Shown here: piece after piece, positions 1 through 64,000 of the stretch | How the letters are laid out: each line of letters begins with the position of its first letter | How positions within the stretch are numbered: position 1 is the first letter of the stretch | Origin: Alphaproteobacteria bacterium | GTDB lineage: Bacteria; Pseudomonadota; Alphaproteobacteria; Bin95 | Assembly: GCA_965206075.1 (NCBI GenBank) | Contig: CBDBIS010000005.1 | Location: forward strand, 3,155,041 to 3,219,040 | DNA: 64,000 bases | Direction: 5' to 3' | Notes under the pieces: model-generated | The model's database searches: none | What the model saw: the letters and a program-made list of their open reading frames with translations, nothing else | What the model was told of the DNA's origin: nothing | Translations under genes and position numbers: made by a program

Positions 1-1137
1 CATGACGGGAAAGGCGCAATGATGGCCGGCGCGCACCGCCACGCCCGCCCGGTCGATGATGGTGCCGATATCGTGGGGATGCGCCTGCTCCATGGTGAAG
101 GAGACGATGGCGCCGCGCTCGCGCGCATGGCCGACAATGCGCACGCCCGGCACCGCGGAGAGGCGTTCTCGGGCATATTCGGCGACGTCGGCTTCATGCG
201 CCAGGATCGCGTCGCGGCCGACGGCCTCGATATAGTCGAGCGCGGCGCCGAGCCCCACCGCCTCGACGATGGCGGGCGTGCCGGCCTCGAATTTGTGCGG
301 GGCGTCCTTGAAGGTGCTCTTCTCGAAGGTGACGTGCGCGATCATCTCGCCGCCGCCCTGGTAGGGGGGCATGGAGTCGAGCAGCGCCTTCCGGCCCCAG
401 AGCGCGCCGATGCCGGTCGGCCCGTAGGTCTTGTGCCCGGAGAAGCAGTAGAAATCGACATCGAGGTCCTGGACATCGACGGGCATGTGCGGTGCGGCCT
501 GGCAACCGTCCACCATGAACAGCGCGCCCTTCTCATGCGCCATCCGCGCCATCTCCCTTATCGGCAGCACCGTGCCGATGGAGTTGGAGACATGGGTGAC
601 GGAGACGAGCTTCACCCTCCCGTCCAGCAGCCCGGCATAGGCGTCGAGGTCGATCTCGCCCGCATCGTCCACGGGAATGACCGCGAGCTCGGCGCCCGTC
701 CCGTCGCGCAGCAATTGCCAAGGCACGATGTTGGAATGGTGCTCCAGCGTCGAAATGACAATCCGGTCGCCGGGCCCGATATTCGCCCGGCCCCAGGCGG
801 AGGCGACGAGGTTGAGGGCCTCGGTTGCGCCCCGCGTCCAGACGACCTCGTCGGCCTCGTGCGCACCGATGAAGCGCGCGACCGTCTCGCGCGCCGCCTC
901 GAATTGGTCCGTGCAGGCCTGGGAGAGGAAATGCACGCCCCTGTGGACGTTGGAGTAGGTCTCCTCCATCACCTCGGTCATCGCGCGGATGACCTGGCGC
1001 GGCTTCTGGGCGCTGGCGCCCGTGTCCAGATAAACCAGCGGCTTGCCGAACACTTCGCGCGCGAGAATCGGGAAATCCTCGCGGATCGCCATCACGTCGT
1101 AATTCGGCCTGACGGCTGCGGTGCTGTCCGGGCTCAT
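1..1137 (-). CDS. sufS: cysteine desulfurase SufS (3' end cut by window edge)
   Basis: Not in ORF track because there is no stop in the window. The minus frame is open from nt 1 to the ATG at 1137-1135, with an ATGA overlap on the sufD stop. Hand translation gives MSPDSTAAVRPNYDVMAIRE... and the PLP-lysine motif VDFYCFSGHKTYG (around nt 421-460). Last gene of the sufBCDS order. Confidence 0.85.
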   Translation of the reverse strand, partial: MSPDSTAAVRPNYDVMAIREDFPILAREVFGKPLVYLDTGASAQKPRQVIRAMTEVMEETYSNVHRGVHFLSQACTDQFEAARETVARFIGAHEADEVVWTRGATEALNLVASAWGRANIGPGDRIVISTLEHHSNIVPWQLLRDGTGAELAVIPVDDAGEIDLDAYAGLLDGRVKLVSVTHVSNSIGTVLPIREMARMAHEKGALFMVDGCQAAPHMPVDVQDLDVDFYCFSGHKTYGPTGIGALWGRKALLDSMPPYQGGGEMIAHVTFEKSTFKDAPHKFEAGTPAIVEAVGLGAALDYIEAVGRDAILAHEADVAEYARERLSAVPGVRIVGHARERGAIVSFTMEQAHPHDIGTIIDRAGVAVRAGHHCAFPVM

Positions 1138-2339
1138 GCGCCGGCCTCCAGAAATGCGTCGATTCGTTCCTCGACCGCCCTGTGCAGCGCGTCGCCGGGC
1201 GTTTCGTCCAGGATCTCGGAAAGGAATGCGCGCACGAGAAGCCCGCGGGCGGTGTCGGCGGGAATGCCGCGTGTGCGCAGATAGAAGAGCGCGTCCCCGT
1301 CTATGTCGCCGGCCGTCGCGCCGTGGCTGCACTGGACGTCGTCGGCATAGATTTCGAGCACCGGCTTGGCGTCGATCTCGGCCCGGCCGGAGAGCAGCAG
1401 CGCGCGGTTGAGCTGGTGGCCGTCCGTCTTCTGCGCGCCCTCGGCGACGACGATATGGCCCTGGAAGACGCCGCGTGCCTGCCCGCCGATGGCGCCCTTG
1501 TACACCTGCCGGCTGGTCGCGCCCGGCGCGCGGTGCTCGATGCGGCTCGTATGGTCGGCAAGCTGCCGGCCGGCGACGGCATAAGCCCCCTTGAGGGAGA
1601 GTTCCGCGCCTTCGCCCAGGATTTCGGTCTCGATCTGGTTGCGCGAAAGCCGCGCGCCGAAGGTGAAGACCGTGCTCTCCAGCACCGCGTCCTGGCCGAG
1701 CCGCGCGGGCATGAACCAGAGATGGTGCGCGTCCGTCCCTTCCTCCTGGAGCTTGGTGTGGCGCAGCCTGCCGCCGGCTGCCACTTCGACCTCGGTCACG
1801 CCGTTGACGAAATAGGCGCCGGTTCCGAGCCCGATATGGCGTTCTACGACATGCGCCTCGCCGCCCGGTTCGACGGCGATCCGGTTGCGCGACTGGGCGA
1901 CCGGCCCGGTCCGGCCCGGAACGGTCGCATGGACGATCTCGATGGGTTCTTCCCGCGCGTCGCCCACGGTCAGGACATAGCCGTCGCCCGACATGGCGGC
2001 GTTGAGCGCGACCAGTGGCTCTCCCTCCGCGCCTGCTGCGCCGTTCGGCCCGGCCCAGCGGCCGACGGGAACGGTCGTGAGGTCCTCGCGCAGGAAGCCG
2101 TTGACCAGGACGATGCGCGGCCCGTCGCCGAGAAAGGGCACCGCTGCTTCCATATCGGGCCCCGCCGGCCGGAAGCGCTGGCGCGCGAGCGGGCGCAGGC
2201 TCGTATATTTCCACGCCTCGACACGGTTGGTCGGGAAGCCCTTCGCGGCGAAGGCCTCGAAGGCGGCCCCGCGCTCGCCCGGCAGCGAGGCGCGGATGCT
2301 CTCGAACGCCTCGCGATAGGTGTCCACGCCGAGCGTCAT
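1134..2339 (-). CDS. sufD: Fe-S cluster assembly protein SufD
   Basis: 401-aa ORF (MTLGVDTYREAFESIRASLPG...). Sits between sufC and sufS with 4-nt overlaps. SufD-like C-terminal region. Confidence 0.85.
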   Translation of the reverse strand: MTLGVDTYREAFESIRASLPGERGAAFEAFAAKGFPTNRVEAWKYTSLRPLARQRFRPAGPDMEAAVPFLGDGPRIVLVNGFLREDLTTVPVGRWAGPNGAAGAEGEPLVALNAAMSGDGYVLTVGDAREEPIEIVHATVPGRTGPVAQSRNRIAVEPGGEAHVVERHIGLGTGAYFVNGVTEVEVAAGGRLRHTKLQEEGTDAHHLWFMPARLGQDAVLESTVFTFGARLSRNQIETEILGEGAELSLKGAYAVAGRQLADHTSRIEHRAPGATSRQVYKGAIGGQARGVFQGHIVVAEGAQKTDGHQLNRALLLSGRAEIDAKPVLEIYADDVQCSHGATAGDIDGDALFYLRTRGIPADTARGLLVRAFLSEILDETPGDALHRAVEERIDAFLEAGA

Positions 2340-3084
2340 GCCGCCTCGCCCATGATTTCGCCGTAGCCCTTCTCCTCCAGCTCGAGTGCGAGCTCGCTGC
2401 CGCCCGAACGGAGGATCCGGCCCTTCGCCAGCACATGCACCCGGTCCGGCACGATATGGTCCAGCAGGCGCTGGTAATGGGTGATGATGAGCATCGCCCG
2501 GTCCGGCGAGCGGAGAGCGTTTACCCCTTCGGCGACCACCTTGAGCGCGTCGATGTCGAGGCCGCTGTCGGTCTCGTCGAGGATCGCCAGTCGCGGCTCC
2601 AGAATCGCAAGCTGGAGCATTTCGTTGCGCTTCTTCTCGCCGCCGGAAAAGCCGACATTCAGCGCGCGCTTCAGCATGTCGTCGCCGATGCCGAGCGCGC
2701 GCGCCTTCTGGCGCACGACGCGCAGGAACTGCATGGCGTCGAGCTCGTCCTCGCCCCGGCCGCGCCGGAGCGCATTGAGCGCCGTGCGCAGGAAGGTCAT
2801 GGTGCCCACGCCCGGAATCTCGACCGGATACTGGAAGGCGAGGAAGAGGCCGGCCGCCGCGCGGTCCTCCGGCTCCAGCTCCAGCAGGTCCCGGCCGTCG
2901 TAAAGCACCTCGCCACGGTCCACCGTGTAGCCCTCGCGGCCCGAAAGCACATAGGAGAGCGTGCTCTTGCCGGACCCGTTAGGGCCCATCACGGCATGCA
3001 CCTCGCCGGCGCCGACGGAAAGGCTGACGCCGTTCAGAATCGCCTGGTCCTCGACCGAGGCGTGGAGATCGCGGATTTCAAGCA

Positions 3085-3085
<1 letters not shown>
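2336..3085 (-). CDS. sufC: Fe-S cluster assembly ATPase SufC
   Basis: Start moved to the internal ATG (MLEIRDLHASVEDQ...). Walker A GPNGSGKST and Walker B LAILDETDSGLD. The upstream part of the track ORF is Arg/Pro-rich shadow. Confidence 0.9.
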
Positions 3086-4535
<1,450 letters not shown>

Positions 4536-4539
<4 letters not shown>

Positions 4540-4976
4540 GGGTGCAACTCCTGCGCCTCGAAACGCGAAAAGTCCCGCATCGGGGCCAGCATGTCGGCGA
4601 GCGTCACCTCCTCCAGCGCATCTCGGACCGCATTGTTGATCCGGTCCCAGGAACCGCGCAGCAGGCAGGTCGCTTCGATGGCGCAGTCGCCGCCGTCCAC
4701 GCAGGCGGTCAGCGCCACCGGGCCGTCCACCGCCAGCACGATCTCGGCGACCGAAATGTCTTCGGCCGGCCGGTCGGCCGTGTAGCCGCCATGCGCGCCC
4801 CGGACCGAGGCGACGAGCCCTGCATGGGCCAGCGCCTTCAACACCTGTGACACCGTCGAGGCGGCCAGGCCCGTCGCTTCGGCGACCTCGCTCGCCGAGC
4901 GCGGCCGGTCGGGCCGGGACGCCAGCTGCCCCAGCACGACGACGGCATAGTCGTTCATCCGGCTAAGTCTCAGCAT
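4536..4976 (-). CDS. Rrf2-family (IscR/RirA-like) transcriptional regulator heading the suf operon
   Basis: 146 aa. N-terminal wHTH ([13 protein letters not shown]...) and a C-x5-C-x5-C cluster motif ([13 protein letters not shown]). 4-nt overlap with sufB. Confidence 0.8.
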
Positions 4977-4980
4977 CGCC

Positions 4981-5009
4981 CCAATCCGTAGTCAATCGCT
5001 CCGGATTGG
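4981..5009. promoter_or_regulatory. perfect 8-bp inverted repeat CCAATCCG-N13-CGGATTGG, candidate Rrf2 operator
   Basis: Lies 5 nt upstream of the Rrf2 start codon, in the divergent suf/NUDIX intergenic region. Confidence 0.35.
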
Positions 5010-5104
5010 AAACTGTACCGGAACGCTACGGATTTCAAGCCCCGCACGACGTGCGCGACGGAATGCCCGTGCCCTTGCCCTCCGCCGCCGCTATAAGGGC
5101 GGGC

Positions 5105-5884
5105 ATGGAGCAGTCTCCGGCCATTCCGAAGCCCGCCGCCAGCGTGCTCATCCTGCGCGACGGGCCGGACGGCCTCGAAGTCTTCATGGTGCTGCGCAGC
5201 CCGGAGCTCGACTTTTCCTCGGGCGCGCTGGTGTTTCCGGGCGGCAAGGTCGATCCGGAAGACGGGGACCCTCTGCTGGCCGCGCGCGCCACCGGGCGCT
5301 TCGGCGAGAGGGCGCGGGCGCATCGCATCGCGGCCGTGCGCGAGGCGTTCGAGGAGACCGGCGTGCTGCTGGCGCGGCGCGCGGACGGAACGCTGCTGCC
5401 GCCGGAGGACGCCGGGCGGATCGTTGCGCGCTGGCGGGCGGGCGTGCATGACGGCAGCGTGCCCTTCGACCGCTTCCTCGAAGCCGAGGACCTGGTCGCC
5501 GACACGGCGGCGCTCTGCCATTGCGCGCACTGGATCACGCCGGAGCACTCGGCCAGGCGCTTCGACGTGCATTTCTACCTGGCCGCCCTGCCGCCGGCCC
5601 AGGATGGCAGCCATGACGGCTCCGAATCGGTGGACTCGCTCTGGATCCGTCCGGAAACCGCGCTTCGCGATGCCGCCGAAGGGAGCCGGCCGATCATGTT
5701 CCCGACCCGCGCCATCCTGTCCAGGCTGGCGCGCTCCCGCAATGTGAACGACGCGCTCAGGCGCGCAGAGGCCGAGCCCGTGGAGACGGTGATGACGCGC
5801 ATCGCGGCCACGCCGGCCGGGCGGGTGCTGCGGATTCCCCGCAGCGCCGGCTACCCGATGTCGGAACTCGCCCTCGACAGCTAG
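5105..5884 (+). CDS. NUDIX hydrolase
   Basis: Nudix box GGKVDPED...REAFEETGV. Start chosen at the internal ATG (MEQSPAIPKP...); alternatives are 5006 and 5063. Confidence 0.75.
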   Translation: MEQSPAIPKPAASVLILRDGPDGLEVFMVLRSPELDFSSGALVFPGGKVDPEDGDPLLAARATGRFGERARAHRIAAVREAFEETGVLLARRADGTLLPPEDAGRIVARWRAGVHDGSVPFDRFLEAEDLVADTAALCHCAHWITPEHSARRFDVHFYLAALPPAQDGSHDGSESVDSLWIRPETALRDAAEGSRPIMFPTRAILSRLARSRNVNDALRRAEAEPVETVMTRIAATPAGRVLRIPRSAGYPMSELALDS

Positions 5885-5904
5885 GAAAGGCGGTCTGGAA
5901 CCCC

Positions 5905-6639
5905 ATGTTCGATCTCAGCGGCAGGACCGCGCTGGTTACCGGCGCATCGGGCGGCATCGGCGCCGCGATAGCGCGTGCGCTCGCGGGGCAGGGCGCCCGG
6001 GTCGGGCTTTCCGGCACCCGGGAGGCGGCGTTGGAGGCGCTGGCGGGCGAGCTCGACGGCGCGGCCGTGCTGCCCTGCAACCTCGGCGACAGCGAGGCGG
6101 CGGACGGCCTGGTGGGGCGGGCGGAAGAGGCGCTCGGTCCGCTCGACATCCTCGTCAGCAATGCCGGCGTCACGCGCGACGGCCTCTTCCTGCGCATGCG
6201 CGACGAGGACTGGCAGACGGTGCTCGACATCAACCTGACCGCGGGTTTCCGCCTCGCCCGCTCGTCGCTGCGCGGGATGATGCGCCGCCGGAACGGGCGC
6301 ATCATCGCCGTTTCCTCCGTGGTCGGCGTCACCGGCAATCCGGGCCAGGCGAACTATGCGGCCTCCAAGGCCGGCATGATCGGCATGACGAAAGCCGTCG
6401 CCGCCGAGGTTGCGGGACGGGGCGTGACGGTCAATTGCATCGCGCCCGGCTTTGTCGACACCGCCATGACGGAGGAATTGAACGAGAAACAGAAAGCCCA
6501 GGCGCTCGACCGCGTGCCGGCCGGGCGCTTCGGCGTTCCGGACGATGTCGCGGCCGCAGCGGTGTTCCTCGCCAGCGACGAAGCGGCCTACATCACCGGG
6601 CAGACCTTGCACGTAAATGGCGGCATGGCGATGATATGA
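5905..6639 (+). CDS. fabG: 3-oxoacyl-ACP reductase FabG
   Basis: 244 aa. TGASGGIG Rossmann motif and YAASKAG active site. Located upstream of acpP-fabF. Confidence 0.9.
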   Translation: MFDLSGRTALVTGASGGIGAAIARALAGQGARVGLSGTREAALEALAGELDGAAVLPCNLGDSEAADGLVGRAEEALGPLDILVSNAGVTRDGLFLRMRDEDWQTVLDINLTAGFRLARSSLRGMMRRRNGRIIAVSSVVGVTGNPGQANYAASKAGMIGMTKAVAAEVAGRGVTVNCIAPGFVDTAMTEELNEKQKAQALDRVPAGRFGVPDDVAAAAVFLASDEAAYITGQTLHVNGGMAMI

Positions 6640-6748
6640 TGCGGCGCTGGCCCGCTTCTGCGGGCTGTGCTATGAGCCGTATCCCCATTTAGAGGCCTTG
6701 AGGCCGCAGCGGCAAGCCAACCGGAACAGTCCGAAGGGAAGGGATTGA

Positions 6749-6982
6749 ATGAGCGATATCGCCGATCGCGTGAAGAAAATCGTCGTGGAGCATCTCGGCG
6801 TGGACGAGGGCAAAGTCGTCGAGGGCGCGAGTTTCATCGACGATCTGGGCGCGGACAGCCTCGATACGGTCGAACTGGTCATGGCCTTCGAAGAGGAGTT
6901 CGGCGTCGAGATTCCCGACGATGCCGCGGAAAAGATCGTGACGGTCAAGAACGCGATCGACTACATCAACGAAAACGCCTGA
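6749..6982 (+). CDS. acpP: acyl carrier protein
   Basis: 77 aa with the [11 protein letters not shown] phosphopantetheine site. Confidence 0.95.
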
Positions 6983-7002
6983 AGCAGCCGGGAAGACACG
7001 GC

Positions 7003-8265
7003 ATGCGCCGCGTTGTAATCACCGGGATGGGCCTGGTTTCGCCGATGGGAATCGGCGTCGAGCCCTCTTGGAAGAGGCTGGTCGAGGGCGAGTCGGGCAT
7101 CGGACCCATCGACACGTTCGACGTGTCGGACCTGCCTTGCCGCATCGCCGCCTACCTGCCGGCGGGAAGCCGCGAAGACGGCCGTTGGGACCCGGATGAG
7201 TGGATGCCCGCCAGGGACCGGCGCAAGCTCGACCCGTTCATCATCTACGGGATGGTGGCGGCCGACCAGGCGGTCGAGGATTCGGGCTGGGAGGCGGAGG
7301 ACGAGGAGGGCCGCAACCGCACCGGCGTCATGATCGGCTCCGGCATCGGCGGATTGCAGACCATTCACGACGCCTCGATCCTGCTGCAGGAGCGAGGCCC
7401 CCGGCGCATCAGCCCCTTCTTCATCCCGTCCGCGCTCATCAACCTCGTCTCCGGGCAGGTTTCGATCAGATACGGCTTCAAGGGCCCCAACCATTCGGTG
7501 GTCACCGCCTGCGCGACGGCGGCGCACGCCATCGGCGATGCGGCCCGGCTGATCGCGCTGGACGATGCCGATGTCATGGTCGCGGGCGGGGCGGAGGCCG
7601 CGATCTGCCGCCTCGGCATCGCCGGTTTCGCAGCCTCGCGGGCGCTTTCGACCAATTTCAACGACGAGCCCGAGCGCGCATCCCGGCCCTGGGACAAGGC
7701 GCGCGACGGTTTCGTCATGGGCGAGGGCGCGGGCTGCGTCGTGCTGGAGGAATACGAGCACGCCAGGGCGCGCGGCGCGCGGGTCTATGCGGAAGTGGTA
7801 GGCTACGGCCTCTCCGGCGACGCCCATCACATCACCGCGCCTGCCGCCGACGGCGACGGCGGCTACCGCGCCATGGAAGCGGCTCTGAAGCGGGCCGGCC
7901 TCGACCCCGAGCGCATCGACTATATCAACGCCCACGGCACTTCGACGCCGCTCGGCGACGAGATCGAGCTCGGCGCCGTGAAGCGGCTGTTCGGCGACCA
8001 CGCCTACCGGTTGTCGATGTCGTCCACGAAATCGGCCCACGGCCATCTGCTCGGCGCGGCCGGGGCCATCGAGGCGATCTTCACCGTCAAGGCCGTGCAA
8101 TGCGGCATCGCCCCGCCGACGCTCAATCTCGAAGACCCGTCCGAAGGCTGCGACCTCGACCTCGTGCCCGGCGCGGCGAAGGAACGCAGGATCGACCATG
8201 CGCTTTCCAACTCCTTCGGGTTCGGCGGCACGAACACGTCGCTGGTCTTCGCCGGCGCGCCCTGA
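7003..8265 (+). CDS. fabF: beta-ketoacyl-ACP synthase II FabF
   Basis: Start at the internal ATG (MRRVVITGMGLVSPMG...). KAS II sequence through ...SNSFGFGGTNTSLVF. Confidence 0.9.
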   Translation: MRRVVITGMGLVSPMGIGVEPSWKRLVEGESGIGPIDTFDVSDLPCRIAAYLPAGSREDGRWDPDEWMPARDRRKLDPFIIYGMVAADQAVEDSGWEAEDEEGRNRTGVMIGSGIGGLQTIHDASILLQERGPRRISPFFIPSALINLVSGQVSIRYGFKGPNHSVVTACATAAHAIGDAARLIALDDADVMVAGGAEAAICRLGIAGFAASRALSTNFNDEPERASRPWDKARDGFVMGEGAGCVVLEEYEHARARGARVYAEVVGYGLSGDAHHITAPAADGDGGYRAMEAALKRAGLDPERIDYINAHGTSTPLGDEIELGAVKRLFGDHAYRLSMSSTKSAHGHLLGAAGAIEAIFTVKAVQCGIAPPTLNLEDPSEGCDLDLVPGAAKERRIDHALSNSFGFGGTNTSLVFAGAP

Positions 8266-8271
8266 TCCCGA

Positions 8272-9246
8272 ATGCGCCGCCGTCGGCTTGTCGGCGTCCT
8301 TCTGGCATTGCTGGCGGCTGCGGCCGCCGGGTTCGCACTCAGGGGGTGGCAGGATTTCAACGCGCCGGGCCCCCTCAAAGAGCAACGCCGGTTGGTCGTG
8401 CCGAAGGGCACCGGCCTCGCGCCGCTGGCGGAGCTGCTCGCCGAACGGGGAGTGTTGCGTCACGCCTTTGCGTTCCGGGTTTTCGTGACCGTGGACGGGA
8501 CGCAGAACCGGCTGAAAGCGGGCGAATACGACTTTCCCGCCGGTGTCAGCGCCGCAACCGTCCGCGATCTTCTGGTGGCGGGGCGGACCGTCGTGCGCCG
8601 GCTGACGGTGCCGGAAGGGCTTACCGCCGCCGGAGTGCTCGAACTGGTGCGAAACGCCGAAGGACTTGTCGGCGAGCCGCCCGATTCCGCGGAGGGACGG
8701 CTGCTGCCGGAGACCTACCACTACAGCTATGGCGACAGCCGCGCGGACCTCGTAGCCCGGATGCGGCGCGCGATGGACAAGGCGCTTGCGCGGCTGTTCC
8801 GCAACCGGTCGGCGGATTCGCCGCTGGAGAGCGAGGAGGAACTGCTCACTCTCGCCTCGATCGTCGAGAAGGAAACCGGCATATCGGGAGAGCGCGCCGA
8901 AGTTGCCGGCGTGTTCGTCAACCGCCTGCGGCGCGGCATGCGCCTCCAGACGGACCCGACCGTCATCTACGCGCTCACCGATGGCCAGCGGGATATGGGG
9001 CGCCCGCTCACCCGGGCCGACTTGCGAGTGGACCACCCCTACAACACATACCGGATCGCCGGGCTGCCGCCGGGCCCGATCGCCAACCCCGGCCTCGCGG
9101 CCCTGGAGGCGGCGGCCCGGCCGGCGGAGACGGATGCGCTCTATTTCGTCGCCGATGGCGCGGGCGGCCATCTGTTTGCGCGGACCCTTCGCGAGCACAA
9201 CCGGAACGTCGCCCGCTACCGCAGGCTGTCGAGGCGGCTGCAATGA
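8272..9246 (+). CDS. mltG: endolytic murein transglycosylase MltG (YceG-like)
   Basis: 324 aa. N-terminal TM segment. Motifs TLASIVEKETG and YNTYRIAGLPPGPIANPG. Confidence 0.85.
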   Translation: MRRRRLVGVLLALLAAAAAGFALRGWQDFNAPGPLKEQRRLVVPKGTGLAPLAELLAERGVLRHAFAFRVFVTVDGTQNRLKAGEYDFPAGVSAATVRDLLVAGRTVVRRLTVPEGLTAAGVLELVRNAEGLVGEPPDSAEGRLLPETYHYSYGDSRADLVARMRRAMDKALARLFRNRSADSPLESEEELLTLASIVEKETGISGERAEVAGVFVNRLRRGMRLQTDPTVIYALTDGQRDMGRPLTRADLRVDHPYNTYRIAGLPPGPIANPGLAALEAAARPAETDALYFVADGAGGHLFARTLREHNRNVARYRRLSRRLQ

Positions 9247-10082
9247 CCCGGCTGTCTTCCATGACCGGTTTCGCCTCCGCAACCGGGCAGGACTGGTCCT
9301 GGGAAGCCCGCTCGGTCAACCATCGCGGCCTCGATCTGCGCCTGCGCCTGCCTCCCGGGTGCGATGGGCTGGAGCCGTCCGCCCGCAAGGCCGCGCAGGC
9401 CCGGTTTGCGCGCGGCAGCGTCACGCTGGAACTGCGGTTCGAGCCGGCATCGGCCGGGCAGCGCTTCCGGGTGGACGAAGCGTGGCTGGAAGAACTGGCG
9501 GAGGTCGCCGGCAGGCGCGGAGGCAGGGACATTGCGGGCCTGATGGGCCTTCGCGGCGTGATCGAAGCGGTCGACCGGGACCCGGAGGCCCGCGACGAGG
9601 CGGCCTTGCTCGCAAGCATGGAGGAGGCGCTGGACGGCCTGCTCGAGGCGCGGCAGGCGGAAGGCCGCGCGCTTGGCGCTGCGCTCGACGATCTTCTCCT
9701 CTCCATGAAGGCGCAGGCCGGGACGGCGCGAAGCTTGGCAGCGACGCAGCCTGCCGCGCTCCGGGAGCGGCTCGTCGCCGCCGTCGCCGCGCTGGATGCC
9801 GAGCTTCCGGAGGACCGCCTGGCCCAGGAAGTGGCACTGCTGGCCGCAAAGGCGGACGTTCGCGAGGAGCTGGACCGGCTGGACGCGCATCTGGAAGCGG
9901 CCTCGGAGCTGCTTGCCTCCGGGGAAGCGGTCGGCCGCAAGCTCGACTTTCTTTGCCAGGAAATAAACCGCGAGGCGAACACGCTCGGCTCCAAGTCGGC
10001 GGACCTCGAGCTCACCCGTGCGGTGCTGGACCTCAAGGCCGCGCTGGAAGCCTTCCGCGAGCAGGCGCGGAACGTCGAATGA
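9243..10082 (+). CDS. yicC: YicC-family stress-induced protein
   Basis: MTRLSSMTGFASATG... to ...REANTLGSKS. In frame inside track ORF 7200..10082, whose upstream part is shadow. Confidence 0.8.
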   Translation: MTRLSSMTGFASATGQDWSWEARSVNHRGLDLRLRLPPGCDGLEPSARKAAQARFARGSVTLELRFEPASAGQRFRVDEAWLEELAEVAGRRGGRDIAGLMGLRGVIEAVDRDPEARDEAALLASMEEALDGLLEARQAEGRALGAALDDLLLSMKAQAGTARSLAATQPAALRERLVAAVAALDAELPEDRLAQEVALLAAKADVREELDRLDAHLEAASELLASGEAVGRKLDFLCQEINREANTLGSKSADLELTRAVLDLKAALEAFREQARNVE

Positions 10083-10723
10083 AGCCCGTCCGGCCCATCG
10101 AGACGCGCGGCCTCATGCTGGTGCTCTCGTCGCCCTCCGGGGCGGGCAAGAGCACCATCAGCCGCGCCGTGCTGGACCGGGAGGACCATATCGCGCTTTC
10201 GGTCAGCGCCACCACCCGCCCGCGCCGCAAGGGGGAAGTCGACGGCCGGGACTATCTCTTCGTCGGCGACGCCGAATTCGACGCCATGGTGGACCGGGGC
10301 GACTTTCTCGAACACGCCGATGTCTTCGGGCATCGCTACGGCACGCCGCGGGCCCCGGTGGAAGCGGCGCTCGGCGAGGGGCGCGACGTGCTGTTCGACA
10401 TCGACTGGCAGGGCACGCAGCAGATCGCCGAGAAGGCCCGCGAGGACCTGGTTTCGATCTTCGTGCTGCCGCCGTCCATCGAGGAGCTGGAACGGCGCCT
10501 GCACGAACGCGCCCAGGACAGCGACGACGTCGTGCGCGCCCGCATGGCCAAGGCGCTCGACGAGGTGAGCCACTATGCCGAATACGACTATGTCGTTATC
10601 AACAGCGACCTGGAGGTCAGCATCTCCGATGTGCGCGTCATTCTCCAGGCGGAACGGCGCCGGCGCACGCGGCAGACGGGCCTGACCGAATTCGTGAACG
10701 CACTCAGGGGAGAAAGGCGATGA
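10079..10723 (+). CDS. gmk: guanylate kinase
   Basis: P-loop SSPSGAGKST with GMP-binding residues. ATGA overlap with yicC. Confidence 0.9.
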   Translation: MKPVRPIETRGLMLVLSSPSGAGKSTISRAVLDREDHIALSVSATTRPRRKGEVDGRDYLFVGDAEFDAMVDRGDFLEHADVFGHRYGTPRAPVEAALGEGRDVLFDIDWQGTQQIAEKAREDLVSIFVLPPSIEELERRLHERAQDSDDVVRARMAKALDEVSHYAEYDYVVINSDLEVSISDVRVILQAERRRRTRQTGLTEFVNALRGERR

Positions 10724-11109
10724 ACGCCAAGGCGAATCCCGCCCCCGGTTTCCGCAAGCGGCCCGACCATCGCGTGGACATAGGACCCGCCGAGGGCCGG
10801 GTGGTGGTGACCTTTGCCGGCCGGACCGTGGCCGACAGCCGCCGCGCGCTGCTCATGCGCGAGAGCGGCTATCCGCCGGTCCACTACATCCCGGAGGCCG
10901 ATCTGGACCCTGGCCCGATGCGGCCGAGCGAGCGGACGAGCCACTGCCCCTTCAAGGGCGACGCCCGCTACCGTTCGCTCGCGGTGGGAGACCGCGTCGC
11001 CGAGGATGCGGTCTGGCACTACCCCGAACCCTATGACGAATGCGCGGCCATTGCAGGCCACGCCGCCTTCTATGTCGGGAAGGTCGACTCAATCGAAGTC
11101 CTGCCCTGA
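10720..11109 (+). CDS. DUF427 domain protein
   Basis: 129 aa (MNAKANPAPGFRKRPDHRVDI...CPFKGDARY...) with a DUF427-like pattern. Confidence 0.65.
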   Translation: MNAKANPAPGFRKRPDHRVDIGPAEGRVVVTFAGRTVADSRRALLMRESGYPPVHYIPEADLDPGPMRPSERTSHCPFKGDARYRSLAVGDRVAEDAVWHYPEPYDECAAIAGHAAFYVGKVDSIEVLP

Positions 11110-11352
11110 CGGGACGCCGTATGCGCTTATCTCCTTCCGGTCGGTATCCGGCGCACCCGCCGGCTCGGCCTCGCCCCGCCTGCCCCGCAGAAGCGGGGGC
11201 CGGCCGTGCGGCGCGGCGAGGCGCCGCCGGGTTGTGAGCAAGGGGATAAACGGGTGACGGTACAGACCGGATAGACGGGCAACAGTTTTCCTTCTTCGTT
11301 CGGATTCGAGCGAGGACATAGAAAAATTTTCATGTTTCGCCCGCCAGGGGGC

Positions 11353-11379
11353 TTGACTGGGAGAAAAGTGTAGTAGAAT
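11353..11379 (+). promoter_or_regulatory. sigma70-like promoter motif of module copy 1 (TTGACT-15 nt-TAGAAT)
   Basis: The same motif, spacing and GGGA..AAAGTG spacer recur at copies 3 and 4. The 15-nt spacer is shorter than optimal. Confidence 0.45.
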
Positions 11380-11391
11380 GCAGGATGAGAG

Positions 11392-11422
11392 AAGGCGGCT
11401 CTCCGGGGCCGCCTTTCGGCTT
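11392..11422 (+). terminator. terminator-like hairpin plus U-rich tail at the module 5' end; intron insertion site
   Basis: AAGGCGGC (11392-99) pairs with GCCGCCTT (11408-15) and is followed by TCGGCTT. Equivalent hairpins with UUUCCGCUUUUCU tails occur in copies 2 and 4. Confidence 0.45.
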
Positions 11423-12093
11423 GTGTGCCGAGCATGGCCAACAGCTTGGAGGTGCAAGTCCTCTATCCAGCCCGATGGCGGCGAAGGATTAGCGAAGCGC
11501 AAGGGCGTCGCCGCGAGGCGGGGTCTGAAGGAAGCGTGGAGCAAAGCCGCGACCCGATGGACAAGAACCGGATACGAGGCCTACCCGGCCGGACGAGCGA
11601 GCAAGCGATCGCGAAGTCCGCAGCCATCAAGGGCCGGGGTGGTAAATCCGGCGGGTGTGCGGTGAAGGCGGTTGGTCTTACCTCGGGAGGTCTGCGTCGT
11701 GTCCGGAACCCCCGGACTGAGCGGTTCCGCAAGGGCCGTGATCGCGGCGCAGAAGTCAGCAGAGGGCATAGTAGCCGGCCCCCCGGCGAAGGCCCGAACG
11801 ACGGACAGGGTTATTAGGACGGCAGGCTCATGCGGACCAAGCGGCAGAACATCCAGTTGGAACTGGCCTTGGAGCCGGAGGCGAGGGGTGAAGCCCGGAG
11901 CGCCGGAGACCGAGGGACCGAAGCCCGTATGGCGCGTGCCGACCCCGAACGCCCGGCGGCTGTCTTCGACAGGCTCGGCCTCGCCTCCCTGCGAGGCCGT
12001 TCCGCAGCTTAAATCCGTCGAACCGCCGTGTACGGACCCGTATGCACGGTGGTGTGGGAGGGGTGGAGCCGTGAGGCTCCCCCCTATCCCGAT
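11423..12093 (+). mobile_element. ORF-less (RT-deleted) group II intron, class C-like
   Basis: Boundaries follow from comparison with the uninterrupted copy 2. 5' end is GTGTG and 3' end is ...GAT. Hand-folded domain V (12022-12053, with CGC triad and 2-nt bulge) and domain VI (12056-12090, with GUGA loop and bulged A12086). An IEP remnant ORF lies inside. Confidence 0.75.
11830..12012 (+). pseudogene. remnant of the intron-encoded reverse transcriptase/maturase (N- and C-terminal stubs only)
   Basis: 60 aa: MRTKRQNIQLELALEPEARGEARSAGDRGTEA...FDRLGLASL. Resembles IEP termini as I remember them. No RT motifs are present. Confidence 0.55.
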
Positions 12094-12483
12094 TTCTGCG
12101 CAGGGAAACAAGGGCTGGGGCCGAAAAAAGCTCCGGCGGGAACGAACGGGAGACGTGCGCCTTCCGTCTCGCGCGCGCAATCAGCCGCGCGAACCGCGCC
12201 GGCGCTGACGCGCGCGGGCGGGCACGGGCGCGCGCGCAGGATACGCGCGCAAAAAGGGTCCCGCCGCCTGGGGGCGCCCAGGCCGGCAGCGGCGCGGACG
12301 GAATGGAGCGGAACGCGACGGAGCAAACGATATGCAGGAACGGAACCGCAGAGCTTCGGAGGCGGCATGAGGAACATGACAATCCATGACACATTGCAGG
12401 GGTCATTCATGAATCGCCCCGCCTGCGCGCTGGCGGAAGCGGCCGGCGACGCCCGGCAAGGCCCCGTCTGAGCAGCCATGGAT

Positions 12484-12840
12484 AACGGTTTTCTGCGTTC
12501 GTTCGGCTTCCGGGGCCGCCTTTCGCTTTTCTGCGCAGGGAAGCAATGGCTGGGGCCGCAAAAAGCCCCGGCGGGAACGGACAGGCGAGTTGCGCCTGCC
12601 GCCTCGCGTGCGCAATCGGGTGCGCGAGCCGCGCTGGCGCAAGACGCGGGGGCGGCAAGGGCGCGCATGCAGGATACGCGCGCAAAAAGGGTCCCGCTGC
12701 CTGAGGGCGGCCAGGCCGGTGGCGACGCGGACGGAATGGAGCGGAACGGAAAGCGACGGAGAGAACGACATGCAGGAACGGAACTGCGGAGCTTCGACGA
12801 TGGCATGGCGAACATGACACTTCATGACACAATGCAGGGG
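12484..12840 (+). repeat. GC-rich non-coding module, copy 2 (no promoter motif)
   Basis: Uninterrupted gccgcctttcgcttttctgcgcaggg junction. More diverged core, CATGGC/CATGAC/CATGAC at 12804/12813/12823, and TGCAGGGG ending at 12840. Confidence 0.75.
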
Positions 12841-12851
12841 TCTTCCATGAA

Positions 12852-12887
12852 CCTTCCCGCCCCGGATCGGGGTTCGGGGCGGGAAGG
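12852..12887. terminator. 13-bp GC hairpin between convergent module copy 2 and the amidase gene
   Basis: CCTTCCCGCCCCG...CGGGGCGGGAAGG. Possibly a bidirectional terminator. Related to the GTCGCCCCGG palindromic elements. Confidence 0.4.
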
Positions 12888-12957
12888 GGACTCATGCAAT
12901 GCCGATCTGCCGCCGGCAGCCGAGTGTATCCGGCAGTCCGCAAACGGGAGAGGCGGC

Positions 12958-14379
12958 TCAGGAGGCCGGTTCCCTCGGGTCGATGGGCAGCAGGCGGTCG
13001 AGCCCGGTCGCCTGCTCGAAGAGCGCCGCCGCCTGCAACAGCCCGGCCTCGCCGCGCGGCCGGCCGACAAGCTGGAGGCCGACGGGCCGCCCGTCCGCGG
13101 TGAACCCGCAGGGCACGCTGACCGCAGGCGAGGATGTCACCGTGATGGCGCATTGCAGGCCCATCCAGTCCACATAATTGTCGAACACGGTGTCGCCGAT
13201 CCTGTCCACATAGCGCTGCTCCAGCGAATAGGGCGGCACGGCAGCGGTCGGACAGGCAAGCAGGTCGTAATTCTCGAAAAAGTCCGCCATCCGCTGGAAG
13301 AGGGCCGAACGACCGTGCTCCGCTGCGGCGATGTCGCCTGCCGTGAGGGCGAGGCCCTTCTCGTAGTTCCAGACGATCTCCGGCTTGAATTTGTCGCGGT
13401 GCGCGGCCATCCGCTCGGCATGCTCGGTGACGAACAGGACGGCCCTGAAAGTGTGAAACGCCTCCATCGCCCCGGAAAAATCGGGCGCATGCTCCTCGAC
13501 CGCCGCGCCGATATCCTCGAAGCGCGCCACCGCGGCGGTGCAGATGTCGCGCACTTCCGCATCGACCGGCATGAACCCCAGATCGGCGCTGAACCCGATG
13601 CGGCGGGGGGTTGCCGGCGCGGCAACGGCCTCGCGATAGGGAACCGGCGGGGCCGGCCAGGAGAGGGGATCGCGCGGGTCGAGCCCCGCCAGGACATCCA
13701 GGAACAGGGCGGTGTCGGGAACATTGCGCGCCATCGGGCCGTTCACGGAAAGATAGTTGAAACCGCCGTCGGACGGGCCCCGGGGCACACGGCCCGGCGA
13801 CGGGCGCAGGCCGATGACCGAGCAGAAGGCGCCCGGCGTGCGCAGGCTGCCGCCGAGGTCCGATCCGTGCGCCAGCCAGACCTGCCCCGTGGCGAGCGCG
13901 ACCGCCGCGCCGCCGGACGAGCCCGCACAGGTGAGCGAGGTATTCCAGGGATTGCAGGTAGCGCCGAACACCTCGTTGAAGGTCTGACCGCCAGCGCCGA
14001 ACTCCGGCGTGTTCGACTTGGCGAGCACGACGCCGCCGGCCGACTCGATCCGCTGCACGGGAATGTCCGACGCCTCCGGAATGTAGTCCGCATAGATCGG
14101 CGAACCGTAGGTGGTGCGCACGCCTTCCACCGGGTTGAGGTCCTTGATCGCCACCGGCAGGCCGGCCAGCAGGCCGCGTTCGGAAGGAGGGCGCTCCATC
14201 AGCTTGCGTGCCCGGTCGCGAGCGCGTTCCGGTGCGAGTGTCGGCAGTGCATTGACCCGGCCGTCAACTGCCTCTATACGCGCCAGCGCGGCGTCTATGG
14301 CGTCGAGCGGCGAGATTTCACCGGTTTTCAGCTTTGTAATCGTCTCGCGGGCGGTCAGTCGGTAAAGGTCGTCGGTCAT
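12958..14379 (-). CDS. amidase-signature family amidase
   Basis: 473 aa with GSSGGAAVA and GSDLGGSLR amidase-signature motifs. Confidence 0.8.
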   Translation of the reverse strand: MTDDLYRLTARETITKLKTGEISPLDAIDAALARIEAVDGRVNALPTLAPERARDRARKLMERPPSERGLLAGLPVAIKDLNPVEGVRTTYGSPIYADYIPEASDIPVQRIESAGGVVLAKSNTPEFGAGGQTFNEVFGATCNPWNTSLTCAGSSGGAAVALATGQVWLAHGSDLGGSLRTPGAFCSVIGLRPSPGRVPRGPSDGGFNYLSVNGPMARNVPDTALFLDVLAGLDPRDPLSWPAPPVPYREAVAAPATPRRIGFSADLGFMPVDAEVRDICTAAVARFEDIGAAVEEHAPDFSGAMEAFHTFRAVLFVTEHAERMAAHRDKFKPEIVWNYEKGLALTAGDIAAAEHGRSALFQRMADFFENYDLLACPTAAVPPYSLEQRYVDRIGDTVFDNYVDWMGLQCAITVTSSPAVSVPCGFTADGRPVGLQLVGRPRGEAGLLQAAALFEQATGLDRLLPIDPREPAS

Positions 14380-14504
14380 GGCATTGAGGATCCGGTCTTT
14401 GGGAGCGGAACCTTACCAATAGTTCAGTGGCGCGTCGCGGAGCGGTTGGCTATATGCCGCGCCGACCGGAGCGGCCCGACAAGGCCGCCGGGATTGGGAA
14501 TGGA

Positions 14505-15470
14505 ATGTTGTCGCTGGTTGCCGCGCAGGGTCTGACCAAACGCTTCGATGCGCATGTGGCCGTGGACCGTATCGACCTGGAGGTCGGCGCGGGCGAGGTG
14601 CTGGGCTTTCTCGGGCCCAACGGCGCGGGCAAGTCCACGACGATGAAGATGATTGCGGGGTTTCTCGCCCCGACCGAGGGCCGCGCGGCGATCTGCGGCC
14701 ACGATGTGACCGACGATCCGATTCGGGCGCGGCGCAATCTCGGCTATCTGCCGGAAGGCGCGCCGCTCTACGGCGACATGACCGCAGGCGCCTTCCTCGC
14801 CTTCGTCGCCGCCATGCGCGGCCTTTCCGGTCGGCGGGGCCGCGCCGCCATCGGGCTTGCGGTCGAGCGCACCGCCCTCGCCGAGGTGCTGGCGCAGCCC
14901 ATCGACACGCTCTCCAAGGGTTTCAAGCGCCGCGTCGGCCTTGCCCAGGCGCTGCTGCACGACCCGCCGGCGCTGATCCTGGACGAGCCGACCGACGGGC
15001 TCGACCCGAACCAGAAACACGAAATGCGCGCGCTGATACGGGAAATCCGTCCCTCGAAGGCCATCGTGATCTCCACCCACATCCTCGAGGAGGTCGATGC
15101 CGTCTGCACCCGCGCGGCCATCATCTCCGGCGGCCGGCTGCTTGCGGACGCAGCACCTGGCGAACTGGCGGCACGGTCCCCGCTGAACAATGCCGTGTCC
15201 CTGACACTCGGCGCGCAGCACGCCGAAGCGGCCGCCGCGTCGCTGGGCGGGCTGGAGCGCGTGGAAGCGGTCCATCGCGAACCGGCGGGTCCGAACGCCG
15301 TGCGCCTGACCGCGCTTTCCCGGGACGGCCGGCCCATCCTTGCGGATGTCGGGCTGCTGGTTCGGGCGCACGGCTGGGAGGCGAGCGACCTGCGGACGGA
15401 AACCGGAGCGCTCGACGACGTGTTCCGGCGCATGACGCAGCCCGGTGAGGAGGCGCTTCGCAATGGCTAG
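14505..15470 (+). CDS. ABC transporter ATP-binding protein (GldA-like, ABC-2 type)
   Basis: Start at the internal ATG (MLSLVAAQGL...). Walker A GPNGAGKST, signature LSKGFKRR, Walker B LILDEPTDGLD. Confidence 0.85.
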   Translation: MLSLVAAQGLTKRFDAHVAVDRIDLEVGAGEVLGFLGPNGAGKSTTMKMIAGFLAPTEGRAAICGHDVTDDPIRARRNLGYLPEGAPLYGDMTAGAFLAFVAAMRGLSGRRGRAAIGLAVERTALAEVLAQPIDTLSKGFKRRVGLAQALLHDPPALILDEPTDGLDPNQKHEMRALIREIRPSKAIVISTHILEEVDAVCTRAAIISGGRLLADAAPGELAARSPLNNAVSLTLGAQHAEAAAASLGGLERVEAVHREPAGPNAVRLTALSRDGRPILADVGLLVRAHGWEASDLRTETGALDDVFRRMTQPGEEALRNG

Positions 15471-16197
15471 CGCCGCCCATGTCTTCCGGCGCGAGTTCGC
15501 CGGCTATTTCATCACCCCGGTCGCCTACGTCTTCATCGTCCTCTTCCTGGCGCTGGCTGCTGCGCTGACCTTCTATGTCGGCGCCTTCTTCGAGCGCGGA
15601 CGGGCGGACCTCCAGTCCTTCTTCCAGTGGCACCCGTGGCTTTACCTGTTCTTCATGCCGGCAATCTCGATGCGGCTGTGGGCCGAGGAACGCAAGACCG
15701 GCACCATCGAGCTGTTCCTGACCCTGCCGGTCTCGACCGCCGCGGCCGTGTTGGGGAAGTTCCTGGCGGCCTGGGCGTTCGCCGGTCTGGCTCTGGCGCT
15801 GACCTTTCCGATCTGGCTCACCGTCAACTATCTGGGCGAGCCGGACAACGGGGTCATCGTCGCCAGCTATGTCGGCTCCTTGCTGATGGCGGGCGCCTAT
15901 CTCGCCATCGGCTCCTGCCTCTCGGCGCTTACCCGCAACCAGGCGATCGCCTTCGTGCTGACCGTAGCCGTCTGCTTTCTGTTCAACGTGCTGGGCGCCG
16001 GGGTCATGCAGCCGATCCTCGGCGACGCCGCCCCGGCCGATCTCCTGGAGACGCTGGCTTCGTTCAGCCTGCTCAGCCATTTCAACAATATCGTCAAGGG
16101 CGTCATCGATCTGCGCGACATCGTCTATTACGCACTTGCAATCGGCGTCTGGCTGGCCGCGGCCGCCATAACCGTCGATCTCAAGAAGGCGGACTGA
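15463..16197 (+). CDS. ABC-2 type transporter permease
   Basis: Multi-TM protein (MASAAHVFRREFAGYFITP...). Its start overlaps the ATPase stop. Confidence 0.8.
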   Translation: MASAAHVFRREFAGYFITPVAYVFIVLFLALAAALTFYVGAFFERGRADLQSFFQWHPWLYLFFMPAISMRLWAEERKTGTIELFLTLPVSTAAAVLGKFLAAWAFAGLALALTFPIWLTVNYLGEPDNGVIVASYVGSLLMAGAYLAIGSCLSALTRNQAIAFVLTVAVCFLFNVLGAGVMQPILGDAAPADLLETLASFSLLSHFNNIVKGVIDLRDIVYYALAIGVWLAAAAITVDLKKAD

Positions 16198-16201
16198 GAC
16201 G

Positions 16202-18214
16202 ATGGCGGCCATGGAGCGGTCCCGGCAGCGCAGCCTGTTCGCCAGGCTGGCCCTGGTGCTGCTGGCGGTGTTGTTCGTGGCGGGGGTCGCGCTGTCGGAC
16301 CGGTTGTTGCGCCACGCGCGCCTCGATCTCACGGAAGAGGGAGCCTACACGCTCGCGGAGGATTCCAGGCGGGTCGTCAGCGAGATCGACGAGCCGATCG
16401 TGCTCCGTTTCTACTTCTCAAGCCGGATTTCGCGGGAGATTCCGCAGGTGGGCGTCTATGCGCGCCATGTTCGCGACCTGCTTGAGGAATTCGCCGCGGT
16501 CTCGGACGGCAAGATCGAGCTCCAGGTCTTCGATCCCGAACCGTTTACCGATGCGGAGGACCGGGCCGACTCCTTCGGCCTCCAGGGCCTTCCCGTGGAC
16601 CGCACCGGCGAGCGCGTCTTCTTCGGCCTCGCCGGCACCAATGCAATCGACGATGTCGAGCTGGTACCGTTCTTCGACGAGGCCCGGGAACGCGACCTCG
16701 AATACGATATTGCCCGCATCGTCCACAGCCTCGCCAATCCGGAGCGGCCTGCTGTCGGGCTGATTACGGGCCTGCCGATCGCAGGGTCGCCGATGTCGCA
16801 GTCGGGCCGGGGCCAGAACGACGCCTGGGCGATCTACAACTTGCTGCTGGCTTCGGTGGACGTGCGGCAGATCGTCAGCACGGCAACGTCGGTGCCGGAA
16901 GGGGTCGGTGTCGTGGTGCTCGTGCATCCGAAGCAGCTGACCGACGAGACGCTCTACGCGCTCGACCAGTTCGTGTTGCGCGGCGGCAAGCTGCTGGTCT
17001 TCGTCGATCCGCACTCCGAAGGGGAAGCGCAGCACCCGGAAATCCGCCGCCGCGGGATGCCGCCGGAAGGGTTCGCCTCCGATCTCGAACGGTTGTTCGA
17101 GGCCTGGGGCATCGAGTTGGCGCCGGGCGAGCTGGCGGGCGATTCCGGCCTCGGCCGCAGGGTGCAGGTGCCGGACCGGTCGCGGACGCGGCTGATGGCG
17201 GTGGACTATCCGCTATGGCTCGGCATCGACAGGAAGGGGATTTCCCGTGCGGATTCGATTTCCGCCGAACTGTCGCTGCTGAACATTGCCTCGCCGGGCC
17301 ATTTCCGGACGACCGGCGAAGTCGCCGGGGTCGAGGTGACGCCTCTGGTAACGACCTCGGACGATGGCGGCACCGTGCCGGTCTCGCTGGTCCAGGGGCC
17401 GATCGACCCGCTTGCCGTCGTCCATGCCTTCGAGCCCGCGGAGGGGCCCCTGGTGCTTGCGGCCCGGCTTACGGGCGAGGCCGGGAGCGCCTTTCCGGAC
17501 GGGCCGCCGGAACCGGAAGCTCCGAAGGAAGACGACAAGGCGGCGGATTCCGGAAAGGACGGCGGGGACAAGGAAGAGGACGAGGAGGAAAGGGCCGCAT
17601 GGGAGGCGCTGAAGGCGGCCCACCTGGAGCGGTCCTCGGCTCCGATGGACGTCATCGCGGTGGCCGATGTCGATATGCTGGCCGACCCGATGTGGATGGT
17701 CGAAGGCGCGATGGGCGACGGGCGCATCGGCCGGGTCGTGGCCGACAACGCGGCCTTCTTCCTGAACGCGGTCGAAAACATGACCGGCCGGGACGATCTC
17801 GTCTCGCTGCGTTCGCGGGGCAGCTTCCAGCGGCCCTTCACGTTGGTGGAAGACATTCGCCGCGAGGCGGAAAGCAAGCACCGCGCGAAGGAAAAGGAAC
17901 TGCTCGACCGCCTGGAGGAGGCGCTCCGGCGGCTGAACGAGCTTGAGCGGGACCCTTCGGCGGAACAGCAGGTGGTGTTGACGACGGCGCAGACCGGCTC
18001 GCTCAAGACGCTGCGCGCCGATGTCGTCCGTCTTCGCCGGGAACTCCGCGATGTCCAGCACCGGTTGCGCCGGGATGTCGAGGCGCTCACCTCGCAGCTC
18101 GAACTCGGCAACATAGCGCTCGTGCCGGCGCTGGTGGCGCTCTTCGCCATCTTGCTCGCATATGCCCGCCGCGCCCGCCGGCGCAGGGCGCAGGAGGGTG
18201 GGCGAGGCGCATGA
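16202..18214 (+). CDS. GldG-like ABC-transporter auxiliary protein
   Basis: 670 aa with N- and C-terminal TM anchors. Sits in the typical ABC-2/GldG/DUF4340 gene order. Confidence 0.7.
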   Translation: MAAMERSRQRSLFARLALVLLAVLFVAGVALSDRLLRHARLDLTEEGAYTLAEDSRRVVSEIDEPIVLRFYFSSRISREIPQVGVYARHVRDLLEEFAAVSDGKIELQVFDPEPFTDAEDRADSFGLQGLPVDRTGERVFFGLAGTNAIDDVELVPFFDEARERDLEYDIARIVHSLANPERPAVGLITGLPIAGSPMSQSGRGQNDAWAIYNLLLASVDVRQIVSTATSVPEGVGVVVLVHPKQLTDETLYALDQFVLRGGKLLVFVDPHSEGEAQHPEIRRRGMPPEGFASDLERLFEAWGIELAPGELAGDSGLGRRVQVPDRSRTRLMAVDYPLWLGIDRKGISRADSISAELSLLNIASPGHFRTTGEVAGVEVTPLVTTSDDGGTVPVSLVQGPIDPLAVVHAFEPAEGPLVLAARLTGEAGSAFPDGPPEPEAPKEDDKAADSGKDGGDKEEDEEERAAWEALKAAHLERSSAPMDVIAVADVDMLADPMWMVEGAMGDGRIGRVVADNAAFFLNAVENMTGRDDLVSLRSRGSFQRPFTLVEDIRREAESKHRAKEKELLDRLEEALRRLNELERDPSAEQQVVLTTAQTGSLKTLRADVVRLRRELRDVQHRLRRDVEALTSQLELGNIALVPALVALFAILLAYARRARRRRAQEGGRGA

Positions 18215-19329
18215 AGCTCCGCAGTTTCCTGGTCCTGCTGACCGTCACGGTCGCCACCGCCGGCGCGGCGGTTGCGGTTCTGCTGAACGAGCGCGTTCGC
18301 GGCGGCGATTCGGTCGCCGGCGCAATGCTGTATCCGGGCCTGCTCGACCGCGTGAACGACATCGACTTCGTGGAGGTCGCGACGACGGCCGACGGCACCG
18401 TGTCGGCCCGGCGCGAAGACGGGCGCTGGGGCGTCGTGCAGCGCCACGGCTACCCCGCCGACTTCAAGATGCTGAGCCGGATGCTTTACGACCTGGCTCG
18501 CCTGGAGTTGATCGAGCCGCGCACCGCCAAGCCGGCGCTCTATCCGAAGATCCGGGTCGAAGACCTCGGGGAAAAGAGCGCGCTCTCGATCCGCATTGTT
18601 GCGAAGGCGGGCGGCGAGACGGCGGCCGACCTGCTGGTTGGCTTTGCGCGCCCGGACGAGCTCGGCGGCGGCGTGTTCGTGCGCAAGAGCGGCGAAGCGC
18701 AATCCTGGCTCGCCAAGGGCGACTTCCAGCCGGTGCAGCTGCTGACGCGCTTCCTCGACCGCAATATCTGCAATGTGGAGCAGCGCCGCATCCGCCGGAC
18801 CCGCCTGACCCACGCCGACGGCGAGACGGTCACGGTTTTCAAGGCCGGGCCGGAGGAAACGGACTGGAAACTGGAAGAGCCGCCGGGCGAGGGGCGGAAG
18901 GCGAAAGCGAGCCACGAACTGTCGCCGCTGACGAGCTGGCTCGATTTCCTGATCTTCGACGATGTGCGCCCCGCCGCCGAAGTGGACTTCTCGGAGCCGC
19001 TGGTCTCCGGCCGGTTCGTCACCTTCGACGGACTTGTCGTCGAGGTGAAGATGGCCGAGGCGGACGACGATTACTGGGTAACGCTTTCCACCGTGCCGGG
19101 AACGCCGGACCCGCGCGTGCAGCCCTTGCTGGACCAGCGCAGGACGATGCAGGCCGACAAGCTCGAAGGGTCCCTGCAGATGGCGCTGAAGACGCCCGGC
19201 GAAGTCGCGGCCGAGATCGAGGAGATCGACGCCGCGGCCGGTGGCTGGGCATACCGGGTCACCGACTACAAGACGGACAAGTTCCGCACCCGCCTGGCCC
19301 AGGTCACGGAGGCCGCGGGCGAGAGCTAG
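18211..19329 (+). CDS. DUF4340 domain protein
   Basis: 372 aa with an N-terminal TM segment. 4-nt overlap with the GldG-like gene. Confidence 0.65.
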   Translation: MKLRSFLVLLTVTVATAGAAVAVLLNERVRGGDSVAGAMLYPGLLDRVNDIDFVEVATTADGTVSARREDGRWGVVQRHGYPADFKMLSRMLYDLARLELIEPRTAKPALYPKIRVEDLGEKSALSIRIVAKAGGETAADLLVGFARPDELGGGVFVRKSGEAQSWLAKGDFQPVQLLTRFLDRNICNVEQRRIRRTRLTHADGETVTVFKAGPEETDWKLEEPPGEGRKAKASHELSPLTSWLDFLIFDDVRPAAEVDFSEPLVSGRFVTFDGLVVEVKMAEADDDYWVTLSTVPGTPDPRVQPLLDQRRTMQADKLEGSLQMALKTPGEVAAEIEEIDAAAGGWAYRVTDYKTDKFRTRLAQVTEAAGES

Positions 19330-20056
19330 CCTCGCCGCGCGCGATGTCCAGGAACACCTCTTCCATGGTGCGCCGGCCGTAGCGCGCTATGAGGGCGTCG
19401 GGCGCGCCCCGGTCCACCAGCCGTCCGGCCTTCATCATCAGCACGTCGCGGCACAGCCGCTCGACCTCCAGCATGTTGTGCGAGGCGAGCAGGATGGTCG
19501 CGCCCGTCCGCTCCACATAGGCGGCGAGATAGGCGCGCACCCAGTCGGCGGTTTCCGGGTCGAGCGAGGCGGTCGGCTCGTCGAGAAGCAGCAGCCGGGG
19601 CTCGTTCACCAGCGCCTTGGCGAGCGCGAGGCGGGACTTCTGCCCCGCCGACAGCGTGCGCGTCCTCTGTTTCAGGAAGGGTGTTAGTTCCAGCGTTTCC
19701 GCCAGTTCCCGCACCTGCCGCCCCGCCCGCGCCACGCCGTAGAGGCGCGCATAGACCAGCAGGTTCTCCTCTGCCGTCAGCCGTCCGGGAAGCTCGACAT
19801 AGGGGGAGGAGAAGTTCATGCGCTCCAGTGCCCGGTAGCGGTTGCGGGTCATGTCGGCGCCGAGCGCATGCACCGTCCCGGAGGTGGGCAGCAGCAGGCC
19901 GAGCAGCATGGCGATGGTGGTCGTCTTGCCCGCCCCGTTGCCGCCGAGCAGCGCGACGATGCCGCCGGGCTCCAGGTCGAAGGTCAGCCCGTCCACGGCC
20001 TTCACGGGCCCGAACTCCTTCGAGAGGTCCCGAACCGAGACGGCCCATTCGCTCAT
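19304..20056 (-). CDS. ABC transporter ATP-binding protein with no adjacent permease
   Basis: Walker A GGNGAGKTT, signature LSAGQKSR, Walker B LLLDEPTASLD. Its 3' end overlaps the convergent DUF4340 gene by 26 nt. Confidence 0.85.
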   Translation of the reverse strand: MSEWAVSVRDLSKEFGPVKAVDGLTFDLEPGGIVALLGGNGAGKTTTIAMLLGLLLPTSGTVHALGADMTRNRYRALERMNFSSPYVELPGRLTAEENLLVYARLYGVARAGRQVRELAETLELTPFLKQRTRTLSAGQKSRLALAKALVNEPRLLLLDEPTASLDPETADWVRAYLAAYVERTGATILLASHNMLEVERLCRDVLMMKAGRLVDRGAPDALIARYGRRTMEEVFLDIARGEASSRPRPP

Positions 20057-20098
20057 GCTATGATTCCCTCTCCGAGAGCAGCGGAGCGCCCGCCGCCC

Positions 20099-21397
20099 AT
20101 GAAGGTTTTAGAGCCCGCGCCGCCCCGGGGCGAGACCGGCTTCGTGCAGACGCGCACGCTGGTGCTGATTCGCTGGGTTGCGGTGGCGGGCCAGGCGGGC
20201 ACGGTGCTGGTCGTCCATTTCGGCTTCGGCTACCGGCTGCCGATAGAAGCGGCGGCGGCGGTCATTGCGATGTCGGCGGCCGTCAACCTGTATGCCAGCC
20301 TGCACCATCGCGGCGGTGCCGGCCTGCCGGAGCCGCAGGCCTTCGGCTTCCTCGCCTTCGACACGCTGCAGCTCGCCCTGCTGCTCTTCCTGACGGGCGG
20401 CCTCCAGAACCCGTTCGCGCTGCTGCTGCTGGCACCGGTCACGGTGGCGGCGTCGGTGCTGTCCCGGGCAAGCTGCATCAAGCTCGTCGTGCTGGCCGCG
20501 GCCGCTGCGAGCGCGCTGTCGGTCTGGCACATGCCGTTGCCCTGGGACGGGCCGCCGCCCACCATGCCGGCGGAGCTGGTGCTGGGCATCTGGTTCGCCA
20601 CCATCACCGCCATCGCCTTCCTGGCCGTCTATGTGGGGCAGGTGGCCATCGAGCGGCGCCGGATGACGGATGCGGTCTCGGCCGCGCAGGATGCGCTGGC
20701 GCGCGAGCAGCGCGTCGCCGATCTCGGCACGCTCGCCGCGGCGGCCGCGCACGAACTCGGCACGCCGCTCGCCACCATCACCGTCGTCGCCTCGGAACTC
20801 GCGCGCGAAGTGCCGGCGGACAGCCCGCTCGCCGAGGACGCGCAGTTGCTGAAGAGCCAGGCGGAGCGGTGCAAGGAGATCCTGACGGAACTGTCGAGGC
20901 ACCCGGATGCCCAGGGCGCCTCCTATCTGAGGATGCCGCTCACGGCGTTGATCGACAGCACCGCCGACCCGCACCGGCGCGGGTCCATCGACCTTGCGAT
21001 CCTCGGGCGCGGGCGCGACGACTCGCCGGAGCCGTTCCTGGAACGCCGCCCCGAACTGGTGAACGGCCTCGGCAACATCCTTTCCAACGCCCTGCAATTC
21101 GCCAGGAGCCGCGTCGACGCCTCCATCGTCTGGGACGCGGAGCGCGTCGGGGTGACGATCTCGGACGACGGGCCGGGCTTCCCGGCGGCGCTGATGGGAC
21201 GCCTGGGCGAGCCTTACCTCTCCACGCGGCGGGGCAGCGACGGTCATATGGGCCTCGGCATCTTCATTGCGCGCACACTACTGGAGCGCACGGGCGCGGA
21301 TGTCACCTTCCTCAACCGCCGCCAGGGAGGGGCGGAGGTTGAGGTTCTCTGGCCGCGCGTCATACTGGAGCCCGTGACAAGGGGTGAGGAGCGATGA
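20099..21397 (+). CDS. regB: redox-sensing histidine kinase RegB/PrrB/ActS
   Basis: Multi-TM N-terminus, H-box AAAHELGTPLATI and an HATPase C-terminus. Start uncertain (20060 or 20099). Confidence 0.8.
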   Translation: MKVLEPAPPRGETGFVQTRTLVLIRWVAVAGQAGTVLVVHFGFGYRLPIEAAAAVIAMSAAVNLYASLHHRGGAGLPEPQAFGFLAFDTLQLALLLFLTGGLQNPFALLLLAPVTVAASVLSRASCIKLVVLAAAAASALSVWHMPLPWDGPPPTMPAELVLGIWFATITAIAFLAVYVGQVAIERRRMTDAVSAAQDALAREQRVADLGTLAAAAAHELGTPLATITVVASELAREVPADSPLAEDAQLLKSQAERCKEILTELSRHPDAQGASYLRMPLTALIDSTADPHRRGSIDLAILGRGRDDSPEPFLERRPELVNGLGNILSNALQFARSRVDASIVWDAERVGVTISDDGPGFPAALMGRLGEPYLSTRRGSDGHMGLGIFIARTLLERTGADVTFLNRRQGGAEVEVLWPRVILEPVTRGEER

Positions 21398-21945
21398 ACG
21401 AACAGCAAGGCTCCGGCGACGCCGGCACACTCCTGTTGGTCGATGACGACCCGCCCTTCCTGAACCGTCTGGCGCGGGCGATGGAGCGGCGCGGTTTCGA
21501 TGTGCGCACGGCCGCATCGGTCGCGGACGGCAAGGCGGCCGTGGATATCGACCCGCCCGACTACGCCGTGGTGGACCTTCGCCTCGGCGACGGCAGCGGC
21601 GTCGATGTGGTCTCGCACCTGCAGACCGTCCGTCCCGAGAGCCGCGCGATCATCCTCACCGGCTACGGCAATATCGCGACCGCGGTGGCGGCGGTGAAGG
21701 TCGGCGCCATCGACTACCTGCCGAAGCCGGCGGACGCCGACGCCATCGAGACGGCGCTGAAACATATGGGCGCGGACCCGCCGGGGCCTCCGGAGCTGCC
21801 GATGTCGCCCGACCGCGTGCGCTGGGAGCATATCCAGCGCATCTACGAGCAGTGCGGGCGCAATGTCTCGGAAACCGCGCGCCGGCTGCGCATGCACCGC
21901 CGCACCCTCCAGCGCATCCTCGCCAAATACGCGCCCAGGGAATAA
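21394..21945 (+). CDS. regA: response regulator RegA/PrrA/ActR
   Basis: Receiver domain plus the highly conserved HTH NVSETARRLRMHRRTLQRILAKYAPRE. Confidence 0.9.
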   Translation: MNEQQGSGDAGTLLLVDDDPPFLNRLARAMERRGFDVRTAASVADGKAAVDIDPPDYAVVDLRLGDGSGVDVVSHLQTVRPESRAIILTGYGNIATAVAAVKVGAIDYLPKPADADAIETALKHMGADPPGPPELPMSPDRVRWEHIQRIYEQCGRNVSETARRLRMHRRTLQRILAKYAPRE

Positions 21946-22016
21946 CGCGCGCCGCCCTTCTCCTTTCCCGCCTGCGGGAGAGGCCGGAGAGGCCCCCTGC
22001 AGCGCGTCATGAGATG

Positions 22017-22886
22017 TCATGTTTTGTCATGCGGCGGGGTTGCGGCGGTGGCTTGCCGCCTGTCGGGGCCGGCGTTTCGGACGCGGGCGAGAGTGCGGGC
22101 GAGGGAGGCTTCCGTGCGGCGGTGCTGCCTTTCGTGCCATGCCGTGTATTCGGGCGAGGGCAGCTTGCCGACGAACTTCCGCCCGCTGACATGGCAGTCG
22201 ATCGGGCCGCCGAGGCCCCCGCCTATCGTGACCGGCCCGAACCGGCGCTCCTTGTCTTCCAGCCACGCCCGGAACTCGGGCGTCTCCTGGCTGCCGGCCC
22301 AGACCTCGCCGCCATAGTGGAACTCGTCCTCGCTGCCGTCATAGTCCGACACATAAGGGTCGGGCTCTTCGAACGGGTCGTCGAGACCGTCCAGAGGCTC
22401 CTCGACGGGTTCCGGTTCCGGTTCGGGCAGGTGCGCGGCGGCCCAGTCGAGCACGGCGAGGAGCTGGCGCAGATGGCTGAGCCGGGCGCGTCCGGCGCGG
22501 TGGCGTTCGGCAAGTGCGCGGTCGTCCTCCGGCGGCGGCCCGGCGCTTATACCAGCGGTCGTTGATCGGAACCTATGGTGATGGTCCCCACCGTCACCCC
22601 GGCCTCCGAGCCGGGGGCCAGCCTCGGTTCTCGCGGCAACTTCAGCGGTCGAGCCTGCTCTCCACCGGCTACGGCATCGTCGAGAGCCATGGATGGACCC
22701 CGGCTCTCCGCTTCGCTCCGGCCGGGGTGACGCAGAGGGAAAACCGGGCGGCAATCTCCATGAGTCACAAACCGGAGCCGCTGGTATTAGGTCTTCGGCA
22801 TAGGCTTCGGCGAGGGCTTCGGCGGCCGGCGCCAGCCCTGCGGCCAGCTTCGCCGCCAGTTGGGGGCGGGGGTCGGTTGCAGTCAT
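22017..22886 (-). CDS. hypothetical acidic protein (289 aa as it stands; 209 aa before the MITE insertion)
   Basis: ATG preceded by AAGGAGGA. High G/C at codon position 3 in codons 1-31 and again after the MITE, with poor coding character inside 22547-22789. No domain that I recognise. The track ORF extends upstream to 23453 through the non-coding core. Confidence 0.5.
   Translation of the reverse strand: MTATDPRPQLAAKLAAGLAPAAEALAEAYAEDLIPAAPVCDSWRLPPGFPSASPRPERSGEPGSIHGSRRCRSRWRAGSTAEVAARTEAGPRLGGRGDGGDHHHRFRSTTAGISAGPPPEDDRALAERHRAGRARLSHLRQLLAVLDWAAAHLPEPEPEPVEEPLDGLDDPFEEPDPYVSDYDGSEDEFHYGGEVWAGSQETPEFRAWLEDKERRFGPVTIGGGLGGPIDCHVSGRKFVGKLPSPEYTAWHERQHRRTEASLARTLARVRNAGPDRRQATAATPPHDKT
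22550..22786. mobile_element. 237-nt MITE with 9-bp TIR TACCAGCGG/CCGCTGGTA and 3-bp TSD TTA
   Basis: TSD copies at 22547-49 and 22787-89. Internal long palindrome CGTCACCCCGGCC...GGCCGGGGTGACG (22592-22732). Element plus TSD is 240 nt, so the host ORF stays in frame. Confidence 0.7.
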
Positions 22887-23111
22887 GGTTCCTCCTTGCC
22901 GGTCCGGGTCCCTTTTTTGCGCGCGTATCCTGCGTGCGCGCCTGCGCCCGCCTGCGCGCGTCTTGCGCCGGCGCGGTTCGCACGCCTGATTGCGCGCGCG
23001 AGACAGAGGACGCACGTCTCCCGCCGGTTTCTCAGGAGTTTTCAGAAAGTGGCGCCGCTCGGCCGCACAACGCCGGGGAAGCGGCCTCCGGATGCCCCTT
23101 CTCCCGCTCCC

Positions 23112-23138
23112 ATCATACACTACTTTTCCCAGGGTCAA
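23112..23138 (-). promoter_or_regulatory. sigma70-like promoter motif of module copy 3 (TTGACC-15 nt-TATGAT)
   Basis: Reverse complement of ggtcaa (23133-38) and atcata (23112-17). Divergent from the DUF1028 gene. Confidence 0.45.
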
Positions 23139-23328
23139 GCCCCAAACGGGAACAAAAGAGAAAAATAATGGAAATATTTCATGTTTCGCAGGGGTAGCAT
23201 CGCGTTCGGTGCCAGGCCTCCGTCTTCGCGCCGGCGCCGGTTGCGGCCGGGCTTGAAATGCGTTTCGATCCGGGAGGACACGGCTCCGGCGCGGTTCCCG
23301 GCGGCGCAGGGGCGGGGAGGAGGAACCG

Positions 23329-23997
23329 ATGACCTTTACCTGCATCGCGCGCGACGCGGCCACGGGCGAACTCGGCATCGCCACGGCGACCCGCTCGCTC
23401 GCGGTCGGTGTGCGCGTGCCGCACGTCTCGCGGCTGGGCACCGTCGCGATCATGGCAATCGCGGATTACCGCCTCGGCCGGCTGGCGCAGGACCTGCTGG
23501 CCAACGGGTGCGCGGCACAGGCGGTGATCGACGGGCTGGTCGCCACCGACCCTCATCCCGAATACCGGCAATTGGGCGTCATCGACGCGGAAGGCCGCAC
23601 GGCCGCGCGCACCGGCGCCCGAAACCGCGACTATGCCGGCCACCATGTGCGCGATGGGCTGATCGCGCTCGGCAATGTGCTGGTGGGCGAGCATGTGCTG
23701 GACGCCATAGAGGCAGGTTTTGCCGGAGACACGTTCGCCGAGCGCCTGCTCGCCGCGCTCGAAGCCGGGCGCGATGCCGGCGGCCAGCATGGCGGGCAGA
23801 ACTCCGCCGCCCTCGTCACCTGGGGCGCGCACGACTTCCCCCTCGTCGATCTGCGCGTGGATATCCACGAGGAACCGGTGGGCGAGCTCAGGCGCGTGTT
23901 CGACGCCTGGAAACCGGCGGCCGACTACTACACCGAGCGGCAATTGGACCCGCGCGTCCGCCCCCTGCACGAGACGCTGCCGGGCCGCGGCTACTGA
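23329..23997 (+). CDS. DUF1028 family (Ntn-hydrolase-like) protein
   Basis: 222 aa beginning MTFTCIARDAATGELGIATATRSLAVG, a typical DUF1028 N-terminus. Confidence 0.7.
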   Translation: MTFTCIARDAATGELGIATATRSLAVGVRVPHVSRLGTVAIMAIADYRLGRLAQDLLANGCAAQAVIDGLVATDPHPEYRQLGVIDAEGRTAARTGARNRDYAGHHVRDGLIALGNVLVGEHVLDAIEAGFAGDTFAERLLAALEAGRDAGGQHGGQNSAALVTWGAHDFPLVDLRVDIHEEPVGELRRVFDAWKPAADYYTERQLDPRVRPLHETLPGRGY

Positions 23998-24029
23998 GCC
24001 GGGCCGTAGTGAAGGCGCCCCCAAGGCTT

Positions 24030-24132
24030 CCGTCGTCACCCCGGACCCCGATCCGGGATCCATCCCCCGGCCTCTCCACCGGGTTGAACCGGTTGCGGTT
24101 GGGCCCCGGATCGGGGTCCGGGGCGACGACGG
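24030..24132. repeat. palindromic GC-rich element (GTCACCCCGGACCCCGATCCGGG family)
   Basis: 28-nt arms at 24030-24057 and 24105-24132, between the convergent DUF1028 and maeB genes. Confidence 0.7.
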
Positions 24133-24193
24133 AAAGCAGCGCCGGCGGCTACCCGTCGATGGACAGTCGATCCGTTATGGATCGCGCCGTGCC

Positions 24194-26464
<2,271 letters not shown>

Positions 26465-26560
26465 TGCGCTTGCCCCCGGCCTTCCGGCTCGTTGCGGTCG
26501 CAAGAATCCTAGTCCCGCGCCGCGCCCTTTGCCAATGCCGCGCCGGGAAGGCCGGACCGG

Positions 26561-26938
26561 CTACCAAAGGCGCTGGACTTCGTACCGGTCGAACACTGGG
26601 TCGATAGACACAATCGGGATGCCAAGTCCTGTCGCCTGGGCGATGAGCATCCGGTCGAACGGGTCACGATGCGGCCCCGGCAGCCGTCCCGCTCTCTCGG
26701 CATCGGCGACCGTGATCGAAATCTGCTCGAACCCTTCCCGCGCGATGAGCCCGGCGATGTCGTCGCCGATGTCCGGCAGCCTGCCAAGCCGGGCTTTGTT
26801 CGCAATTTCCCATGCGGACGCGGCGCTGACCGCCACATCATTCGCCTCGTCTCCAATCGTCCGGCGAGCGAAGCGCGACAAGCGGGTATTGTCCGTCAGC
26901 CACCAGAGAAAGGCGTGGGTATCCAGCAATATCCGCAC
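26561..26938 (-). CDS. vapC: type II toxin VapC (PIN domain)
   Basis: 125 aa (MRILLDTHAFLWW...DPFDRMLIAQA) with the PIN acidic residues. Confidence 0.8.
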   Translation of the reverse strand: MRILLDTHAFLWWLTDNTRLSRFARRTIGDEANDVAVSAASAWEIANKARLGRLPDIGDDIAGLIAREGFEQISITVADAERAGRLPGPHRDPFDRMLIAQATGLGIPIVSIDPVFDRYEVQRLW

Positions 26939-26944
26939 GGGCGG

Positions 26945-27208
26945 TCAGTCTTCCGAGCGCCCTTCCCAGGCCCTCAGCTCCTCTTCCGGCAGGGAATCGA
27001 ACAATGCGCTGTCCGAAATTTGGAACCTGCCCTTCAGGGCGCCCGGTCGCCGGTGCGTCTTCGGCTGGCCGGTCGCTCGCGATGCGCAGGCCACAAGACG
27101 AACGGCCGGCCTGCCCCGGCGGGCAATCACGACTTCCTCGCCGCGCTCGGCTTGGGCGACCAGCGAAGACAAGCGCGCCCTTGCCTCGCCGATGTTGACG
27201 GTGGACAT
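26945..27208 (-). CDS. Phd/YefM-type antitoxin partner of VapC
   Basis: 87 aa (MSTVNIGEARARLSSLVAQAERGEEVVIARRGRPAVRLV...). Ends 6 nt upstream of vapC. Confidence 0.7.
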   Translation of the reverse strand: MSTVNIGEARARLSSLVAQAERGEEVVIARRGRPAVRLVACASRATGQPKTHRRPGALKGRFQISDSALFDSLPEEELRAWEGRSED

Positions 27209-27282
27209 GACCGTTACCTCGAAACGCAGATTCAACCTACCTGCCGGACCGGCAGCGTCAAGGCCGGAACGATGCGGCGGGC

Positions 27283-28383
27283 CTAACCGTCCACCGATTC
27301 GCAATGCTGCGAGAAGGCGGGCAGGACATTTTCGGCGAGGCGCTGCATGGAGGCGCGGCAGAGGTCCGGGTCCTCCCAGTCGTGCATGCCGATCAGCAAG
27401 GTGCCGAACGTGCCGATCTCCTCGCGGAGCGCGACCAGCCGGTCGAGAACGGTCGCCGCCGTGCCGCAGATCGGGATTTCGGCGACCGCCTCTTCCACGT
27501 CGAGCAGTTCGTTCAACTCTGCGGCGGGCGCGTCCGCGATGGCCTTCACCTCCGGCAGCCGGCGCAGGCTGCGCAGGTAACGGAAGTAGAAGTGGAACAG
27601 ACCGTCCGGGTCCCCGAGAATATCGCGGGCCTGCCCCTCGCTCTCCGTCACCAGCAGGTTGCGCGCCACCCGCCAGACCGACGGGTCCGCTGGGCGACCC
27701 GCCTGCTCCGCCGCTTCGGCGTAGAGCGGCCAGTGGGTCGCCACGTCGCGCGAGGGGATGAAGTTCGCCGAGATGGGTATCCAGCCCCGCCCGCCGCAGA
27801 CGCCCGCCGAGCCGGAATTGGCCGAGACCATCGCCATGGCGATGGGCGGGTGCGGGTGCTGGTAGGGCTTGGAAATCAGGCCGACGCCGTGGCGCGGATA
27901 GACCGCTTCGTCGATGGCGATGTCCCACCACTCGTTCTCGAAGCGGTAAGGCGGCTCGCCGCGCCAGAGATCGAGCACGATGTCGATGGCGGCGAGCATC
28001 ATGCGCTGGCGTTCCGCCGGGTCGTGGTGGCCGTACATTTCCGCGTCGCTGACGAGGCCGCCCGGCCCGATGCCGAACAGGAACCGGCCCTCCGACAGCT
28101 GGTCGAAGAGCGCCACATGGCTCGCGACCGTGACCGGATGGTGGTGGGGAATGTTGATGACGCCGGTGCCGAAGCGGATCGAGCGCGTTTCGCGGATGAG
28201 CGTCGCGAGGAAGATCAGCGGCGAGGCGATCTGCTCGACCTTCGAGGTGAAATGCTCGCCGATCCAAGCCTCGGAATAGCCGAGCCGGTCGGCCAGCAGG
28301 ATCGCCTCGCGGTCCTCCTCAAGGGTCTGGAGAAACGGCTTTTCGGGTCGATGCAGGGGCATCGAGAACAGGCCGAGCTTCAT
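27283..28383 (-). CDS. LLM-class flavin-dependent oxidoreductase
   Basis: 366 aa. Luciferase-like monooxygenase pattern (EAWIGEHFTS...). Paralog of 45023-46123. Confidence 0.8.
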   Translation of the reverse strand: MKLGLFSMPLHRPEKPFLQTLEEDREAILLADRLGYSEAWIGEHFTSKVEQIASPLIFLATLIRETRSIRFGTGVINIPHHHPVTVASHVALFDQLSEGRFLFGIGPGGLVSDAEMYGHHDPAERQRMMLAAIDIVLDLWRGEPPYRFENEWWDIAIDEAVYPRHGVGLISKPYQHPHPPIAMAMVSANSGSAGVCGGRGWIPISANFIPSRDVATHWPLYAEAAEQAGRPADPSVWRVARNLLVTESEGQARDILGDPDGLFHFYFRYLRSLRRLPEVKAIADAPAAELNELLDVEEAVAEIPICGTAATVLDRLVALREEIGTFGTLLIGMHDWEDPDLCRASMQRLAENVLPAFSQHCESVDG

Positions 28384-28435
28384 GCCGCGCTTCCTCTCCG
28401 CGCCGGGACGCGCGTCAGGCTATAGCCTTTGCGCC

Positions 28436-29485
28436 TCAGGGGGAATCGGCGGCAGCGGCCTCGCGCGCCGCGCGGCCGAGCGCAGCCAGGCGGATGGCGT
28501 GGACCCTGCCGGCGACGTTCTCCGAGGCCTTCATGTCCGCGATCAGCGCCGCCCGCGCCGGGTCCTCCGGCAGGTCCAGCGCCTCGTAGGCCGCCAGAAA
28601 GTCGCGCTGCTGCTGCCGCGCTGCCAGCAGGCGGGCATCGTCGCTGCCGCGATAGGCGGCGAGCGCCTCGAAGGAGACCAGCCGCGCCGCAAGCCCGCCG
28701 AGCGCCTCATCGGCGAGCCCGGCCTCCGCGGCATCGTCCAGCAGCGCCTCCATCGCGCCCTGCTGCGAGCCCAGCTTCAACAGGTCCTCGATATTCCTGA
28801 GCGGCTTGGCGAATGCCTTCCATATGTCGGTATCGGGGGCGAGCCGGGCCGAATCCGGCAGGCGGACATCCCGGAGGCTGAGGCCGCAATGGCCCGTCGG
28901 GCGCAGGAACTCGACCGCGCCGGCCTCGGTGCGCGCAAGGCCCGCCGTCTCCTCCGGCACGAGGAAGGTGCCGAAGCGCTTGCGCCCGCCGGTCTCGCCC
29001 GTGACGGCCACGAGGATGAAGAGGCCGGCCGCCGGGCCGTTGGTGACCCAGGCCTTCTCGCCGTCGAGCCGCCAGCCGCCGTCCGGCAGCCCCTCCGCCC
29101 GCGCCTGCAGATATTTGGGATGCGCGCCCGCGCCCGGCTCCGAGATCGCCGCCGCCAGCGTGGTTTCGCCCCTGGCAAGGCGCGGCAGCCACTCCCGCTT
29201 CTGCGCCTCGTCGCCGAGGCGGGCAAGCGCGAACAGGCTGAGCGTGCAATGCACCTTCCAGGCGAGCATGGCGCCGAGGCTCCGGCCGTGGCGCACCATC
29301 TCCCGGCAGCCGCCTGCGAGCCGGTCGAGGTCCCAGCCCCGGCCTCCGTATTCCTCCGGGACGGTGAGGCCGAGCAGGCCGGCTTCGGCGAGGCTCCGCC
29401 AGAGGTCAGCGGGGTAGTCCCGGCGGCGGCTGAGGTCGTCGCGGCCGCGGATCAGGCGGGCGGCCGCCGCCGCGACATCGCTCAC
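28436..29485 (-). CDS. acyl-CoA dehydrogenase family protein
   Basis: GTG start overlapping the cupin stop (GTGA). ACAD-like middle and C-terminal domains (ISEPGAGAHP..., WVTNGP...). The rest of track ORF 28436..31291 is shadow. Confidence 0.7.
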   Translation of the reverse strand: MSDVAAAAARLIRGRDDLSRRRDYPADLWRSLAEAGLLGLTVPEEYGGRGWDLDRLAGGCREMVRHGRSLGAMLAWKVHCTLSLFALARLGDEAQKREWLPRLARGETTLAAAISEPGAGAHPKYLQARAEGLPDGGWRLDGEKAWVTNGPAAGLFILVAVTGETGGRKRFGTFLVPEETAGLARTEAGAVEFLRPTGHCGLSLRDVRLPDSARLAPDTDIWKAFAKPLRNIEDLLKLGSQQGAMEALLDDAAEAGLADEALGGLAARLVSFEALAAYRGSDDARLLAARQQQRDFLAAYEALDLPEDPARAALIADMKASENVAGRVHAIRLAALGRAAREAAAADSP

Positions 29486-29901
29486 CGGCGGTGGATCGGG
29501 TAGCCGTGCTCGTCGGACGCGCCGTCGCGGTAATTCACGATCCGCTTCGGGCTTAGGTGGATGCCCATGAGGCGCATCGGCCCCTCTCCGACGGCGGCGA
29601 AATTGTGCCGGCGCTCCGGGGGCAGGGCGACCGTGTCGCCGGCTTCGAGGCGGGTCCGCTCGTCCTCCGCGCCCTCCAGCCAGACATCGCAGCTGCCTTC
29701 CAGGATGTGCAGGATTTCCACATAGGGGTGCGCATGCAGCCCAGGCTCGTAGCCGGGCTCGGCGGTCTGGATGCCGACCCGGATGGGGAAGCCCGCCTCC
29801 TCGCCGAGCAGGATCGGGTTGTAGAAGGAATCCGGCGCGAACGGCACGGTCTCCGTCTCGGAAAGGCGGACGATTTTCGCTTCGGTCATGGTCTCGGACA
29901 T
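29482..29901 (-). CDS. cupin domain protein
   Basis: 139 aa with cupin motifs GLHAHPYVEILHILEG and ...GDTVALPP. Confidence 0.7.
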   Translation of the reverse strand: MSETMTEAKIVRLSETETVPFAPDSFYNPILLGEEAGFPIRVGIQTAEPGYEPGLHAHPYVEILHILEGSCDVWLEGAEDERTRLEAGDTVALPPERRHNFAAVGEGPMRLMGIHLSPKRIVNYRDGASDEHGYPIHRR

Positions 29902-30052
29902 GGGGCGGTTCCTCCTCGGGCGGCATTCTCGCAGGCGCCGCGCCCTGCGTCGAGCCGGCTGCGCGCTCCGCGCGGCGCGGAAATGCGCTAACCTGCGCCC
30001 GCGCCGCGCGCTCCGGCCGCGGCATCTGCGAACAGGAAGACGGGAGGGCGTC

Positions 30053-30337
30053 ATGGCGCTCAACAGATACATCATCGAACGCGACATTCCCGAGGTCGGG
30101 ACCCTGGAGCGCCAGCAGCTGGCGGAGGCCGCCGCGAAGTCGAACGAGGCGCTGACGGCGCTCGGGCCGGACATCCAGTGGGTGGAGAGCTTCGTCGCCG
30201 CGGACAAGACCTTCTGCGTCTATCTGGCGAAGGACGAGGCCATCATCCACAGGCATGCGGAGATCAGCGGCTTCCCCGCGACCAAGGTGACGGCCATCGG
30301 CAAGACCATCGACCCGACCACCGAAAAGGCCGGCTGA
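30053..30337 (+). CDS. DUF4242 domain protein
   Basis: 94 aa (MALNRYIIERDIPEVG...FCVYLA...). Confidence 0.55.
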   Translation: MALNRYIIERDIPEVGTLERQQLAEAAAKSNEALTALGPDIQWVESFVAADKTFCVYLAKDEAIIHRHAEISGFPATKVTAIGKTIDPTTEKAG

Positions 30338-30370
30338 CCGAACTGCCGGCTGGCGCAGAGGGAGGCTGGC

Positions 30371-31243
30371 ATGCATTACGGACGTTTCGGCTTCTGGTAT
30401 CCGACCGACCGGCTGGACGGGGCGGGACTGGGCGAGTTGGTGCGGGCTGCGGAGGCGCTCGGCTGCTCGCATTTCTGGTATCCGGAATCGACGGGTTACG
30501 AGAGCCTCGCGCTGGCGAGCTACCTGCTGACCCAGGCCTCGCGGATCGCCGTCGGCAGCTCCATCGCCAATATCTACGCCCGCGACCCGGTGACGGCGCG
30601 GAACGGGCGGCGCACCCTGGCGGACTTCTCCGAAGAGCGCTTTGTGCTCGGGCTCGGCGTCAGCCACCCGCCGCTGGTCGAGGGTTTGCGCGGCCACCGC
30701 TATGCCGGGCCGGTGGCGACCATGCGCCGGTATCTGGACGGCATCGCCGGAGACGGGCCGGCGCTCGACGACCCGGACAGGCCCGTGGTGATCGCCGCCC
30801 TCGGACCGCGCATGCTGGAACTCGCCGCCGAACGCTGCCGGGGGGCCATCCCCTACAATGTCACGCCGGAGCACACGGCCGGCGCCCGCGCCATACTCGG
30901 CCCCGGACGCTGGCTCGCGGTCGAGCAGAAAATCTGCCTCTCGGAGGACGCCGGCGCGGCGCGGGCGGCGGCGCGCAAGGAACTCACGCGCTACATGACG
31001 CTCGACAATTACCGCAACAACTGGCTCCGCACCGGTTTTTCGGCGGAGGACATGGAGGAGGGCGGCTCGGACCGGCTGATGGACGCGATGGTCGCCTGGG
31101 GCGGCGCAGAGGCGGTCGCCGGGCGGCTCCGGGAGCATTTCGATGCGGGCGCGGACCAGGTCTGCATCCAGCCGATCGCCGCGGCGGGCCCGCCCGACTG
31201 GCCGGCGCTGGAGGCGGTGCTGGCTGCGGCCGGCGGGCCGTAG
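30371..31243 (+). CDS. LLM-class (F420-dependent-like) oxidoreductase
   Basis: 290 aa (MHYGRFGFWYPTDRLDG...). Confidence 0.75.
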   Translation: MHYGRFGFWYPTDRLDGAGLGELVRAAEALGCSHFWYPESTGYESLALASYLLTQASRIAVGSSIANIYARDPVTARNGRRTLADFSEERFVLGLGVSHPPLVEGLRGHRYAGPVATMRRYLDGIAGDGPALDDPDRPVVIAALGPRMLELAAERCRGAIPYNVTPEHTAGARAILGPGRWLAVEQKICLSEDAGAARAAARKELTRYMTLDNYRNNWLRTGFSAEDMEEGGSDRLMDAMVAWGGAEAVAGRLREHFDAGADQVCIQPIAAAGPPDWPALEAVLAAAGGP

Positions 31244-31444
31244 CCGGCGGGGGCAGGCCGGGGCGTCTCCCGTAGCGGACGGGCGGCGCATCGCCCGACA
31301 AGTCCGATTCCTTCACACGCTGCTTCGCGAGGGCGGCGAAAGGGGCGCGAGGGCAGGCGGTGGACCGGCATTTTCCATGAGGCGCACCTGGCGTCGCTGG
31401 TATAAGGGCGGCGAACGACAGGGCGAATCCGGAGAGGGGCTTTC

Positions 31445-32242
31445 ATGGCGGAGATGGAGGGAAAGGTCGTCCTCGTGGCGGGCGCAGGCGCCGTCGATCC
31501 GGACGGCATCGGCAACGGCCGCGCAGCGGCGATCCTGATGGCGGAGGCCGGCGCGCGCGTCATGTGCGTGGACGGCGATCTCGCCTTGGCCCAGCGCACC
31601 GTCGAGATGATCGACGAACGCGGCGGCGAGGCGGCGGCCTTCGCGGCCGACATCACGGCGAACGGGGACTGCGCGGCCATGGTGGCGGCGACGCTCGACC
31701 GGTTCGGGCGGCTCGACGGGCTGGACAACAATGTCGGCATATCCTCGCGCGGCTCCGTGGTCGAGGAGACCGAGGAAGCCTGGGAACGGGTGATGGAGGT
31801 GAATGTGAAGGCCATGTTCCTGGCGGCCAAGCATGCCATCCCCGCGATGGTGTCCACCGCTGGCGGCGGGGCGGTGGTCAACGTGTCCTCGATCTCGGCG
31901 CTGCGGCCGCGCGGCCTCACCGCCTATTCCGCGTCCAAGGGCGCGGTGATTGCGCTGACGCGCGCCATGGCGGTCGATCACGGCGGCGAGGGGGTGCGGG
32001 TCAACTGCGTGGCGCCGGGGCCGGTCTATACGCCGATGGTCTATCGGCGCGGGCCGGGCATGAACGAGACTGCCCGCAGGACGCGCGCCGACGCCTCGCT
32101 GCTGAAGACGGAGGGCACCGGCTGGGACATCGGCGAGGCCGTGCGCTTCCTGCTCTCGGACCGCTCCCGGTGGATCACCGGGCACACGCTCGTGGTGGAT
32201 GGCGGCGCTTCTGTGCGCGGCCCGGAAAGGGATACCGTCTGA
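31445..32242 (+). CDS. SDR family oxidoreductase
   Basis: 265 aa with Gly-rich GAGAVDPDGIGNG and catalytic YSASKGA. Confidence 0.85.
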   Translation: MAEMEGKVVLVAGAGAVDPDGIGNGRAAAILMAEAGARVMCVDGDLALAQRTVEMIDERGGEAAAFAADITANGDCAAMVAATLDRFGRLDGLDNNVGISSRGSVVEETEEAWERVMEVNVKAMFLAAKHAIPAMVSTAGGGAVVNVSSISALRPRGLTAYSASKGAVIALTRAMAVDHGGEGVRVNCVAPGPVYTPMVYRRGPGMNETARRTRADASLLKTEGTGWDIGEAVRFLLSDRSRWITGHTLVVDGGASVRGPERDTV

Positions 32243-32787
32243 TGGCCCGCATTCCCCTGCTGGAGGAAACCGACCTCGCGCCGGAAGACCGCGACGTGCT
32301 CGCCCGGCCGATCAACCTGAACAAGGCGCTTGCGCACAGCCCGGAAGGGGCAAGGGCGTTCGGGGGGCTGGGAAGCTGGATCCGCTGGCAGTGCAAGCTC
32401 GATCCGCGCCTGCGGGAACTCGCCATCCTGCAGGTCGGCTGTCTTGCAAGGTCCGCCTACGAATACAGCCACCATATCAAGATCGGGAAGGATTTCGGCC
32501 TCAGCGACGACGACATCCGTGCCGTTCAGACGGAGACGCGGGGCGAGCCGGGCGGCCTCGGGCCGGTCGAGACGGCAGTTCTGAAAGGCGCACGCGAAAT
32601 GACCGAGGGCCCCGCCATGTCCGCGGAGACCTTCGCCTTTCTGGAGCGCGAACTCGGCACGGCGCGCTCCGTCGATCTCGTGCTCGTGGTGGCGTTCTAT
32701 TGCGGCGTGGTGCGCCTGCTGGAGACGCTGGAGGTGGATGTCGAGCCGGACTACCAGCCCTGGCTCGACGCCTTCCCGCTCGACTGA
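32242..32787 (+). CDS. carboxymuconolactone decarboxylase (AhpD-like) family protein
   Basis: MARIPLLEETDLAPEDRDVL... Start overlaps the SDR stop (ATGA-type overlap). Confidence 0.7.
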   Translation: MARIPLLEETDLAPEDRDVLARPINLNKALAHSPEGARAFGGLGSWIRWQCKLDPRLRELAILQVGCLARSAYEYSHHIKIGKDFGLSDDDIRAVQTETRGEPGGLGPVETAVLKGAREMTEGPAMSAETFAFLERELGTARSVDLVLVVAFYCGVVRLLETLEVDVEPDYQPWLDAFPLD

Positions 32788-32808
32788 GCGGGGCGCCGCC
32801 GGTCCCGG

Positions 32809-33135
32809 TCAACGGATTTCGACCAGAGCCTCGCCCGCTGCAAGGGCGGCAGCCACGGTTTCCAGGCGCGGGGCCAGCCGTGCCCGGAGCGCGGCATTGG
32901 TTGTGTTTCCGAGCCTCAGCCAGACGACCTGGAGCCCCGGCTTCATCCGTGCGCGCTCGGCGAAATCCACGTCCTTGGACCAGATGACAGCCCCCAGGCG
33001 GCGCGCCTCGGCCTCGATCCGCGAGTCGGTGGCGGGACCGATGCCGAGATCGTTCACATGGTCGGACGGGTAGCCCTCGGCTGTCAGCCAGCGGGCGAGG
33101 CCCGGCGGCAATTGCGCATCGATGAGGAAGCGCAA
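32809..33135 (-). CDS. DUF5615 (PIN-like) protein, putative toxin
   Basis: 108 aa (MRFLIDAQLPPGLARWL...). Lies 3 nt downstream of the DUF433-containing gene. Confidence 0.65.
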   Translation of the reverse strand: MRFLIDAQLPPGLARWLTAEGYPSDHVNDLGIGPATDSRIEAEARRLGAVIWSKDVDFAERARMKPGLQVVWLRLGNTTNAALRARLAPRLETVAAALAAGEALVEIR

Positions 33136-33138
33136 GGG

Positions 33139-33852
33139 TCAGGCGGCGTGGACGATACGGTGTTCGCTGGCGGCCGCGCCCCAGGCGAGCGCCGCTCTCA
33201 GGTCCGCTTCCTCCAGATAGGGGTAGTCGGCGAGGATTTCGGCAGGCGCCACCCCCGCCGCCATGAGTTGCAGGATGTCGGACACCCGCACCCTGGTTCC
33301 CCGCACATGCGGCCGCCCCCCGCAAATCTCCGCGTCCACCCGTATGCGCCCCTGGGTCTCCGTCGCCTCGTCCAGCTCTTCGAGAACCTCCCTCAGAACG
33401 CAGATCCGGGCATCCTGTTTCGGACCCGAATGGCCATGAGCCTCCATGAATCGTTGCAGCGCGGCGGCCAGTTCGCCGCCGCGGCGGCTATCTGCCGACA
33501 CGACATGGAACCAGTCCGCAAGGACGCGCTCGGTCTTCCGGCCGTCCCTTTCGCCGGATTCCGCCAGGTAAGCAGCGGCGGTATTTTGCGAATAGCCGAC
33601 ATATTTGGAGGGAGCGAAAAGCCACGAACCGTCCTCGGAGCGGACCGCATACCACGCATTCACCCGTTTCATCCGCCGCTTCAGTTCCATCCCGAACAGA
33701 GCGTCCTCGATTTCGGTCCGGTAGCGCACAATGTTGTCGGCTGCCTGCTCCGGGCTGCTTACCAGCCGGGTCCGGGAGGTCTCGCTCTCCCCCCGAAAGT
33801 AGGACATGCTTTCCTGCAAGCTATAGGGGTCTGGCGGCGTATCGCTTGCCAT
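33139..33852 (-). CDS. fusion protein: unknown ~165-aa N-terminal domain plus C-terminal DUF433
   Basis: The C-terminus RIRVDAEICGGRPHVRGTRVRVSDILQLMAAGVAPAEILADYPYLEEADLRAAL matches the DUF433 pattern. N-terminal domain (..NAWYAVRSEDGSWLFAPSKYVGY..) is unassigned. Confidence 0.65.
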   Translation of the reverse strand: MASDTPPDPYSLQESMSYFRGESETSRTRLVSSPEQAADNIVRYRTEIEDALFGMELKRRMKRVNAWYAVRSEDGSWLFAPSKYVGYSQNTAAAYLAESGERDGRKTERVLADWFHVVSADSRRGGELAAALQRFMEAHGHSGPKQDARICVLREVLEELDEATETQGRIRVDAEICGGRPHVRGTRVRVSDILQLMAAGVAPAEILADYPYLEEADLRAALAWGAAASEHRIVHAA

Positions 33853-33950
33853 TGTCCTTCTCCCTGTTGAGACATCACCCTATTTACCTGAAGTTAAAAC
33901 GACGGTCAAGCCCCGCTGCGAAAGAAGTGTCCGGTTGCGGGCCAGGGCGC

Positions 33951-35369
33951 TCACGCGACCACCTTGCCGGGGTTCATCAGGCCGTCGGGGTCGAGGGCGC
34001 GCTTGACGGCCTGCATCATCTCGATCTCCGGGCCGGGCTTGTAGTGGGCGATCTCCGACACCTTGAGCCGCCCGACGCCGTGCTCGGCGGAGACGGAGCC
34101 GTCCAGCGCATTGACGATGTCGTGGACGGCGGCGTTCAGCTCGTCCCAGCGCGCGAGGTAGGCCTGCTTGTCGGCGCCGACGGGCTGCGAGACGTTGTAG
34201 TGGATATTGCCGTCGCCGACATGGCCGAAGGGGCAGGGCCGGGCGCCGGGAATGGTGCGCGCGACCGCCTCGTCCGCCGCCTCGATGAAGTCCGCGACCC
34301 GGCTCACCGGCACGGAGACATCGTGCTTGATCGAGCCGCCTTCCGGAATCTGCGCCTCGACCACCGCCTCGCGGATGCGCCAGAGGGCGTTCGCCTGCGC
34401 GCCGCTGTCGGCAATGGTTGCGTCCAGCACCAGCCCGTCCTCGAAGGCGTGTCCGAGCGCCTCCTCGACGATCCCGCGCAGCCCCGAGCCCTCGCGGCCG
34501 GCATCGGCGCGCAGCAGCGCATAGTGGGTGAAGGCCCGGTCGAACGGGTCGCGCACGCCCGGCACATGCTTCAAGGCCAGGTCGATGCCGAAGCGCCCGA
34601 TATATTCGAAGGCGGACACCCGGTCGCCGGTGGCGGCGCGCAGGCGCGAGAGCAGCTCGATCACATGCCCGATCGAGGGCAGGGCGGCGAAGGCCGTCAC
34701 CTCCTCGCGCGGGCGGGGGAACAGCTTCACGCAGGCCGCCGTCACGATGCCGAGCGTGCCTTCGCCGCCGATGAAGAGCTGCTTCAGGTCGTAGCCGGTA
34801 TTGTCCTTGCGCAGCCGCCTCAAGCCGTTCCAGACGCGCCCGTCCGGCAGCACGGCCTCCAGCCCCAGCACCAGCTCGCGCATATTGCCGTAGCGCAGCG
34901 TGTTGATGCCGCCGGCATTGGTGGAGATGTTGCCGCCGACGGTGCAGCTTCCCTCGGCGCCGAGGCTGAGCGGGAACAGCCGGTCGGCGTCCTCGGCCGC
35001 GGCCTGGACATGCTGGAGGATGCAGCCGGCCTCGACGGTCATGGTGTAGTTGAGCGCGTCGATCTCCCGGATGCGGTTCATGCGCCCGAGGCTCACCAGA
35101 AGCTGGCTGCCGTCCTCCGCCGGCATCGCGCCGCCGCAAAGCCCGGTATTGCCGCCCTGCGGCACGATGGCGACGCCGGCCTCGCGGCAAAGCCGGACGA
35201 CGGCCGCCACCTGCCCGGTCGTGGCGGGGCGGGCGACGAAGGGCGTGCTGCCGCGATAGAGGCCGCGCGGCTCGACCAGCAGGGGCGCCAGCTCGTCCGG
35301 GTCGGCGGAAAGCCCGCGCTCGCCCAGAAGCGCCCTCAGCGGCCCCGCCAGTGCCTCGGCCCTCGCCAT
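33951..35369 (-). CDS. FAD-linked oxidase (GlcD / D-2-hydroxyacid dehydrogenase-like)
   Basis: 472 aa with FAD-binding PCMH-type N-terminal region (IVPQGGNTGLCGG). Confidence 0.85.
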   Translation of the reverse strand: MARAEALAGPLRALLGERGLSADPDELAPLLVEPRGLYRGSTPFVARPATTGQVAAVVRLCREAGVAIVPQGGNTGLCGGAMPAEDGSQLLVSLGRMNRIREIDALNYTMTVEAGCILQHVQAAAEDADRLFPLSLGAEGSCTVGGNISTNAGGINTLRYGNMRELVLGLEAVLPDGRVWNGLRRLRKDNTGYDLKQLFIGGEGTLGIVTAACVKLFPRPREEVTAFAALPSIGHVIELLSRLRAATGDRVSAFEYIGRFGIDLALKHVPGVRDPFDRAFTHYALLRADAGREGSGLRGIVEEALGHAFEDGLVLDATIADSGAQANALWRIREAVVEAQIPEGGSIKHDVSVPVSRVADFIEAADEAVARTIPGARPCPFGHVGDGNIHYNVSQPVGADKQAYLARWDELNAAVHDIVNALDGSVSAEHGVGRLKVSEIAHYKPGPEIEMMQAVKRALDPDGLMNPGKVVA

Positions 35370-35501
35370 CGTCCCGCTCTCCCCTCAAGCGAATCGGACG
35401 CGCTCAAATAAGCGCGGGCCTGCCGCTGCCGCAAGGGCGCACCTTTGACATGACCGGAACCGGCTGCTAGCCGACACCCTATCGAATCGTTGGATTTCCG
35501 C

Positions 35502-35705
35502 ATGACGAACGCACGCACCGTGGTTGTCGAACGCTGCTCCGATACCGGGCTGTATGTCGGGCATGTACGCGGCTTGCCCGGCGCGTACAGCCAAGGAGCT
35601 ACTCTAGAAGAACTCCACAAGTCTCTTGAGGAGGTCATTTCAATGCTGTCCGAGGAACCGGCCCCGGAACCCCTTCTCCGGCTGGGAAGACAGCCATCCG
35701 ATTGA
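35502..35705 (+). CDS. HicB-like (UPF0150) antitoxin-fold protein, orphan and short
   Basis: MTNARTVVVERCSDTGLYVGHVRGLPGAYSQGATLEELHKSLEEVI. No hicA nearby and no C-terminal DNA-binding domain. Confidence 0.5.
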   Translation: MTNARTVVVERCSDTGLYVGHVRGLPGAYSQGATLEELHKSLEEVISMLSEEPAPEPLLRLGRQPSD

Positions 35706-35739
35706 ACTCGGGCGCGGTGTCCGGAATGACAAGCGAGGC

Positions 35740-36798
35740 CTATCCCGACGCTTCCGCGAGCTCCCAGGCGCGTTCGGCCATGAGCAGGCCGAGGCGGCCG
35801 ACCTCCTCGGCATTGTCGGAGGCGGCATTGCCGGCGAGGCCGCGGGCGCGCACGCCGTCCAGGATCGAGGCGAAGCGGAACATGGCGTGGACATTGTGGA
35901 CCGGCGTCAGGCCGTCGGGGCGGCCGGCGGCGCGGCGGTAGGCCTCCACGAACTCGTCCTGCTCCGGGATGCCGAGTGCGCGCCGATCGAGGTCGCGCAC
36001 GCCCCAGTATTCGTCCGAGGTGGTGTTGAACAGGATGCAGAGATAGGCGAGGTCGGAGAGCGGGTGGCCGAGCGTCGCGAGCTCCCAGTCGAACACAGCG
36101 ACGACGCGCGGCTCCGAGGCATGGAACATGACATTGCCGACCCGGAAATCGCCGTGCGCGACGCGCGTCTCGTCGCCCTCCGGCATGCGCGGCGGCAGCC
36201 ATTCCATCAGCCGGTACATCTCCGGGATCTCGCGCGTGGCCGTCTCGCGGTAATTGCGCGCCCAGCGGTTGAACTGGCGCTCGAAATAATTGCCGGGCCG
36301 CCCGAAATCGCCGAGCCCGACCGCGTCCGGATCGACCTGGTGCAGCGCCGCCAGCACCTCCGCCAGCGCGCTGTACATGAGACGGCGCTCCTCCGGCTCG
36401 ACGCCCGGCATGGCGCTGTCCGTATAGACCCGGCCCTGCATCCGCTCCATCACGTAGAAGGGCGTGCCGATGACGCTCTCGTCGTCGGAGTAGAGAAACT
36501 GCCTCGCCACCGGCACGGGCGTGCCGGCGAGCGCCTTCTGCACCCGGTATTCCCGGTCCACGGCATGGGCCGAGGGCAGCAGCTCGCCGGGCGGCTTCTT
36601 GCGCAGCACATATTCGGCATTGGGCCAGGCAAGCACGAAGGTCGGGTTGGACTGGCCGTAGCCGAACTGGCGCACCAGCAGCCGGCCTTCCGTGTCGGGC
36701 AGCCGGTCGCTCAGCCAGGCTTCGAGCGCCGCCTCGTCGAAGCGGTGCGCGTCCCGCACATCGGCAAGCCGCGTGCCCTCCCCCGGATCGATGCTCAT
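35740..36798 (-). CDS. phosphotransferase (APH/choline-kinase-like) family protein
   Basis: 352 aa from the internal ATG (MSIDPGEG...). Catalytic HGDFRVGN and DWE motifs. Confidence 0.8.
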   Translation of the reverse strand: MSIDPGEGTRLADVRDAHRFDEAALEAWLSDRLPDTEGRLLVRQFGYGQSNPTFVLAWPNAEYVLRKKPPGELLPSAHAVDREYRVQKALAGTPVPVARQFLYSDDESVIGTPFYVMERMQGRVYTDSAMPGVEPEERRLMYSALAEVLAALHQVDPDAVGLGDFGRPGNYFERQFNRWARNYRETATREIPEMYRLMEWLPPRMPEGDETRVAHGDFRVGNVMFHASEPRVVAVFDWELATLGHPLSDLAYLCILFNTTSDEYWGVRDLDRRALGIPEQDEFVEAYRRAAGRPDGLTPVHNVHAMFRFASILDGVRARGLAGNAASDNAEEVGRLGLLMAERAWELAEASG

Positions 36799-36935
36799 GG
36801 CCGCCCGCTCCGTTCCCGCCGCGCCCCGCTGGCCACGATAGGCGGGGGCGTGTCCGCCGGCAACGCCGCGCCGGCCCGGTCGCGCAGCCCGCGCGGATGG
36901 GGCATGATGGCGGCTCGGGCAGGGAGGCAGGACCC

Positions 36936-37874
36936 ATGAAGATTGCAGCGGCACGCGATTTCCACGACCTGGTGGCCGAGAGAGCGGCAGCCATCCGGCC
37001 CGATATCGAATGGGCGCTTTCGGATGCAAGCGGCGCATGGACGGCGCCGCCGGAAGGCTCGGACGCCATCGTTTATGCCGGCACCGCCTACACGGACAGC
37101 TTCGTGGACGACATGCTCTCGATAACGCCGCCGAAATGGGCGCATACGGAAGACGCCGGCATAGACGGGCGCTTCTATGACGGCATGCGCGCCAACGGCG
37201 TGCCGGTGACGCACAGCCCCGGCGCCAATGCGCCCGAAGTGGCCGAACTCGCCTTCGCCGGCCTCATGTGGGGTGCGAAGCGGCTCGGCGAACTGCGGGC
37301 GCAGCAACATGCCCATGACTGGCGGAAGCTCATGCTGCCGGGCTTGAGCGCCACGACCGCGCTCATCGTCGGGCTCGGCAATATCGGCAGCCTCGTCGCG
37401 CAATACGCCAAGGCGTTCGGCATGACGGTCCACGGGATCAGGCGGTCGCCGGACCCCGTGGCGAACGTGGACCGGCAGGGCACGCTCGCGGACCTCGCGG
37501 CCTTCCTGCCCGACGCGGATTTCGTCGTGCTCGCGCTCCCGATTGCGGACGACACGGCCGGCATGATCGACCGGGCGGCGCTTGCTGCCATGAAGGAGAC
37601 GGCCGTGCTGGTCAATGTCGGCCGCGGCGCGCTGGTCGATATCGACGCGCTCCGCGACGCGCTCGGCTCGGGCGGCATCGCCAGCGCGTTCCTCGACGTG
37701 CTGCCGGTCGAGCCCTGGCCCGCCGACAACGACGTCTGGGACGTGCCCAACCTGTTCATCACGCCGCATAACGGCTCGCTCAGCCCCCTCTATGCCGTCA
37801 GGGTCGGCGAGCTCTGGCTGGAGAACCTGAAGCGCTTTACCGCCGGCGAGCCGTTGCTGCATCACGCGTTCTGA
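36936..37874 (+). CDS. D-2-hydroxyacid dehydrogenase family protein
   Basis: NAD-binding GLGNIGS plus catalytic R/E/H region (ITPH). Confidence 0.8.
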   Translation: MKIAAARDFHDLVAERAAAIRPDIEWALSDASGAWTAPPEGSDAIVYAGTAYTDSFVDDMLSITPPKWAHTEDAGIDGRFYDGMRANGVPVTHSPGANAPEVAELAFAGLMWGAKRLGELRAQQHAHDWRKLMLPGLSATTALIVGLGNIGSLVAQYAKAFGMTVHGIRRSPDPVANVDRQGTLADLAAFLPDADFVVLALPIADDTAGMIDRAALAAMKETAVLVNVGRGALVDIDALRDALGSGGIASAFLDVLPVEPWPADNDVWDVPNLFITPHNGSLSPLYAVRVGELWLENLKRFTAGEPLLHHAF

Positions 37875-37898
37875 GGGCCGCCGCCTTCCGGCCCGGCC

Positions 37899-38303
37899 CT
37901 ACCAGAAAGCCGTTTCGCTGACCGTGGAGACGTGGGCGGCCACGACCTTCCAGCCGAGGTCGGGGAAGCGCGCCCAGGTCTGGCTCTGCCGGCCGATCAG
38001 GTCCCGGCCGCGCACCTTGAACTCCAGATTGACCACCGCGTAATCGCGCCCGAGCGTCAGGATTTCGAGCCGCCGGCGCGCCTCCTTGATGGTCGCGCCC
38101 GGCGGGCGGGCGACCCGGTGGGCGTGAATCTCGTCGAAGCCGTAGCCGTTCTCGTGAAGCGCGTAGCGGATCGTGTGCGGGCTCTCCCAGAAGGTTGCGT
38201 CGAGCACCGCGACATCCTTGGTCTCCAGCGCGGCCTCGTAAGCCTCGAAGCGCGCACGAACCTCCTCGACGACTTCCGGGATATTGGGCGTCATGTCCGT
38301 CAT
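37899..38303 (-). CDS. AtzH-like / HpxZ-like (SnoaL-fold, DUF3225) protein
   Basis: 134 aa (...LDATFWESPHTIRYALHENGYG...GRQSQTWARFPDLGWKVVAAHVS). ATGA overlap with the amidase. Confidence 0.65.
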   Translation of the reverse strand: MTDMTPNIPEVVEEVRARFEAYEAALETKDVAVLDATFWESPHTIRYALHENGYGFDEIHAHRVARPPGATIKEARRRLEILTLGRDYAVVNLEFKVRGRDLIGRQSQTWARFPDLGWKVVAAHVSTVSETAFW

Positions 38304-39475
38304 TCGGTCCGCTCCATTGCAAGCGCCAGCGCGACGAGGCTGGCGTCGGTCCCGTGGCCGCCGACGATGGAAAGCCCGACCGGCAGGCCGTCCACCGCCG
38401 TGCCCGGCAGGCTGACCTGCGGCACGCCGGTAAGGCCGCCATGGCTCGCGAGCACGGAGATGCGGGTCCGCAGCGCCTCCTGCTCCGATATGGAAAGGCC
38501 TTTGGGCGGCGCAGGGAAAGGCGTGGTCGGCAGGCAGAGCACGGTGCCGGGCCGGAGCAGGTGGGTGAGCCGGCCCCGCGCCTCCGCCCGCACCATCGAC
38601 GCCCAGAGCCGGTCCGCCTCGGCGATGTCCGCGCCGCGCACGAGATTGCGGGCGACCGAATACGCCATGCGCGGATTGCGCCGGTCGAGCCAGTCCCGGA
38701 AGGTGAGCCAGGCTTCCCAGGGCTGGAGCGTGCGCTGCGCCCGCGCCCAGGCGGAGAGGCCGGGCGGGGCCATGGTAACTTCTTCCGGGGCGCCGACGAT
38801 CCGGCCGAGCCGTTCGACCGTCGGCCGGAGCGCTTGCGCCGTCTCGCCGTCCGCGAAGCCGAAAGCGTCCACGGCGACCAGAAGGCGCGTCGGCAACTCG
38901 TCCGGTATCGCTTCCTGCAACAGCACGGCGGAAACGCGGGCGAAGGTTTCGGCGTCGCGGGCGAACCAGCCCGCCGTGTCCGAGCCCGGCGCCTGGGGCA
39001 TCATGCCCCGGAGATCGAGCCGGCCCCAGGTCGGACGGATGCCGTAAAGCCCGCAAAAGCTCGACGGCACGCGCACGGAGCCGCCCGTGTCGCTGCCGAG
39101 GGCCGTGTCGCAGAGGCCCGAGGCGATGGCCGAGGCCGAGCCGGACGAGGAGCCGCCCGGCACCCGGTCCGGCGCCGCGGGGTTGACGGGCGTACCGTAG
39201 AAAGCGCTCTCGCCCAGGATGCCGAGCGAGACTTCGTCGGTGATCGTCTTGCCGATGAAGGCCGCGCCCGCTTCCAGCAGCGTCTCGACCGCCCAGGCAT
39301 GGCGCTCGGCGGGCGCGTCGTTGCCCGGCCAGTCGGGGTTTCCGCCGCCGGTCGGCAGGCCGGCCACGTCGAACAGGTCCTTCGCGGCGAAGGTCAGCCC
39401 TTCGAGCGGCCCGCCGGCGCGGCCCTCGATCCGGCGCTCCGTGCCCGGAACGAAGGCGCCGACGCCAGCCTCCAC
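38300..39475 (-). CDS. amidase-signature family amidase
   Basis: 391 aa with GGSSSGSASA and GSDTGGSVRVP motifs. Confidence 0.8.
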   Translation of the reverse strand: MEAGVGAFVPGTERRIEGRAGGPLEGLTFAAKDLFDVAGLPTGGGNPDWPGNDAPAERHAWAVETLLEAGAAFIGKTITDEVSLGILGESAFYGTPVNPAAPDRVPGGSSSGSASAIASGLCDTALGSDTGGSVRVPSSFCGLYGIRPTWGRLDLRGMMPQAPGSDTAGWFARDAETFARVSAVLLQEAIPDELPTRLLVAVDAFGFADGETAQALRPTVERLGRIVGAPEEVTMAPPGLSAWARAQRTLQPWEAWLTFRDWLDRRNPRMAYSVARNLVRGADIAEADRLWASMVRAEARGRLTHLLRPGTVLCLPTTPFPAPPKGLSISEQEALRTRISVLASHGGLTGVPQVSLPGTAVDGLPVGLSIVGGHGTDASLVALALAMERTE

Positions 39476-39478
39476 CGG

Positions 39479-39862
39479 CTATTCCCGCTCGATGAGCTGG
39501 TAGAGCACGCCGTGGCCGTCCGCCGGATGGACGAAGACCATGCCGGTCGCCTCGATAAGCCTGGCGCCGTTCTCCGCCATCTGCGTCTTGGCCGCCTCGA
39601 GATCGTCCACCGCGAGCGCCACCAGGTGCAGCCCTTCGCCGTTCTTCTCCAGGCTCCGCGCAATCGCGCCGTCGCCGAGCGGCTCGGCAAGCTCGATGAA
39701 GCGCCCGGAGTCGCCGAGCGGCAGGATCGCGCGCCGGAGCCCCAGATGCGGCTCGTCCTCCGGCGGCGCCTCCGCCTTCAGCCCGAGCTTGGTCTCGTAG
39801 TCCTCAAGGCTCCGGTCCAGGTCCTTCACCCGAACCACGATATGGTCGATCCACTTGTGCAT
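39479..39862 (-). CDS. VOC (glyoxalase / methylmalonyl-CoA epimerase-like) family protein
   Basis: Start at the internal ATG (MHKWIDHIVVRVKDLDRS...), preceded by a GAAGGAAGG Shine-Dalgarno-like run. Confidence 0.75.
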   Translation of the reverse strand: MHKWIDHIVVRVKDLDRSLEDYETKLGLKAEAPPEDEPHLGLRRAILPLGDSGRFIELAEPLGDGAIARSLEKNGEGLHLVALAVDDLEAAKTQMAENGARLIEATGMVFVHPADGHGVLYQLIERE

Positions 39863-39921
39863 GGCTTGCAGCCTTCCTTCGTTTCCGTTCTCCGCTCCCG
39901 GCCCGCAGGGACGGGAGACCT

Positions 39922-40308
39922 CCCTATGTGTCATGAAGCGTCATGTTTTGTCATGCGATGTCATGTTCGCCATGCCCTTGCCGGCGTTGCGCCGTGCCAT
40001 TCCGGCATATCGTTTTCCATCGCGTTCCGCCTTCCTCCGTTCCGCCGTCGCCGGCAAAGCCTCCCATGCGCCCGGACCCTTTTTGCGCGCGTATCCTGCG
40101 TGCGTGCCCGCGCCCGCCTGCGCGCGTTGGCGCCGGCGCGGTTCGCGCACCTGATTGCGCGCGCGAGACAGCGGACGCACTTCGCCTGTCCGTTCCCGCC
40201 GGGGCTTTTTTCCGGCCCCAGCCATTGCTTCCCTCAGCAGAAAAGCGGAAAGGCGGCCCCGGGAGCCGCCTCTCTGCCGCCATTGTAGCACACTTTTCCC
40301 AATGTCAA
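39922..40308 (-). repeat. GC-rich module, copy 4, forming the leader of the VOC-amidase-AtzH-like operon
   Basis: Promoter motif at 40308-40282, hairpin with UUUCCGCUUUUCU, and a core nearly identical to copy 1. GTCATG at 39930/39940/39950/39960, then CCATG. Confidence 0.8.
40282..40308 (-). promoter_or_regulatory. sigma70-like promoter motif of module copy 4 (TTGACA-15 nt-TACAAT)
   Basis: Reverse complement of tgtcaa (40303-08) and attgta (40282-87). TG lies 1 nt upstream of the -10 (extended -10-like). Confidence 0.5.
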
Positions 40309-40332
40309 ATTCGGGCCGGATCGAGCGGCCCG

Positions 40333-40536
40333 TCAGTCCCGGTAGTCCCGCACCGCCTTCGGGTCGAGCCGGTCGGCCGGGACGAGGCGGTAATGCCGCT
40401 CTTCCACGACCTTCAGCCGGATTGCGGCCGCCTCAATCTCTTTGCGCTCGAATTCGAACTCGGTAATTCCCTCGCTGTAATGATCGAAAAATATCGTTTC
40501 GATTATCGCTCTATAGTCGACTCGCAGTTTAGCCAT
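40333..40536 (-). pseudogene. 67-codon ORF after dcm, possibly the N-terminal stub of the cognate restriction endonuclease
   Basis: MAKLRVDYRAIIETIFFDHYSEGITEFEFERKEIEAAA... The first ~40 codons are A/T-rich at position 3 and the remainder is G/C-rich like host DNA. Start overlaps the dcm stop by 8 nt. Confidence 0.35.
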
Positions 40537-41932
40537 AAGCTCTCCGCTCTGCGACGAATTCACGTTCGATATCCACCTGTTTGCGCTTCTTGGCGCCGCT
40601 CTTGCGATCACGGCGGTTGGGTCTGGCCTCTACGCCGAAATATTGGGCCGCGGCGGGAGCATCGAGCACTAACAGGGCAGTGTCGCCGAGCGGTATGGAA
40701 GCCTCGGGCCGGGCGGGGTTCGCACCGAGGGCCTCGACGACGTTGCCGGCGATCGCGCGGGCGAGCGGCGGGGGCACGGCATTGCCGATCTGGCGCGCAC
40801 CGTGCCATTTGGTGACATGGAAGCGGAACCAGTCCGGGAAGCCGTGCAGCCGGGCCATCTCGCGCACGGTCACGCAGCGGTCGTGGCGGTAGTGAATCGG
40901 CCGCGGGCTGGTGAAGGCGCCCCGCGCCCCGTCCGTGCCGGCGCGGAGCGTGTTCGAGACGCCTGTTTCCGCGAGCTTGAAGAACCGGCTGATCGGCTCG
41001 ACCGCGCCCGCTTCCGTTTCACGGAACCGGCGGCGCGAAATCTCCGTGTGCCGTGTGCGGGAACTAGCGGTCAGCAAGGCGGGATTCCACTCGCGCACAT
41101 AGCCGTAATGCCATGCGTCGTTTGCAAGGCAGCGCAGCGATGCCGCATAGGCCGAAGGCTCTCCGAACGTCCTCGTCTCCACGGAGTCGGAGCCGCACAG
41201 CGCGTCGAAACCCTCGGCGTCGGGAAGGTCGCCCAGCGCATCGGCACAGGTCGGCCCAACGGGTAGGGCGTCCACGCGCCGCCGCTTGCCGGCGATACCG
41301 GTCAGCGGTGCGGGATAGTCGGGCAGGCGCTCGCCCTTTCGCGCGCCGAGCAGGATCAACCGTTCCCGGCTCTGCGGTACGCCGAAATTGCCGGCGTTCA
41401 GGACCCGCCAGGGGACCCGCACCTCGTAGCCGGCGTCGGAAAACGCCTCGACAAGTTCGTCGAGGAGGGCGCGATGCTTGCCGACCGTCAGCCCTTTGAC
41501 ATTCTCGAAGACGAATGTGCGGGCGTCCAGTTCCGCAACGAGGCGCACGAACTCCCGGACCAGCCGGTTGCGCGGGTCGTCGAGAATGCGGTGGCCGATG
41601 AGGGAGAATCCCTGGCAGGGCGCGCCGCCGAACACGCAATCGACCCGACGACCGCCAAGTCCGGCCGCTCGCGCAATTCCGGCCCCGGAAAGGTCCTCTA
41701 CCGCGCAGGGCACGATGGCCGTCCGGGGAAAGTTGAACTTGTGGACCGCGCAATGCACCGGGTCGATTTCGACTGCGGCGGCGACGTCGAAACCGGCCTG
41801 CTCGAAGCCGAGGCTGAGGCCGCCGGCGCCGGCGAACAGGTCGATCCCGATGGGCCTCACAGTGCTGCGCTTCCGGATGCCGGTGCCATTCTGCAGGATA
41901 TTAGCGCGCCTACCGCTAGATGTCGATCGCAT
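40529..41932 (-). CDS. dcm: DNA (cytosine-5)-methyltransferase
   Basis: Motifs FAGAGG (I), GGAPCQGFS (IV), ENV, QSRERL and GNAVPP (X). Start at the internal ATG overlapping the vsr 3' end. Confidence 0.9.
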   Translation of the reverse strand: MRSTSSGRRANILQNGTGIRKRSTVRPIGIDLFAGAGGLSLGFEQAGFDVAAAVEIDPVHCAVHKFNFPRTAIVPCAVEDLSGAGIARAAGLGGRRVDCVFGGAPCQGFSLIGHRILDDPRNRLVREFVRLVAELDARTFVFENVKGLTVGKHRALLDELVEAFSDAGYEVRVPWRVLNAGNFGVPQSRERLILLGARKGERLPDYPAPLTGIAGKRRRVDALPVGPTCADALGDLPDAEGFDALCGSDSVETRTFGEPSAYAASLRCLANDAWHYGYVREWNPALLTASSRTRHTEISRRRFRETEAGAVEPISRFFKLAETGVSNTLRAGTDGARGAFTSPRPIHYRHDRCVTVREMARLHGFPDWFRFHVTKWHGARQIGNAVPPPLARAIAGNVVEALGANPARPEASIPLGDTALLVLDAPAAAQYFGVEARPNRRDRKSGAKKRKQVDIEREFVAERRAYG

Positions 41933-42341
41933 TTTCCGCGTTGTCCACAAAATCTTGTAGCCGTTTCGCCAGAACATCCGGGTCGCGGGTCTCGCATTGC
42001 CAGACGGTCAGCACGCTCCAGCCCAATGACTCTATTTGTTCCTTCTTGGTTCTATCTCTTTTCCTGTTTTCGTCAAGTTTGGGTTTCCAGTATTCGAGGC
42101 GGGATTTCGGCAGCCGCCCTTTCGGGCAGTCGTGGCCGTGCCAGAAGCAGCCATGCACGAAGATCGCCTTGCGCCGGGAAATGAAGGCGATATCGGGTCT
42201 GCCGGGGAGGTCCTTGCGGTGCAGGCGGTACCGGTAGCCCATGGCGTGCAGCAGCCGGCGCACGGCCAGTTCGGGTCCTGTGTGCTTGCTCCCGACCGCC
42301 TGCATGATGCGGCGGCGCTGCTCCGGGGTGCGCGTGTCCAT
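41916..42341 (-). CDS. vsr: very short patch repair endonuclease
   Basis: MDTRTPEQRRRIMQAV... and FVHGCFWHGH motifs. Start at the internal ATG of track ORF 41916..42410. Confidence 0.85.
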   Translation of the reverse strand: MDTRTPEQRRRIMQAVGSKHTGPELAVRRLLHAMGYRYRLHRKDLPGRPDIAFISRRKAIFVHGCFWHGHDCPKGRLPKSRLEYWKPKLDENRKRDRTKKEQIESLGWSVLTVWQCETRDPDVLAKRLQDFVDNAENAIDI

Positions 42342-42478
42342 CGCCTGCCGCCCGTCTCCCACCCACCGCCTCGATCGGGCGACGATAGGAGCCGCTGTCC
42401 CCCGCCGCAATGCTGCGCGCGGCGTCCATGTCCTCGACGGTTAGGGTCGGTAGATGAAAGCCCTTCCCCGGTTCGGGC

Positions 42479-42754
42479 TCAGGAATCGGCGCCACGCCCC
42501 TTGGCCAACTCGTAATCGTACTGAGCGGCTTCGGGGGGCGGCTCCGCCTGCGCGATGGCTTCGATCTCGGTGTCGGAAAGCTCCTGGACGGCAAGTGCCT
42601 GACGGTCCCGCCGCTTGAGGCGCTCATACTCCTCGACCGACAAGACCACCAGCCGGTCCCGGCCATTGCGGGTGATCGACAAGGGAGCCTTGAGCGCCTC
42701 GTTCTGGAAGCGCCCGAAATTCCGTTGGAACTCGCGCGACGTAACCCGTTGCAT
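42479..42754 (-). CDS. Phd/YefM-family antitoxin-like protein with no toxin gene adjacent
   Basis: 91 aa (MQRVTSREFQRNFGRFQNEALKAPLSITRNGRDRLVVLSVEEYERL...). Confidence 0.6.
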   Translation of the reverse strand: MQRVTSREFQRNFGRFQNEALKAPLSITRNGRDRLVVLSVEEYERLKRRDRQALAVQELSDTEIEAIAQAEPPPEAAQYDYELAKGRGADS

Positions 42755-42850
42755 GCCACCGGACCCGATTCGTCCTATGCGGATGATACACCGTATCGGA
42801 GGCATATGCCTCATGCCTGCAATGCAATGAGCATGGCGACAATTCCGTTT

Positions 42851-42995
42851 GCCGCCGCGCTTCAACCCTCTAATTTCCCCCGTCTCCCGCAGCCCCTTCC
42901 GGACGGCCTTGGCCGCATTCTTCCTGCCCGTGCTTGCCATGCTGGCAGCGTTCGGGCTGCTTTCCATCGACATGTACCTGCGGAGCCTGCCGGCC
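42851..42995 (+). pseudogene. duplicated 5' region of bcr (upstream ~56 nt plus the first ~29 codons), truncated
   Basis: Aligns with 43711-43853. Encodes (M)AAFFLPVLAMLAAFGLLSIDMYL.., then diverges and terminates. Confidence 0.65.
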
Positions 42996-43051
42996 TTCAG
43001 GCGGTTGTCGTCACTTGTCATATATTAACGCGCGGCGTTATCATTCACGGG

Positions 43052-43330
43052 ATGGCGCAATTCAAGAACAGGAGTACAGAGAAGGTCTTTGCCGGCGAGA
43101 TTGTGCGAAACCTGCCTCCGGCGATTCTGCGCCGTGCCCGCATGCGCTTGCAGCGGGTCGTGGCGGCGCGGGCGTTGTCGGACCTCCGGATTCCACCGTC
43201 CCACCGCCTTGAGGCCCTGAGCGGAAACCGCAAGGGACAACACAGCATACGCATCAACGACAAATGGCGGGTTTGCTTTCGCTGGACAGGGCAGGGGGCC
43301 ATTGAGATCGAAATCGTCGACTATCGCTGA
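43052..43330 (+). CDS. higB: HigB-like toxin (plasmid maintenance system killer, RelE/ParE superfamily)
   Basis: 92 aa (MAQFKNRSTEKVFAGE...LSGNRKGQHSIRINDKWRVCFRW...). Confidence 0.8.
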   Translation: MAQFKNRSTEKVFAGEIVRNLPPAILRRARMRLQRVVAARALSDLRIPPSHRLEALSGNRKGQHSIRINDKWRVCFRWTGQGAIEIEIVDYR

Positions 43331-43397
43331 AAGGGCCTCGACCATAGTCCGGCACCGTCATCGGCCCCTCTTTCGCAAACAGCCAACGGAGTTACCC

Positions 43398-43676
43398 ATG
43401 GCCGACGCAATTCATCCCGGGGAGCATCTGGCGGAGATTCTGGACGAACTCGGAATCAGCCAGTATCGCCTCGCAAAGGCCATCGGCGTCCCGCCGAGGC
43501 GCATCAACGAGATCGTGCATGCCCGCAGGTCGGTAACGGCGGATACGGCCTTGCGCGTGGGCAAGGCTCTCGGAACGACGCCCGACTTCTGGCTCAACCT
43601 GCAAGGCATATACGATCTCGACCGCGCCCGAAGCTCGCTCGACGTGAACGCTATCGAAACCTTGGTTGCGGCGTAG
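43398..43676 (+). CDS. higA: HigA antitoxin (XRE-type HTH)
   Basis: 92 aa (MADAIHPGEHLAEILDELGISQYRLAKAIGVPPRRINEIVHARRSVTADTALRV...FWLNLQ). Confidence 0.85.
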   Translation: MADAIHPGEHLAEILDELGISQYRLAKAIGVPPRRINEIVHARRSVTADTALRVGKALGTTPDFWLNLQGIYDLDRARSSLDVNAIETLVAA

Positions 43677-43766
43677 GCGGGACGCGCGAGAATCCGCCGG
43701 ACCCCGCCTTGCCGCCGCGCGGCCACCGCCTAATTTCCCCGTCTCCCGAAGCCCTCCCGGATTGCC

Positions 43767-44945
43767 TTGGCCGCATTCTTCCTGCCCGTGCTTGCCGTGC
43801 TGGCGGCGTTCGGGCCGCTTTCCATCGACATGTATCTGCCGAGCCTGCCGGCCATCGGGCGGGAACTGGGCGCGTCCGCCGGCGGTGTGCAGCTCACGCT
43901 CTCCGCCTTCTTCGTCGGCTTCGGCGTCGGGCAGCTCCTCTACGGCCCGCTCTCGGACCGCTACGGGCGGCGGCCGATGCTGGTCTTCGGCGTCTCGGTC
44001 TATCTGGCGGCAAGCGCGGGCGCGGCCTTTGCGCCGGATATCGGGGCGCTGACCGCGGCGCGCTTCTTCCAGGCGCTCGGCGGCGGGGCGGCGACGGTGA
44101 TCGCGCGGGCCTCGGTGCGCGACCGCCATTCTGGCGCGGAAGCCGCGCGCATGCTCTCCACGCTCATGCTCATCATGGGCGCGGCTCCCCTGCTTGCGCC
44201 CTCGCTCGGCGCGCAGATACTCCTCTTCGCGGACTGGCGGGCGATCTTCCTGGTCCTCGCCGCCTGGGGCGTGCTTGCGCTGCTGGCGGTCCTCTTCCTG
44301 CTGCCGGAGACGCGGCCTCCCGAGACGCGCATCCGCGCCGGCCTCGGCTCGATCTTCGTGAACTATGCCCGCCTCCTCTCGGAGCGGCGCACACTCGGCT
44401 GCATGCTCGCAAGCGGCGGCGCCTTCGCCGGCATGTTCGCCTACATCTCCGGCACGCCCTTCGTGTTCATGGAGGTGTTCGGCGTCTCGCCCCGGACCTA
44501 CGGGCTGCTGTTCGCCGTCCATATCCTCGCGATCATGGGCGGCGCCTGGACCAACCGCCGGCTGGTCGCCCGCTTCGGTCCCGGCGGCATGATGGTGCGG
44601 GGCACATGGCTGCTTCTCGCCGCGGGCCTTGCGCTCGTCCTCGTCGTGCTGCTGCTGCCGGGGAGCCTCGCCGCCATCGTCGCCGCGCTCTTTTGTTTCA
44701 TGTTCGCCCTCAACCTGATCGCCGCCAACACCATCGTCATCGCGACGGCCGACAAGGCGGAGATCGCCGGCACCGTCATCGCGCTGATCGGCGCGGGGCA
44801 TTTCGCGCTCGGCACGCTGTCTGGCCTTGCGGTCGGCCAGTTCCACGACGGCACGGCGCTGCCGCTCGCGCTCACGGTCGCGGCGTGCGGGCTGGTGTCC
44901 TTCTCCGCCAACCGCTGGCTGGTGGGGGCGCCCAAGGCAGATTGA
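43767..44945 (+). CDS. Bcr/CflA-family MFS efflux transporter
   Basis: 392 aa, 12-TM pattern with LSIDMYLPSLP and GPLSDRYGRRP motifs. Apparent TTG start. Confidence 0.85.
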   Translation: MAAFFLPVLAVLAAFGPLSIDMYLPSLPAIGRELGASAGGVQLTLSAFFVGFGVGQLLYGPLSDRYGRRPMLVFGVSVYLAASAGAAFAPDIGALTAARFFQALGGGAATVIARASVRDRHSGAEAARMLSTLMLIMGAAPLLAPSLGAQILLFADWRAIFLVLAAWGVLALLAVLFLLPETRPPETRIRAGLGSIFVNYARLLSERRTLGCMLASGGAFAGMFAYISGTPFVFMEVFGVSPRTYGLLFAVHILAIMGGAWTNRRLVARFGPGGMMVRGTWLLLAAGLALVLVVLLLPGSLAAIVAALFCFMFALNLIAANTIVIATADKAEIAGTVIALIGAGHFALGTLSGLAVGQFHDGTALPLALTVAACGLVSFSANRWLVGAPKAD

Positions 44946-45022
44946 CACCGGACGCTCCGCCCCGGAAGATTCGACCGTCCGGCGCGGCGCCGGCAGAGCG
45001 ACGAGGAGAGGATACGGCCCCG

Positions 45023-46123
45023 ATGGAGATCGGCTTTTTCAGCATGCCTTCCCACCCGCCCGAGCGCGACCTGCGCGAGGGGCACGAATGGGACCTCCAG
45101 CATATCCGCTGGGCCGACGAGCTCGGCTTCACCGAAGGCTGGATCGGCGAGCACCACACCGCGCCCTGGGAGCCGCACCCCGCGCCCGATTTCCTGGTGA
45201 TCGAGGGCCTCCGGCAGACGGAGAACATCCGGCTGGGACCGGGCGGCTTCCTCCTGCCCTACCACCACCCGGCCGAGCTCGCCAACCGGATTGCAATGAT
45301 GGATCATCTGAGCCGGGGGCGGCTCAATTTCGGCGTGGCCGCGAGCGGGCTGCCGAGCGACTGGCAGATGTTCAACGTGGACGGCATGTCCGGCGAGAAC
45401 CGGGACATGACGCGCGAGGCGCTCGACATCATCCTGCGCCTCTGGTCGGACGAGCCGGAGTTCGACTACAAGGGCAAATACTGGCATGTGACCAAGGGCG
45501 CGGAGATGTTCGGTTTCCTGCGCCCGCATCTCGGGCCCTTGCAGACGCCGCATCCGCCGATCGGCGTGGCCGGGCTCTCCAAGAACTCCGACACGCTCAA
45601 GCTCGCCGGCGAGCGCGGCTTCCTGCCGATGAGCCTGAACCTGAACCCGGCCTATGTCGGCAGCCACTGGGACGCGGTGGAGGAAGGCGCGGCGAGGGCC
45701 GGTCGCACCGCCAGCCGGAGCGAATGGCGCATGGTGCGCGAGGTCTTCGTCGCGGAGACGGACGAGGAGGCCTGGCGGCTCTCGGTCGGCGACATGATGG
45801 GCCGGATGATGGGGGACTATTTCCTGCCGCTGCTCGGCAATTTCGGTTTCCTGGAGTTCCTGAAGCACGACCGGGATGTCCCGGACAGCGACGTGACGCC
45901 GGAATATTGCGCGCAGCACAACTGGCTGGTCGGCTCGCCCGCCACGGTCGCGGAGAAGCTGGAGGCCGTCTATGACGATGTCGGCGGCTTCGGGCAGCTT
46001 CTCCTGTTCTGCTTCGACTATGTCGACAAGCCGGAGGCCTGGCACACCTCGATGGGGCTCCTGATGAACGAGGTGCTGCCCAGGGTGAGCCACCTGACGC
46101 CGGAAGCCGCCGCGGCGGCGTAA
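45023..46123 (+). CDS. LLM-class flavin-dependent oxidoreductase
   Basis: 366 aa (MEIGFFSMPSHPPERDL...GWIGEHHTAPWE). Paralog of 27283-28383. Confidence 0.8.
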   Translation: MEIGFFSMPSHPPERDLREGHEWDLQHIRWADELGFTEGWIGEHHTAPWEPHPAPDFLVIEGLRQTENIRLGPGGFLLPYHHPAELANRIAMMDHLSRGRLNFGVAASGLPSDWQMFNVDGMSGENRDMTREALDIILRLWSDEPEFDYKGKYWHVTKGAEMFGFLRPHLGPLQTPHPPIGVAGLSKNSDTLKLAGERGFLPMSLNLNPAYVGSHWDAVEEGAARAGRTASRSEWRMVREVFVAETDEEAWRLSVGDMMGRMMGDYFLPLLGNFGFLEFLKHDRDVPDSDVTPEYCAQHNWLVGSPATVAEKLEAVYDDVGGFGQLLLFCFDYVDKPEAWHTSMGLLMNEVLPRVSHLTPEAAAAA

Positions 46124-46128
46124 CGTTC

Positions 46129-46148
46129 GGGGTCCCGCGCGGGACCCC
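46129..46148 (+). terminator. 20-nt perfect palindrome GGGGTCCCGCGCGGGACCCC after the LLM gene
   Basis: Begins 6 nt after the stop codon. No clear U tract follows. Confidence 0.35.
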
Positions 46149-46198
46149 GCCCTTCAGGTTCCGGGACGTCGCTTCCCGGTGCCGCGTCAATTTGCCTC

Positions 46199-46217
46199 GA
46201 TAATGAGAAGCATTCGC
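46199..46217. promoter_or_regulatory. Fur-box-like site GATAATGAGAAGCATTCGC
   Basis: 15 of 19 matches to GATAATGATAATCATTATC. Lies ~65 nt upstream of the Fe(3+)-binding protein gene. Confidence 0.4.
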
Positions 46218-46281
46218 ATTTTGCTCCCGGTTCCGGTATTCTCACGGTTGCGAATGAATATCAGTCGCGCAACAACCGAAA

Positions 46282-47298
46282 GTGGAACGGATGCGCAAAC
46301 GAACCCTCGGAATCGCCGCCGTCGCCGGACTCGCCGTCCTTGCAGCCGCGTCGGCAGAGGCGGCGGAGGTCAATGTCTATTCCTACCGTCAACCGTTTCT
46401 CGTCGAACCGCTCTTCAAGGCGTTCAGGGACAAGACCGGCATCGAGGCGAACGTGGTCTTCGCGAGGCAGGGCCTGATCGAACGGCTGAAGAGCGAAGGC
46501 GCCGCCAGCCCGGCCGACCTGATCTTCACCGTGGATATCGGCCGGTTGCACGACGCCATGAAGGCCGGCGTCGTCGAGCCGGTCAAGACCGACGCGCTTG
46601 CCGCCAACATTCCCGCCTCGCTCCGGGACCCGGACGGCGCCTGGTACGGGCTGACGACCCGCACGCGCCTCTTCTTCGTCTCGAAGGACCGCGTGCCGGA
46701 AGGCGGCATCTCGACCTATGAGCAGCTCACCGACCCGGAATGGAAGGGGCGCATCTGCACGCGCAGCGGCAAGCATGTGTACATGATCGCGCTGACCGCC
46801 TCGATGATCGCGCATCACGGCAAGGAAAAGGCCGAGGCATGGCTCACCGGCCTCAAGGCGAACCTCGCCCGCCGGCCCCAGGGAAACGACCGCGCGCAGG
46901 TCAAGGCGATCCATGCCGGCCAGTGCGACGTCTCCATCGGCAACCATTACTACTACCGGAAGATGCTCGACGACCCGAAGCAGAAGCCCTGGGCCGAGTC
47001 CGTGCGCGTTGTCTTCCCGAACCAGGACGGGCGCGGCGCGCATGTCAACATTTCCGGCGCCTCGCTGGTGAAGGGCGCGCCCAACCGGGCCAACGCCATC
47101 GCCCTGCTCGAGTTCCTGTCCAGCAGGGAAGGCCAGGGCATCTATGCCCGCGTGAACGGCGAATATCCGGTGAGCCCCGAGGTTGCCGGACCCGAGAAGC
47201 TGGCCGCCTTCAAGGCCGACACGCTCTCGCTCGCCCGCCTGGCGGAACTGCGCGGGGAAGCCGGCCGGATGGCGGACCGGGTGGACTATGACGGCTGA
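46282..47298 (+). CDS. Fe(3+) ABC transporter periplasmic binding protein (FbpA/AfuA-like)
   Basis: 338 aa with a signal peptide (..AAASAEAAEVNVYSYRQP...). Confidence 0.85.
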   Translation: MERMRKRTLGIAAVAGLAVLAAASAEAAEVNVYSYRQPFLVEPLFKAFRDKTGIEANVVFARQGLIERLKSEGAASPADLIFTVDIGRLHDAMKAGVVEPVKTDALAANIPASLRDPDGAWYGLTTRTRLFFVSKDRVPEGGISTYEQLTDPEWKGRICTRSGKHVYMIALTASMIAHHGKEKAEAWLTGLKANLARRPQGNDRAQVKAIHAGQCDVSIGNHYYYRKMLDDPKQKPWAESVRVVFPNQDGRGAHVNISGASLVKGAPNRANAIALLEFLSSREGQGIYARVNGEYPVSPEVAGPEKLAAFKADTLSLARLAELRGEAGRMADRVDYDG

Positions 47299-47544
47299 AC
47301 CGGACGGCCGGGAAGGGCCTCCTCCGCCCTTCCCCGCCGCCGCTGCATGGGCGGCGCAACCGCGCAGCGCCGCCCATGCGCTCCTTTCCGCTCTGGCGGC
47401 CCGGAATCCACCTGATGTAACATTCGCCGCTGTATCGTAGCCCGCCGGGGCGTCGGTCGGGGCTCCGGGGGGCCTTGCAGGCGGGCTCCGGATACGGTCC
47501 CGCCGATGGAAATGTCCCAGACCGACGCGCGAACCCGCCGGCCG

Positions 47545-48462
47545 TCACGCGACGAGCCGGTAGAAGCGGGCGGCGGTGCCGTGGAAGAGGGCTTGCCGGT
47601 CCGCGGCGGGCAGGTCGCGGACCATGCGCTTGTAGGCGCCCATCATCTCGCCGTAGCCGATCCTCAGCCCGTCCACCGGGAAGTTGCTTGCGAACATGCA
47701 GCGGTCCGCGCCGAAGAGCCGGATCGTCTCGCGCACCGGCGGGCCGTTCTCCGCCTCGCGCCAGGGCCCGTCGGGCAGGCAGAGGCAGGAGAGCTTCACG
47801 GAGACATTGGGGCAGCCGGCGAGCGCCGCCATGCCGCGCCGCCAGAGATCGAGCCCTTCCGGCGAACGGTCCCAGGGGAAGCCGGTGTGGTTCAGCACGA
47901 TGGCGACGGCCGGGAAGGCGCGGGCCACCTCCGCCGCCTCCTCCAGGTGCCAGGCCGGCACGCGCAGGTCCCAGGAAAGGCCGTAGCGCTCCAGCAGCGC
48001 GAAGCCCCGGAGCCAGCGCTCGTCCTGCATCGTGCCGGGCCGGCCCTGCACCGAAAGGCCCGGCCTCTTTGCAGTCGCGGGCTTGGAGCGCACGCCCCGG
48101 AAGCGCCGGGAGGCGGCGATATGGCGCTCCAGCACCTCGGCGCAGTCCTCCCGGTGGAACCAGACGTGGCCGACAATGGCGGCCGGCATGCCGTGCTCTT
48201 CGGCGATGCGGTCCACCCAGATCGTCTCCTCGACCTGGAGGCCCCGGTCGCATTCCGCCTCGACATGGACGGTGGCGACGACATGGTGGCCGGCGGCGTC
48301 GCGGCGGTAGTCCGCCGGCAGGTAGTTCCGCCTGAGCGGGGCATGGTCGCCGAGGAAGAAGCCGCCATGAAGCTCCGGATCGTGGAGCCAGGGATAGCGG
48401 AGCGCGCCCAGGTCCCAGAGATGGTGGTGGGCATCGACGATCGGCAGGTCGGCATCGGGCAT
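47545..48462 (-). CDS. amidohydrolase family (PF04909-like TIM-barrel metal hydrolase)
   Basis: MPDADLPIVDAHHHLWDL... motif. Start at the internal ATG. Confidence 0.75.
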   Translation of the reverse strand: MPDADLPIVDAHHHLWDLGALRYPWLHDPELHGGFFLGDHAPLRRNYLPADYRRDAAGHHVVATVHVEAECDRGLQVEETIWVDRIAEEHGMPAAIVGHVWFHREDCAEVLERHIAASRRFRGVRSKPATAKRPGLSVQGRPGTMQDERWLRGFALLERYGLSWDLRVPAWHLEEAAEVARAFPAVAIVLNHTGFPWDRSPEGLDLWRRGMAALAGCPNVSVKLSCLCLPDGPWREAENGPPVRETIRLFGADRCMFASNFPVDGLRIGYGEMMGAYKRMVRDLPAADRQALFHGTAARFYRLVA

Positions 48463-48530
48463 GGCGGTCTCACGGCGGGAAGCCTGCATCCTGCCGCGGC
48501 GAAGCCCGGACCGGAAGGCGGGCGCTTCGC

Positions 48531-49274
48531 ATGACGCTCGCCCCCGGAGACCCGCCGCCCTTCGTCATCCGGCCCGGCCGGGCGGACTCGGCCGTCGTCT
48601 TCGTCTGCGACCATGCGAGCCATGCCCTGCCGGCGCGCCTGGGCTGCCTCGGCATATCGGAAGCCGAGCTCTGCGGCCATATCGGCTGGGACCCCGGCGC
48701 GGCCGCCGTCGCCGGGCTGCTGGCGGCGCGCTTCGAGGCCCCTGCGGCCTTCTCCGGCTATTCGCGCCTCGCCATCGACTGCAACCGCGACCCGGACGAT
48801 CCGACCTCGATCCTGGAGGAGAGCGACGGCGTGCCCGTGCCCGGCAACCGGAGCCTCGGCGCCGCCGCGCGCGCCTGGCGCCGGGATGCGCTGTTCGAGC
48901 CCTACCATGCGGCGATCGAGGACATGCTGGACCGCTGCCTTGCGCCCCGGGCGTTCGTCTCGGTCCACAGCTTCACGCCGCGCCTGGCCGGCGGAGAGCC
49001 GCGCCCCTGGCAGGTCGGCACCTTCTGGAACGAGAGCGCGGGGCTCGCCCGGCCGTTCATGGCGGCGCTGGCGGCGCCGGGCGTCCTCGTCGGCGACAAC
49101 CTTCCCTATTCCGGCCGCTCCCGGCGCGGCTACACCACGCGGCGCCATGCCGAGCCGCGCGGCATCCCGCATCTCGGCCTGGAGATCCGCAACGACCTCA
49201 TCCGCGAAGAGGCCGGCGCCGCCCTCTGGGCCCGGCGCATCGGCGACGCGCTCGCGTCGGCGCTGGGTCTGTAG
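48531..49274 (+). CDS. N-formylglutamate amidohydrolase family protein
   Basis: 247 aa with FGase-like motifs (VFVCDHAS, IDCNRDP, VSVHSFTP). Confidence 0.75.
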   Translation: MTLAPGDPPPFVIRPGRADSAVVFVCDHASHALPARLGCLGISEAELCGHIGWDPGAAAVAGLLAARFEAPAAFSGYSRLAIDCNRDPDDPTSILEESDGVPVPGNRSLGAAARAWRRDALFEPYHAAIEDMLDRCLAPRAFVSVHSFTPRLAGGEPRPWQVGTFWNESAGLARPFMAALAAPGVLVGDNLPYSGRSRRGYTTRRHAEPRGIPHLGLEIRNDLIREEAGAALWARRIGDALASALGL

Positions 49275-49370
49275 TTTCGCGGAGCTCTATTCCGCCGGCG
49301 CGGGCCGCGGTCCGTCAGACACCGGGCCCGGCCATGCCGAGCGCGATGCTGGCGAGCACCAGCAGACCTC

Positions 49371-50270
49371 CTAGCCGGTGCCGAGCGCGATCGACTTGAA
49401 GATGGCGAGGCAGCGGTCCGGGTCGTCGATGTCGAGGCGACGGACCTGCCAGGCGAACTGGACCGCCACCGCGACGAGGCCCGCATAGAAGGGCCAGGCG
49501 AGCCCCGCCAGCCAGCCGGCGAGCGCCAGCAGGGCGAGCGCGGCGGCGTAGAAGCCCGCGACCCAGGGCCGGGTGCGCGCGCCGAACAGCAGCGCCGTCG
49601 ATTTGACGCCGACCAGCGCGTCGTCCTCCTTGTCCTGGTGCGCATAGACGGTGTCGTAGCCGAGCGTCCAGGCGATGCCGGCGGCGTAGAGCGCGTAGGC
49701 CGGCCCCGAGACCTCGCCCTGCACCGCCGCCCAGCCGACCAGTGCGCCCCAGTTGAAGGTGAGGCCGAGCCAGGCCTGCGGCCAGTGGCTCACCCGCTTC
49801 ATGAAGGGATAGGCCAGCACCAGCGGGATCGAGCCGAGCCCCACCAGCACCGCGCCCGGCTCCAGCGCCAGCAGCACGGCGAGCCCCGCCGCGCATTGCA
49901 GGACGATGAACGCCCACGCGCGGAAGACGGTCGTGTGGCCGGCCGGCAGGGGGCGGATGGCGGTGCGCGAGACGCGGGCGTCGAAGTCCCGGTCCACGAT
50001 GTCGTTCCAGGTGCAGCCCGCGCCCCGCATCGCCAGTGCGCCGACGGCGAACAGCGCGACCAGCGCGAGCGTTTCGAGCGCGGAGAAGCCGGGCGCGCCC
50101 GCGGCCGCCAGCGCCGTGCCCCACCAGCAGGGCAGCAGCAGCAGCCAGGCGCCGATCGGCCGGTCCCAGCGCGCGAGCCGCGAATAGGGCACGAGCCAAA
50201 GCGGGATCGCCCGCTCCCAGGCGCCCCGGATGCGGATATCGGTTGCGGCAAGGGGGTCGCGCGCCGTCAT
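49371..50270 (-). CDS. ubiA: 4-hydroxybenzoate polyprenyltransferase
   Basis: 299 aa from the internal ATG. NDIVDRDFD and YDTVYAHQDKEDD motifs. Multi-TM. Confidence 0.85.
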   Translation of the reverse strand: MTARDPLAATDIRIRGAWERAIPLWLVPYSRLARWDRPIGAWLLLLPCWWGTALAAAGAPGFSALETLALVALFAVGALAMRGAGCTWNDIVDRDFDARVSRTAIRPLPAGHTTVFRAWAFIVLQCAAGLAVLLALEPGAVLVGLGSIPLVLAYPFMKRVSHWPQAWLGLTFNWGALVGWAAVQGEVSGPAYALYAAGIAWTLGYDTVYAHQDKEDDALVGVKSTALLFGARTRPWVAGFYAAALALLALAGWLAGLAWPFYAGLVAVAVQFAWQVRRLDIDDPDRCLAIFKSIALGTG

Positions 50271-50352
50271 GGCCCGCACTCTCGCCGCCGCCCGCAGCGG
50301 AGGCAAGGGCGGGCGTGCAGCCGGGCCGCCGTCCGGGCTATGATCCGGCCCC

Positions 50353-51798
50353 ATGAACGGTTCTTTCGATGTTGTCGTTGTCGGGTCGGGCATTGCCGGT
50401 TTGTCGGCGGCGGTTTCCGCGCTGGAGGCGGGCGCGTCCGTGGCGGTGCTGGAGCGCGCGGCCAAGGAGGAGCGTGGCGGCAACACGCGCTACACGGAGA
50501 GCTTCTGGCGGATGCGGGACCGCGACACGGTCGCGCATGATTTCGACGAAAGGCTGGCGGGCAATGCCGGCGGCCATTTCGACCCGGAGTTCGTGAAGGA
50601 CGCCGGGCGGCCATACGAGGACTGGCCGCGGCCGCTCCGCGCCTTCGCCTTCACCGACCCGGAGCTGATCCGCGTCTGGGGCGAGGACGCCGGCCCGGCG
50701 CTCCGCTGGCTGGAGGGCTTCGGCGTCCGCTGGGACTTCCTGCCCACCTATTTCCCCTACCAGTCCACCACAAGGATCGCGCCGGTCGGCGGCGGCCTCG
50801 CGCTGGTGGAGGCGCTGGCGGCGGAAGCGGAGCGGCGCGGCGCGTCCTTCTTCTACGAGACCGCCGCGCGGGGCCTCGTGCGCAGCGGCGAGGGAGAAAT
50901 CGTCGGCGTCGAAGCCGTGCAGCGCGGCCGGCCCCGCCATTTGATGGGCCGGGTGGTGCTGGCGTCCGGCGGCTTCGAGGGCAATCCCGAAATGCTGGCG
51001 CGCTATATCGGCCCGAAGGCGCAATGGACCCGGCCGGTCGCGCGCGGCGGCTACTACAACCGCGGCGAGGGCGTGGCGATGGGCCTTGCCGCGGGCGCCG
51101 CGCCGGCGGGCGAATTCGGCGCCTTCCATGCGCAGCCGGTCGATCCGCGCTCCGGCGCCATCGAGCCGGTGGTGCTGCATTACGGCTATGGCGTGCTGGT
51201 CAACCGCGAGGGCCAGCGCTTCACGGACGAGGCGGCCGGGCCGGTCGATGCCGGCTATGAGCGCGTCGCGCGCGCCGTGCTGGAGCAGCCGGAGGGCCTC
51301 GCCTGGGCCGTGTTCGACGCCGGGCTCGACGACGCGCCGCACTGGCGGGTGACGGTGCGCAGCGACCGCGAGCCGCTGGAAGCGCCGACGGTGGAAGAGC
51401 TGGCCGGGGCGGCCGGCCTCGACCCGGCGGCGCTCTCGGCCGCGCTCGCCGCCTACAACGCCGCCTGCCCGGAGGATGCGTCCGCCTTCCGCCCGGACGG
51501 GCCGGACGGCCTCGCCACGCGGGGCCTCCGGCCGCCGAAGAGCAACTGGGCGAGGCCGCTCCTCCGCCCGCCCTTCCGCGCCTGGCCGGTCATCTGCGCC
51601 AACTGCTTCACCTTCGGCGGGCTGCGCATCGACGCGAGCGGGCGCGCGATCGACCTCGACGGCGACCCGATCCCCGGCCTCTACGCCGCGGGCGAAACCG
51701 CCGGCCTCTATTACGGCGACTATACGGGCGCCACCTCCGTCATGCGCGGCGCCGTGTTCGGCCGCCGCGCCGGCCGCCACGCCGCCGGCGCACAATAG
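50353..51798 (+). CDS. FAD-dependent oxidoreductase (TcuA / fumarate-reductase flavoprotein-like)
   Basis: 481 aa with DVVVVGSGIAGLSAA dinucleotide fold and ERGGNTRYT. Confidence 0.75.
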   Translation: MNGSFDVVVVGSGIAGLSAAVSALEAGASVAVLERAAKEERGGNTRYTESFWRMRDRDTVAHDFDERLAGNAGGHFDPEFVKDAGRPYEDWPRPLRAFAFTDPELIRVWGEDAGPALRWLEGFGVRWDFLPTYFPYQSTTRIAPVGGGLALVEALAAEAERRGASFFYETAARGLVRSGEGEIVGVEAVQRGRPRHLMGRVVLASGGFEGNPEMLARYIGPKAQWTRPVARGGYYNRGEGVAMGLAAGAAPAGEFGAFHAQPVDPRSGAIEPVVLHYGYGVLVNREGQRFTDEAAGPVDAGYERVARAVLEQPEGLAWAVFDAGLDDAPHWRVTVRSDREPLEAPTVEELAGAAGLDPAALSAALAAYNAACPEDASAFRPDGPDGLATRGLRPPKSNWARPLLRPPFRAWPVICANCFTFGGLRIDASGRAIDLDGDPIPGLYAAGETAGLYYGDYTGATSVMRGAVFGRRAGRHAAGAQ

Positions 51799-51834
51799 CG
51801 GACCCGCTCCCCGGCCGGCAGGGCCGCGCCGGAA

Positions 51835-52060
51835 ATGCTCCATGCGCAAGTCCTCCGATCCGGCCGGGCGGGGAGCCGGGCCGGCCTGATCGAACTGAAA
51901 CAGCGCTCGTCGCAGCTCCCCAACCTCGCCGTGGACTTCGGCGCCACGGACTTCCCCGCCGTCGCCCGCGCGCTCGGCGGCGAAGGCGGCGCTGGCGCGG
52001 GACCGCTTCACGATCATCGCCGCGAAGATCGGCCGCCGGGCCTATGACGGGTGGATTTGA
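51835..52060 (+). pseudogene. C-terminal remnant of a thiamine-diphosphate (acetolactate-synthase-like) enzyme
   Basis: ..NLAVDFGATDFPAVARALGGEG.., then a frame change to ..DRFTIIAAKIGRRAYDGWI*. No N-terminal part is present. Confidence 0.4.
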
Positions 52061-52097
52061 CGGGCGTTGAAGCGGGTCACCGCCAGACGCTACACGT

Positions 52098-54389
52098 CTA
52101 GGCTTGAAGGGCGTTGACTATCCGGAGAGTGCGCTTGATGTAGCCAGTTAGCTCTTGAGAATCGACCTGATCGGACATGGCGTCGGCCATGTTCTCACCA
52201 TGATGGTGCTCGCTGGTATAGTCGTTGATTTGGTCCAATTCATCGTACAGGTCTGCCGCAGGGTGCTGATTGCCTCCCTCGCGAATCTTCCGGACGATTT
52301 CGCCCAGCCAAACCTGGCCGGGCTGAAAGGAGGCCGGGTATGTGGTCCAGCAGTGGGTTTCAAGGACAAGGCGCATCTTGCGGATGAGGTCCAGATGGTT
52401 GCCCGCGCCTGTGTTTACATAAGTTAGCAGGTCGTCCATATCGGTTGCAGTTCGGCCTTGGCAAGCGCGCTTCAGATCTATGGGCGTGATCTTTGTTCCT
52501 TGGTGACGATGGTCGGCAAGGGCCAAGGCGATGCGCTCGGCCGTTGGCGCCTTGTCCCAGATCTGTTTGAGAAAAGTAGCGTCATGGGAAAGGACAATCA
52601 CCTGAGCGCAGTTCCGCGCTACTCTCGAGATCTCGTGAACCGTTTGACGGCGCCGAAAAGCATCGTGGCTGCTAAAGGGGTCGTCGAAGACGACAATCTT
52701 ATCATCAAGATTCTGGTCTTGTTCGAGATGAACGAGAAAGAAGGCGAGAGCAAGCGTCGTCCGATCTCCAGAACTGAGTGTATTCTTGAAGCTGGGCTGA
52801 TCGGGAGGTGTACGTTCATCGCCCAAGTCAATCGAGGTGTTGTTGATAACAAGCTGATAAGTCGATGCAGCAGCGCCGCCGGGATATCCGTGTTTAGTTT
52901 CCGTGATCCTGAAGCCAGCGTTGAAGACATCAAGGTAGTGATTGATCCGCTGTTCGTAAGGCTTCATAACTCTCCTGCTGTGCGTATTGAGCTGCCCGCG
53001 AACTGTGTCCTTCTTCCGGTTAATGGCATCCTTCTCGCCAGTCAGGAGAATGTGATCGGCACATAGCACAGCGACAGGATCAGTATGACGGACTTTTATA
53101 GCTTTACGGCGGATAAGTTCGCGCTCCGCGGCACGCAAGTCTACCGCACCGATCTCCCCCTTCTTGGCGGCAATTAGTGCATTGACTGCTCGGATTGCCT
53201 TATTAATTTGTTGCGCCTTGTCTTGAGCCGCGCCATAGGCTGTCACTGCTGCATCAAAGGCGGCATCCGGCTGGATGGGATCAAGAGGCATACGGTTCTT
53301 TCGTTCAAGCAAGGTCAAAGCAGCTTGACCGAGTGTGTGAATGGTATTCGGTACATCTTCGGGAACAAACAGGAGGTCTGGATCGAAGGCACAATATCGG
53401 TTCCAAAAGTCGATTGCGCCCTTGGCTTGTTCTGCTTGGATGCTCATACGGCCGATTGCGCCGTCGCCAAACTGCTCGATGATGTCGTTACGTTTGGCTG
53501 TGATTTCGTTCCGTAGGTCTTTATAGCGGTCACTGAACACGGCGCGATACGCAGCGATGAGAGGGAGGCCATGGATATTCTGGGCGCAGAAAGGACAGGT
53601 CCCGTCGTCGGCATACTCCAAGCCTTTGGCGATCCAGTTACCCCCGTCCGCTTCCATACCATGCGCCGCAAAATGCTCGGCGAGGTGGGTTTCGGCGTCG
53701 CGCGCTATGTCGTCGATGGTACGGGCAAGCAGCGACAAGAAGTCATCAGGCAGGGTAGGAACGGTAATCTCCGACAGTGGAGGGCGGTCATTGATCTGTT
53801 GGGCCTGACGGGCGGCCTCAACGGAGCGTTGCTGTTCGGTGATCTGCGCATCGATGTCAGGATTGGGCAGGAGTGCAATGAAGGTGTCGAACTTCATGCC
53901 TGCTGGAATGTGAGACTGGATGGCTTTGGTGGTAGTAGTGATCTCACTGGTTTTCTTACGGCTTTGCTGGGCAAGGGTGGCTTCTTTTTCGGCCAAACGT
54001 ACTCCTTGCTCTCCGATGATGACGCGGTAGAGGTTGCGTCTGTGGTCAATCTCGACCATTTGGCCGGAATGGACGTTCTCGGCAACAAACGTATCGTCAA
54101 AGATCATGATAGACGGATAGGTGGTGGACCACGCTGCGCCGTCAAAGTGCATCTGGCCGCTAGGGAACAACAATTCGACCATAGCCGGACTTTCGCCGCC
54201 GAGAGTCTGGCGACCCAGAATATGGTCTGGGTCGCTGGTTTTGAGCGAGCGGAGGATGGAACAAAGCGTGGTCTTTCCGAGACCATTGGCCCCGACTATC
54301 AGCGTGTGGCGGGAAAGTTCGGGATTTCCTGGGGCTACAGAATTTCGGAATCGCCCAACGTTTTTTACTGAAATGATCTTTCTCAGCAT
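52098..54389 (-). CDS. RloC/PrrC-like anticodon nuclease (AAA_13-type ABC ATPase with zinc-hook-like CPFC and C-terminal ACNase-like domain)
   Basis: 763 aa. Walker A GANGLGKTT, long helical insert containing DDGTCPFCAQ, signature-like LSSGDRTTLALAF and Walker B IVVFDDPFSSHD. The C-terminal R-x3-E (RLVLE) with a His 32 residues later matches the PrrC Arg320/Glu324/His356 spacing as I recall it. Visibly lower G+C than the flanks. Confidence 0.65.
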   Translation of the reverse strand: MLRKIISVKNVGRFRNSVAPGNPELSRHTLIVGANGLGKTTLCSILRSLKTSDPDHILGRQTLGGESPAMVELLFPSGQMHFDGAAWSTTYPSIMIFDDTFVAENVHSGQMVEIDHRRNLYRVIIGEQGVRLAEKEATLAQQSRKKTSEITTTTKAIQSHIPAGMKFDTFIALLPNPDIDAQITEQQRSVEAARQAQQINDRPPLSEITVPTLPDDFLSLLARTIDDIARDAETHLAEHFAAHGMEADGGNWIAKGLEYADDGTCPFCAQNIHGLPLIAAYRAVFSDRYKDLRNEITAKRNDIIEQFGDGAIGRMSIQAEQAKGAIDFWNRYCAFDPDLLFVPEDVPNTIHTLGQAALTLLERKNRMPLDPIQPDAAFDAAVTAYGAAQDKAQQINKAIRAVNALIAAKKGEIGAVDLRAAERELIRRKAIKVRHTDPVAVLCADHILLTGEKDAINRKKDTVRGQLNTHSRRVMKPYEQRINHYLDVFNAGFRITETKHGYPGGAAASTYQLVINNTSIDLGDERTPPDQPSFKNTLSSGDRTTLALAFFLVHLEQDQNLDDKIVVFDDPFSSHDAFRRRQTVHEISRVARNCAQVIVLSHDATFLKQIWDKAPTAERIALALADHRHQGTKITPIDLKRACQGRTATDMDDLLTYVNTGAGNHLDLIRKMRLVLETHCWTTYPASFQPGQVWLGEIVRKIREGGNQHPAADLYDELDQINDYTSEHHHGENMADAMSDQVDSQELTGYIKRTLRIVNALQA

Positions 54390-54566
54390 TGGGAAAATCC
54401 TGTTAATTTTTGACGTTCATGATGGCCAACAGCGGCGTTTGGGGGTAGATTACTGTGGTTGTACTATTTATCCGGGCGAGAGACAATGGAATCAGATAGC
54501 AGCAATTCTCAGAAGTCTTCGCCCTCGGTTCCGGATCATTGGTGGTAAATCGAGAAGACGCTACCT

Positions 54567-54595
54567 ACTATATTGAGGGGTACTTGCCTCATCAA
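54567..54595 (-). promoter_or_regulatory. candidate promoter for the RloC-like gene (TTGATG-17 nt-TATAGT)
   Basis: Reverse complement of catcaa (54590-95) and actata (54567-72), in the AT-rich region ~180 nt upstream of the ATG. Confidence 0.3.
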
Positions 54596-54898
54596 GAGTA
54601 TGGATAGCGACGGTCAATTGCAACCCTTCCTTTGGAACGCGGAATACCCGCGCGCTCCTCCTCGATCCGCGACCATCCGCCCCGTCAAGCGGCGGCTAAT
54701 TCTCATCGGGCGTCCTTGTCCACTATGAGCTTGAAGGTCGTTTCGCGGGCACGGCCCATTTCGTCTTCGAGGTCGGCAATCCGCGTCTGCCGGCCCCTGA
54801 TGCGCCCCCGTGCCAAGCGCTCCTTGCGGTCCAAGCCGTGGCGCTTCGGGAAGTGCCTCACCGGAGGGGAGCGCGCGTTCCCCGGTCGAACGGTATGG

Positions 54899-55183
54899 TC
54901 ACCGCGCCAGGTCCGTTCTGAGCGCCCGGGCTTCGTGTCCGAGCACGGCGCGAACCTGCTCCTCATCGACGCCCGGGAACCACTCGACGAACTCCCCGAC
55001 CGTAGCGCCGGCGGCCAGGTTCTCGTAAAGCGCGAACAGGGGAATCCGGGTGCCGGTGAAAACCCACGCGCCGCTGACCTTTCCGGGCGTCCGTTCCACT
55101 GCCGGGCATGTCGTCCAGTCGGTCACCGGCTCTCCTCCCCGACCCGCGACCTCGTTCCCCGAAAGGCCGCGGGGAAGCCTCAT
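54899..55183 (-). CDS. DUF433 domain protein
   Basis: 94 aa (..PAVERTPGKVSGAWVFTGTRIPLFALYENLAAGATVGEFVEWFPGVDEEQVRAVL). ATGA overlap with the upstream gene. Confidence 0.65.
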   Translation of the reverse strand: MRLPRGLSGNEVAGRGGEPVTDWTTCPAVERTPGKVSGAWVFTGTRIPLFALYENLAAGATVGEFVEWFPGVDEEQVRAVLGHEARALRTDLAR

Positions 55184-55392
55184 ACCGCGATGGCCTCGTC
55201 CCTGACGAGATGCAGCCTGACCACTCTCGGCGCTTCGTCTTCGTCGAAATGGCAAAGGACAGCGTCCCGCGCCATGGCCTTCAGGTCGTCCCAGTCGTCT
55301 CCCTGGGTGAAGATGCTGTGCCCGAGCGCCCGGGCGTCGTATCCGCCTTCGGCCGCCTCGGTGACCTCGAAGATGATCTCGGCCGGTCTCAT
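55180..55392 (-). CDS. HicB-like / UPF0150-fold small protein
   Basis: 70 aa (MRPAEIIFEVTEAAEGGYDARALGHSIFTQGDDWDDLKAMARDAVLCHF...). Confidence 0.5.
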   Translation of the reverse strand: MRPAEIIFEVTEAAEGGYDARALGHSIFTQGDDWDDLKAMARDAVLCHFDEDEAPRVVRLHLVRDEAIAV

Positions 55393-55658
55393 CCGGTGTC
55401 CTCCCTGTTGTCCGGGCGGCGCTCCGCAACGGCGAACCGGCGTCCCGCCGTCTCCCGCTGCGGCGCCGCGCCGGGCATCTCCTCCTCCGCCGTTGCGGCG
55501 GTTTCGGGCTTGTCCTGCGCGTAGCACATCATAAACGACGCTTGAAGCCGGGGCTTGCTTGCCCCGGCGGCGCCAGCGCTGGCCTGTGGCCTGTCGGGCA
55601 GGCGGATTCGAATGTCATACCGGTGGTCGTCGATCGGAGCCTGAGGCGGCGCCTCCCC

Positions 55659-55763
55659 CCGTCGCCCCGGCCGGAGCGGAGCGGAGAGCCGGGGCCCATC
55701 TCCCGCCTGTGCGATATGCGCGACGGTCCGGAGATGGGCCCCGGATCGGGTCCGGGGCGACGA
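55659..55763. repeat. palindromic GC-rich element (GTCGCCCCGG...CCGGGGCGAC family)
   Basis: Outer arms at 55661-70 and 55752-61. Inner arms GAGCCGGGGCCCATCTCC / GGAGATGGGCCCCGGATC. Confidence 0.65.
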
Positions 55764-55810
55764 TATGAGGCTTGGAGCTCCTTATGAGCCCGAAGTCGGC
55801 GCCGCCGGTG

Positions 55811-56224
55811 TCAGCCCCGCTGCGCCGCGAGGCGCGTTCTGGTGTCCAGGCCGTGGCGTTTCAGGAAGCGCTGCACGGTGGAGATGCCGAAGACGAGGCC
55901 CTCCCCGGCGAGCGCGGCCTGCAAGGCCCGGCCGCTGATCTCCGGCTGCTGCTCCAGAAGCCGGAAAATCCTTTCGCGGTGCGGTTCGATCCGCGAGTCG
56001 CGGCCGCCCCGCTTGTACGCCCGCACATCGCCATGCGCCCGGAAGCGCTGGACCCAGCGGAGCACGCTGGTCACACACACTTCGAATTTCTGCGCCGTCT
56101 CGCGGTAGCTCATGTTCCGCTCCAGCACCGCCGCCACCGCCCGGCGGCGCAGGTCCTCGCCCACCGTCTTGCCGGGCCTCCGGCCTCCCAATCCGTCCGT
56201 CATCCTGTCCGTCCTCCTTTCCAT
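55811..56224 (-). pseudogene. IS630-family transposase, N-terminal HTH fragment only
   Basis: ..MSYRETAQKFEVCVTSVLRWVQRFRAHGDV...GISTVQRFLKRHGLD.. No DDE domain follows. Confidence 0.65.
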
Positions 56225-56610
56225 CGCCGCCCGCCCCGGCGAAAGCAGGGGTCAGTGACTCCGGCGTCGTTTCTGTTGGCGGCGTTCCTTGCGGCGCCGC
56301 TCCGTTTCAGGTGAGTGAACCGGCCGGGCCGTTTTTCGCCCCGCCGGAAGTGTCGTTTTCGTTTCAGGTCCAGCGACCCGGAGCCTCCCGCCGGCCGGCG
56401 GACGCGCGCACCTGTCCGGTTGGGCGTCCGCCCTCGACGCAGCTCCCGCATTCCTCATGAAACGCCGGCCGGCGCCCCGGTTCAAATCCACGTCATCGCC
56501 TCGCTTCCTCGCTGTTGGCGCGGGTTTGAGGGGTATATAGGGAACAAACGGGCGGAATGCAAGCTAAAGGGAGGAATTGTTACCGAATTTTGTGGTGCGA
56601 GGCTCCACCT

Positions 56611-56735
56611 GCCGCTTCCGCCGGCGCGGAAGCGGCCCCCTCACCCGGCCTCTCCCCGCTTGCGGGGAGAGGGGAATGCGGTGGCACTGCTTCTCCCTCC
56701 TTCGCTTGCGAGGGAGGGCCGGGGAGGGAGGCTGT
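56611..56735 (+). repeat. REP/RIME-like GC-rich repeat (gccgcttccgccggcgcggaagcgg...ctccccgcttgcggggagagggg)
   Basis: Nested hairpins. A direct-orientation relative lies at 57262-57512. Confidence 0.7.
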
Positions 56736-56769
56736 CACGCGCAAGTGGAAGGGAAGAAAGGCCCCCCGC

Positions 56770-57261
56770 TCAGCCCCCCGCCGGCCGCCGGTAGAGCCGG
56801 TAGCGGCCCGGCGCGACGCCCTCCGGCAGCGGCTCCTCCGTCCAGCCGGCAAGCGCCATGGGCTGGTCGGCGGCGAGAATGGCGCCGGGGGCCGTAAGGC
56901 GCGGCAGGAGGGGGGCCAGCGCCTTTGCCAGCGCCAGCGAGGCGGCCTTGTCGCCGGTGCCGATGTCGGCGTGGACGAGGGCTGCGGGGGCGGGCAGGCG
57001 GACTTGGCTGAGCGTGTCGAGGAAGTCTCCGACGATGAGGCGGTCCTCGGGCGGGGTGCAATCGGGGTGGGCGGCCGGGGCGCGCTCGAACACGAAAATG
57101 TCCCTGTCGGGCAGGCGGGCGCGGAGATGGTCGTAGGTGCGCCCGTTGCCGAGGCCGAGCTCCAGCACCGGGCCGGGCACGCCCCGGATGAGCGCCGCCG
57201 CCCGGTCGAGGCAGGCGCGCTGGGCCGTGAGGCGGCGGATGGCGCTGTCGAGCCGGGTCAT
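56770..57261 (-). CDS. class I SAM-dependent methyltransferase (small)
   Basis: 163 aa from the internal ATG (MTRLDSAIRRLTAQRACLD...VLELGLGNGRTYDHL...). Confidence 0.65.
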   Translation of the reverse strand: MTRLDSAIRRLTAQRACLDRAAALIRGVPGPVLELGLGNGRTYDHLRARLPDRDIFVFERAPAAHPDCTPPEDRLIVGDFLDTLSQVRLPAPAALVHADIGTGDKAASLALAKALAPLLPRLTAPGAILAADQPMALAGWTEEPLPEGVAPGRYRLYRRPAGG

Positions 57262-57512
57262 GCCGGGGCGTCGCCGCCGCTTCCGCTGGCGCGGAAGCGG
57301 CCCCCCACCCGGCCTCCCCCGCAAGCGGGGGAGGAGAAAGCGGTGGCCGCCCTGCGAGCGGGGGAGGGGATTGAGAGGGCGGGGCTCCTTCCCGTCCGGC
57401 GGCAGACGGTCCCTTTTCTCCCCTCCCGCTTGCGGGAGGGGTTGGGGGAGGGTCTCCCGGCGTGCCGGGCTTTTGCCGGGCTTTGCCCGCAAGCGGGGGC
57501 CACGGTCTCCCC
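57262..57512 (+). repeat. REP/RIME-like GC-rich repeat cluster
   Basis: gccgcttccgctggcgcggaagcgg ccccccacccggcctcccccgcaagcgggggagg... plus further GGGAGGGG/CCCCTCCC hairpins. Confidence 0.7.
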
Positions 57513-57514
57513 GC

Positions 57515-57991
57515 TCACCCGGCGGCCAGTTGCGCGCGGGCCTCGCGGAGGTCGGCAGTGGTCTTGTCCAGGCGCTGGGCGAGCTCGCGCATGATCTCGA
57601 CCGCCATTTGCGGGAACTCCTCCACGAGCCGGAAGAACAGCTCCTTGGAGATGCGCAGCGCCGTCATCGCCTCCACCGTGCGCACCGTCGCCGTGCGCGG
57701 CACGTCGATCAGGATCGCGATCTCGCCGATGATGTCGTTGCGGCCGAGTTCGGCCACCCTGAGCGGGCCCTGGGGCGTCTCGACCAGCACCTCGGCCTTC
57801 CCCTCCAGCACGATATAGGCGGCATCGCCGATATCGCCCTCCCGCACCACCAGGTCGCCCGGCTCGAAGCGCACGCGCTCGCTGGTGAAGGCGAGCAGGC
57901 GCAGCCTCGACGCCTCGATGCGCTGGAAGAGCGGGATGGCGCGGAGCGCCTCGACTTCCTCGTTGAGCGCCATGGGTCCAGTCCTCCTCAT
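57515..57991 (-). CDS. cyclic-nucleotide-binding domain protein
   Basis: 158 aa, cNMP-binding fold (..FEPGDLVVREGDIGDAAYIVLEGKAEV...GEIAIL..PRTATVR). Start overlaps the ABC gene stop by 4 nt. Confidence 0.8.
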   Translation of the reverse strand: MRRTGPMALNEEVEALRAIPLFQRIEASRLRLLAFTSERVRFEPGDLVVREGDIGDAAYIVLEGKAEVLVETPQGPLRVAELGRNDIIGEIAILIDVPRTATVRTVEAMTALRISKELFFRLVEEFPQMAVEIMRELAQRLDKTTADLREARAQLAAG

Positions 57992-60639
57992 TGCTGCCCG
58001 AGGAGCCGGGAGAACGGGCCGCCGGCCTCCCTCAGCGCCTCGTAACTGCCATCCTCCACGGTGCGCCCCTCCTCGACCACGACGGTGCGGGAGAAGCCCT
58101 CCGCCAGCTCCGGCGCCTCCAGCACCCAGACGACGCCGCGCCCTTCCATCGCCGTGCGGACTGCCAGGAAGAGCATCTCGCGCGCCACGCGCTCGACGCC
58201 GGCGGTCGCCATGTTGACCACCAGCAGCGCCGGGCGCTTGAGCAGCGCGCGGGCGAAGGCGAGCTTCTGGCGCTGTGTCTGGGTGAGCCGGCTGCCGCCG
58301 ATGCCGACCTCGAAGGCGAGCCCCGCCTCCATCACGGCGTCGCGGATGCCGACCTCGTCGATCGCCTCGGAGAGCAGCGCGCTCACCCGGGCCGCGCCGT
58401 GGGCCTGGCCGTGGCGGATACGCCCGAAGAGGATGTTGTCCTGTAGGCTCGCGCGCGCCGTGTAGCGGTCCGCCTCGAAGAACTCGACCGAGGCGCGGTC
58501 CGCCTCCGGCAGGCGCTCGCGGAAGAGGCGCCGGGCGGCGAGCAGGTCCGCGCGGATGGCGTCGTCTATGAGGCCGAGGCGGTGGCGCTCCGGGATCAGC
58601 AGGAAGGGCAGGCCCAATAGCCTTTCCCGCTCCTGGGCCTCCAGCCCCGCCAGCCCCACCCGGTCGGCGCGCGCGGCGATGGTGCGGAAGTCCGGCAGGT
58701 CGTCGGCCTCGATGAAGCTGTATTGCTGGAAGAGCTCGTGGCCGGGGTCGATGTCGGCGAACAGCTCCACCATGATCTTCGCTACCTGGAGGCCGATGCC
58801 CTCCAGCCGGTCCAGCAGCCCCGCCTCCTCCAGCACGCTGCGCACGAAGGGGTGGCCGGCCAGGTTCTCCACCTGGAAGGCCGGCCCGATGGGCGCGCCG
58901 AACAGGAGGTTCTCCGCGAGCGTGGCGTTGACATTGTAGGCATGCGCGTCGAAGGGCTCGATGGGGGCCGCGGCGCCCGGCGCGTCGAGGCGGGAGCGGA
59001 GCGCGGCGCGGGCCTCCAGCACGCGCCCGGCGAGGCCGGCATGGGCTTCCGCGTCCAGCACGCCGCGCAGGCCGAGCGTGTAGAGGTCTTCGTCGAGGCC
59101 GACGGCGGCCAGCACCTCCACCATGCGGCGCACCATCTCCTGGCCGGGCCCGGCGCCGGCGGCGTCGTAATCCACCCAGTCCGCGCCGAAATCGGCGTCG
59201 GTGTTGCCGGAGCGCCGGGCCTCGGCCGCCCGGGCCTCGCGGCGGGCCGCGGCCTCCGGTTCGAGGTCCGCGGGGCGGAGCGGCCGGTGGCGCAGCCCGA
59301 ACAGCAGGTTCTCGCGGAGGCTTGCGTTGAACAGGTTGGCGTTCGGCCCGACATAGGCCGCCCGGCGCCCGAACACGGCCTGCGGCAACTCGGCGAGCGC
59401 CGCGCCGTCGAGATGCGCCCGCCCGCCGGTGACGACAGCCAGCCGGGCGGCGAGCAGGCCCAGCTCCTCCTTGCCGCCGCCGCTCGGGCCGACGAGCGCC
59501 ACATGCTCGCCGAGGCCGATGGAAAAGGTGGCGCTGCGCACGGGCTCGGAAATCTCGTCCTCCCGGTAGGCCGCGTTCTCGAAGGCGAGCCGGCTGTCCG
59601 GGCCGAGGTCCGGCAGCGCCTCCGCCTCCTCCACCTGCAGCGCCTCGTCGATCATGCCGGGCGGGTCGAACTGCTGGACGACCTGGTCGTATTTGATGCG
59701 CGCGTCGGCCTGCTGCTGGTAGTAGGCGAGCAGCTCCTTCCAGGGCGCCGACATGTCCTTGTAGGCGGCGAGCACGGCGACCATGGCGCCGAAGCTGAGG
59801 CGGCCCTCGATAATCAGGTAGCCGCCGATGGAATAGAAGAAGAAGGGGGTGAGCTGGGCGAGGAAGTTGTTCAGGAATTTGATGAAGAACTTGCGGCGGA
59901 AGATCTCGTAGCGGATGTCGTAGATGCCGCCGAGCCGCTCCGCGATGTCGGCGCGGAGGCGGTTGGAGCCGTCATCGGCATGGACGGCCTCGATGGTCGA
60001 GATCGACTCGCCGATCCGGTCGGAGAGCCGGCGCACATGCTGCACCCGCTGCTTCGCCAGCGCCGTCACCCGCCGCTGCAGTTTCGGAATCGCATACATC
60101 TGGAAGGGGTAGAGCGCGAGCGCCGCCAGGCCCAGGATCGGCTCCTGGATCAGCATGAAAGCGCCGATGGTGGCGAGGATGCCGAGCTGATAGACGGGCT
60201 GGGCCAGCGCATCGCCCATGAAGCCCCCGAGCGGTTCCACCTCCTGCGTCACCATCGGGATGATCTCGCCCTGGCCCACCCGCTTGAAGACCGGCAGCGG
60301 GAAGCGCAGCAGGCGCGAATAGAGGTCGTAGCGCAGCCGCCGCAGCAGCCGTTCGCCGAGGCGGCCCTTGCCGGCGTTGATGGCGAATTTGAACGCGCCG
60401 TTCAGAAGCACGAGGCCCAGGAAGGCGAAGCTCAGCACCATCAGATACTGGATCTGCCCGAGTTCCAGCCCGAACAGCATGCGGGGGAAGCCGTCGCCGC
60501 CGATGGCGTCGTTGATGATCTGCTTGGGCAGTTCGAGGGAAACGTAGAGCACCGGGAAGGACGCGGCCGTCAGCCCCAGGAGGAAGAGCTGCTGCGGCAG
60601 GCTGTGGCGGAACACGAAGCCGTAGATCGTCTTTTCCAT
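57988..60639 (-). CDS. ABC exporter-like fused TMD-NBD protein with degenerate ATPase motifs and a large NBD insertion
   Basis: 883 aa from the internal ATG (MEKTIYGFVF...). Six-TM ABC_membrane region. Walker A-like GPSGGGKEE, signature-like GGSRLTQTQRQK and Walker B-like LLVVNMAT. NxxLxxN(L/I)LFG occurs three times. Confidence 0.8.
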   Translation of the reverse strand: MEKTIYGFVFRHSLPQQLFLLGLTAASFPVLYVSLELPKQIINDAIGGDGFPRMLFGLELGQIQYLMVLSFAFLGLVLLNGAFKFAINAGKGRLGERLLRRLRYDLYSRLLRFPLPVFKRVGQGEIIPMVTQEVEPLGGFMGDALAQPVYQLGILATIGAFMLIQEPILGLAALALYPFQMYAIPKLQRRVTALAKQRVQHVRRLSDRIGESISTIEAVHADDGSNRLRADIAERLGGIYDIRYEIFRRKFFIKFLNNFLAQLTPFFFYSIGGYLIIEGRLSFGAMVAVLAAYKDMSAPWKELLAYYQQQADARIKYDQVVQQFDPPGMIDEALQVEEAEALPDLGPDSRLAFENAAYREDEISEPVRSATFSIGLGEHVALVGPSGGGKEELGLLAARLAVVTGGRAHLDGAALAELPQAVFGRRAAYVGPNANLFNASLRENLLFGLRHRPLRPADLEPEAAARREARAAEARRSGNTDADFGADWVDYDAAGAGPGQEMVRRMVEVLAAVGLDEDLYTLGLRGVLDAEAHAGLAGRVLEARAALRSRLDAPGAAAPIEPFDAHAYNVNATLAENLLFGAPIGPAFQVENLAGHPFVRSVLEEAGLLDRLEGIGLQVAKIMVELFADIDPGHELFQQYSFIEADDLPDFRTIAARADRVGLAGLEAQERERLLGLPFLLIPERHRLGLIDDAIRADLLAARRLFRERLPEADRASVEFFEADRYTARASLQDNILFGRIRHGQAHGAARVSALLSEAIDEVGIRDAVMEAGLAFEVGIGGSRLTQTQRQKLAFARALLKRPALLVVNMATAGVERVAREMLFLAVRTAMEGRGVVWVLEAPELAEGFSRTVVVEEGRTVEDGSYEALREAGGPFSRLLGQQ

Positions 60640-60796
60640 GCCGGCTGCTCCCGCGCCTCGACCGGTGCCCGCATCATGGGCGTATCCGGCGTAATTGAAA
60701 GTGCGGTCCGGGCGCACGACATTCAATGGAGCGACGTTACCGGAAGCCGCAGCCCGCGCTTCCGCGCCGCGCCGGAGATATGCGATAGTCCATCCC

Positions 60797-62002
60797 ATGC
60801 GAGGCAAGCGTATCCTCATCTACAGCCATGACAGCTTCGGGCTCGGCCATCTGCGCCGCTGCCGGACGATCGCGCATGCGCTGGTCGGCCGGCGCCGGGA
60901 CCTCTCGGTGCTGATCCTGTCGGGCTCGCCGATCATCGGCAGCTTCGACTTCCGCACCCGCGTCGATTTCGTCCGCGTGCCGGGCATGATCAAGCTGCGC
61001 AACGGCGACTACACGCCGCTCAACCTCAACATGGCGCCCGAAGAGACGCTGGCCATGCGCGCCTCGATCATCCGCCACACGGCGGAGATCTTCGACCCGG
61101 ACCTGTTCCTGGTGGACAAGGAGCCGCTCGGCCTGCGCGGCGAAGTGGCCGAGACGCTGGGCATCCTGCGCCAGCGGGGCACGCGCCTCATTCTCGGCCT
61201 GCGCGACGTGATGGATGAGCCGGAAATGCTGGCGCCGGAATGGGAGCGCAAGAATGTCGCTCCGGCGCTCTCCCGTCTCTACGACGAAATCTGGATATAC
61301 GGCCTGCCGCAGATCTGCGACCCGCTGGAGGGACTGGGCCTGCCGGAGCAGGTGCAGCGCAAGGCGGTCTATACCGGCTATCTGCCGCGCAGCGTGCCGG
61401 ATGCGCCGCTCTCGCCGGAAGCCGAGCGCGCGGCGGACGAGCCCTTCGTGCTGGTCACGGCCGGCGGCGGCGGCGACGGCGACGAGCTTATCGACTGGGT
61501 GCTGCGCGCCTATGAACAGGCGGGCCCGCTGCCATGGCGGGCCGTGCTGGTGTTCGGGCCTTTCATGCCCTCGGAGCGCCAGGCGGAGTTCCGCCAGCGG
61601 GCGGCGGCGCTGCCGCGCGTCTCGACGCTGGTGTTTGACGCGCATCTGGAAGCCCTGATGGAGCGGGCCGCCGGCGTGGTCGCGATGGGCGGCTACAATA
61701 CGTTTTGCGAGATCCTCTCGCTCGACAAGCCGGCCGTCATCGTGCCGCGCACCCGGCCCCGTCTGGAGCAGCGCATCCGCGCCGAACGCGCGCAGGAACT
61801 CGGCCTCGTGCGTATGCTCGACCCCGACTACCTTGCCGACGCCCGCGCCATGGCGAGCGCGATCCGCGGCCTCGCCCTCCAGAAGCGGCCGTCCGAGGTG
61901 GTCGTGCCGGGCCTCATGGACGGTGTGGAGAGCATTGCGCGGCTCACCGACCGGGCGCTGGAGCGGCCGGCGGCGGAGCCGCTCAGGCTCGTGCAGCCTT
62001 GA
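60797..62002 (+). CDS. glycosyltransferase (COG4671-like)
   Basis: 401 aa (MRGKRILIYSHDSFGLGHLRRCRTIAHAL...). Confidence 0.7.
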   Translation: MRGKRILIYSHDSFGLGHLRRCRTIAHALVGRRRDLSVLILSGSPIIGSFDFRTRVDFVRVPGMIKLRNGDYTPLNLNMAPEETLAMRASIIRHTAEIFDPDLFLVDKEPLGLRGEVAETLGILRQRGTRLILGLRDVMDEPEMLAPEWERKNVAPALSRLYDEIWIYGLPQICDPLEGLGLPEQVQRKAVYTGYLPRSVPDAPLSPEAERAADEPFVLVTAGGGGDGDELIDWVLRAYEQAGPLPWRAVLVFGPFMPSERQAEFRQRAAALPRVSTLVFDAHLEALMERAAGVVAMGGYNTFCEILSLDKPAVIVPRTRPRLEQRIRAERAQELGLVRMLDPDYLADARAMASAIRGLALQKRPSEVVVPGLMDGVESIARLTDRALERPAAEPLRLVQP

Positions 62003-63231
62003 CCATCGCAACCGTCGTCAAGGGCTGGCCGCGCCTCTCCGAGACCTTCATCGCGCAGGAAGTCCTGGGCCTCGAAGAACGCGGGGTCGCGCAGCGCATC
62101 GTCTCACTGCGCCGCCCGACCGATCCGGCGCGCCATCCGATGCACGAGCAAATCGCGGCCCCGGTCCACTATCTGCCGGAATATGTCCATGAAGAGCCGC
62201 GCCGCGTCTGGCTGGGATGGCGCCGCGCGCGCCGCCTGCCGGGCTATCGTGCCGCGCGCGCCGCCTGGCTCGACGACTGGCGGCGCGACCGGACGCCGAA
62301 CCGGGGGCGGCGCTTCGCCCAGGCCATGGTGCTGGCGGCGGAACTGCCGGAGGACGTCGAGCGCTTCCATGTGCATTTCCTGCACACGCCCGCCTCGGTC
62401 GCCCGCTATGCGAGCCTGATGACCGGCCTGCCCTGGTCCTGCTCGGCCCATGCCAAGGACATCTGGACGACGCCCGAGTGGGAGAAGCGGGAAAAGCTCG
62501 CCGGGTGTGAATGGGTCGCGACCTGCACAAGCGTCGGCGCCGGGCATCTCAGGTCGCTCGCGGCCGCACCGGAGCGCGTGATGCTGGTCTATCACGGCCT
62601 CGATCTCGGCCGTTTCCCTCCGCCGCCGGAGCGCGAGGCGCCCGACGGCAGCGACCCGGCCCGGCCCGTGGTTATCGCCTCGGTCGGCCGCGCGGTGGAG
62701 AAGAAGGGCTACGACACGCTGCTCGCGGCGCTCGGCCTGTTGCCGGCGGAGCTGCATTGGCGCTTCGTGCATATCGGAGGCGGCAAGCTCGCCGGGCGGC
62801 TGGAGCGGGCAGCGGCCGGCCTGCCGGCCCGGTTCCTCGGCGCGCAGCCGCAGGAGAGGGTGGTGGAGGAGCTCCGCAAGGCGGACCTGTTCGCACTCGC
62901 CTGCCGCATCGCCCCCGACGGCGACCGCGACGGCCTGCCCAATGTGCTGATGGAGGCGGCCTCGCAGGGCCTGCCGGCGGTTTCCACGCGGGTCTCGGCG
63001 GTGCCCGAATTCGTACGCGCCGGGGAGACCGGGCTGCTGGTCGAGCCCGAGGACCCGCAGGCCCTTGCCGCGGCGCTCGCCACGCTCATCCGCAACCCGG
63101 CGGAGAGGGCCGCCATGGGCCGCGCGGCCTATGCGCGCGTCCGCACGGCCTTTTCCTTCGAGGCCGGCATCGACCGGCTGGCAGAGCGCTTCGGGACGCC
63201 GACATGCGCATTGCATTCCATGCGCCGCTGA
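61999..63231 (+). CDS. glycosyltransferase family 4 (GT-B)
   Basis: Apparent TTG start overlapping the upstream stop. C-terminal GT1 motif (EGLPNVLMEAASQGLPAVST...E..TGLLVEP). Confidence 0.7.
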   Translation: MTIATVVKGWPRLSETFIAQEVLGLEERGVAQRIVSLRRPTDPARHPMHEQIAAPVHYLPEYVHEEPRRVWLGWRRARRLPGYRAARAAWLDDWRRDRTPNRGRRFAQAMVLAAELPEDVERFHVHFLHTPASVARYASLMTGLPWSCSAHAKDIWTTPEWEKREKLAGCEWVATCTSVGAGHLRSLAAAPERVMLVYHGLDLGRFPPPPEREAPDGSDPARPVVIASVGRAVEKKGYDTLLAALGLLPAELHWRFVHIGGGKLAGRLERAAAGLPARFLGAQPQERVVEELRKADLFALACRIAPDGDRDGLPNVLMEAASQGLPAVSTRVSAVPEFVRAGETGLLVEPEDPQALAAALATLIRNPAERAAMGRAAYARVRTAFSFEAGIDRLAERFGTPTCALHSMRR

Positions 63232-64000
63232 AACCGCCGGACCATCCCGTCCCTTCGGGCGAAAGGCAGATTGCGCGCCTCTTCCTCACCGCGCTGGAGG
63301 CGGCCGGCCACGACGTATTCCTCGCCTCGCGCTTCCGCCCGCTGGACAAGCGGGGCGACCCCTGCCGGCAACGGCGCCTCCGGTCGCTCGGGGAGAGGCT
63401 CGCCGAGCGCCTGGAAGCGCGCCTGCCGGCCTTCGACGTGTGGTTCACCTACCACCTCTACTACAAGGCCCCGGACTGGCTGGGCCCGAGCCTCGCGGCG
63501 GCGCGCGGCGCGGCCTACTGGATAGCGGAAGCGTCGCACGCGCCGAAGCGGGCCGGCGGCTCGTGGGATATCGGACACCGCGCGGTTGGCGAAGCCGTCG
63601 CTTGCGCCGACCGGCTCTTCTGCCTCAACCCGAACGACCGCGCCTGCCTCGCGCCGCTCACCGCGCCGGACCGCCTCATCGACCTGGCGCCATTCCTGGA
63701 TGTCTCGGCCTGGCGGGCGGCGTCCTGCCGGGGCGACCCGCCGCTGCTCGTGACGGTCGCGATGATGCGCGAGGGCGCGAAGCTGGCCTCCTACAGGCGG
63801 CTGGGCGCGGCGCTCGCCGAGTTGGAAGACCTGCCCTGGCGACTGCTTGTCGTCGGCGACGGGCCGGCGCGCGACCGGGTCGAGGCGGCGCTGCCGGCGG
63901 GGCGCACCTGCTGGCTCGGAAGGCGGAGGGAGGCGGAACTTCCGGCGATCCTCGCGAACGCGGACCTGTTCGTCTGGCCGGCGGAGCGCGAGGCCATCGG
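63204..64000 (+). CDS. glycosyltransferase-like protein (3' end cut by window edge)
   Basis: Not in track because there is no stop in the window. ATG at 63204, MRIAFHAPLKPPDHPVPSGERQIARLF...; frame stays open to nt 64000. Confidence 0.55.
   Translation, partial: MRIAFHAPLKPPDHPVPSGERQIARLFLTALEAAGHDVFLASRFRPLDKRGDPCRQRRLRSLGERLAERLEARLPAFDVWFTYHLYYKAPDWLGPSLAAARGAAYWIAEASHAPKRAGGSWDIGHRAVGEAVACADRLFCLNPNDRACLAPLTAPDRLIDLAPFLDVSAWRAASCRGDPPLLVTVAMMREGAKLASYRRLGAALAELEDLPWRLLVVGDGPARDRVEAALPAGRTCWLGRRREAELPAILANADLFVWPAEREAI

Follow-up and report, generated by a model that had tools for sequence, protein, structure and literature searches.

Paralogous, promoter-equipped non-coding units, sometimes in tandem, are known from sibling small RNAs of Alphaproteobacteria (AbcR1/2, CcsR1-4/'cuckoo' ar14) and from the Csr/Rsm sponges, of which CsrB, RsmY, and RsmZ are GGA-rich. 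The repeat family described here, from a 64,000-nucleotide stretch of alphaproteobacterial DNA (hereafter, the window), resembles these RNAs in organization and, in the 3′ half of its short form, in GGA content, but its units are much longer and carry a terminator-like hairpin at the 5′ rather than the 3′ end. With plasmid Rep iterons, lambda Int arm sites, and OmpR/PhoB repeats it shares an array of two to five short direct repeats, variable in number and spaced by one helical turn, although its repeat, CATGACA, is not known to match a consensus of these three classes. As in MITE/autonomous IS pairs, a long coding and a short non-coding form have both ends in common, the copies are numerous, and insertions are polymorphic; unlike in those pairs, the termini are not inverted, no transposase is recognizable, tandem junctions are heterogeneous, and the short form does not derive from the long one by internal deletion. 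Correia, ERIC, and REPIN sequences represent the promoter-bearing intergenic repeats and "putative mobile promoters" (PMC3575422). Like them, the present family is multicopy and intergenic, carries a promoter-like motif and hairpins beside unrelated neighbors, varies in presence between related genomes, and has a short form without transposase; it differs in being directional and in having a protein-encoding full form and a phased iteron array, and whereas Correia, ERIC, and REPIN sequences are palindromic units of 100 to 200 bp with terminal inverted repeats, it is 400 to 1,150 bp long and free of such repeats.

The family was noticed in a first-pass annotation as four related copies of a modular non-coding element, and repeat finding, BLAST, and nhmmer profiles returned exactly four in the window, with sharing among them far above chance. 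The statement that the copies align over most of their length failed for copies 1 and 3 against the short copies. As had been proposed, a TTGACN-15 nt-TAnnAT motif is present in copies 1, 3, and 4 only (three matches versus 0.00 expected in a pattern search); its 15-nt spacer is suboptimal for sigma-70, so that the motif is not called by a standard 16- to 18-nt sigma-70 scan. The 18-mer CAGGATACGCGCGCAAAA occurs four times (0.08 expected), and CATGAC-N4-CATGAC occurs seven times (0.22 expected), every time within the four copies. A search for the iteron-like unit AACATGAM gave 10 matches versus 0.91 expected, an 11-fold excess, with 7 of the 10 inside elements; the 5′ unit is inverted in copy 1, whose 3′ units are direct, and direct in copy 3.

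Other proposed modules were found in part. The end motif TGCAGGGG closes copies 1, 2, and 3, whereas copy 4 has ATAGGGAGG, and the hairpin followed by UUUCGCUUUUCUGC is present in the short copies but not in copy 3, whose 5′ leader differs. What had been described as a variable segment measures ~100 nt in the short copies; in copy 3, ~870 nt of it consist of a protein-coding ORF together with a 237-bp MITE. A search of the ends of copies 3 and 4 and of the copy 1+2 block revealed no terminal inverted repeats, the element itself matched no IS family, and no sharp ends were seen, the sole flanking repeat being a weak imperfect 6-mer, CGGGAC/CGGGAG, round the whole copy 1+2 block. The impression that no known family is involved was right for the element, which has no Rfam match even at an E value of ≤5 (copies 1/2, 3, and 4 gave only chance-level matches far under the cut-offs), but it overlooked a strong group II intron in copy 1, the only source of matches at the gathering threshold. 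The repeat family is genuine, modular, and so far undescribed; its promoter and core, together with the CATGAC array, form the regulatory shell around a multicopy gene.

The complete unit, represented here by copy 3 on the minus strand, is a small self-contained gene of ~1.15 kb in which an AT-rich upstream sequence is followed by TTGAC-15 nt-TAnnAT, a GC-rich leader of ~215 nt, a Shine-Dalgarno sequence, the ORF, and the array. The promoter-like motif of copy 3, TTGACC-15 nt-TATGAT (23138-23112), and its AT-rich upstream sequence span 23112..23190, with a AACATGAA unit at 23185-23178 (AACATGAM search) and nhmmer homology beginning at 23188. The leader (22887..23105) has gene-type 5′ hairpins and aligns with those of three loci in other genomes (L027, L028, and L030) at a mean column identity of 79%; it includes the core (23023-22906) and the Shine-Dalgarno sequence AAGGAGG (22897-22891). 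The ORF (22017..22886) encodes 289 aa as found and 209 aa after removal of the 237-bp MITE (22547..22786, minus strand), which has terminal inverted repeats TACCAGCGG/CCGCTGGTA and a duplicated TAA. The insertion adds 240 bp in frame and without a stop codon, and the excised frame is intact, with a GC3 of 0.82. MITE-related ends also occur at 55660-55700 of the window and at loci L016 and L028. The array of copy 3 (21994..22031) consists of three CATGAC units at 22031, 22021, and 22011 and ends in TGCAGGGG (22001-21994). It overlaps the end of the ORF, the stop codon TGA (22019-22017) lying within the second unit. In the full form generally, two to five CATGACA iterons at 10-bp (one-helical-turn) spacing overlap the stop codon and often recur one more time farther downstream. 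The description of a non-coding family applies to copies 1, 2, and 4 but not to the full-length form, whose product is a conserved protein of 209 aa. Many copies align with the frame preserved, as expected of a protein, in the case of copy 3 and not in that of the short copies.

The orphan protein of the full form measures 190 to 220 aa. The copy 3 protein has 174 homologues; the family alignment contains 19 invariant columns, and the C-terminal PPHDKT* is encoded by the iteron array. The copy 3 protein is 100% identical to a protein (P0225) on a 3,989,992-bp contig. This 3.99-Mb contig carries at least 11 distinct paralogues and a 5.46-Mb genome at least 9, with paralogues >90% identical; the proteins of L027 to L030 are ~60% identical to the window-type protein P0001. 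The dN/dS ratio of the gene, 0.56 to 0.87, indicates weak constraint on the protein. Sequence searches of Pfam, NCBIfam, PADLOC, and the PDB gave no match, and PHROGs gave only a weak match to a family of unknown function. In the predicted structure, a helical hairpin at the N terminus is joined by an acidic linker to two repeats of a β-hairpin plus helix. Foldseek searches of PDB and BFVD with two AlphaFold models gave no match, even for the C-terminal domain (pLDDT, 86.5), for which nothing appeared at an E value of <0.4. An AP2/integrase arm-binding-like motif, G[ST]xxTxE, is no more than a lead, with an hhalign probability of 0.9% and no Foldseek match. Sequence and fold searches revealed neither a catalytic signature nor similarity to a transposase or recombinase, and tblastn of plasmid and phage collections found no match.

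We consider it probable that the family is a lineage-restricted, multicopy chromosomal cassette of uncultured Alphaproteobacteria, consisting of a small orphan gene plus ORF-less derivatives, while its function and mode of spread are what we infer. Copies 1, 2, and 4 are such ORF-less derivatives. The short type has kept the leader core and the array and, with the exception of copy 2, the promoter, and a GGA-rich segment of ~100 nt takes the place of the ORF. Copy 4 (39895..40308, minus strand) shows all of its parts: the promoter-like motif (40308-40282), a terminator-like hairpin (40274-40248) plus CGCTTTTCTG, the core (40187-40074), the GGA-rich middle (40073-39975), and an array (39974-39930) of five units, four of them CATGAC and one degenerate, followed by ATAGGGAGG and a hairpin. 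It lies 70 nt upstream of a co-directional glyoxalase-family gene.

Copy 1, on the plus strand, is preceded by a conserved AT-rich flank (11283..11352), common to locus L019 and partly to the stretch upstream of copy 2, in which the AACATGAM search placed an inverted AACATGAA unit (11329-11336, minus strand). Its promoter-like motif, TTGACT-15 nt-TAGAAT (11353..11379), is followed by a terminator-like hairpin read from the sequence, GGCGGCTC-TCCG-GGGCCGCC, with a T-rich tail (11394..11422; hairpin proper at 11394-11413); the homologous hairpin of copy 4 was called intrinsic-terminator-like, with a 12-bp stem. This stretch ends the 5′ exon of a group II intron without an ORF (11423..12093; GUGUG...GAU) that lies sense to copy 1. 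Three colinear Rfam matches define the intron, namely RF02001 (134.6 bits, 11507-11676), RF01998 (51.7 bits, 11719-11794), and RF00029 (45.2 bits, 12021-12093), covering ribozyme domains I-IV and V/VI between the termini GUGUG and GAU. The intron accounts for the 671 extra nucleotides of copy 1; with it removed, colinearity with copies 2 and 4 is restored in the alignment, and BLAST found a single copy in the window. Class C (IIC) introns insert downstream of intrinsic-terminator motifs, and ORF-less bacterial introns have been described as rare (PMC4424553). The placement of the copy 1 insert 9 nt past a terminator-like stem-loop fits this published behavior (PMC4424553). Its sense orientation, GUGUG...AU termini, and domains V and VI are likewise shared with class C introns; it differs in having no intron-encoded protein (domain IV is ~225 nt). 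By insertion site it is a candidate class C intron. Downstream of the intron, alignments placed the rest of the short-type leader, with a TTCTGCGCAGGGAA..GGGGCCGAAAAAAGCTCC hairpin, at 12094..12146 and the core, common to all copies and to gene-type loci of other genomes, at 12147..12262. The core holds the hairpin TCGCGCGCG-CAATCAG-CCGCGCGA and the string GCAGGATACGCGCGCAAAAAGGG. The purine- and GGA-rich non-coding middle (12263..12365) has no similarity to the ORF, and the array (12366..12419), with CATGAG, CATGAC, and CATGAC at a period of ~10 bp, includes TGCAGGGG (12395-12402) and a conserved tail, TCATTCATGAATCGCCC.

Copy 2 (12487..12887, plus strand) is a promoter-less tandem duplicate by repeat finding, BLAST, nhmmer, and alignment. 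It retains a homologue of the 5′ flank (12487-12510), the right arm of the hairpin plus T-tract (12510-12535), the core (12583-12695), the GGA-rich middle (12696-12803), the array (12804-12828), TGCAGGGG (12833-12840), the tail, and a perfect 13-bp hairpin (12852-12887). Both copies lie in a block of 1.84 kb (11116..12945, plus strand) that is missing from the orthologous DUF427/amidase intergenic site of L037, a locus in a related 3.94-Mb genome. L037 aligns to 18885-12955 and 11115-6628 of the window, with 3 nt between the alignments, and its empty site reads TGA-CGGGAC-AAAGGC-TCA, so that 12 nt there stand against 1.84 kb here, the window block being bounded by CGGGAC...CGGGAG. The element is therefore accessory at this site, with presence and absence polymorphic between orthologous positions.

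The first-pass annotation regarded the short copies as stand-alone regulatory RNA genes, and they might form a family of paralogous sRNAs, perhaps acting as a protein sponge, for which the orphan gene's promoter and leader would have supplied the material; we find this doubtful. Copies 1 and 4 and L019 all conserve the promoter-like motif, the tandem layout recalls sibling sRNAs, and the short copies are indeed non-coding. As had been noted, indels, here of 1, 2, and 5 nt, break reading frames between them. A 15-codon micro-ORF, MQERNRKASPAAWRT*, has a GGAGG Shine-Dalgarno sequence and a frame kept in eight copies; it was judged non-coding because its changes are about equally distributed over codon positions, without third-position bias, and two copies contain premature stops. 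The asserted conservation at the nucleotide level stands for the short copies, whose invariant blocks are clustered and whose longest invariant run, of 15 columns, was reached by 16 of 10,000 shuffles. The GGA-rich middle is not a detectable remnant of an internally deleted gene, since its local alignment score equals those of shuffles. In copy 1, it contains 9 GGA in 92 nt versus a background mean of 1.75 (equaled by 19 of 12,782 windows), and in the short type generally it contains 6 to 9 per ~95 nt versus a mean of 1.8, a ~5-fold enrichment in number; folding gave no reliable structure that would place these motifs in hairpin loops. The possible sponge role follows from these 6 to 9 A(N)GGA-like motifs in the 3′ half, as in CsrB/RsmY/RsmZ, but the CCUCCUCCC loops of Csr/Rsm sponges are absent from the short type. 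The minimum free energy z-score of copy 4, −2.68, counts in favor of RNA genes, yet the covariation term is ~0 for the leader, core, and short type (few sequences), the CAAUCAG-loop hairpin alone showing G-U and one compensatory change. Against RNA genes, too, the strong terminator-like hairpin plus U-tract ~15 nt past the predicted start would stop most transcripts early, copy 2 is promoter-less, the intron interrupts copy 1, and Rfam gave no match, Csr/Rsm families included. A tblastn search found no csrA in the 64-kb window plus related loci, a scope so small that the result weighs little.

The same architecture of promoter, leader, Shine-Dalgarno sequence, ORF, and array is repeated in three alphaproteobacterial genomes (L027, L028, and L030). 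An exact 18-mer scan of GTDB species genomes found one further MAG, COS4_bin_55, and that of JGI metagenomes gave seven matches, all by chance; as only exact 18-mers were scanned, the distribution of the short type is a lower bound. As accessory DNA, the cassettes vary in presence between orthologous sites; they lie at synteny breakpoints, with synteny breaking at copy 3 and beside copy 2. At the copy 3 locus, the rearrangement breakpoint relative to L032 and L035 makes an empty-site comparison uninformative. High copy number with paralogues >90% identical, this polymorphism, the CGGGAC/CGGGAG repeat bounding the block, and the breakpoints could all be expected of a transposable element, in which the full copy would be autonomous, the 209-aa protein a novel transposase or recombinase recognizing CATGACA subterminal repeats, and the short copies MITE-like. 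The inverted 5′ iteron-like unit of copy 1, opposed to its direct 3′ units, would suit such an element, but the 5′ unit of copy 3 is direct. We think this explanation unlikely, given the missing terminal inverted repeats, the lack of a catalytic signature or of transposase/recombinase similarity, the empty plasmid and phage searches, and the composite nature of the inserted block, which holds extra flanking DNA plus two tandem copies. The tandem junctions, moreover, differ among copies, which favors recombination over transposition.

Those heterogeneous junctions, together with the promoter-less copy 2, the intron-interrupted copy 1, and a dN/dS close to 1 even in full copies, would also be compatible with short copies that are functionless relics of cassettes that lost the gene, their conserved look coming from recent duplication or gene conversion. 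This is improbable in our view because the short type recurs with the same boundaries and the same GGA segment in two genomes, at 70 to 91% pairwise identity and with long invariant blocks kept (in the second MAG at 81 to 84% identity and again as a tandem pair), and because its specific modules, the terminator hairpin and the GGA segment, are conserved and not derived from the ORF. It is very improbable that the element acts in cis on a downstream gene, as a 5′ leader, riboswitch, or attenuator: co-directional genes do follow copy 4, L017, L027, and L031, and a terminator placed behind a promoter is reminiscent of an attenuator, but these downstream genes are mutually unrelated, the genes beyond copies 1/2, copy 3, and L030 are convergent, the full form possesses an ORF of its own, and Rfam gave no match.

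As for the array, the Pho box, CTGTCAT with an 11-bp period, is similar to CATGACA on the reverse strand; a Pho box was rejected on the 10-bp period found here, and sigma-54 or ECF promoters were rejected on their spacings.

Under the cassette reading, which we prefer, each cassette would be transcribed from its own promoter, full copies yielding the protein and short copies either a terminated RNA of ~40 nt or a read-through RNA of ~350 to 400 nt. The phased iterons and the single upstream unit may be sites for a sequence-specific protein, for which the cassette's own two-repeat protein would be the most economical candidate, acting in autoregulation and/or recognition of cassette ends. Copies may multiply by duplication, recombination, or a transposition step, in which case the short copies would be non-autonomous passengers. 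In this reading, copy 2 is a tandem duplicate from which ~95 nt, the promoter among them, have been lost; copy 1 was later invaded by the ORF-less group II intron just past its hairpin, and the MITE struck copy 3. A more speculative extension, to which we assign a low probability, is a selfish unit whose orphan protein recognizes its own CATGACA iterons, in DNA or RNA, and promotes duplication or maintenance, and which spawned GGA-rich RNA-only derivatives that depend on or titrate the protein. If true, this would be a protein/iteron/decoy-RNA system without a described counterpart.

These results show that a repeat family that looks non-coding by eye can turn out to surround a multicopy orphan gene as its regulatory shell and that differences in copy length can reflect nested mobile elements, in this case a group II intron and a MITE. 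The 209-aa protein, the 7-bp iteron, and a natural ORF-less group II intron in a terminator-like target provide material for tests. At least 11 near-identical copies per 4-Mb genome, with promoter, leader, and iterons, variable in presence and associated with breakpoints, point to a unit, not described before, that propagates itself or promotes recombination and that shapes genome structure in an uncultured alphaproteobacterial clade.

Exactly four related copies were found in the window by repeat finding, BLAST, and nhmmer profiles, in agreement with the first-pass annotation: c1 (11283-12430, plus strand), c2 (12487-12887, plus strand), c3 (21994-23190, minus strand), and c4 (39895-40308, minus strand). 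The strings that it had reported as shared occurred far above chance, with 4 occurrences of CAGGATACGCGCGCAAAA (0.08 expected), 3 matches of the promoter-like pattern in a pattern search (0.00 expected), and 7 matches of CATGAC-N4-CATGAC (0.22 expected), every one within the copies. Its single non-coding repeat family was real as four copies but had to be corrected for an intron in c1 and for an ORF and a MITE in c3. The whole was shown to be a composite in which c3 is a lineage-restricted gene cassette of a multicopy kind, c1, c2, and c4 are ORF-less derivatives, and a MITE and an ORF-less group II intron are nested.

The intron in c1 is complete and colinear by Rfam (RF02001, 134.6 bits; RF01998, 51.7 bits; RF00029, 45.2 bits). 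It spans 671 nt on the plus strand, from GUGUG (11423) to GAU (12093), and c1 without it is colinear with c2 and c4. Its start lies 9 nt past a GC hairpin and T-rich tract (11394-11422), the c4 counterpart of which, with a 12-bp stem, was called terminator-like; IIC introns insert after intrinsic-terminator motifs (PMC4424553). No reverse-transcriptase ORF is present in the intron, and a related intron that has one was not found within the window. ORF-less bacterial introns are described as rare (PMC4424553); they are reported to rely mostly on a protein encoded by a related intron at another place in the genome. A short GC-rich palindromic REP-like repeat (..CCGCTTCCGC..GCGGAAGCGG..) lies directly past c1 (12419-12458), twice near 57 kb (56596-56635 and 57255-57300), and in another genome (locus L027, 347-480), at 87-97% identity.

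In c3, the core is followed by AAGGAGG, an ATG 4 nt on, an ORF, and a TGA within the CATGAC array. This ORF is interrupted by a 237-bp MITE with terminal repeats TACCAGCGG/CCGCTGGTA and a duplicated TAA target; the insertion as a whole (22547-22786, minus strand; 240 bp) is in frame and without a stop, and the host ORF stays open (289 aa). Related MITE sequence was seen as an arm at 55660-55700 and in two loci of other genomes, L016 (3534-3557) and L028 (~1998-2211), the latter within the AT-rich stretch upstream of another cassette. After excision of the MITE, the product has 209 aa (GC3 0.82) and 174 homologues at E<=1e-3, and a 36-sequence protein alignment has 19 invariant columns and many more near-invariant ones. 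The homologue P0225, from a 3,989,992-bp contig, is 100% identical to the window ORF with the MITE included (289 aa), which places the window in that genome. That contig carries at least 11 distinct paralogues, and a 5.46-Mb genome carries at least 9. The ORF in c3 is a genuine orphan gene present in multiple copies. The protein family is narrow: among 1.84 billion representative proteins, a profile search gave just 102 matches, mainly fragments. No match was found in Pfam, NCBIfam, PADLOC, PDB sequences, plasmids, or phages, and PHROGs gave a weak match to a family of unknown function. Foldseek found no match for the full model (pLDDT 72.7) in PDB and BFVD, or for the C-terminal domain model (pLDDT 86.5, EEH-EEH fold) in PDB. 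With dN/dS of 0.56-0.87 among gene copies, the protein is fast-evolving or weakly constrained.

The order of parts in c3 recurs in three other genomes (L027, L028, and L030), whose proteins share ~60% identity with the window-type protein (P0001): an AT-rich upstream region; TTGAC-15 nt-TATGAT or TATTAT; a ~200-nt leader with strings common to the window copies, e.g., CGCGCAATCAGGCGYGCGAACCGCGCC; a Shine-Dalgarno site and ORF; CATGACAAAACATGACATCTCATGACA, overlapping the stop codon; and, often, another array 25-80 nt downstream. In the aligned leaders, mean column identity is 79%, about equal to that of the CDS at the nucleotide level. The common C-terminus, PPHDKT-stop, is encoded by the array, and NPAA-stop and HDIS-stop are frame or unit variants of it. 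The promoter-like motif, core, and array form the shell of the orphan gene. At L028 (3100-3440; 5.46-Mb genome), an IS21-family element with IstB, a 486-aa ORF, and repeated TGATTGTCGCGG motifs adjoins a cassette ORF on its 3′ side, at the position expected for the CATGAC array.

The array consists of 2-5 iteron units, (A)ACATGACA, with a 10-bp period, which as a side effect places TGA and ATG in all three frames. Upstream of the promoter there is one related unit, AACATGAA, inverted in c1 and direct in c3, and AACATGAM occurs 10 times (0.91 expected), 7 of them within the elements. Short direct repeats phased at one turn typically signal that protein binds cooperatively to one DNA face. The cassette protein is modeled as two tandem beta-hairpin-plus-helix repeats with basic helices, and it may be an economical candidate for the iteron binder; profile and fold comparisons gave nothing in support of iteron binding.

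The short copies c1, c2, and c4 retain the core, the array, and, except in c2, where it is deleted, the promoter-like motif. This type also occurs in the MAG Alphaproteobacteria bacterium COS4_bin_55, complete at L019, as a tandem pair at L004, and at L016 and L017; identity to c1 and c2 is 81-84% in the longer matches, and identity to c4 is lower. The short type differs from the gene type in a terminator-like hairpin and U-tract directly after the predicted start and in a ~100-nt purine-rich segment with 6-9 GGA (background mean, 1.8). No similarity to the ORF could be detected in this segment, which speaks against the short type being a simple deletion derivative. Reading frames are broken by indels of 1, 2, and 5 nt, and a 15-codon micro-ORF keeps its frame yet lacks codon-position bias; we judge the short type to be non-coding. 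A possible alternative reading of these copies is stand-alone sRNA or sponge RNA. RNA-structure evidence is weak: a hairpin with an invariant CAAUCAG loop is the sole one showing G-U and one compensatory change, and covariation terms were ~0 in the leader, core, and short-type alignments.

Comparison with relatives showed the cassettes to be accessory DNA. At L037, from a related 3.94-Mb genome whose amidase is 86% identical, the genes for DUF427 and amidase are convergent with 12 nt between stop codons; the equivalent site in the window holds 1.84 kb (11116-12945) with c1 and c2, bounded by CGGGAC...CGGGAG. Exactly at this site, the neighbor differs in L036, from a closer relative with a 96% identical amidase, and c3 is located at the end of synteny with L032 and L035. 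The copy c2 duplicates c1 in tandem, together with ~25 nt of the c1 5′ flank, and has the promoter region deleted; the L004 tandem junction differs from that of c1/c2, which points to duplication or recombination around the arrays. For these accessory copies, which have no terminal inverted repeats, a further alternative is a true transposon with a novel transposase; the element lacks the defining features of IS and MITE, terminal inverted repeats and a transposase. The short copies might also be decaying relics. Their invariant columns are clustered (longest run 15, reached by 16/10,000 shuffles), which argues for constraint on specific motifs. A cis-acting leader fits poorly with the convergent neighbor genes.

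Several other features were observed in the window. A 756-bp insertion (26544-27299) between malic-enzyme and luciferase-like genes, absent in L032, L033, and L034, has two small minus-strand ORFs that by eye resemble a toxin/antitoxin pair: a PIN-domain VapC-like ORF (26561-26938; MRILLDTHAFLWW...) and a Phd/YefM-like ORF (MSTVNIGEARARLSSLV...). Between convergent DUF1028 and malic-enzyme genes lies ~200 bp of hairpin-rich DNA (23998-24193), where L032 has 24 nt; a 23-nt hairpin string is common to 24103-24125 and the c2 3′ hairpin (12859-12881). Immediately upstream of c4 are a C-5 cytosine DNA methyltransferase gene (40529-41977, minus strand; PF00145, E=8.9e-61) and a small 92-aa ORF (40333-40611, minus strand) with no Pfam match, which together may be a mobile restriction-modification module. 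A 111-nt direct repeat (42894-43004 and 43752-43862; 91% identical, 858 nt apart) is unrelated to the cassettes. A 103-nt inverted repeat (14906-15008 and 19556-19658; 73% complementary) lies in or near the oppositely oriented ORFs 14427-15470 (ABC ATPase) and 19304-20056, which are probably paralogous genes.

The element and its protein match nothing described; among the closest kinds are promoter-bearing intergenic repeats, or "putative mobile promoters" (PMC3575422), and long/short mobile-element pairs. We consider it rather unlikely that the element is a new selfish system of protein, iteron, and decoy RNA. For the multicopy cassette and its ORF-less derivatives, we propose that each cassette would carry its own promoter, the iterons would be protein-binding sites, and the short copies would be non-autonomous or RNA-only forms, with the copies spreading by duplication/recombination or perhaps via some transposition step.

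Follow-up and report, generated by a model that had tools for sequence, protein, structure and literature searches.

Class C (IIC) group II introns such as GsI-IIC of Geobacillus stearothermophilus, B.h.I1 and O.i.I1 combine a small ribozyme with an intron protein (IEP) that has no endonuclease domain. A short domain V (DV), a CGC rather than an AGC catalytic triad and the lack of an EBS2-IBS2 pairing are further traits of the class. Those that insert at terminators share a target composed of a hairpin with a short tail, an IBS1 of 3-4 nt and an IBS3 of 1 nt, and IIC targeting as described in PMC4424553 agrees with the target of the lineage reported here. The IIC-attC introns of integrons (for example S.ma.I2) are class C introns whose recognition target is a repeated DNA stem-loop and not a long sequence (PMC4424553, PMC3001079). 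ORF-less bacterial introns were surveyed by Simon et al. 2008; PMC4424553 calls them rare and records trans splicing as demonstrated for a cyanobacterial IEP. They are almost always accompanied by related introns that encode an IEP (PMC4424553); C.te.I1 of Clostridium tetani is an ORF-less intron with no IEP gene anywhere in its genome (PMC4424553).

The window (the whole 64,000-nt stretch of DNA that was analysed) contains a 671-nt insert that is very probably a non-autonomous, ORF-less class C group II intron, deleted from an 1877-nt parent and reliant on an IEP supplied in trans. The coordinates of its parts are collected in Table 1. It resembles GsI-IIC, B.h.I1 and O.i.I1 in its small ribozyme, in its short CGC DV and, in the parent, in an IEP without endonuclease that scores 498 bits against the GsI-IIC reverse transcriptase (RT). 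In contrast to these introns, the window copy is ORF-less, its lineage has a structured domain IV (DIV) arm of ~150 nt before the IEP start, mostly annotated as a 49-aa extension, and its target hairpin is not at a gene end but in a repeated module, shortly after a promoter-like element. A stem-loop target within a repeated element is common to the window intron and the IIC-attC introns; the module, however, is no attC site, as its motifs are promoter-like and repeat ones, and there is no integron integrase nearby. Like trans-served ORF-less introns, the window derivative is found together with full-length copies that are near-identical to it and could provide the protein in trans. Unlike C.te.I1, it is apparently accompanied by intact IEP genes of the same intron. 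Whereas ORF-less introns have been called rare, 9-10 of the 36 complete copies of this lineage sampled across phyla are ORF-less, and deletions that arose independently have a left breakpoint in common.

Table 1. Positions of the intron, its parts and its target sites in the window (a slash marks an insertion point).
Feature	Position	Strand	Basis or remark
Group II intron, complete and ORF-less, assigned to class C	11423..12093	+	Rfam, empty site, L001, L119 alignment
Domains I-III	11423..11794	+	group-II-D1D4-3 and group-II-D1D4-1 matches
DIV remnant	11795..12021	+	basal stem 11799-11805 / 12014-12020, single-sequence fold; between D1D4-1 match and DV
Structured 5' arm of DIV	11808..11954	+	covariation; candidate DIVa-like IEP binding site
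60-aa stub ORF	11830..12012	+	44 DIV-arm codons in frame with last 16 IEP codons (FDRLGLASLRGRSAA) and stop
Deletion junction	11962..11963	+	parental nt 541-1746 (1206 nt, RT0 to thumb/X region) missing between the two bases
DV	12022..12053	+	Intron_gpII alignment and direct reading
Domain VI (DVI)	12056..12090	+	GUGA loop; Intron_gpII alignment and direct reading
EBS1 AAGC	11603..11606	+	in 8-nt loop GCAAGCGA of hairpin GCGA/UCGC
Candidate EBS3 (A)	11645..11645	+	intron nt 223; pairs with T12094
Terminator-like host-module hairpin	11391..11416	+	core 11394-11401 / 11406-11413, loop 11402-11405, tail CGGCTT
IBS1 GCTT, last 4 nt of 5' exon	11419..11422	+	complementary to EBS1 AAGC
IBS3 (T), first 3'-exon nucleotide	12094..12094	+	covariation with intron nt 223
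Unoccupied paralogous site, tandem module copy	12512..12540	+	cgctt/ttctgcg, 12528/12529; hairpin 5' arm largely absent
Unoccupied paralogous site, potential homing site	40230..40275	-	ccgctt/ttctgc, 40243/40242; intact hairpin, IBS1 GCTT, IBS3 T

The insert runs from 5' GUGUG to 3' GAU and is precise relative to both uninterrupted homologous sites of Table 1. The occupied module (copy 1) reads ...ggccgcctttcggctt/GTGTGCC...CCCGAT/ttctgcgcaggg and the unoccupied copy 2 reads ggggccgcctttcgctt/ttctgcgcaggg. Since T terminates both the 5' exon and the insert, the borders can slide by 1 nt, an ambiguity that is settled by the GUGYG and AY ends. The borders are independently confirmed by locus L001, because homology stops there at the same ends and the flanks are unrelated: the 680-nt alignment (98.8%) comprises the intron plus just 3 nt and 6 nt of similar flank. 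The L001 copy, 98.8-99.0% identical to the window intron, has a different gene context and lies behind an unrelated hairpin after an SSB-like gene. The nucleotide-exact boundaries that the first-pass annotation had drawn from copies 1 and 2 therefore stand, as do the GTGTG and GAT ends it had read. Its alternative, a module that contained the 671 nt from the start and lost them in its other copies, found no supporting point. It is contradicted by the identical ends of the 671 nt at L001, by over 100 unrelated hairpins, from many phyla, that are followed by the same 5' end and by the matches of three group II intron covariance models, and its probability is negligible.

The three Rfam matches are all above gathering thresholds and colinear within 11507-12093: group-II-D1D4-3 (RF02001) at 11507-11676 (134.6 bits, E=1.3e-27), group-II-D1D4-1 (RF01998) at 11719-11794 (51.7 bits) and Intron_gpII (RF00029; DV+DVI) at 12021-12093 (45.2 bits). 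The intron proposed from hand folding is thus recovered by covariance models, domain I included. Judged from its sequence, 11423-12093 is a complete group II intron ribozyme with domains I-VI, small (~445 nt) when DIV is left aside, and its nt 1-378 share 77-86% identity with introns on Burkholderia, Klebsiella and E. coli plasmids. DV, at 30-32 nt below the canonical 34 nt, has a GACC loop and a catalytic triad CGC (12024-12026) that aligns with the AGC of the Rfam consensus. Of the hand-drawn DV, the 9-bp lower helix (A12022-G12030 / C12045-U12053), the CGC and the G12025.U12050 pair are retained, but the upper part is better drawn otherwise. Depending on the register, the 2-nt bulge is A12042-U12043 or U12043-G12044, and the alternative with a U12031.G12044 pair, the bulge at A12042-U12043 and a 3-bp upper helix fits canonical geometry better. 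DVI is present as first described, with the candidate branch-point A12086 unpaired 7 nt before the 3' splice site. In vitro, splicing of IIC introns often proceeds without branching even where the branch A looks normal (PMC4748821).

The assignment to class C made in the first-pass annotation is supported, because the parental IEP is closest to the GsI-IIC RT and has no endonuclease, the DV is short with CGC, EBS1 pairs over 3-4 nt and the target is a hairpin. Among PDB proteins, P0066 (the parental IEP) scored 497.9 bits against the GsI-IIC RT, matched over its full length, followed by the 7uim intron RT (336 bits), the 5hhl/5hhj RTs (272-277 bits) and the IIA/IIB proteins LtrA (132.8 bits) and 6me0 maturase RT (112.6 bits), a ranking against solved structures that serves as a proxy for clade membership. 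P0066 and its relatives have RVT_1 and GIIM domains only, without an HNH endonuclease domain (precomputed Pfam), and a Mesorhizobium relative gave the same bit-score ranking and again RVT_1 and GIIM only (hmmscan). An alternative is membership in another endonuclease-free class (D, E or F, with IIB-like RNA). P0066 is ~3.7 times closer in bit score to the GsI-IIC RT than to any solved IIA/IIB protein, and the short CGC DV, the small ribozyme and hairpin insertion with so short an EBS1 pairing all point away from these classes, which makes such a membership very improbable.

A protein search with the 60-aa ORF of the window yielded short stub ORFs but not a single full-length IEP; the parent was found through DNA relatives, followed by a second protein search with the full-length IEP. 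It is an 1877-nt intron, L119:1413-3289, whose IEP of 462 aa has an intact YADD. Compared with L119, the window intron is 99.8% identical over nt 1-540 and 100% over nt 541-671, a difference of 1 nt in 671. The alignment gives a clean, in-frame deletion of 1206 nt, and a search for microhomology at the junction in this alignment found none. The last base pair of the DIV arm is 8 nt 5' of the junction, and metagenome contigs diverge into full-length IEP sequence exactly at the junction; a junction-specific 26-mer had no match in JGI metagenome contigs. By this comparison, the window intron is a recent single internal deletion of the 1877-nt intron. The earlier claim that the RT had been deleted (no RT, X or En domains) is borne out by the missing RT/X region: the ORFs overlapping the insert have no RT/maturase coding capacity, and no Pfam domain was found in any of them.

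The first-pass annotation had taken the 60-aa frame as the only ORF and as the N- and C-terminal stubs of an IEP. Six further ORFs of at least 60 aa overlap the insert, the sequence of which is 69% GC, and the frame is therefore not the only one. It is colinear with P0066 residues 1-44 and 447-462. The last 16 IEP codons are indeed present, but the N-terminal 44 codons, though colinear with the annotated ORF, evolve by their substitution pattern as structured DIV RNA and not as protein. RNAalifold predicted 45 pairs in the DIV arm, 20 of them with compensatory changes; pairing was 91.3%, against 31-44% with slid partners, a level reached by none of 500 shuffles. The claim of structure rests on this covariation, because the single-sequence fold of DIV was no more stable than shuffles (z = -0.56). 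Codon positions in the arm gave 0.67/0.84/0.78, with no third-position bias, compared with 0.45/0.44/0.98 in the RT region, and the ATG of the stub ORF is inside the arm helix 11828-11835 / 11925-11932. Given the lack of codon bias, the covarying RNA arm and the fact that the GsI-IIC RT aligns to P0066 only from residue 50, translation of the IEP probably begins at the Met of MEAVV and, apart from its last 16 codons, essentially all of the coding region was probably lost in the deletion. The retained arm is likely a binding site for the intron protein. The ~49-residue "N-terminal extension" annotated on thousands of IEPs of the lineage thus behaves as structured DIV RNA, with the likely start codon downstream, and the 60-aa ORF should not be annotated as a protein.

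Regarding the target, the 60 nt upstream of the insert contain an 11-bp stem of -22.9 kcal/mol (RNAfold) that ends 6 nt before the insertion site, in agreement with the first-pass placement of the intron just 3' of a terminator-like hairpin. On comparison of sites, this hairpin is a structural part of the DNA target. The same hairpin-plus-tail geometry is found at L001, L004, L005, L006 and L119. A scan of genome contigs with the family 5' end gave at least 112 loci, and upstream of the 119 distinct family insertion sites the MFE averages -21.9 kcal/mol, with 4.65 T in the last 8 nt, versus -11.3 kcal/mol and 1.41 T in controls. Family RNA contigs from five sponge metatranscriptomes add further, different 5' exons with a hairpin and a T-run joined to the intron. 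Overall, all sampled members of the lineage sit downstream of a GC-rich hairpin. The host hairpin was not called by a terminator scan because it has only 4 T in its tail (TTTCGGCTT), a weak U-tract; "terminator" is used here as a label of shape, for a putative function.

Recognition of the exons follows from covariation with the intron. In 62 of 66 distinct sites, the EBS1 loop is complementary to IBS1 at positions -1 to -3 (shuffled mean 9.3, maximum 18), over 24 different triplets, and the fractions paired at positions -1 to -4 are 0.97/0.95/0.98/0.39. Among family copies from sponge metatranscriptomes, no positions vary more than those of EBS1. Upstream of -4, the 5'-exon sequence is variable and falls inside the hairpins. 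Intron nt 223 is A in all 29 copies with a T-initial 3' exon and G in eight of ten with a C-initial one, and is the best covarying column among intron nt 1-400; nt 142, another candidate for EBS3, was dropped in its favour.

The full-length, RT-encoding copy whose existence the first-pass annotation had envisaged was found, as the parent L119 and at least five intact IEP copies. One contig of 3,989,992 nt has six members of the IEP cluster, five intact with 462 aa and one frameshifted; the longest contig with the 60-aa ORF of the window is equally long. From this equality in length we infer that the 3.99-Mb contig is the replicon of the window, and that these helper copies apparently share its genome. 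Because the window copy encodes no protein, it would be non-autonomous, with splicing in vivo and mobility both depending on an IEP in trans. In the proposed explanation, full-length copies would supply the protein for both, and the retained DIV 5' arm would bind it. As in other IIC introns, the protein-bound intron RNA would then reverse-splice into a single-stranded DNA target, a terminator-like stem-loop with IBS1 (3-4 nt) and IBS3 (1 nt) after it, and the protein would copy the inserted RNA into DNA. Since the orientation of the intron matches that of the promoter-like element upstream, the intron would form part of the module transcript, and its splicing would give back the uninterrupted module RNA.

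The source bacterium is sponge-associated, and the host module is a repeated regulatory module. Its promoter-like pair TTGACT/TAGAAT has a 15-nt spacer, is located ~40-70 nt upstream of the intron and was not called by a consensus promoter scan.

The window intron and L001 share an identical deletion junction at both ends. One junction at two unrelated loci suggests that the deleted form moved after the deletion. They could also be two independent, identical deletions at a hot spot, with no trans-mobilisation of the ORF-less form, and left breakpoints do recur: those of three independent lineages fall within 5 nt (intron nt 538-542), 6-10 nt 3' of the DIV arm, and of 40 stub ORF clusters about half are broken within residues 42-47. 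On the right side, however, the independent events have breakpoints 6-30 nt apart (1747, 1753, 1777), whereas the window and L001 copies agree at both ends, and there is no microhomology to guide a repeat event. Independent deletion at the two loci is therefore quite unlikely.

The ligated joint 11422/12094 (cggctt/ttctgcgcagggaaacaaggg) was found in none of eight runs, which include the five sponge metatranscriptomes; the RNA contigs have no coverage of the module exons, and transcripts of empty module copies would mimic the spliced product. Joints that skip ~1112 nt were considered as splicing and rejected, as they correspond to other module copies. This result would be expected if the window copy were an inert relic, a full-length intron that homed, lost its ORF in place and now neither splices efficiently nor moves. 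The visible decay of many family copies (L102 without most of domain I, P0164 frameshifted, many truncated stub ORFs) points in the same direction. We nevertheless consider a relic unlikely. The ribozyme parts are almost unchanged from the intact parent, the exon-binding and catalytic motifs are all intact, and the identical junction at L001 requires movement after the deletion. In addition, the orthologous locus of related strains (L002/L003) has kept the intron at 99% identity while its flanks are at ~95%.

The common position of the left deletion end in three lineages, and in about half of the stub clusters, led us to a more tentative idea, that the ORF-less mini-introns of the lineage are recurrently made by one mechanism and then spread as non-autonomous retroelements, which we regard as rather doubtful. 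Group II RTs are good at end-to-end template switching. The intron RNA might be cut within the exposed ORF loop of DIV, after which 3'-5' exonucleases would trim the 5' piece and stall at the structured, protein-bound DIV arm. If the nicked RNP still reverse-splices, the RT could bridge the gap by end-to-end template switching and leave a precise ORF deletion in the new DNA.

The window intron is an ORF-less IIC intron of an already known type and leaves the general picture of group II intron biology unchanged. Its value is as a well-documented route to non-autonomy, with exact borders, a parent, a junction, a second site and probable helpers, and as a mobile element that, lacking an RT gene, escapes gene-based pipelines. 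That about a quarter of the complete copies in the lineage are ORF-less with a common deletion boundary hints at a constraint or a mechanism. If the mini-intron idea is true, the highly repeated promoter-plus-hairpin module would be both a multi-copy landing pad and the source of transcription for the intron.

The insert at 11423-12093 is an ORF-less class C group II intron, a known type, for which the same genome probably holds helpers, and the first-pass annotation was essentially right in interpreting it so. When the whole window was scanned with Rfam at gathering thresholds, exactly three matches were found, all within the insert, colinear and on the plus strand; the covariance-model check proposed earlier thus returned group II models only. 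The fold suggested for domain V (DV) was recovered, with A12022-G12030 paired to C12045-U12053 (including the wobble G12025.U12050), and C12024-G12025-C12026 lines up with the AGC of the DV consensus. An alternative DV register is equally possible, with a U12031.G12044 pair, a bulge at A12042-U12043 and a 3-bp upper helix; it matches the 18-nt triad-to-bulge spacing of the Oceanobacillus iheyensis IIC structure. Domain VI (DVI, 12056-12090) has the GUGA loop and the unpaired A12086, 7 nt from the intron end, as described before. The DNA has a G+C content of 69%, and no ORF overlapping the insert has a Pfam match; the ORF at 11830-12012 is not literally the only one, as further ORFs overlap the insert.

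Direct inspection confirmed the earlier reading of copy 1, copy 2 and the insert. The occupied copy 1 of the host module reads ...ggccgcctttcggctt/GTGTGCCGAGC...CCTATCCCGAT/ttctgcgcaggg, and comparison with an empty copy gives an insert of 671 nt. The tandem module copy is empty (ggggccgcctttcgctt/ttctgcgcaggg, at 12528/12529), and so is a third copy on the minus strand (ccgctt/ttctgc at 40243/40242). Because a T closes the 5' exon and the insert alike, copy comparison alone leaves a border ambiguity of 1 nt, which the GUGUG start and GAU end settle. The tandem copy (12478-12530) opens ...ggttTTCTGCGttcgTTCGGCTTccggggccgcc, with pieces resembling the start of the 3' exon and the tail of the 5' exon before half a hairpin; these may be a scar, left either by the duplication or by an intron-related rearrangement.

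Five contigs are on record with a 60-aa product identical to that of 11830-12012. One of these, a 318-kb metagenome contig (L001), carries the same 671-nt element with 98.8-99.0% identity, downstream of an SSB-like gene and behind a different hairpin (gggaccggcgcttccggcgtcggtccc) followed by TTTCTT. Similarity to the window is restricted to the intron and merely 3 nt and 6 nt of flank, which excludes the alternative of a 671-nt segment ancestral to the module and since deleted from its other copies; the same deleted form stands at two unrelated loci. Genes near the L001 element (L001:2265-6183) encode SSB-like, NADAR, 2OG-Fe(II) oxygenase, Macro-domain and Toprim/DUF7146 proteins, a neighbourhood typical of integrative/conjugative elements or prophages. 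Two further contigs (L002 and L003) stem from related strains and carry the same locus as the window; there the flanks are ~95% and the intron ~99% identical.

Ribozyme matches, host module copies and deletion ends
Feature	Position	Strand	Source
group-II-D1D4-3	11507-11676	+	Rfam, 134.6 bits, E=1.3e-27
group-II-D1D4-1	11719-11794	+	Rfam, 51.7 bits
Intron_gpII (domains V and VI)	12021-12093	+	Rfam, 45.2 bits
Module copies	11330-11422 + 12094-12470; 12478-12890		window
Module copies	40330-39900; 23180-22890	-	window
Module copy	L119:1290-1412 + 3290-3720		L119 (contig with the parent intron)
Deletion, window/L001 vs L119	left end intron nt 540; right end 1747		
Deletion, L008 vs L023	left end intron nt 538; right end 1753		
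Deletion, L022 vs L107	left end intron nt 542; right end 1777		

The module is a conserved element of ~400 nt, in the order A/T-rich stretch, TTGAC(T/A/C)-15 nt-TA(G/C/T)(A/G)AT, hairpin, intron site, GC-rich core (...GCAGGATACGCGCGCAAAAAGGG) and, last, CATGACA repeats in an array with ~11-nt spacing. It has no Rfam match at gathering. Two copies lie directly upstream of genes: one precedes the glyoxalase gene at 39934-39479, the other an ORF that starts near 22885. A dispersed promoter/leader and a small mobile element are both possible identities for the module. The minus-strand copy at 40330 is immediately preceded by a C-5 cytosine DNA methyltransferase gene (40529-41977, minus strand). 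The DNA comes from a sponge-associated community, and in one sponge metagenome the depth is ~30 for the flanks, 500-2900 for the intron and up to ~9700 (up to ~300x the flanks) for the module; both intron and module are therefore highly repeated there.

At all five insertion sites sampled first, a hairpin ends 6-7 nt before the intron. Using the first 32 nt of the intron as query, with three positions free and one genome per species, at least 112 loci were matched; the listed matches include Acidobacteriota, Alphaproteobacteria, Latescibacterota, Nitrospirota, NC10, Gemmatimonadota and others. Among 119 distinct sites, the 45 nt upstream have a mean fold of -21.9 kcal/mol and the last 8 nt before the intron a mean of 4.65 T, against -11.3 kcal/mol and 1.41 in controls 400 nt away. 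The exon-binding site EBS1 occupies 11603-11606 (loop GC[AAGC]GA) and forms four base pairs with IBS1 in the window and in L119 (AAGC with GCUU, 11419-11422). Exon positions -1 to -3 all pair with the EBS1 loop in 62 of 66 distinct site-loop combinations, comprising 24 different loop triplets (shuffled mean 9.3, maximum 18). Intron nt 223 (A11645) varies with the base that opens the 3' exon (A with T in 29/29 copies, G with C in 8/10), which makes it a candidate EBS3. Among family members in sponge metatranscriptome contigs, the EBS1 positions are the four most variable of the intron, consistent with retargeting through loop changes. Head-to-tail tandem introns were also observed: on L032 (minus strand) two intron starts lie 1892 nt apart, the second full copy directly after the ...CCTATGTCGAT of the first, and on L097 and L114 the downstream copy opens TTGCCGAGCATG, its first GTG missing. 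These copies suggest that the 3' end of the intron itself (the DVI hairpin and tail) can act as a target.

Relatives at the DNA level occur on plasmids, as full-length introns measuring 1865-1941 nt. A Mesorhizobium copy encodes a 460-aa intron-encoded protein (IEP) with RVT_1 and GIIM as its only domains, scoring 505 bits against the GsI-IIC RT, 142 against LtrA and 140 against the 6me0 maturase RT, all intron RTs with solved structures. The parent protein of the window intron (P0066) ranks them likewise, with 497.9, 336 and 272-277 bits against its three best solved intron RTs, 132.8 against LtrA and 112.6 against the 6me0 maturase RT. By its sequence traits (short EBS1, EBS3, stem-loop targeting, an En-less IEP of IIC type by bit-score ranking, and a short DV with CGC) the window intron is class C; the set matches the defining behaviours summarised in PMC4424553, and the earlier class call holds.

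A search that took the closest full-length IEP among the genome loci as query led to P0066 (462 aa), which has the YADD motif and a complete thumb/X region. Its intron, the full-length RT-encoding copy that the annotation had proposed to look for, spans 1877 nt (L119:1413-3289). Within nt 1-540 the window intron differs from it at a single position (nt 506; 99.8% identity), and over nt 541-671 the identity is 100%; the window copy lacks parental nt 541-1746 (1206 nt, 402 codons, in frame), which bears out RT loss by deletion. The window-L119 alignment reveals no microhomology at the junction (11962/11963), and metagenome contigs diverge from the window into full-length IEP sequence at exactly both junction positions. 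The L119 intron occupies another module copy at the same position (...ggccgccttttggctt/GTGTG...GAT/ttctgcgtgggg), which makes the module hairpin a repeated homing site. The P0066 90% cluster has eight members; one contig of 3,989,992 nt carries six of them, one frameshifted and the other five intact at 462 aa. The longest contig on record with the 60-aa ORF likewise has 3,989,992 nt, so a source genome with at least five intact IEP copies is probable, if unproven. This agrees with the published rule that ORF-less bacterial introns nearly always co-occur with related IEP-encoding introns in one genome (PMC4424553).

Loss of the ORF is recurrent. Among 36 complete copies from the listed genome loci, 9-10 measure 627-810 nt and ~22 measure 1718-1962 nt, and three ORF-less lineages each pair with a different full-length relative. 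Their left deletion ends fall 3' of the domain IV (DIV) arm, 6-10 nt past its final base pair, and about half of the 40 stub-ORF clusters found with the window ORF leave colinearity with the parent at residues 42-47. It is possible that only deletions sparing the arm give copies that persist and spread, or that some mechanism puts the break there.

The 60-aa ORF had been read as carrying IEP stubs. Its first 44 codons do run colinear with P0066 at the annotated N-terminus, as do its last 16 at the C-terminus; the N-terminal part behaves like RNA. Among 17 full-length relatives, variability in the stub region is 0.67/0.84/0.78 bits at codon positions 1/2/3, with no third-position excess, against 0.45/0.44/0.98 bits in the downstream RT region. 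RNAalifold, applied to ten diverse members, predicted 45 pairs, with compensatory changes in 20; pairing is found in 91.3% of alignment cells, falls to 31-44% once partners are slid by 1-3 columns, and is matched by none of 500 shuffles. The ATG at 11830 sits inside a predicted arm helix, and the alignment of the GsI-IIC RT to P0066 begins at residue 50, the Met of MEAVV. Family database entries have 413 aa in some cases and 462 in others; most (P0042-P0161) have 458-462 aa and start ~49 codons upstream of the RT0 Met, 413 aa being the minority form. Together these features suggest that the 5' part of the ORF is RNA rather than protein, and the simplest reading is that 11808-11954 forms a structured 5' arm of DIV. 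The long IEP form, whose extra codons correspond to intron nt 408-554 in all family members, is probably an over-extension, since these codons overlap covarying RNA structure and lack a coding signature. Because indels in the stub region keep to multiples of three and the ATG has an SD-like AGGA upstream, the extension could also be translated. Taking over-extension as the simplest reading, the deletion spans from 14 nt before the likely true IEP start to 46 nt before the stop. The arm is a probable protein anchoring site, as judged from domain IVa in other group II introns, and its retention would permit service in trans.

Five sponge metatranscriptomes hold contigs of the intron family, some joined to other 5' exons with hairpin and T-run (for example, GGGTGGCGCGAAAGCGCCACCCTTTTTTTG/), and one contig crosses a 3' splice site into a module 3' exon. 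Such contigs would fit unspliced precursors, DNA carry-over being the alternative source. No ligated-exon joint of the window locus was found in the sponge RNA data, where the module exons have no coverage. We propose that transcription would start from the promoter-like TTGACT-15 nt-TAGAAT (~11350-11380), which is kept in four module copies and was not called by a consensus promoter scan. An IEP supplied in trans would bind the DIV arm, and protein-assisted splicing would restore the module RNA; in vitro, hydrolysis is a frequent splicing route of IIC introns even where the branch A looks normal (PMC4748821). The RNP would then reverse-splice into single-stranded hairpin DNA followed by GCTT/T, and replication forks would supply the primer for cDNA synthesis, the route that PMC4424553 describes for En-less introns. 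The modest additions to knowledge of the family are the shared deletion boundary and the apparent RNA nature of the "N-terminal extension".

Follow-up and report, generated by a model that had tools for sequence, protein, structure and literature searches.

Four copies of a previously undescribed module lie in the window, the 64,000-nucleotide stretch of DNA analyzed here, and we interpret them as members of a lineage-specific, high-copy cassette family that shares a promoter, a leader RNA and a 3′ repeat array, carries swappable cargo, and uses its conserved blocks as homology for recombination (a probability of roughly 0.6). The parts of the cassette are an AT-rich block, a promoter of the form TTGACA-N15-TAnnAT, a leader of ~210 nt, a Shine-Dalgarno sequence (SD), a variable cargo, a CATGAC array, and a GGGG motif with a hairpin. 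The core pattern of the module was present at at least 99 loci in genome contigs from ~13 species of uncultured alphaproteobacterial MAGs, and tens of copies per genome were dispersed around the chromosomes.

Window copies and the range of cargo

Reading the minus strand confirmed the layout of copy 3 given in an earlier note on this DNA: promoter and leader run into AAGGAGGA and an ATG at 22886, the stop codon of the ORF lies within the CATGAC array, and TGCAGGGG is found just past the array (Table 1). The first of the three array units codes for His-Asp, and the second provides the TGA stop. The same arrangement of SD and ATG is also present in loci L002, L134, and L135, and the flank beyond the array is orthologous in a related strain (L001).

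Table 1. Positions of module features in the window, numbered from its first letter.
Feature	Position	Strand	Details or basis
Copy 3, whole module	23138..21994	-	Direct reading of sequence
AT-rich block 5′ of the copy 3 -35 box, gaaacatgaaatatttcc..ttttgttccc	23141..23186	-	Direct reading
Copy 3 promoter	23112..23138	-	-35 TTGACC 23138-23133; 15-nt spacer; -10 TATGAT 23117-23112
Hairpin P1, 5′ end of predicted transcript	23075..23104	-	Compensatory changes
Conserved GC-rich leader, copy 3	22898..23074	-	Copy alignment
Core GCGCAATCAGGCGTGCGAACCGCGCCGGCGC, hairpin P4, inside the leader	22995-22965	-	
Hairpin P5, GATAC loop	within 22898..23074	-	
SD AAGGAGGA, 3 nt 5′ of ATG	22890..22897	-	Direct reading
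Type A cargo ORF	22017..22886	-	ATG 22886-22884; TGA 22019-22017; 870 nt, 289 aa
MITE-like insertion, 243 nt, in frame within the type A ORF	22547..22789	-	TIR TACCAGCGG / CCGCTGGTA; TAA duplication, because of which the boundaries are ambiguous by 2-3 nt
Copy 3 array, three CATGAC(A)nnn units, 10-nt period	22006..22031	-	CATGAC at 22031-22026, 22021-16, 22011-06; direct reading
TGCAGGGG motif and GC-rich hairpin, common to the 3′ end of convergent regA	21965..22001	-	Motif 22001-21994
Copy 1, type B	11353..12401	+	Promoter 11353-11379; mini-ORF 12332-12370; array 12366-12390, then TGCAGGGG
ORF-less group II intron splitting the copy 1 leader	11423-12093	+	Rfam models
Copy 2, type B	12504..12840	+	P1 from 12504; core 12610-12640; mini-ORF 12770-12817; array 12804-12828
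Copy 4, type B-like	39919..40308	-	Promoter 40308-40282; core 40160-40130; mini-ORF 40008-39961
Copy 4 array, four to five CATGAC units	39975-39930	-	

When the four window copies were aligned, the leader and the 3′ block could be matched and the middle differed; the copies are 77–94% identical over 52–156 nt. The view that the ORF of copy 3 stands in place of a ~100-nt segment in the other copies was correct in that the middle differs, but the segment in copies 1, 2, and 4 is a conserved cargo and not filler. This type B cargo has its own SD and an ORF of 12–15 codons that stops inside the array; an SD-like GGAG and the ATG keep a fixed place, and the length of 15 codons recurs in distant genomes (L001, L027, L036, and L100) as well as in copies 2 and 4. 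At the level of sequence, copies 1, 2, and 4 thus carry a distinct conserved cargo and no type A remnants, as none of their cargo shared sequence with type A.

The group II intron of copy 1 sits just past hairpin P1, and the orthologue of this copy in L001 is intron-free. Copy 2 lies in tandem behind copy 1, with no promoter of its own. Strain ERZ25069412 has copy 4 at the corresponding site (L102, 95.6% identity), and in another species (L100) it is flanked by the same pair of genes.

Across genomes, cargo of types A, B, C, D, and E was found under the same promoter and leader, along with ORFs of 15 to 41 codons, A/C hybrids (L088, L089, and L098), and modules with no cargo at all. Type E encodes a protein of ~330 aa with a Terminase_2 helix-turn-helix (HTH) domain (1e-11) and a match to the terS PHROG. 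At least 340 proteins belong to this family, which has several intact paralogues per genome and is better conserved than type A, to which it was unrelated in a profile comparison (hhalign). We found no terL or phage genes beside type E modules. Many of the MAGs with modules bear names typical of bins from sponges, and a search of the literature for sponge symbionts with a described multi-copy sRNA or cassette returned nothing relevant.

Leader RNA, CATGACA arrays, and the regA rearrangement

The module promoter, TTGAC(A/T/C)-N15-TA(T/G/C)(G/A)AT, was present in 73 of 80 modules with a 15-nt spacer, and the promoter of copy 3 was not flagged by a generic sigma-70 scan, which needs a spacer of 16–18 nt. 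AT-rich blocks (TTTGTTC and (C)ATGAAA(A/T)A..TCC) precede the -35 box in most modules. The block is absent from copy 4 and present in the copy 4 orthologue L100, and neither LexA nor CtrA boxes fitted it by eye. From the presumed start, just past the -10 box, to the SD, the leader measures ~210 nt.

We tested pairing in the leader by pair counting on hand-defined helices chosen by eye from the same sequences, in which 86.3% of cells were paired vs 26–63% with slid partners. These helices held 42 double-sided changes; shuffled data gave 22, and none of 500 shuffles reached the observed value. In P1, compensatory changes were seen at 6 of 9 pairs (44 modules), and the many G:U cells indicate the sense strand. 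RNAalifold on the raw MAFFT alignment of leaders returned invariant helices only, with zero compensatory pairs, as indels shift P1 and the loops out of register. The invariance of the core across loci is partly an artefact, since the core itself served as the search query. GC-rich repeats in the leader permit alternative folds. The compensatory changes support the helices, and the leader appears to behave as a structured RNA. In the subfamily of copies 1, 2, and 4, P1 is followed by TTTCGCTTTTCT, and a terminator scan flagged P1 of copy 2; P1 of other subfamilies has no U-tract. We rejected P1 as a general intrinsic terminator because the U-tract is confined to this one subfamily. Class C group II introns also target a GC-rich hairpin with a U-tract, and in copy 1 the intron sits right behind P1. 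Rfam 15 at the gathering threshold gave hits to group II intron models in the window and nothing for the module, permissive scans of copies 3 and 4 gave chance-level matches only (E >0.1), and the leader core had no match in viral contigs.

In the cassette interpretation, the module promoter would drive the predicted transcript and the leader would act as a shared cis-acting RNA, as a result of which all cassettes would be expressed and regulated together by a common factor. We infer the transcript, its ends, and the translation of any cargo from sequence.

The 3′ block consists of 2–5 CATGACAnnn units with a 10-nt period and places a stop codon in whichever frame enters it. In most modules the motif (c)GCAGGGGTC comes after the last unit. 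The pattern CATGAC-N4-CATGAC (≤1 mismatch) matched seven times in the window vs 0.22 expected, all within the four modules, and of the 97 arrays in 772 kb of related loci, 95 were on the same strand as a leader and downstream of it.

These observations also bear on a wider form of the earlier note's second reading, in which the short copies descend from the UTRs of the ORF and act as sRNA or decoy genes. Here the module would work through a non-coding RNA, leader plus CAUGACA-repeat tail, that might for example titrate an RNA-binding factor as a sponge or decoy; the ORFs would be ancestral or incidental, and the short copies in the window would be sRNA genes. Modules without cargo retain promoter, leader, and array (L006, L075, L003/L054, L060, and L094), the covariation in the leader is of the RNA type, the arrays are always on the same strand and downstream, the majority of cargoes are short or degenerate, and the position of type B is conserved between species. 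However, the short copies keep GGAG and ATG in place at a recurring length of 15 codons, A and E are plainly preserved as proteins, and the module has no Rfam match. We know of no partner for the CAUGACA motif, and a check of whether it could pair as an antisense seed with start regions (UGUCAUG) gave no signal within the window. We regard this reading as doubtful.

The arrays also mark a rearrangement. In a related strain (L001), a type B module adjoins regA, and the locus corresponds to window positions 7721-11110 plus the leader and cargo of copy 1 (12094-12392), joined inside the array to inverted window positions 22023-20355. An inversion accounts for this difference between the strains at regA, and its junction falls inside the arrays of copies 1 and 3; this is a single comparison of two strains, compatible with both homologous and site-specific recombination. 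We propose that chromosome segments between inverted module copies can flip, with regA as one case, and that the two conserved blocks may serve as portable homology through which cargoes are exchanged, fused, or lost.

Alternatively, the CATGACA iterons could be DNA sites for the type E HTH protein acting in trans, with modules as dispersed pac-like or recombination sites that drive shuffling and inversions. The 7-bp unit recurs at 10 bp, or one helical turn, the gene for the HTH protein lies immediately 5′ of the array and is intact in several copies per genome, and the inversion junction falls within arrays. Arrays of three CATGAC units were also found on 29 IMG/VR contigs; in one (L109), the array is 230 nt upstream of a terS of phrog_51, the PHROG of type E, followed by terL, and others are near terL, portal, or integrase genes. 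SPP1-type pac sites likewise contain direct repeats close to terS (PMC4737164). Yet the enrichment of terminases near the phage arrays is weak (~5–6 TerL in 82 near ORFs vs 2–4 in 133 far ORFs), and these arrays may be unrelated look-alikes. Moreover, type E modules have no adjoining terL or phage cluster, the protein outside its HTH is acidic and of low complexity, a profile search of viral sequences found no relatives of it, and arrays never occur apart from a leader, which a feature of the transcript would explain equally well. We consider this unlikely. Less probable still is a broader version, a new chromosomal cassette system in which a shared promoter and the leader RNA co-express dozens of swappable cargoes, type E binds the iterons, and the modules are pac-like or recombination sites that shuffle cargo and seed inversions or DNA packaging in sponge-type symbionts.

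The type A protein and the spread of module copies

Type A is a genuine, fast-evolving, clade-restricted acidic protein of ~200 aa. Its ORF has 174 homologues of constant length (~200 aa) in which the start codon, the SD, and the motifs YDGSEDEF and TPEFxAW are all conserved, and 33 columns are invariant in 40 sequences. Codon composition is skewed (GC3 0.82 vs GC2 0.54). The dN/dS ranges from 0.48 to 1.06 and is near 1 in one pair; values of 0.5–1.0 are high for a constrained protein and count against our preferred explanation. The AF2 model (pLDDT 71 overall, 70–86 in structured parts) has a helical hairpin, an acidic linker, and two beta-hairpin+helix repeats, and the C-terminus of the family, ..PPHDKT*, is the CATGACA array translated in frame. 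As in the earlier note, no domain could be recognized: searches of Pfam, NCBIfam, PADLOC, and PDB profiles returned none, PHROGs gave nothing significant (best E 4e-4, a family of unknown function), and the model had no Foldseek match in the PDB. That note would have been refuted by homologues widespread without the flanking module; instead, 4 of 4 loci reached via the type A protein have the same promoter and leader.

On the AF2 model, the MITE-like insertion maps to the loop predicted to connect helices 1 and 2. It is absent from homologues of type A, and fragments of it turn up again at 55660-55700 as well as in >25 related loci. With it the ORF encodes 289 aa; after removal of 22547-22789, it encodes 208 aa, and not the 209 aa given before. 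Among the 105 modules listed, 28 carry type A remnants (frameshifted, internally deleted, or MITE-disrupted) vs 6 that are intact, and the remnants still begin with ATGACCGCAACCGACCC (MTATDP..) and end in ..HDKT*. IS elements lie directly 3′ of L132 and L134. Internal deletions together with MITE and IS hits would erode type A copies to short forms.

The 28 remnants elsewhere agree with the idea that copy 3 is the full-length form of an element with deletion derivatives, but copies 1, 2, and 4 in the window carry the unrelated type B. It is improbable that the module is a mobile element, with type A as its mobility function and short copies as non-autonomous internal-deletion derivatives, even though tens of copies are dispersed in each genome, many type A remnants retain both ends, and tandem or truncated copies occur (copy 2; stubs of P1 and array in L063 and L097). 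Local alignment of the left end with the reverse-complemented right end of copies 3, 4, and 1-2 gave TIR scores of 14–19, not above those of shuffled controls (median 14–15, 95th percentile 19–21), and target duplications could not be defined. Type A showed no nuclease, recombinase, transposase, or DNA-binding signature in Pfam, PHROGs, NCBIfam, PADLOC, PDB profile, or Foldseek searches, and the same ends enclose unrelated cargoes, including the better-conserved, multi-copy type E. The likeness to a transposon and its MITEs that had been suggested thus fails on TIRs, transposase, and cargo alike. Copies also occupy orthologous positions across strains and species: the sites compared (copy 4 vs L102 and L100; regA vs L001) were occupied in all genomes, with imprecise outer boundaries. 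We found no mechanism by which module copies multiply in the loci examined.

That the ORF of copy 3 is a chance open frame and no gene can be set aside, for although the frame is open far upstream (478 aa from 23453), such frames are frequent at 69% GC, and dN/dS is close to 1 in one pair, the constant length and conserved start, SD, and motifs of the homologues, the codon composition, and the consistent fold argue strongly against it.

Significance and comparison with known systems

If the cassette description holds, an uncultured clade spends tens of near-consensus promoters per genome on one leader RNA and small orphan proteins. The leader would be a new cis-regulatory RNA candidate for which many natural variants are available, and two multi-copy protein families of unknown function would be added, one of them (type E) a phage terminase DNA-binding domain outside phage. 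The family would also be a concrete case of repeated promoter/leader and 3′ blocks acting as recombination handles that swap content and invert segments. In practice, module repeats will break short-read MAG assemblies, and module ORFs are mostly annotated as hypothetical, with type E, as 'terminase small subunit', a possible source of false prophage evidence.

Integron cassettes combine a variable ORF with a recombination-prone 3′ element that often supplies a stop codon, and they occur in empty and fused forms. The modules resemble them in that unrelated cargoes are bounded by one conserved 3′ block. In contrast to integron cassettes, however, each module has its own promoter and leader, modules are scattered and not lined up in arrays, the 3′ block is made of direct 10-bp iterons whereas attC is an imperfect palindrome, and neither an integrase nor attI was found in the region of the window or next to the modules that we examined. 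The multi-copy alphaproteobacterial sRNAs of the CcsR or 'cuckoo' alpha-r14 type are ~100–150 nt long, have anti-SD CCUCCUCCC loops, and are in Rfam. Like the modules, they are paralogous, sometimes tandem, and have strong promoters and a repeated short motif; the modules differ in their length (300–1300 nt), their CAUGACA tail, their often protein-coding content, and the lack of an Rfam match.

In the pac sites of SPP1 and SF6, direct repeats adjoin terS (PMC4737164), and type E belongs to the same HTH family with an array behind it, but the modules have no terL or phage context, arrays also stand behind many cargoes other than terS, and binding by type E is putative. Correia elements, ERIC, BOX, and REPIN are promoter-bearing interspersed repeats (PMC3575422). 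They share with the modules a short, multi-copy, intergenic form, promoters and RNA hairpins, and a role in rearrangements. Terminal inverted repeats or palindromic units characterize these repeats, which lack coding cargo; the modules, by contrast, are directional, without TIRs, and carry SD-led ORFs of up to 337 aa.

Putative mobile promoters (PMPs) are highly similar promoter-bearing sequences before unrelated genes of one genome (Matus-Garcia, Nijveen & van Passel, NAR 2012; commentary PMC3575422); their mode of spread is unknown, and some have RNA regulatory motifs (PMC3575422). The modules likewise put one promoter and leader in front of all five cargo types, A to E, and fit the definition of PMPs (at least 80% identity over at least 50 nt upstream of non-homologous genes within one genome), with window copies 77–94% identical over 52–156 nt. 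They differ from PMPs in that the unit is much longer (promoter plus the ~210-nt leader), a second conserved block lies at the cargo's 3′ end, copies number in the tens per genome, and the cargoes are mostly tiny or eroded ORFs, whereas those of PMPs are ordinary genes.

Copy 3 and its type A protein

Direct reading of the minus strand bore out the layout that an earlier note, made from sequence alone, had given for copy 3: promoter, leader, ORF, a stop codon within the CATGAC array, and TGCAGGGG behind it. Alignment with copies 1, 2 and 4 showed a common leader and 3' block and a different middle. CATGAC-N4-CATGAC matched seven times in the window, with 0.22 matches expected and 7/7 lying within the four modules; these arrays are far from chance. 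The hexamers and 15-nt promoter spacer of copy 3 recurred in 73 of 80 modules. A generic sigma-70 scan of the window did not report the copy 3 promoter because of this spacer; a short spacer with GC in front of it agrees with the housekeeping promoter consensus of the Caulobacter type.

Positions of modules, cargoes, insertions and strain junctions (window coordinates unless a locus is named)
Feature	Position	Strand	Remark
Copy 1	starts 11353	+	
ORF-less group II intron, 671 nt	11423-12093	+	Rfam D1-D4 and domain V/VI models
Copy 2	starts ~12504	+	in tandem behind copy 1, without promoter
Copy 3 promoter	TTGACC 23138-23133, TATGAT 23117-23112	-	15 nt between; read directly
Copy 3 leader	between promoter and Shine-Dalgarno	-	GC-rich; read directly
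Copy 3 AAGGAGGA	22897-22890	-	then ATG at 22886
Copy 3 ORF	ATG 22886 to TGA 22019-22017	-	870 nt = 289 aa
243-nt insertion in type A ORF	22547-22789		TIRs TACCAGCGG/CCGCTGGTA, TAA duplication
Copy 3 CATGAC units (three)	22031-22026, 22021-22016, 22011-22006	-	second unit provides stop TGA
Copy 3 TGCAGGGG	22001-21994	-	read directly
Copy 4	starts 40308	-	
REP/MITE-type short GC-rich repeats	22547-22789, 24028-24134, 55660-55700, 57302-57452		also many loci
111-nt direct repeat	42894-43004, 43752-43862		91% identity, 858 nt apart
103-nt inverted pair	14906-15008, 19556-19658		73%
IS past type A	L132 2425-3597, L134 2200-3510		IS21 IstB/IstA-like, or DDE_Tnp_1; 130-330 nt past stop
Type A	copy 3		protein under study
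Type B	copies 1, 2, 4; L001, L027, L036, L100		12-15-codon ORF MQER.G..AWRT*
Type C			~41-codon ORF, MPKTRNR..EYPEP..C..H.EHDKT*
Type D			MPEVNRGYTPPACGS*
Type E	L029, L030, L035, L044, L084, L095		326-337 aa; proteins P0121-P0240
Empty module	L003, L006, L075		leader straight into array
Stub modules	L063 ~6290-6400 (reversed coordinates); upstream of L097 module	- (L063)	
L001 1-1672	20355-22023		regB, regA, post-array flank, into copy 3 array; BLAST
L001 1653-1954	12392-12094, reverse		copy 1 array, cargo, leader without intron; BLAST
L001 2202-5591	11110-7721, reverse		flank upstream of copy 1; BLAST
Inversion junction	12375-12390 and 22006-22031; L001 1653-1672		within ~20-nt CATGAC-unit overlap
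577-nt strain indel	~40411; L102 1876-2453		gene upstream of copy 4

Removal of the 243-nt insertion left a type A protein of 208 aa, not the 209 aa first given. With this de-interrupted sequence as query, we found 174 homologues at E <= 0.01, nearly all of 190-223 aa, with up to five paralogues on a single 3.99-Mb contig; a Pfam domain was absent in all 174. In an alignment of 40 members, 33 columns were invariant and 46 nearly so; the alignment also revealed an internal duplication (YDGSEDEF..GSQETPEFRAWLE..RR, then ..FVGKL.TPEF.AW.ERQ.RR). Neither Pfam, PHROGs, NCBIfam and PADLOC nor a profile search of PDB sequences gave a significant match. AlphaFold2, fed with the 40-member alignment, predicted (pLDDT 71) a helical hairpin (residues 7-71), a disordered acidic linker (80-99) and two beta-hairpin+helix repeats, for which Foldseek found no PDB match at E < 1. 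Family, profile and structure searches thus agree with the earlier view that the protein contains no recognised domain. Codon composition was as expected of coding DNA (GC3 0.80-0.83, GC2 ~0.53) and pairwise dN/dS was 0.48-1.06; we concluded that type A is a real gene, weakly constrained or fast-evolving. A common C-terminus, ..PPHDKT* (CCG CCG CAT GAC AAA ACA TGA), is the CATGACA array read in frame.

The insertion is not present in type A homologues. In the predicted structure it occupies the loop that joins the two N-terminal helices, and it is a mosaic of short repeats plentiful in related genomes. REP/MITE-type repeats, whose cores include GTCACCCCGGCCGGAGCG.AGCGGAGAGCCGGGGTCCATC and CCTCCCCCGCAAGCGGGGGAGG, also break type A ORFs elsewhere (L009, L014, L016, L018, L041, L074 and L086). 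The 111-nt direct repeat and the 103-nt inverted pair in the window are unrelated to the module, the latter probably being paralogous ABC-transporter ATPase genes.

Starting from the protein and not from a DNA pattern, we reached four loci (L002, L132, L134 and L135), whose proteins are 59-80% identical to the de-interrupted sequence. The tie between protein and module, which the earlier note had set against homologues occurring widely on their own, held in these loci: promoter, leader and its 5'-end helix P1 lay directly upstream of type A in 4/4. A CATGAC array was present in two, and the other two had an IS directly downstream instead, which may reflect replacement or targeting of the module 3' block.

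Module family, cargoes and putative leader RNA

Using a 31-nt leader-core pattern against species-representative genomes, we recovered at least 99 loci. Among the matches listed, all lay in uncultured Alphaproteobacteria MAGs except one 1.8-kb contig labelled Pseudohongiella, and genomes carried from at least 13 to more than 25 loci scattered round the chromosome. The leader core had no match in viral contigs. Reading past the core revealed several unrelated cargoes downstream of one common leader, and in every cargo type the ORF enters the CATGACA block and terminates inside it; since the period is 10 nt, TGA comes up in each of the three frames from one unit to the next. Rough patterns applied to 105 modules among the matches listed assigned 6 intact and 28 eroded copies to type A, 13 to type B (copy 4, left unclassified because its ORF starts ATGCCGGAA, would make 14), 13 to type C and 6 each to types D and E, the remainder, including the empty modules, lying at contig ends or unmatched by these patterns. 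Hybrid cargoes joined a type A start to a type C end (L088, L089 and L098). In stub modules, P1 is almost directly joined to TGCAGGGG and the array, with leader and cargo deleted; each stub forms a tandem pair with a complete module.

Of all cargoes, type E is conserved best: its family numbers at least 340 proteins, 70-95% identical, and a single genome carries several paralogues in intact form. These proteins of ~330 aa combine an N-terminal Terminase_2 HTH with a long acidic tail; their first ~70 residues match Terminase_2 (1e-11) and terS PHROGs, and those that bear a name are called 'terminase small subunit', a label that could pass for prophage evidence. Type E modules are surrounded by ordinary metabolic genes, outside prophages. 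Profile comparison of types A and E showed no relationship.

No Rfam family matched the module. Helices P1, P4 and P5 were defined by eye on a 44-sequence alignment and their pairs counted on the same sequences; read in that light, standard pairs occupied 86.3% of helix cells, against 26-63% with slid partners, and double-sided changes 42 cells, against 22 in shuffles (0/500 reached 42). P1 showed compensatory GC/AU switches in 6/9 pairs and ~35 G:U cells, pointing to a sense-strand RNA, the sole setting where G:U pairs work. Leader insertions are placed in the loop of P4 (UCGCGCGC/GCGCGCGA around a GCAAUCAG loop). RNAalifold saw no compensation on the raw alignment, and the invariance of the leader core derives partly from its use as search pattern. 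In the subfamily of window copies 1, 2 and 4, P1 has a U-rich tract behind it, missing in other subfamilies, and is terminator-like. The group II intron splits the copy 1 leader directly behind this hairpin, both boundaries being fixed by the orthologous intron-free module in L001, a contig of strain ERZ25069412. Class C introns target terminator motifs, and the terminator-like P1 would probably explain the landing.

Strain differences at regA and copy 4

L001 encodes an identical RegA and has a short type B module where the window has type A. The order of its BLAST segments indicates that what sets the two strains apart is an inversion bounded by copies 1 and 3, which point in opposite directions; the inverted ~9.6 kb holds copy 2, regB and regA. 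The long/short difference at this site, where the earlier note had suggested looking for presence/absence polymorphism, is thereby explained with no need for the ORF to have been inserted or deleted. In these two strains, the junction shows the module 3' block to be a recombination point; its overlap is so short that recombination there may be site-specific instead of homologous.

Copy 4 is stable, unlike the regA site, lying at the same place in L102, from the same sample (95.6% identity), and between the same two genes in L100, from another species, where its AT-rich upstream block is longer and its 3' end duplicated. The gene carrying the 577-nt indel belongs to a cluster of Vsr, C5 DNA methylase and a 262-aa gene, apparently a restriction-modification-like locus.

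The CATGACA array and the nature of the module

Within 772 kb of related loci, 95 of 97 array clusters had a same-strand leader at most 2.6 kb upstream, so the array belongs to the unit and is not a free-standing genomic motif; one exception was a stub with P1 joined directly to TGCAGGGG and array. The 10-bp phasing suggests a DNA-binding protein, and the fixed orientation and stop-codon overlap fit a transcript feature equally well.

IMG/VR scans found CATGAC(A)nnn x3 arrays in 29 viral contigs (L103-L131; GC 0.28 to 0.64), where the motif may be a recurrent protein-binding iteron of phages. Binding of CATGACA iterons by a TerS-type HTH, a rival reading and not our conclusion, draws on L109, where an array lies 230 nt upstream of terS and then terL, this terS being phrog_51, the best PHROG match of type E, and on other viral arrays adjoining terL/portal, HNH-terL, ParB or integrase genes. 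However, terminases also occurred among control ORFs more than 1.5 kb distant in the same contigs, so that enrichment near arrays amounts to just some two- to four-fold and comes from small counts. In L110, two inverted arrays lie beside a ParB-like gene.

Most likely, the modules form a family of co-expressed cassettes, with conserved ends that serve in addition as handles for recombination; biochemical roles for leader, array and cargoes are ones we infer. The short copies may be sRNA or decoy genes derived from the UTRs, as the earlier note alternatively proposed. Its other proposal, a full-length element with internal-deletion derivatives, agrees with the general erosion of type A copies, but not with the type B cargo of the short window copies, and its transposon analogy fell away. 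Transposon/MITE and integron labels fail on defining features, as module ends had no inverted repeats above shuffled controls and we found neither transposase or integrase with the modules nor an attC-like palindrome at them.

The swapping of cargo resembles that of cassettes. The nearest published concept is that of putative mobile promoters, similar upstream regions before unrelated genes whose mode of spread is unknown (PMC3575422). The modules share with these a common upstream region before unrelated cargoes, and go beyond them in their long structured leader, second conserved 3' block and very high copy number.

Follow-up and report, generated by a model that had tools for sequence, protein, structure and literature searches.

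The closest described systems to the locus analysed here are the tRNA-cleaving proteins PrrC and RloC. PrrC, from the E. coli prr locus, is a protein of 341-416 aa with no coiled-coil/zinc-hook insert, and it always occurs within a type Ic hsd locus, which silences it (PMC1484252, PMC3025547). It carries the LARP motif KYGDSNKSFSY together with the PrrC box, nicks tRNA without excising the wobble base, and relies on the catalytic residues R320, E324 and H356 (32 residues from E to H), along with R349 and N352 (PMC1484252, PMC3025547). RloC was defined by Davidov and Kaufmann in 2008 (PMC2610378), with further work by Klaiman et al. in 2012 (PMC3458546). The family corresponds to COG4694, part of Pfam AAA_13, and its prototype is the 804-aa protein of Geobacillus kaustophilus HTA426. 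RloC proteins are recognized by ABC motifs, a CXXC and the arrangement R-x3-E-x36-52-H, often with Ser before the His, in a polypeptide of 658-897 aa (PMC2610378). Linkage to type I or III restriction-modification (R-M) was found in only 8 of 73 cases; rloC often makes up the whole cargo of a mobile element, and its product contains an internal switch made up of a zinc hook and a DNA-dependent ATPase (PMC2610378, PMC3458546). The C-domains of both PrrC and RloC have been assigned the HEPN fold, which has an all-alpha four-helix core and an Rx4-6H motif (PMC3710099).

Within the window (the whole 64-kb stretch of DNA analysed), we identified an islet of ~2.6 kb at 52061-54640 that is very probably a horizontally acquired single-gene defence cassette encoding an RloC-family protein. 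A sequence-only reading of this DNA had described a low-G+C islet between GC-rich flanks, and the composition profile bears this out: G+C is 0.49-0.585 at ~52000-54800 (400-bp windows), compared with 0.68-0.785 in the left flank and 0.66-0.76 in the right, and 52061-54640 is the lowest-G+C stretch in the window (500-bp bins). Its only credible gene, as that reading also held, is a stand-alone ORF of 763 aa on the minus strand (52098..54389), assigned as rloC-like from the ORF itself, Pfam AAA_13, PADLOC PDC-S06, an AF2 model, residue conservation, BLASTP to a Rhodoferax orthologue and dN/dS. A 37-bp spacer (52061..52097) separates the convergent stop codons of this gene and of a thiamine-diphosphate (ThDP, TPP) enzyme remnant, and coincides with the left edge of the GC step; the right edge lies at ~54640-54692. 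The gene is accompanied by an AT-rich 5′ region (54390..54692, minus strand) that is kept with it in two related genomes, L001 (87%) and L011 (70%). AGGA is found 8 nt upstream of the ATG, and a promoter scan of the 5′ region gave one sigma70-like match, TTGATG-17-TATAGT at 54595-54567, which is not significant since 1.2 such matches are expected by chance.

Codon-position G+C in the rloC-like gene is 0.61/0.41/0.60, and GC3 of the neighbouring genes is 0.80-0.94; codons ending in A or T make up 39% of the gene vs. 8-9% of two host genes. The G+C and GC3 values indicate that the islet DNA is foreign and horizontally acquired, as does the spread of the family across many phyla and its presence on 42 plasmids (genome scan). 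A repeat search of the islet flanks revealed neither target-site duplications nor terminal inverted repeats that were convincing; a direct repeat of 55 nt (71%; 54652-54706 and 55129-55183) encloses a variable segment containing a DUF433 gene, not the islet. An islet-free allele was not established, the 51886-to-54899 joint being recovered from metagenomic runs once at 90% stringency and never at 98%.

In the AF2 model of the 763-aa protein (pLDDT 81.5), the head is split in two, and both the insert and the C-domain are helical. Head lobe I (aa 1-105) contains Walker A (GANGLGKT, 33-40), and head lobe II (aa 493-636) contains the signature LSSGD (538-542), Walker B IVVFDD (565-570), the D-loop SSHD (573-576, in PFSSHD) and the H-loop residue H602. 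Between the lobes lies a helical insert of ~370 residues (aa 120-488) bearing the CPFC hook (265-268), and the all-helical C-domain (aa 637-763) carries the invariant residues R673, E677, H730 and E746. Conservation was assessed in 56 diverged relatives of 29-46% identity, giving counts out of 57 sequences. In this set, 98-100% retain G38/K39, S539/G541/D542, D569/D570, D576, H602, C265/C268, R673, E677 and H730, with C265 and C268 present in 57/57. The ABC-type ATPase head proposed from the letters of the sequence is thus fully represented, from Walker A to the H-loop, and the proposed helical insert with CPFC stands as well, the zinc hook itself being predicted. The modelled insert consists of broken helices with unequal arms (~133 and 212 aa) in which an antiparallel coiled coil is not evident, and the CPFC loop, located between insert helices, has low AF2 confidence.

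The C-terminal 160 residues show 79% mean column identity in the clade. Alone, they gave no Pfam match, and Foldseek on the C-domain model gave no match at E <= 1e-3. The C-domain model is all-helical (pLDDT 75); its best geometric match is the HEPN protein 2hsb (TM 0.52/0.64), with generic helical bundles scoring alike. Other matches include HEPN toxins and Csx1, and none is significant.

Searches with the full-length protein place it in the RloC family. The sequence-only reading had pointed to Pfam AAA_13 as the profile to check, and the protein matches it at 109 bits (cut-off 36); matches to SMC_N and ABC_tran are weak, and NCBIfam returned generic ABC matches only. The best PADLOC model is PDC-S06 (PDLC04895; E 3e-63, query aa 1-687 vs. 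model positions 1-711 of 784), and JGI automatically names family members ‘wobble nucleotide-excising tRNase’. In BLASTP, aa 1-758 align to a 770-aa protein of Rhodoferax ferrireducens T118 with 30% identity (E 2e-91), a listed RloC orthologue (entry 39 of Table S1, PMC2610378). A helicase-related gene lies near this orthologue. The size of 763 aa, the ABC motifs, the CX2C insert and the triad R673-x3-E677-x52-H730 all agree with the published definition of RloC, with X = 52 at the edge of the range. Of the earlier label ‘RloC/PrrC-like’, the first half therefore holds, on the definers' own features and the end-to-end homology to a listed orthologue, and the second does not, given the size, the hook insert, the lack of a LARP motif and the lack of hsd. 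The orthologue list further includes a 763-aa alphaproteobacterial entry from Labrenzia aggregata and a Shewanella ANA-3 plasmid protein (PMC2610378). The latter does not occur within the first 62 kb of the plasmid record, Labrenzia aggregata and Geobacillus were not among the genomes returned by the genome scan for relatives, and no relative was found in the phage collection. Matches of ~400 aa to a C-domain profile were considered as PrrC-sized forms and rejected, being N-terminal truncations and one internal deletion.

A very unlikely alternative is that the protein is an SMC/Rad50-like ATPase belonging to some other kind of defence system, for example a Lamassu LmuB-like or another AAA_13 system; its C-domain would then be an interaction or DNA-binding module, with the effector gene located elsewhere. 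PADLOC matches to LmuB (E 3e-14) and mad3 are consistent with this, as are the best Foldseek matches of the whole model, which are SMC, Rad50 and LmuB heads, including Lamassu LmuACB chains, and the lack of a significant sequence or fold match between the C-domain and any nuclease. A PDB sequence search likewise recovered only Rad50 head motifs (signature/Walker B), and no PrrC or RloC structure. However, the LmuB-type matches are limited to the ATPase head and insert, whereas homology to the listed RloC orthologue runs from end to end. The C-domain also holds the invariant R-x3-E...H set as in RloC, dN/dS is well below 1, and neither LmuA/LmuC, which would be expected of a Lamassu system, nor any other conserved neighbour is present in 90 loci of rloC homologues.

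The sequence-only reading had placed the catalytic His 32 residues after R-x3-E, at a spacing equal to that of PrrC. Both the residues and the spacing are real, but the choice of H709 is not borne out: R673, E677 and H730 are each kept in 57/57 sequences, and H709 is His in only 27/57. H709 is thus probably not the catalytic His, and by these alignments the E677-H709 spacing most likely matches that of PrrC by coincidence. The histidine to mutate is H730 rather than H709. H730 is preceded by His (H729), not Ser, and has no Arg 4-6 residues upstream; the two Rx4-6H candidates, R703-x5-H709 and R673-x5-H679, each end in a His that is not conserved family-wide.

These residues also bear on the idea of a PrrC-type nuclease with the triad R673/E677/H709, whose type I R-M silencer is either gone or encoded at another place in the genome, leaving its latency unexplained. 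The E677-H709 spacing equals that of PrrC E324-H356, R703-x5-H709 resembles the R349-x6-H356 HEPN motif of PrrC, close relatives (>=60% identity) all have R703 and H709, and an R-M partner acting in trans could sit outside the visible 64 kb. Nevertheless, we regard it as highly improbable. Among the diverged sequences R703 is kept in 44/57, fewer than the 57/57 for H730, and the BLASTP alignment places no His of the Rhodoferax RloC orthologue at the H709 position. In addition, a length of 763 aa with a hook insert is the defining difference of RloC from PrrC, the best LARP-like match in the protein covers 3 of 11 residues, and hsd genes were neither found among 20 scanned window ORFs nor recurrent in the 90 loci.

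The left neighbour of the islet is the 3′ remnant of the ThDP enzyme gene (51882..52060, plus strand), identified from its translations and its homology to an L001 gene. It is 5′-truncated at ~51882 and carries an internal deletion and a frameshift, so that the enzyme's C-terminus is readable in two frames; alone, 51882-52060 gave no Pfam match. L001 holds an intact 535-aa TPP_enzyme_N/M/C gene, convergent to a 93%-identical rloC orthologue, whose 3′ end is homologous to the remnant, confirming the decayed TPP-enzyme gene proposed earlier. The remnant is also common to L011, and comparison of the sequences indicates that it is an ancestral neighbour of the islet, outside the islet itself. Upstream of the islet is a DUF433 gene (54899..55186, minus strand; Pfam DUF433, E 2e-12) in a slot that holds a HicA toxin gene in L001, and window positions 54693-55145 have no L001 match. 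Next to it, a 70-aa ORF (55180..55392, minus strand), a presumed HicB-like antitoxin with no Pfam match, is 98.6% identical to the ORF preceding HicA in L001. An IS630/Tc1-type transposase fragment retaining only the HTH (55811..56224, minus strand; Pfam HTH_32/HTH_28/HTH_Tnp_Tc3_2), common to L001 by blastn, is mobile-element debris adjoining the islet.

Relative to the L001 orthologue, dN/dS is 0.19 for the whole rloC-like gene and 0.03 for head lobe II, placing this intact gene under purifying selection. The locus is kept in the genome of the window and in its two relatives L001 and L011. The gene is extremely unlikely, then, to be a functionless relic, an unexpressed or inactive passenger of a decayed mobile element, as the surrounding debris (the truncated TPP gene, the HTH-only transposase fragment and the toxin-antitoxin pieces), the lack of a significant promoter match and the codon usage ill-matched to the host might suggest, given these dN/dS values, the retention of the locus, the intact 763-codon frame and the conservation of all predicted catalytic motifs.

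The RloC assignment bears on how such a protein could be kept latent. The absence of an hsd gene from the window had been noted before, and Pfam searches of 20 of its larger ORFs indeed found no type I R-M subunit. A C5 DNA methyltransferase and a Vsr-like gene lie ~10 kb from the islet (40529-42410). We considered this pair as a displaced rloC partner and rejected it, the methyltransferase being only 25-35% identical to those beside rloC homologues. In our survey of the 90 loci there was no universal neighbour, and type I hsd was not recurrent; the commonest neighbour was a serine recombinase (20/90). The puzzle raised by the sequence-only reading, namely what keeps a suicidal tRNase latent here, dissolves in the light of the literature, in which rloC is rarely R-M-linked: the absence of an R-M partner is ordinary for the RloC family, and latency needs no Hsd partner because the internal hook/ATPase switch would silence RloC. 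The paradox of such a tRNase lacking an hsd silencer had already been addressed by the zinc-hook/ATPase switch of the Kaufmann laboratory. Low expression is also probable, because of the high share of A/T-ending codons relative to the host.

By analogy with the RloC proteins of Geobacillus kaustophilus (PMC2610378, PMC3458546) and Acinetobacter baylyi (PMC3874168), the 763-aa protein is a putative tRNase. In its resting dimer, the nuclease would be silenced by the zinc hooks, and this lock would be released when the ATPase heads bind DNA ends and hydrolyze ATP. The C-domain would then cleave the tRNA anticodon loop on either side of the wobble nucleotide, resulting in its excision, and the ensuing halt of translation would arrest or sacrifice the infected or DNA-damaged cell. 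Latency would stem from the internal hook/ATPase switch, probably in addition to low expression.

At least 19 of the 90 loci adjoin C5-methyltransferase and Vsr genes (with or without a restriction endonuclease), Eco57I-type IIG pairs or N6-methyltransferases. Because of this, the ~760-aa RloC clade could conceivably serve as a back-up to type II/IIG, not type I, restriction, its head sensing phage DNA ends made by restriction, although we consider this unlikely; if true, the excision step on tRNA would be tied to restriction. Along related lines, R703-x5-H709 may supply a second catalytic His for one of the two wobble-excision cuts. An RloC assignment turns a gene otherwise annotated as “AAA family ATPase” into a candidate stand-alone RloC-type abortive-infection/translation-arrest gene that is testable, and the well-populated, highly conserved clade is a reasonable subject for phage-defence and nuclease-domain structure work.

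Compared with known systems, the protein shares with PrrC its layout, in which an ABC-type NTPase domain precedes a nuclease domain (here predicted) at the C-terminus, as well as R-x3-E with a His that would be essential, a D-loop (SSHD) resembling the SSLD of PrrC, and a proposed abortive-infection role by tRNA cleavage. It differs in being twice as large, with an NTPase domain interrupted by the 370-residue insert, and in having no hsd locus around it, as judged from the 20 window ORFs, the immediate neighbours and the 90 loci. With Rad50/SbcC, SMC ATPases and LmuB it shares a split ABC head and a long helical insert with a CxxC at its apex, but these proteins have no C-terminal R/E/H domain and use separate nuclease or kleisin partners, and no partner of this kind is conserved beside the rloC homologues of the 90 loci. 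PDC-S06 is the best-scoring PADLOC model and, like the islet gene, a single-gene AAA_13 system; it is itself a bioinformatic ‘phage defence candidate’ label with no mechanism, found only in catalogues within the literature searched, where we also found no tests of anti-phage activity for RloC or PDC-S06. These results indicate that PDC-S06 coincides in part with the older RloC family, at least in this branch. The link to the characterized Geobacillus and Acinetobacter RloC proteins runs via the listed, uncharacterized Rhodoferax orthologue, and the islet protein differs from RloC in the His preceding H730, in X = 52 at the upper limit (X = 40 in Geobacillus) and in the clade-specific extra motif R703-x5-H709. 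It nonetheless shares with RloC its size range, ABC motifs, helical insert with an invariant CxxC, R-x(3)-E-x(36-52)-H arrangement and rare codon usage, in a family that usually lacks R-M linkage and is commonly carried alone by a mobile element.

Base composition in 400-bp windows shows a trough of 0.49–0.585 G+C between ~52000 and 54800, flanked by 0.68–0.785 on the left and 0.66–0.76 on the right; in 500-bp bins the islet has the lowest G+C anywhere in the 64 kb (window mean 68.7%). The trough holds one long ORF (52098–54389, minus strand), which encodes a 763-aa RloC-like protein and bears out the sequence-only reading of a low-G+C islet with a single gene. G+C at its three codon positions is 0.61/0.41/0.60, vs. 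a GC3 of 0.80–0.94 in neighbouring genes, and 39% of its codons end in A/T, vs. 8–9% in two host genes. No repeats that define the islet were found flanking it. We conclude that the islet is genuine and was acquired horizontally as a single-gene cassette, and that its product is an intact member of the RloC family.

All motifs quoted earlier for the protein are found where expected: GANGLGKT (33–40), CPFC (265–268), LSSGD (538–542), IVVFDD...SSHD (565–576), and R673-x3-E677 with H709 at +32. The proposed similarity to Pfam AAA_13 also held (109 bits vs. a cut-off of 36, limited to profile positions 241–580), and the top PADLOC model was the candidate single-gene defence system PDC-S06 (E 3e-63, aa 1–687). 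A large protein collection contains hundreds of relatives of 759–765 aa, some of them named “wobble nucleotide-excising tRNase”, the RloC COG name, by the JGI pipeline. An AlphaFold2 model (pLDDT 81.5) shows an ABC head split into aa 1–105 and 493–636, a helical insert (aa 120–488) whose apical loop holds CPFC and is modelled with low confidence, and an all-helical C-domain (aa 639–762); its top Foldseek matches are the heads of SMC, Rad50, Lamassu LmuB, and JetC. Searched against 1.84 billion representative proteins, a C-domain profile matched 911 representative clusters, and in complete matches the domain is nearly always terminal in a protein of ~760 aa. Matches of ~400 aa were considered as a separate short form and rejected as fragments. 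One 395-aa protein from the representative search, P0152, derives from a family member by internal deletion: head lobe I and the first insert arm are fused directly to the C-domain, and the CxxC hook, signature motif, and Walker B are lost. Either a natural deletion or a chimeric assembly could explain it; if real, it would represent an unregulated nuclease form. At both loci of another member, P0029, the rloC-like gene shares its 3′ end with an overlapping 58-aa ORF (L008 6663–6839 and L009 10276–10452), and no equivalent was seen in the window.

The sequence-only reading had placed the catalytic histidine 32 residues after the glutamate, at H709, and conservation does not support this. R673, E677, R703, H709, and H730 are all invariant in close relatives (≥60% identity). 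Among 56 full-length relatives at 29–46% identity (counts out of 57), H709 is His in only 27 sequences and otherwise S/N/D/T, whereas H730 is kept in 100%, as are R673, E677, E746, the hook cysteines C265 and C268, and the core ABC residues G38, S539, G541, D542, D569, D570, D576, and H602. The Walker A lysine K39 is kept in 98% and R703 in 44/57. Since R673, E677, and H730 are kept throughout the diverged set, the family triad is read as R-x3-E-x52-H, and H709 is subfamily-specific. Essential nuclease residues of PrrC include R320, E324, R349, N352, and H356 (PMC1484252, PMC3025547), and a HEPN survey takes R349...H356 as an Rx4-6H motif (PMC3710099). Modelled alone (pLDDT 75), the C-domain gave no significant PDB match in Foldseek; the best geometric match was the HEPN protein 2hsb (TM 0.52/0.64), followed by HEPN toxins and Csx1, with cytochrome b562-type and vinculin-tail bundles scoring alike. 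The modelled geometry agrees with the HEPN fold assigned in the literature without proving it.

The islet was said to follow a decayed TPP-enzyme gene, and this is confirmed by a C-terminal tail readable across two frames (51882–52060, plus strand) and by homology to an intact gene, although this segment scanned alone gave no Pfam match. In L001, a related metagenomic genome, the corresponding locus has an orthologue of 93% identity, convergent with an intact 535-aa TPP_enzyme_N/M/C gene. The alignment of window 51882–54692 to L001 9697–12563 (91% identity) is interrupted by a gap within the TPP part, so the remnant is genuine; it has an internal deletion and breaks off at ~51882, where the window runs into a FAD_binding_2 gene. 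Just downstream of that gene, a 24-nt inverted repeat (51799–51883, 83% complementary, 37-nt loop) sits exactly at this breakpoint, and could be the terminator of the FAD_binding_2 gene or a REP-like element that took part in the TPP-truncating rearrangement. A second relative, L011, with an 83% homologue, matches the window in the 300-bp upstream region as well as in the 3′ end of the TPP gene; the rloC-like gene has therefore been kept vertically at the locus by a small clade ever since one insertion event.

The reading frame is intact with all motifs retained, and comparison with the L001 orthologue gave dS 0.178, dN 0.033, and dN/dS 0.19 (head lobe II 0.03; C-domain 0.28, from few changes). 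AGGA lies 8 nt before the ATG, and one sigma70-like site lies ~180 nt upstream, no more than expected by chance. In three runs of one metagenomic sample the islet is a single unitig (~51984/51995–54969) with depths of 7.5, 13.5, and 7.7, vs. 17–40 for most flanking unitigs, and loose ends show a strain with an intact TPP gene co-occurring in the same sample. A contig joining 51886 to 54899 was seen once at 90% stringency and was absent at 98%. Together these data indicate strain heterogeneity around the islet; an islet-free allele is a candidate only.

Upstream, on the same strand, are a DUF433 gene, a 70-aa ORF, an HTH-only IS630/Tc1-type transposase fragment, and a Methyltransf_17 gene. The 70-aa ORF is 98.6% identical in L001, where it precedes a HicA toxin gene; the segment adjoining the islet (54693–55145) differs, with DUF433 in the window vs. 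HicA in L001 (variable slot 54693–55186 vs. L001 9375–9697). A 55-nt direct repeat (71%; 54652–54706 and 55129–55183) encloses the swapped segment and duplicates the region around the DUF433 start codon, which suggests cassette exchange by recombination at the repeat. Between the 70-aa ORF and the transposase fragment (55616–55849), depth reaches 118–1004 in metagenomic runs X1–X6, several to many times that of neighbouring bins, with insertion variants at 55747–55748; in the community, this stretch acts as a multi-copy repeat or the end of an IS would.

In line with the sequence-only reading, no hsd gene was found in the window: Pfam scans of 20 of its larger ORFs showed no type I R-M subunit. 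A second lower-GC patch (40333–43676, G+C 0.60–0.68) contains genes for a C5 cytosine DNA methyltransferase (40529–41977, minus strand) and a Vsr-like protein (41916–42410, minus strand), a Phd/YefM-like ORF (within 42479–43021, minus strand), and a HigB/HigA-like pair (~43025–43676, plus strand). The patch may represent an orphan methylase or a type II R-M remnant with toxin–antitoxin modules; the methyltransferase is only 25–35% identical to those adjoining rloC homologues elsewhere.

At 90 collected loci, we grouped every ORF lying up to 5 kb from the rloC-like gene into clusters and checked recurrent neighbours with Pfam. These were a serine recombinase (20/90 loci), ParA (11), the replication initiator RPA (9), an Eco57I-type methyltransferase and type IIG enzyme pair (9; L006, L019, L030, L031, L033–L035, L050, L062), a C5-methyltransferase with Vsr (8; L002, L005, L012, L023, L027–L029, L088), and a tyrosine integrase (6); N6-methyltransferases adjoin the gene in L003 and L004. 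The 90 loci have no universal neighbour and no recurrent type I hsd cluster, and the R-M modules named above are type II or IIG, never type I. This proximity, taken as raw counts, may reflect a functional association or the usual clustering in defence islands. Members of the family are found in Alpha-, Beta-, and Gammaproteobacteria, Binatia, Nitrospinota, Acidobacteriota, Verrucomicrobiota, Planctomycetota, and Anaerolineae and on 42 plasmids, and in 0 of 50,697 phage records. Such a distribution is typical of a single-gene module that is autonomous and moves horizontally, often landing in defence or R-M neighbourhoods.

By analogy with work on the Geobacillus and Acinetobacter proteins, the resting enzyme would be a dimer locked by zinc hooks; DNA ends and ATP hydrolysis would release the lock, and the wobble nucleotide would then be excised from tRNA, halting translation. 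In the papers that we found, neither RloC nor PDC-S06 had been challenged with phage, a gap that is family-wide and not particular to the islet.

The analogy with PrrC does not hold. PrrC has 341–416 aa and a LARP motif, lacks the insert, and always lies within a type Ic hsd locus (PMC2610378, PMC1484252, PMC3025547). The puzzle of a missing hsd silencer likewise dissolves: type I or III R-M linkage is found for only 8/73 rloC orthologues (PMC2610378), no type I hsd recurs in our 90 loci, and Davidov and Kaufmann argued that an internal switch accounts for mobile elements carrying rloC as “the single cargo”. They defined RloC by ABC motifs, a CX2C-containing helical insert, Arg-X3-Glu-X36-52-His, and a length of 658–897 aa; in Geobacillus RloC, their mutagenesis showed that R692/E696/H737 are required for activity and that hook mutations activate the nuclease (PMC2610378). 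Table S1 of that study lists a 763-aa orthologue in Labrenzia aggregata and, in Rhodoferax ferrireducens T118, one of 770 aa next to a “helicase like” gene. By tblastn against a plasmid collection, we located the latter on plasmid NC_007901 (CDS 2313 bp, 770 aa), close to a helicase-related gene. The C-domain of the Rhodoferax protein contains R-x3-E and an “RFHH” aligned to H729/H730, with no His at the H709 position, and residues 1–767 of this protein align with aa 1–758 of the window protein (BLASTP; 30% identity, E 2e-91). The 763-aa protein has every sequence-level feature of RloC and is a full-length homologue of a listed orthologue, and thus counts as RloC at the sequence level; the gene of the islet adds one member to the already known RloC family.
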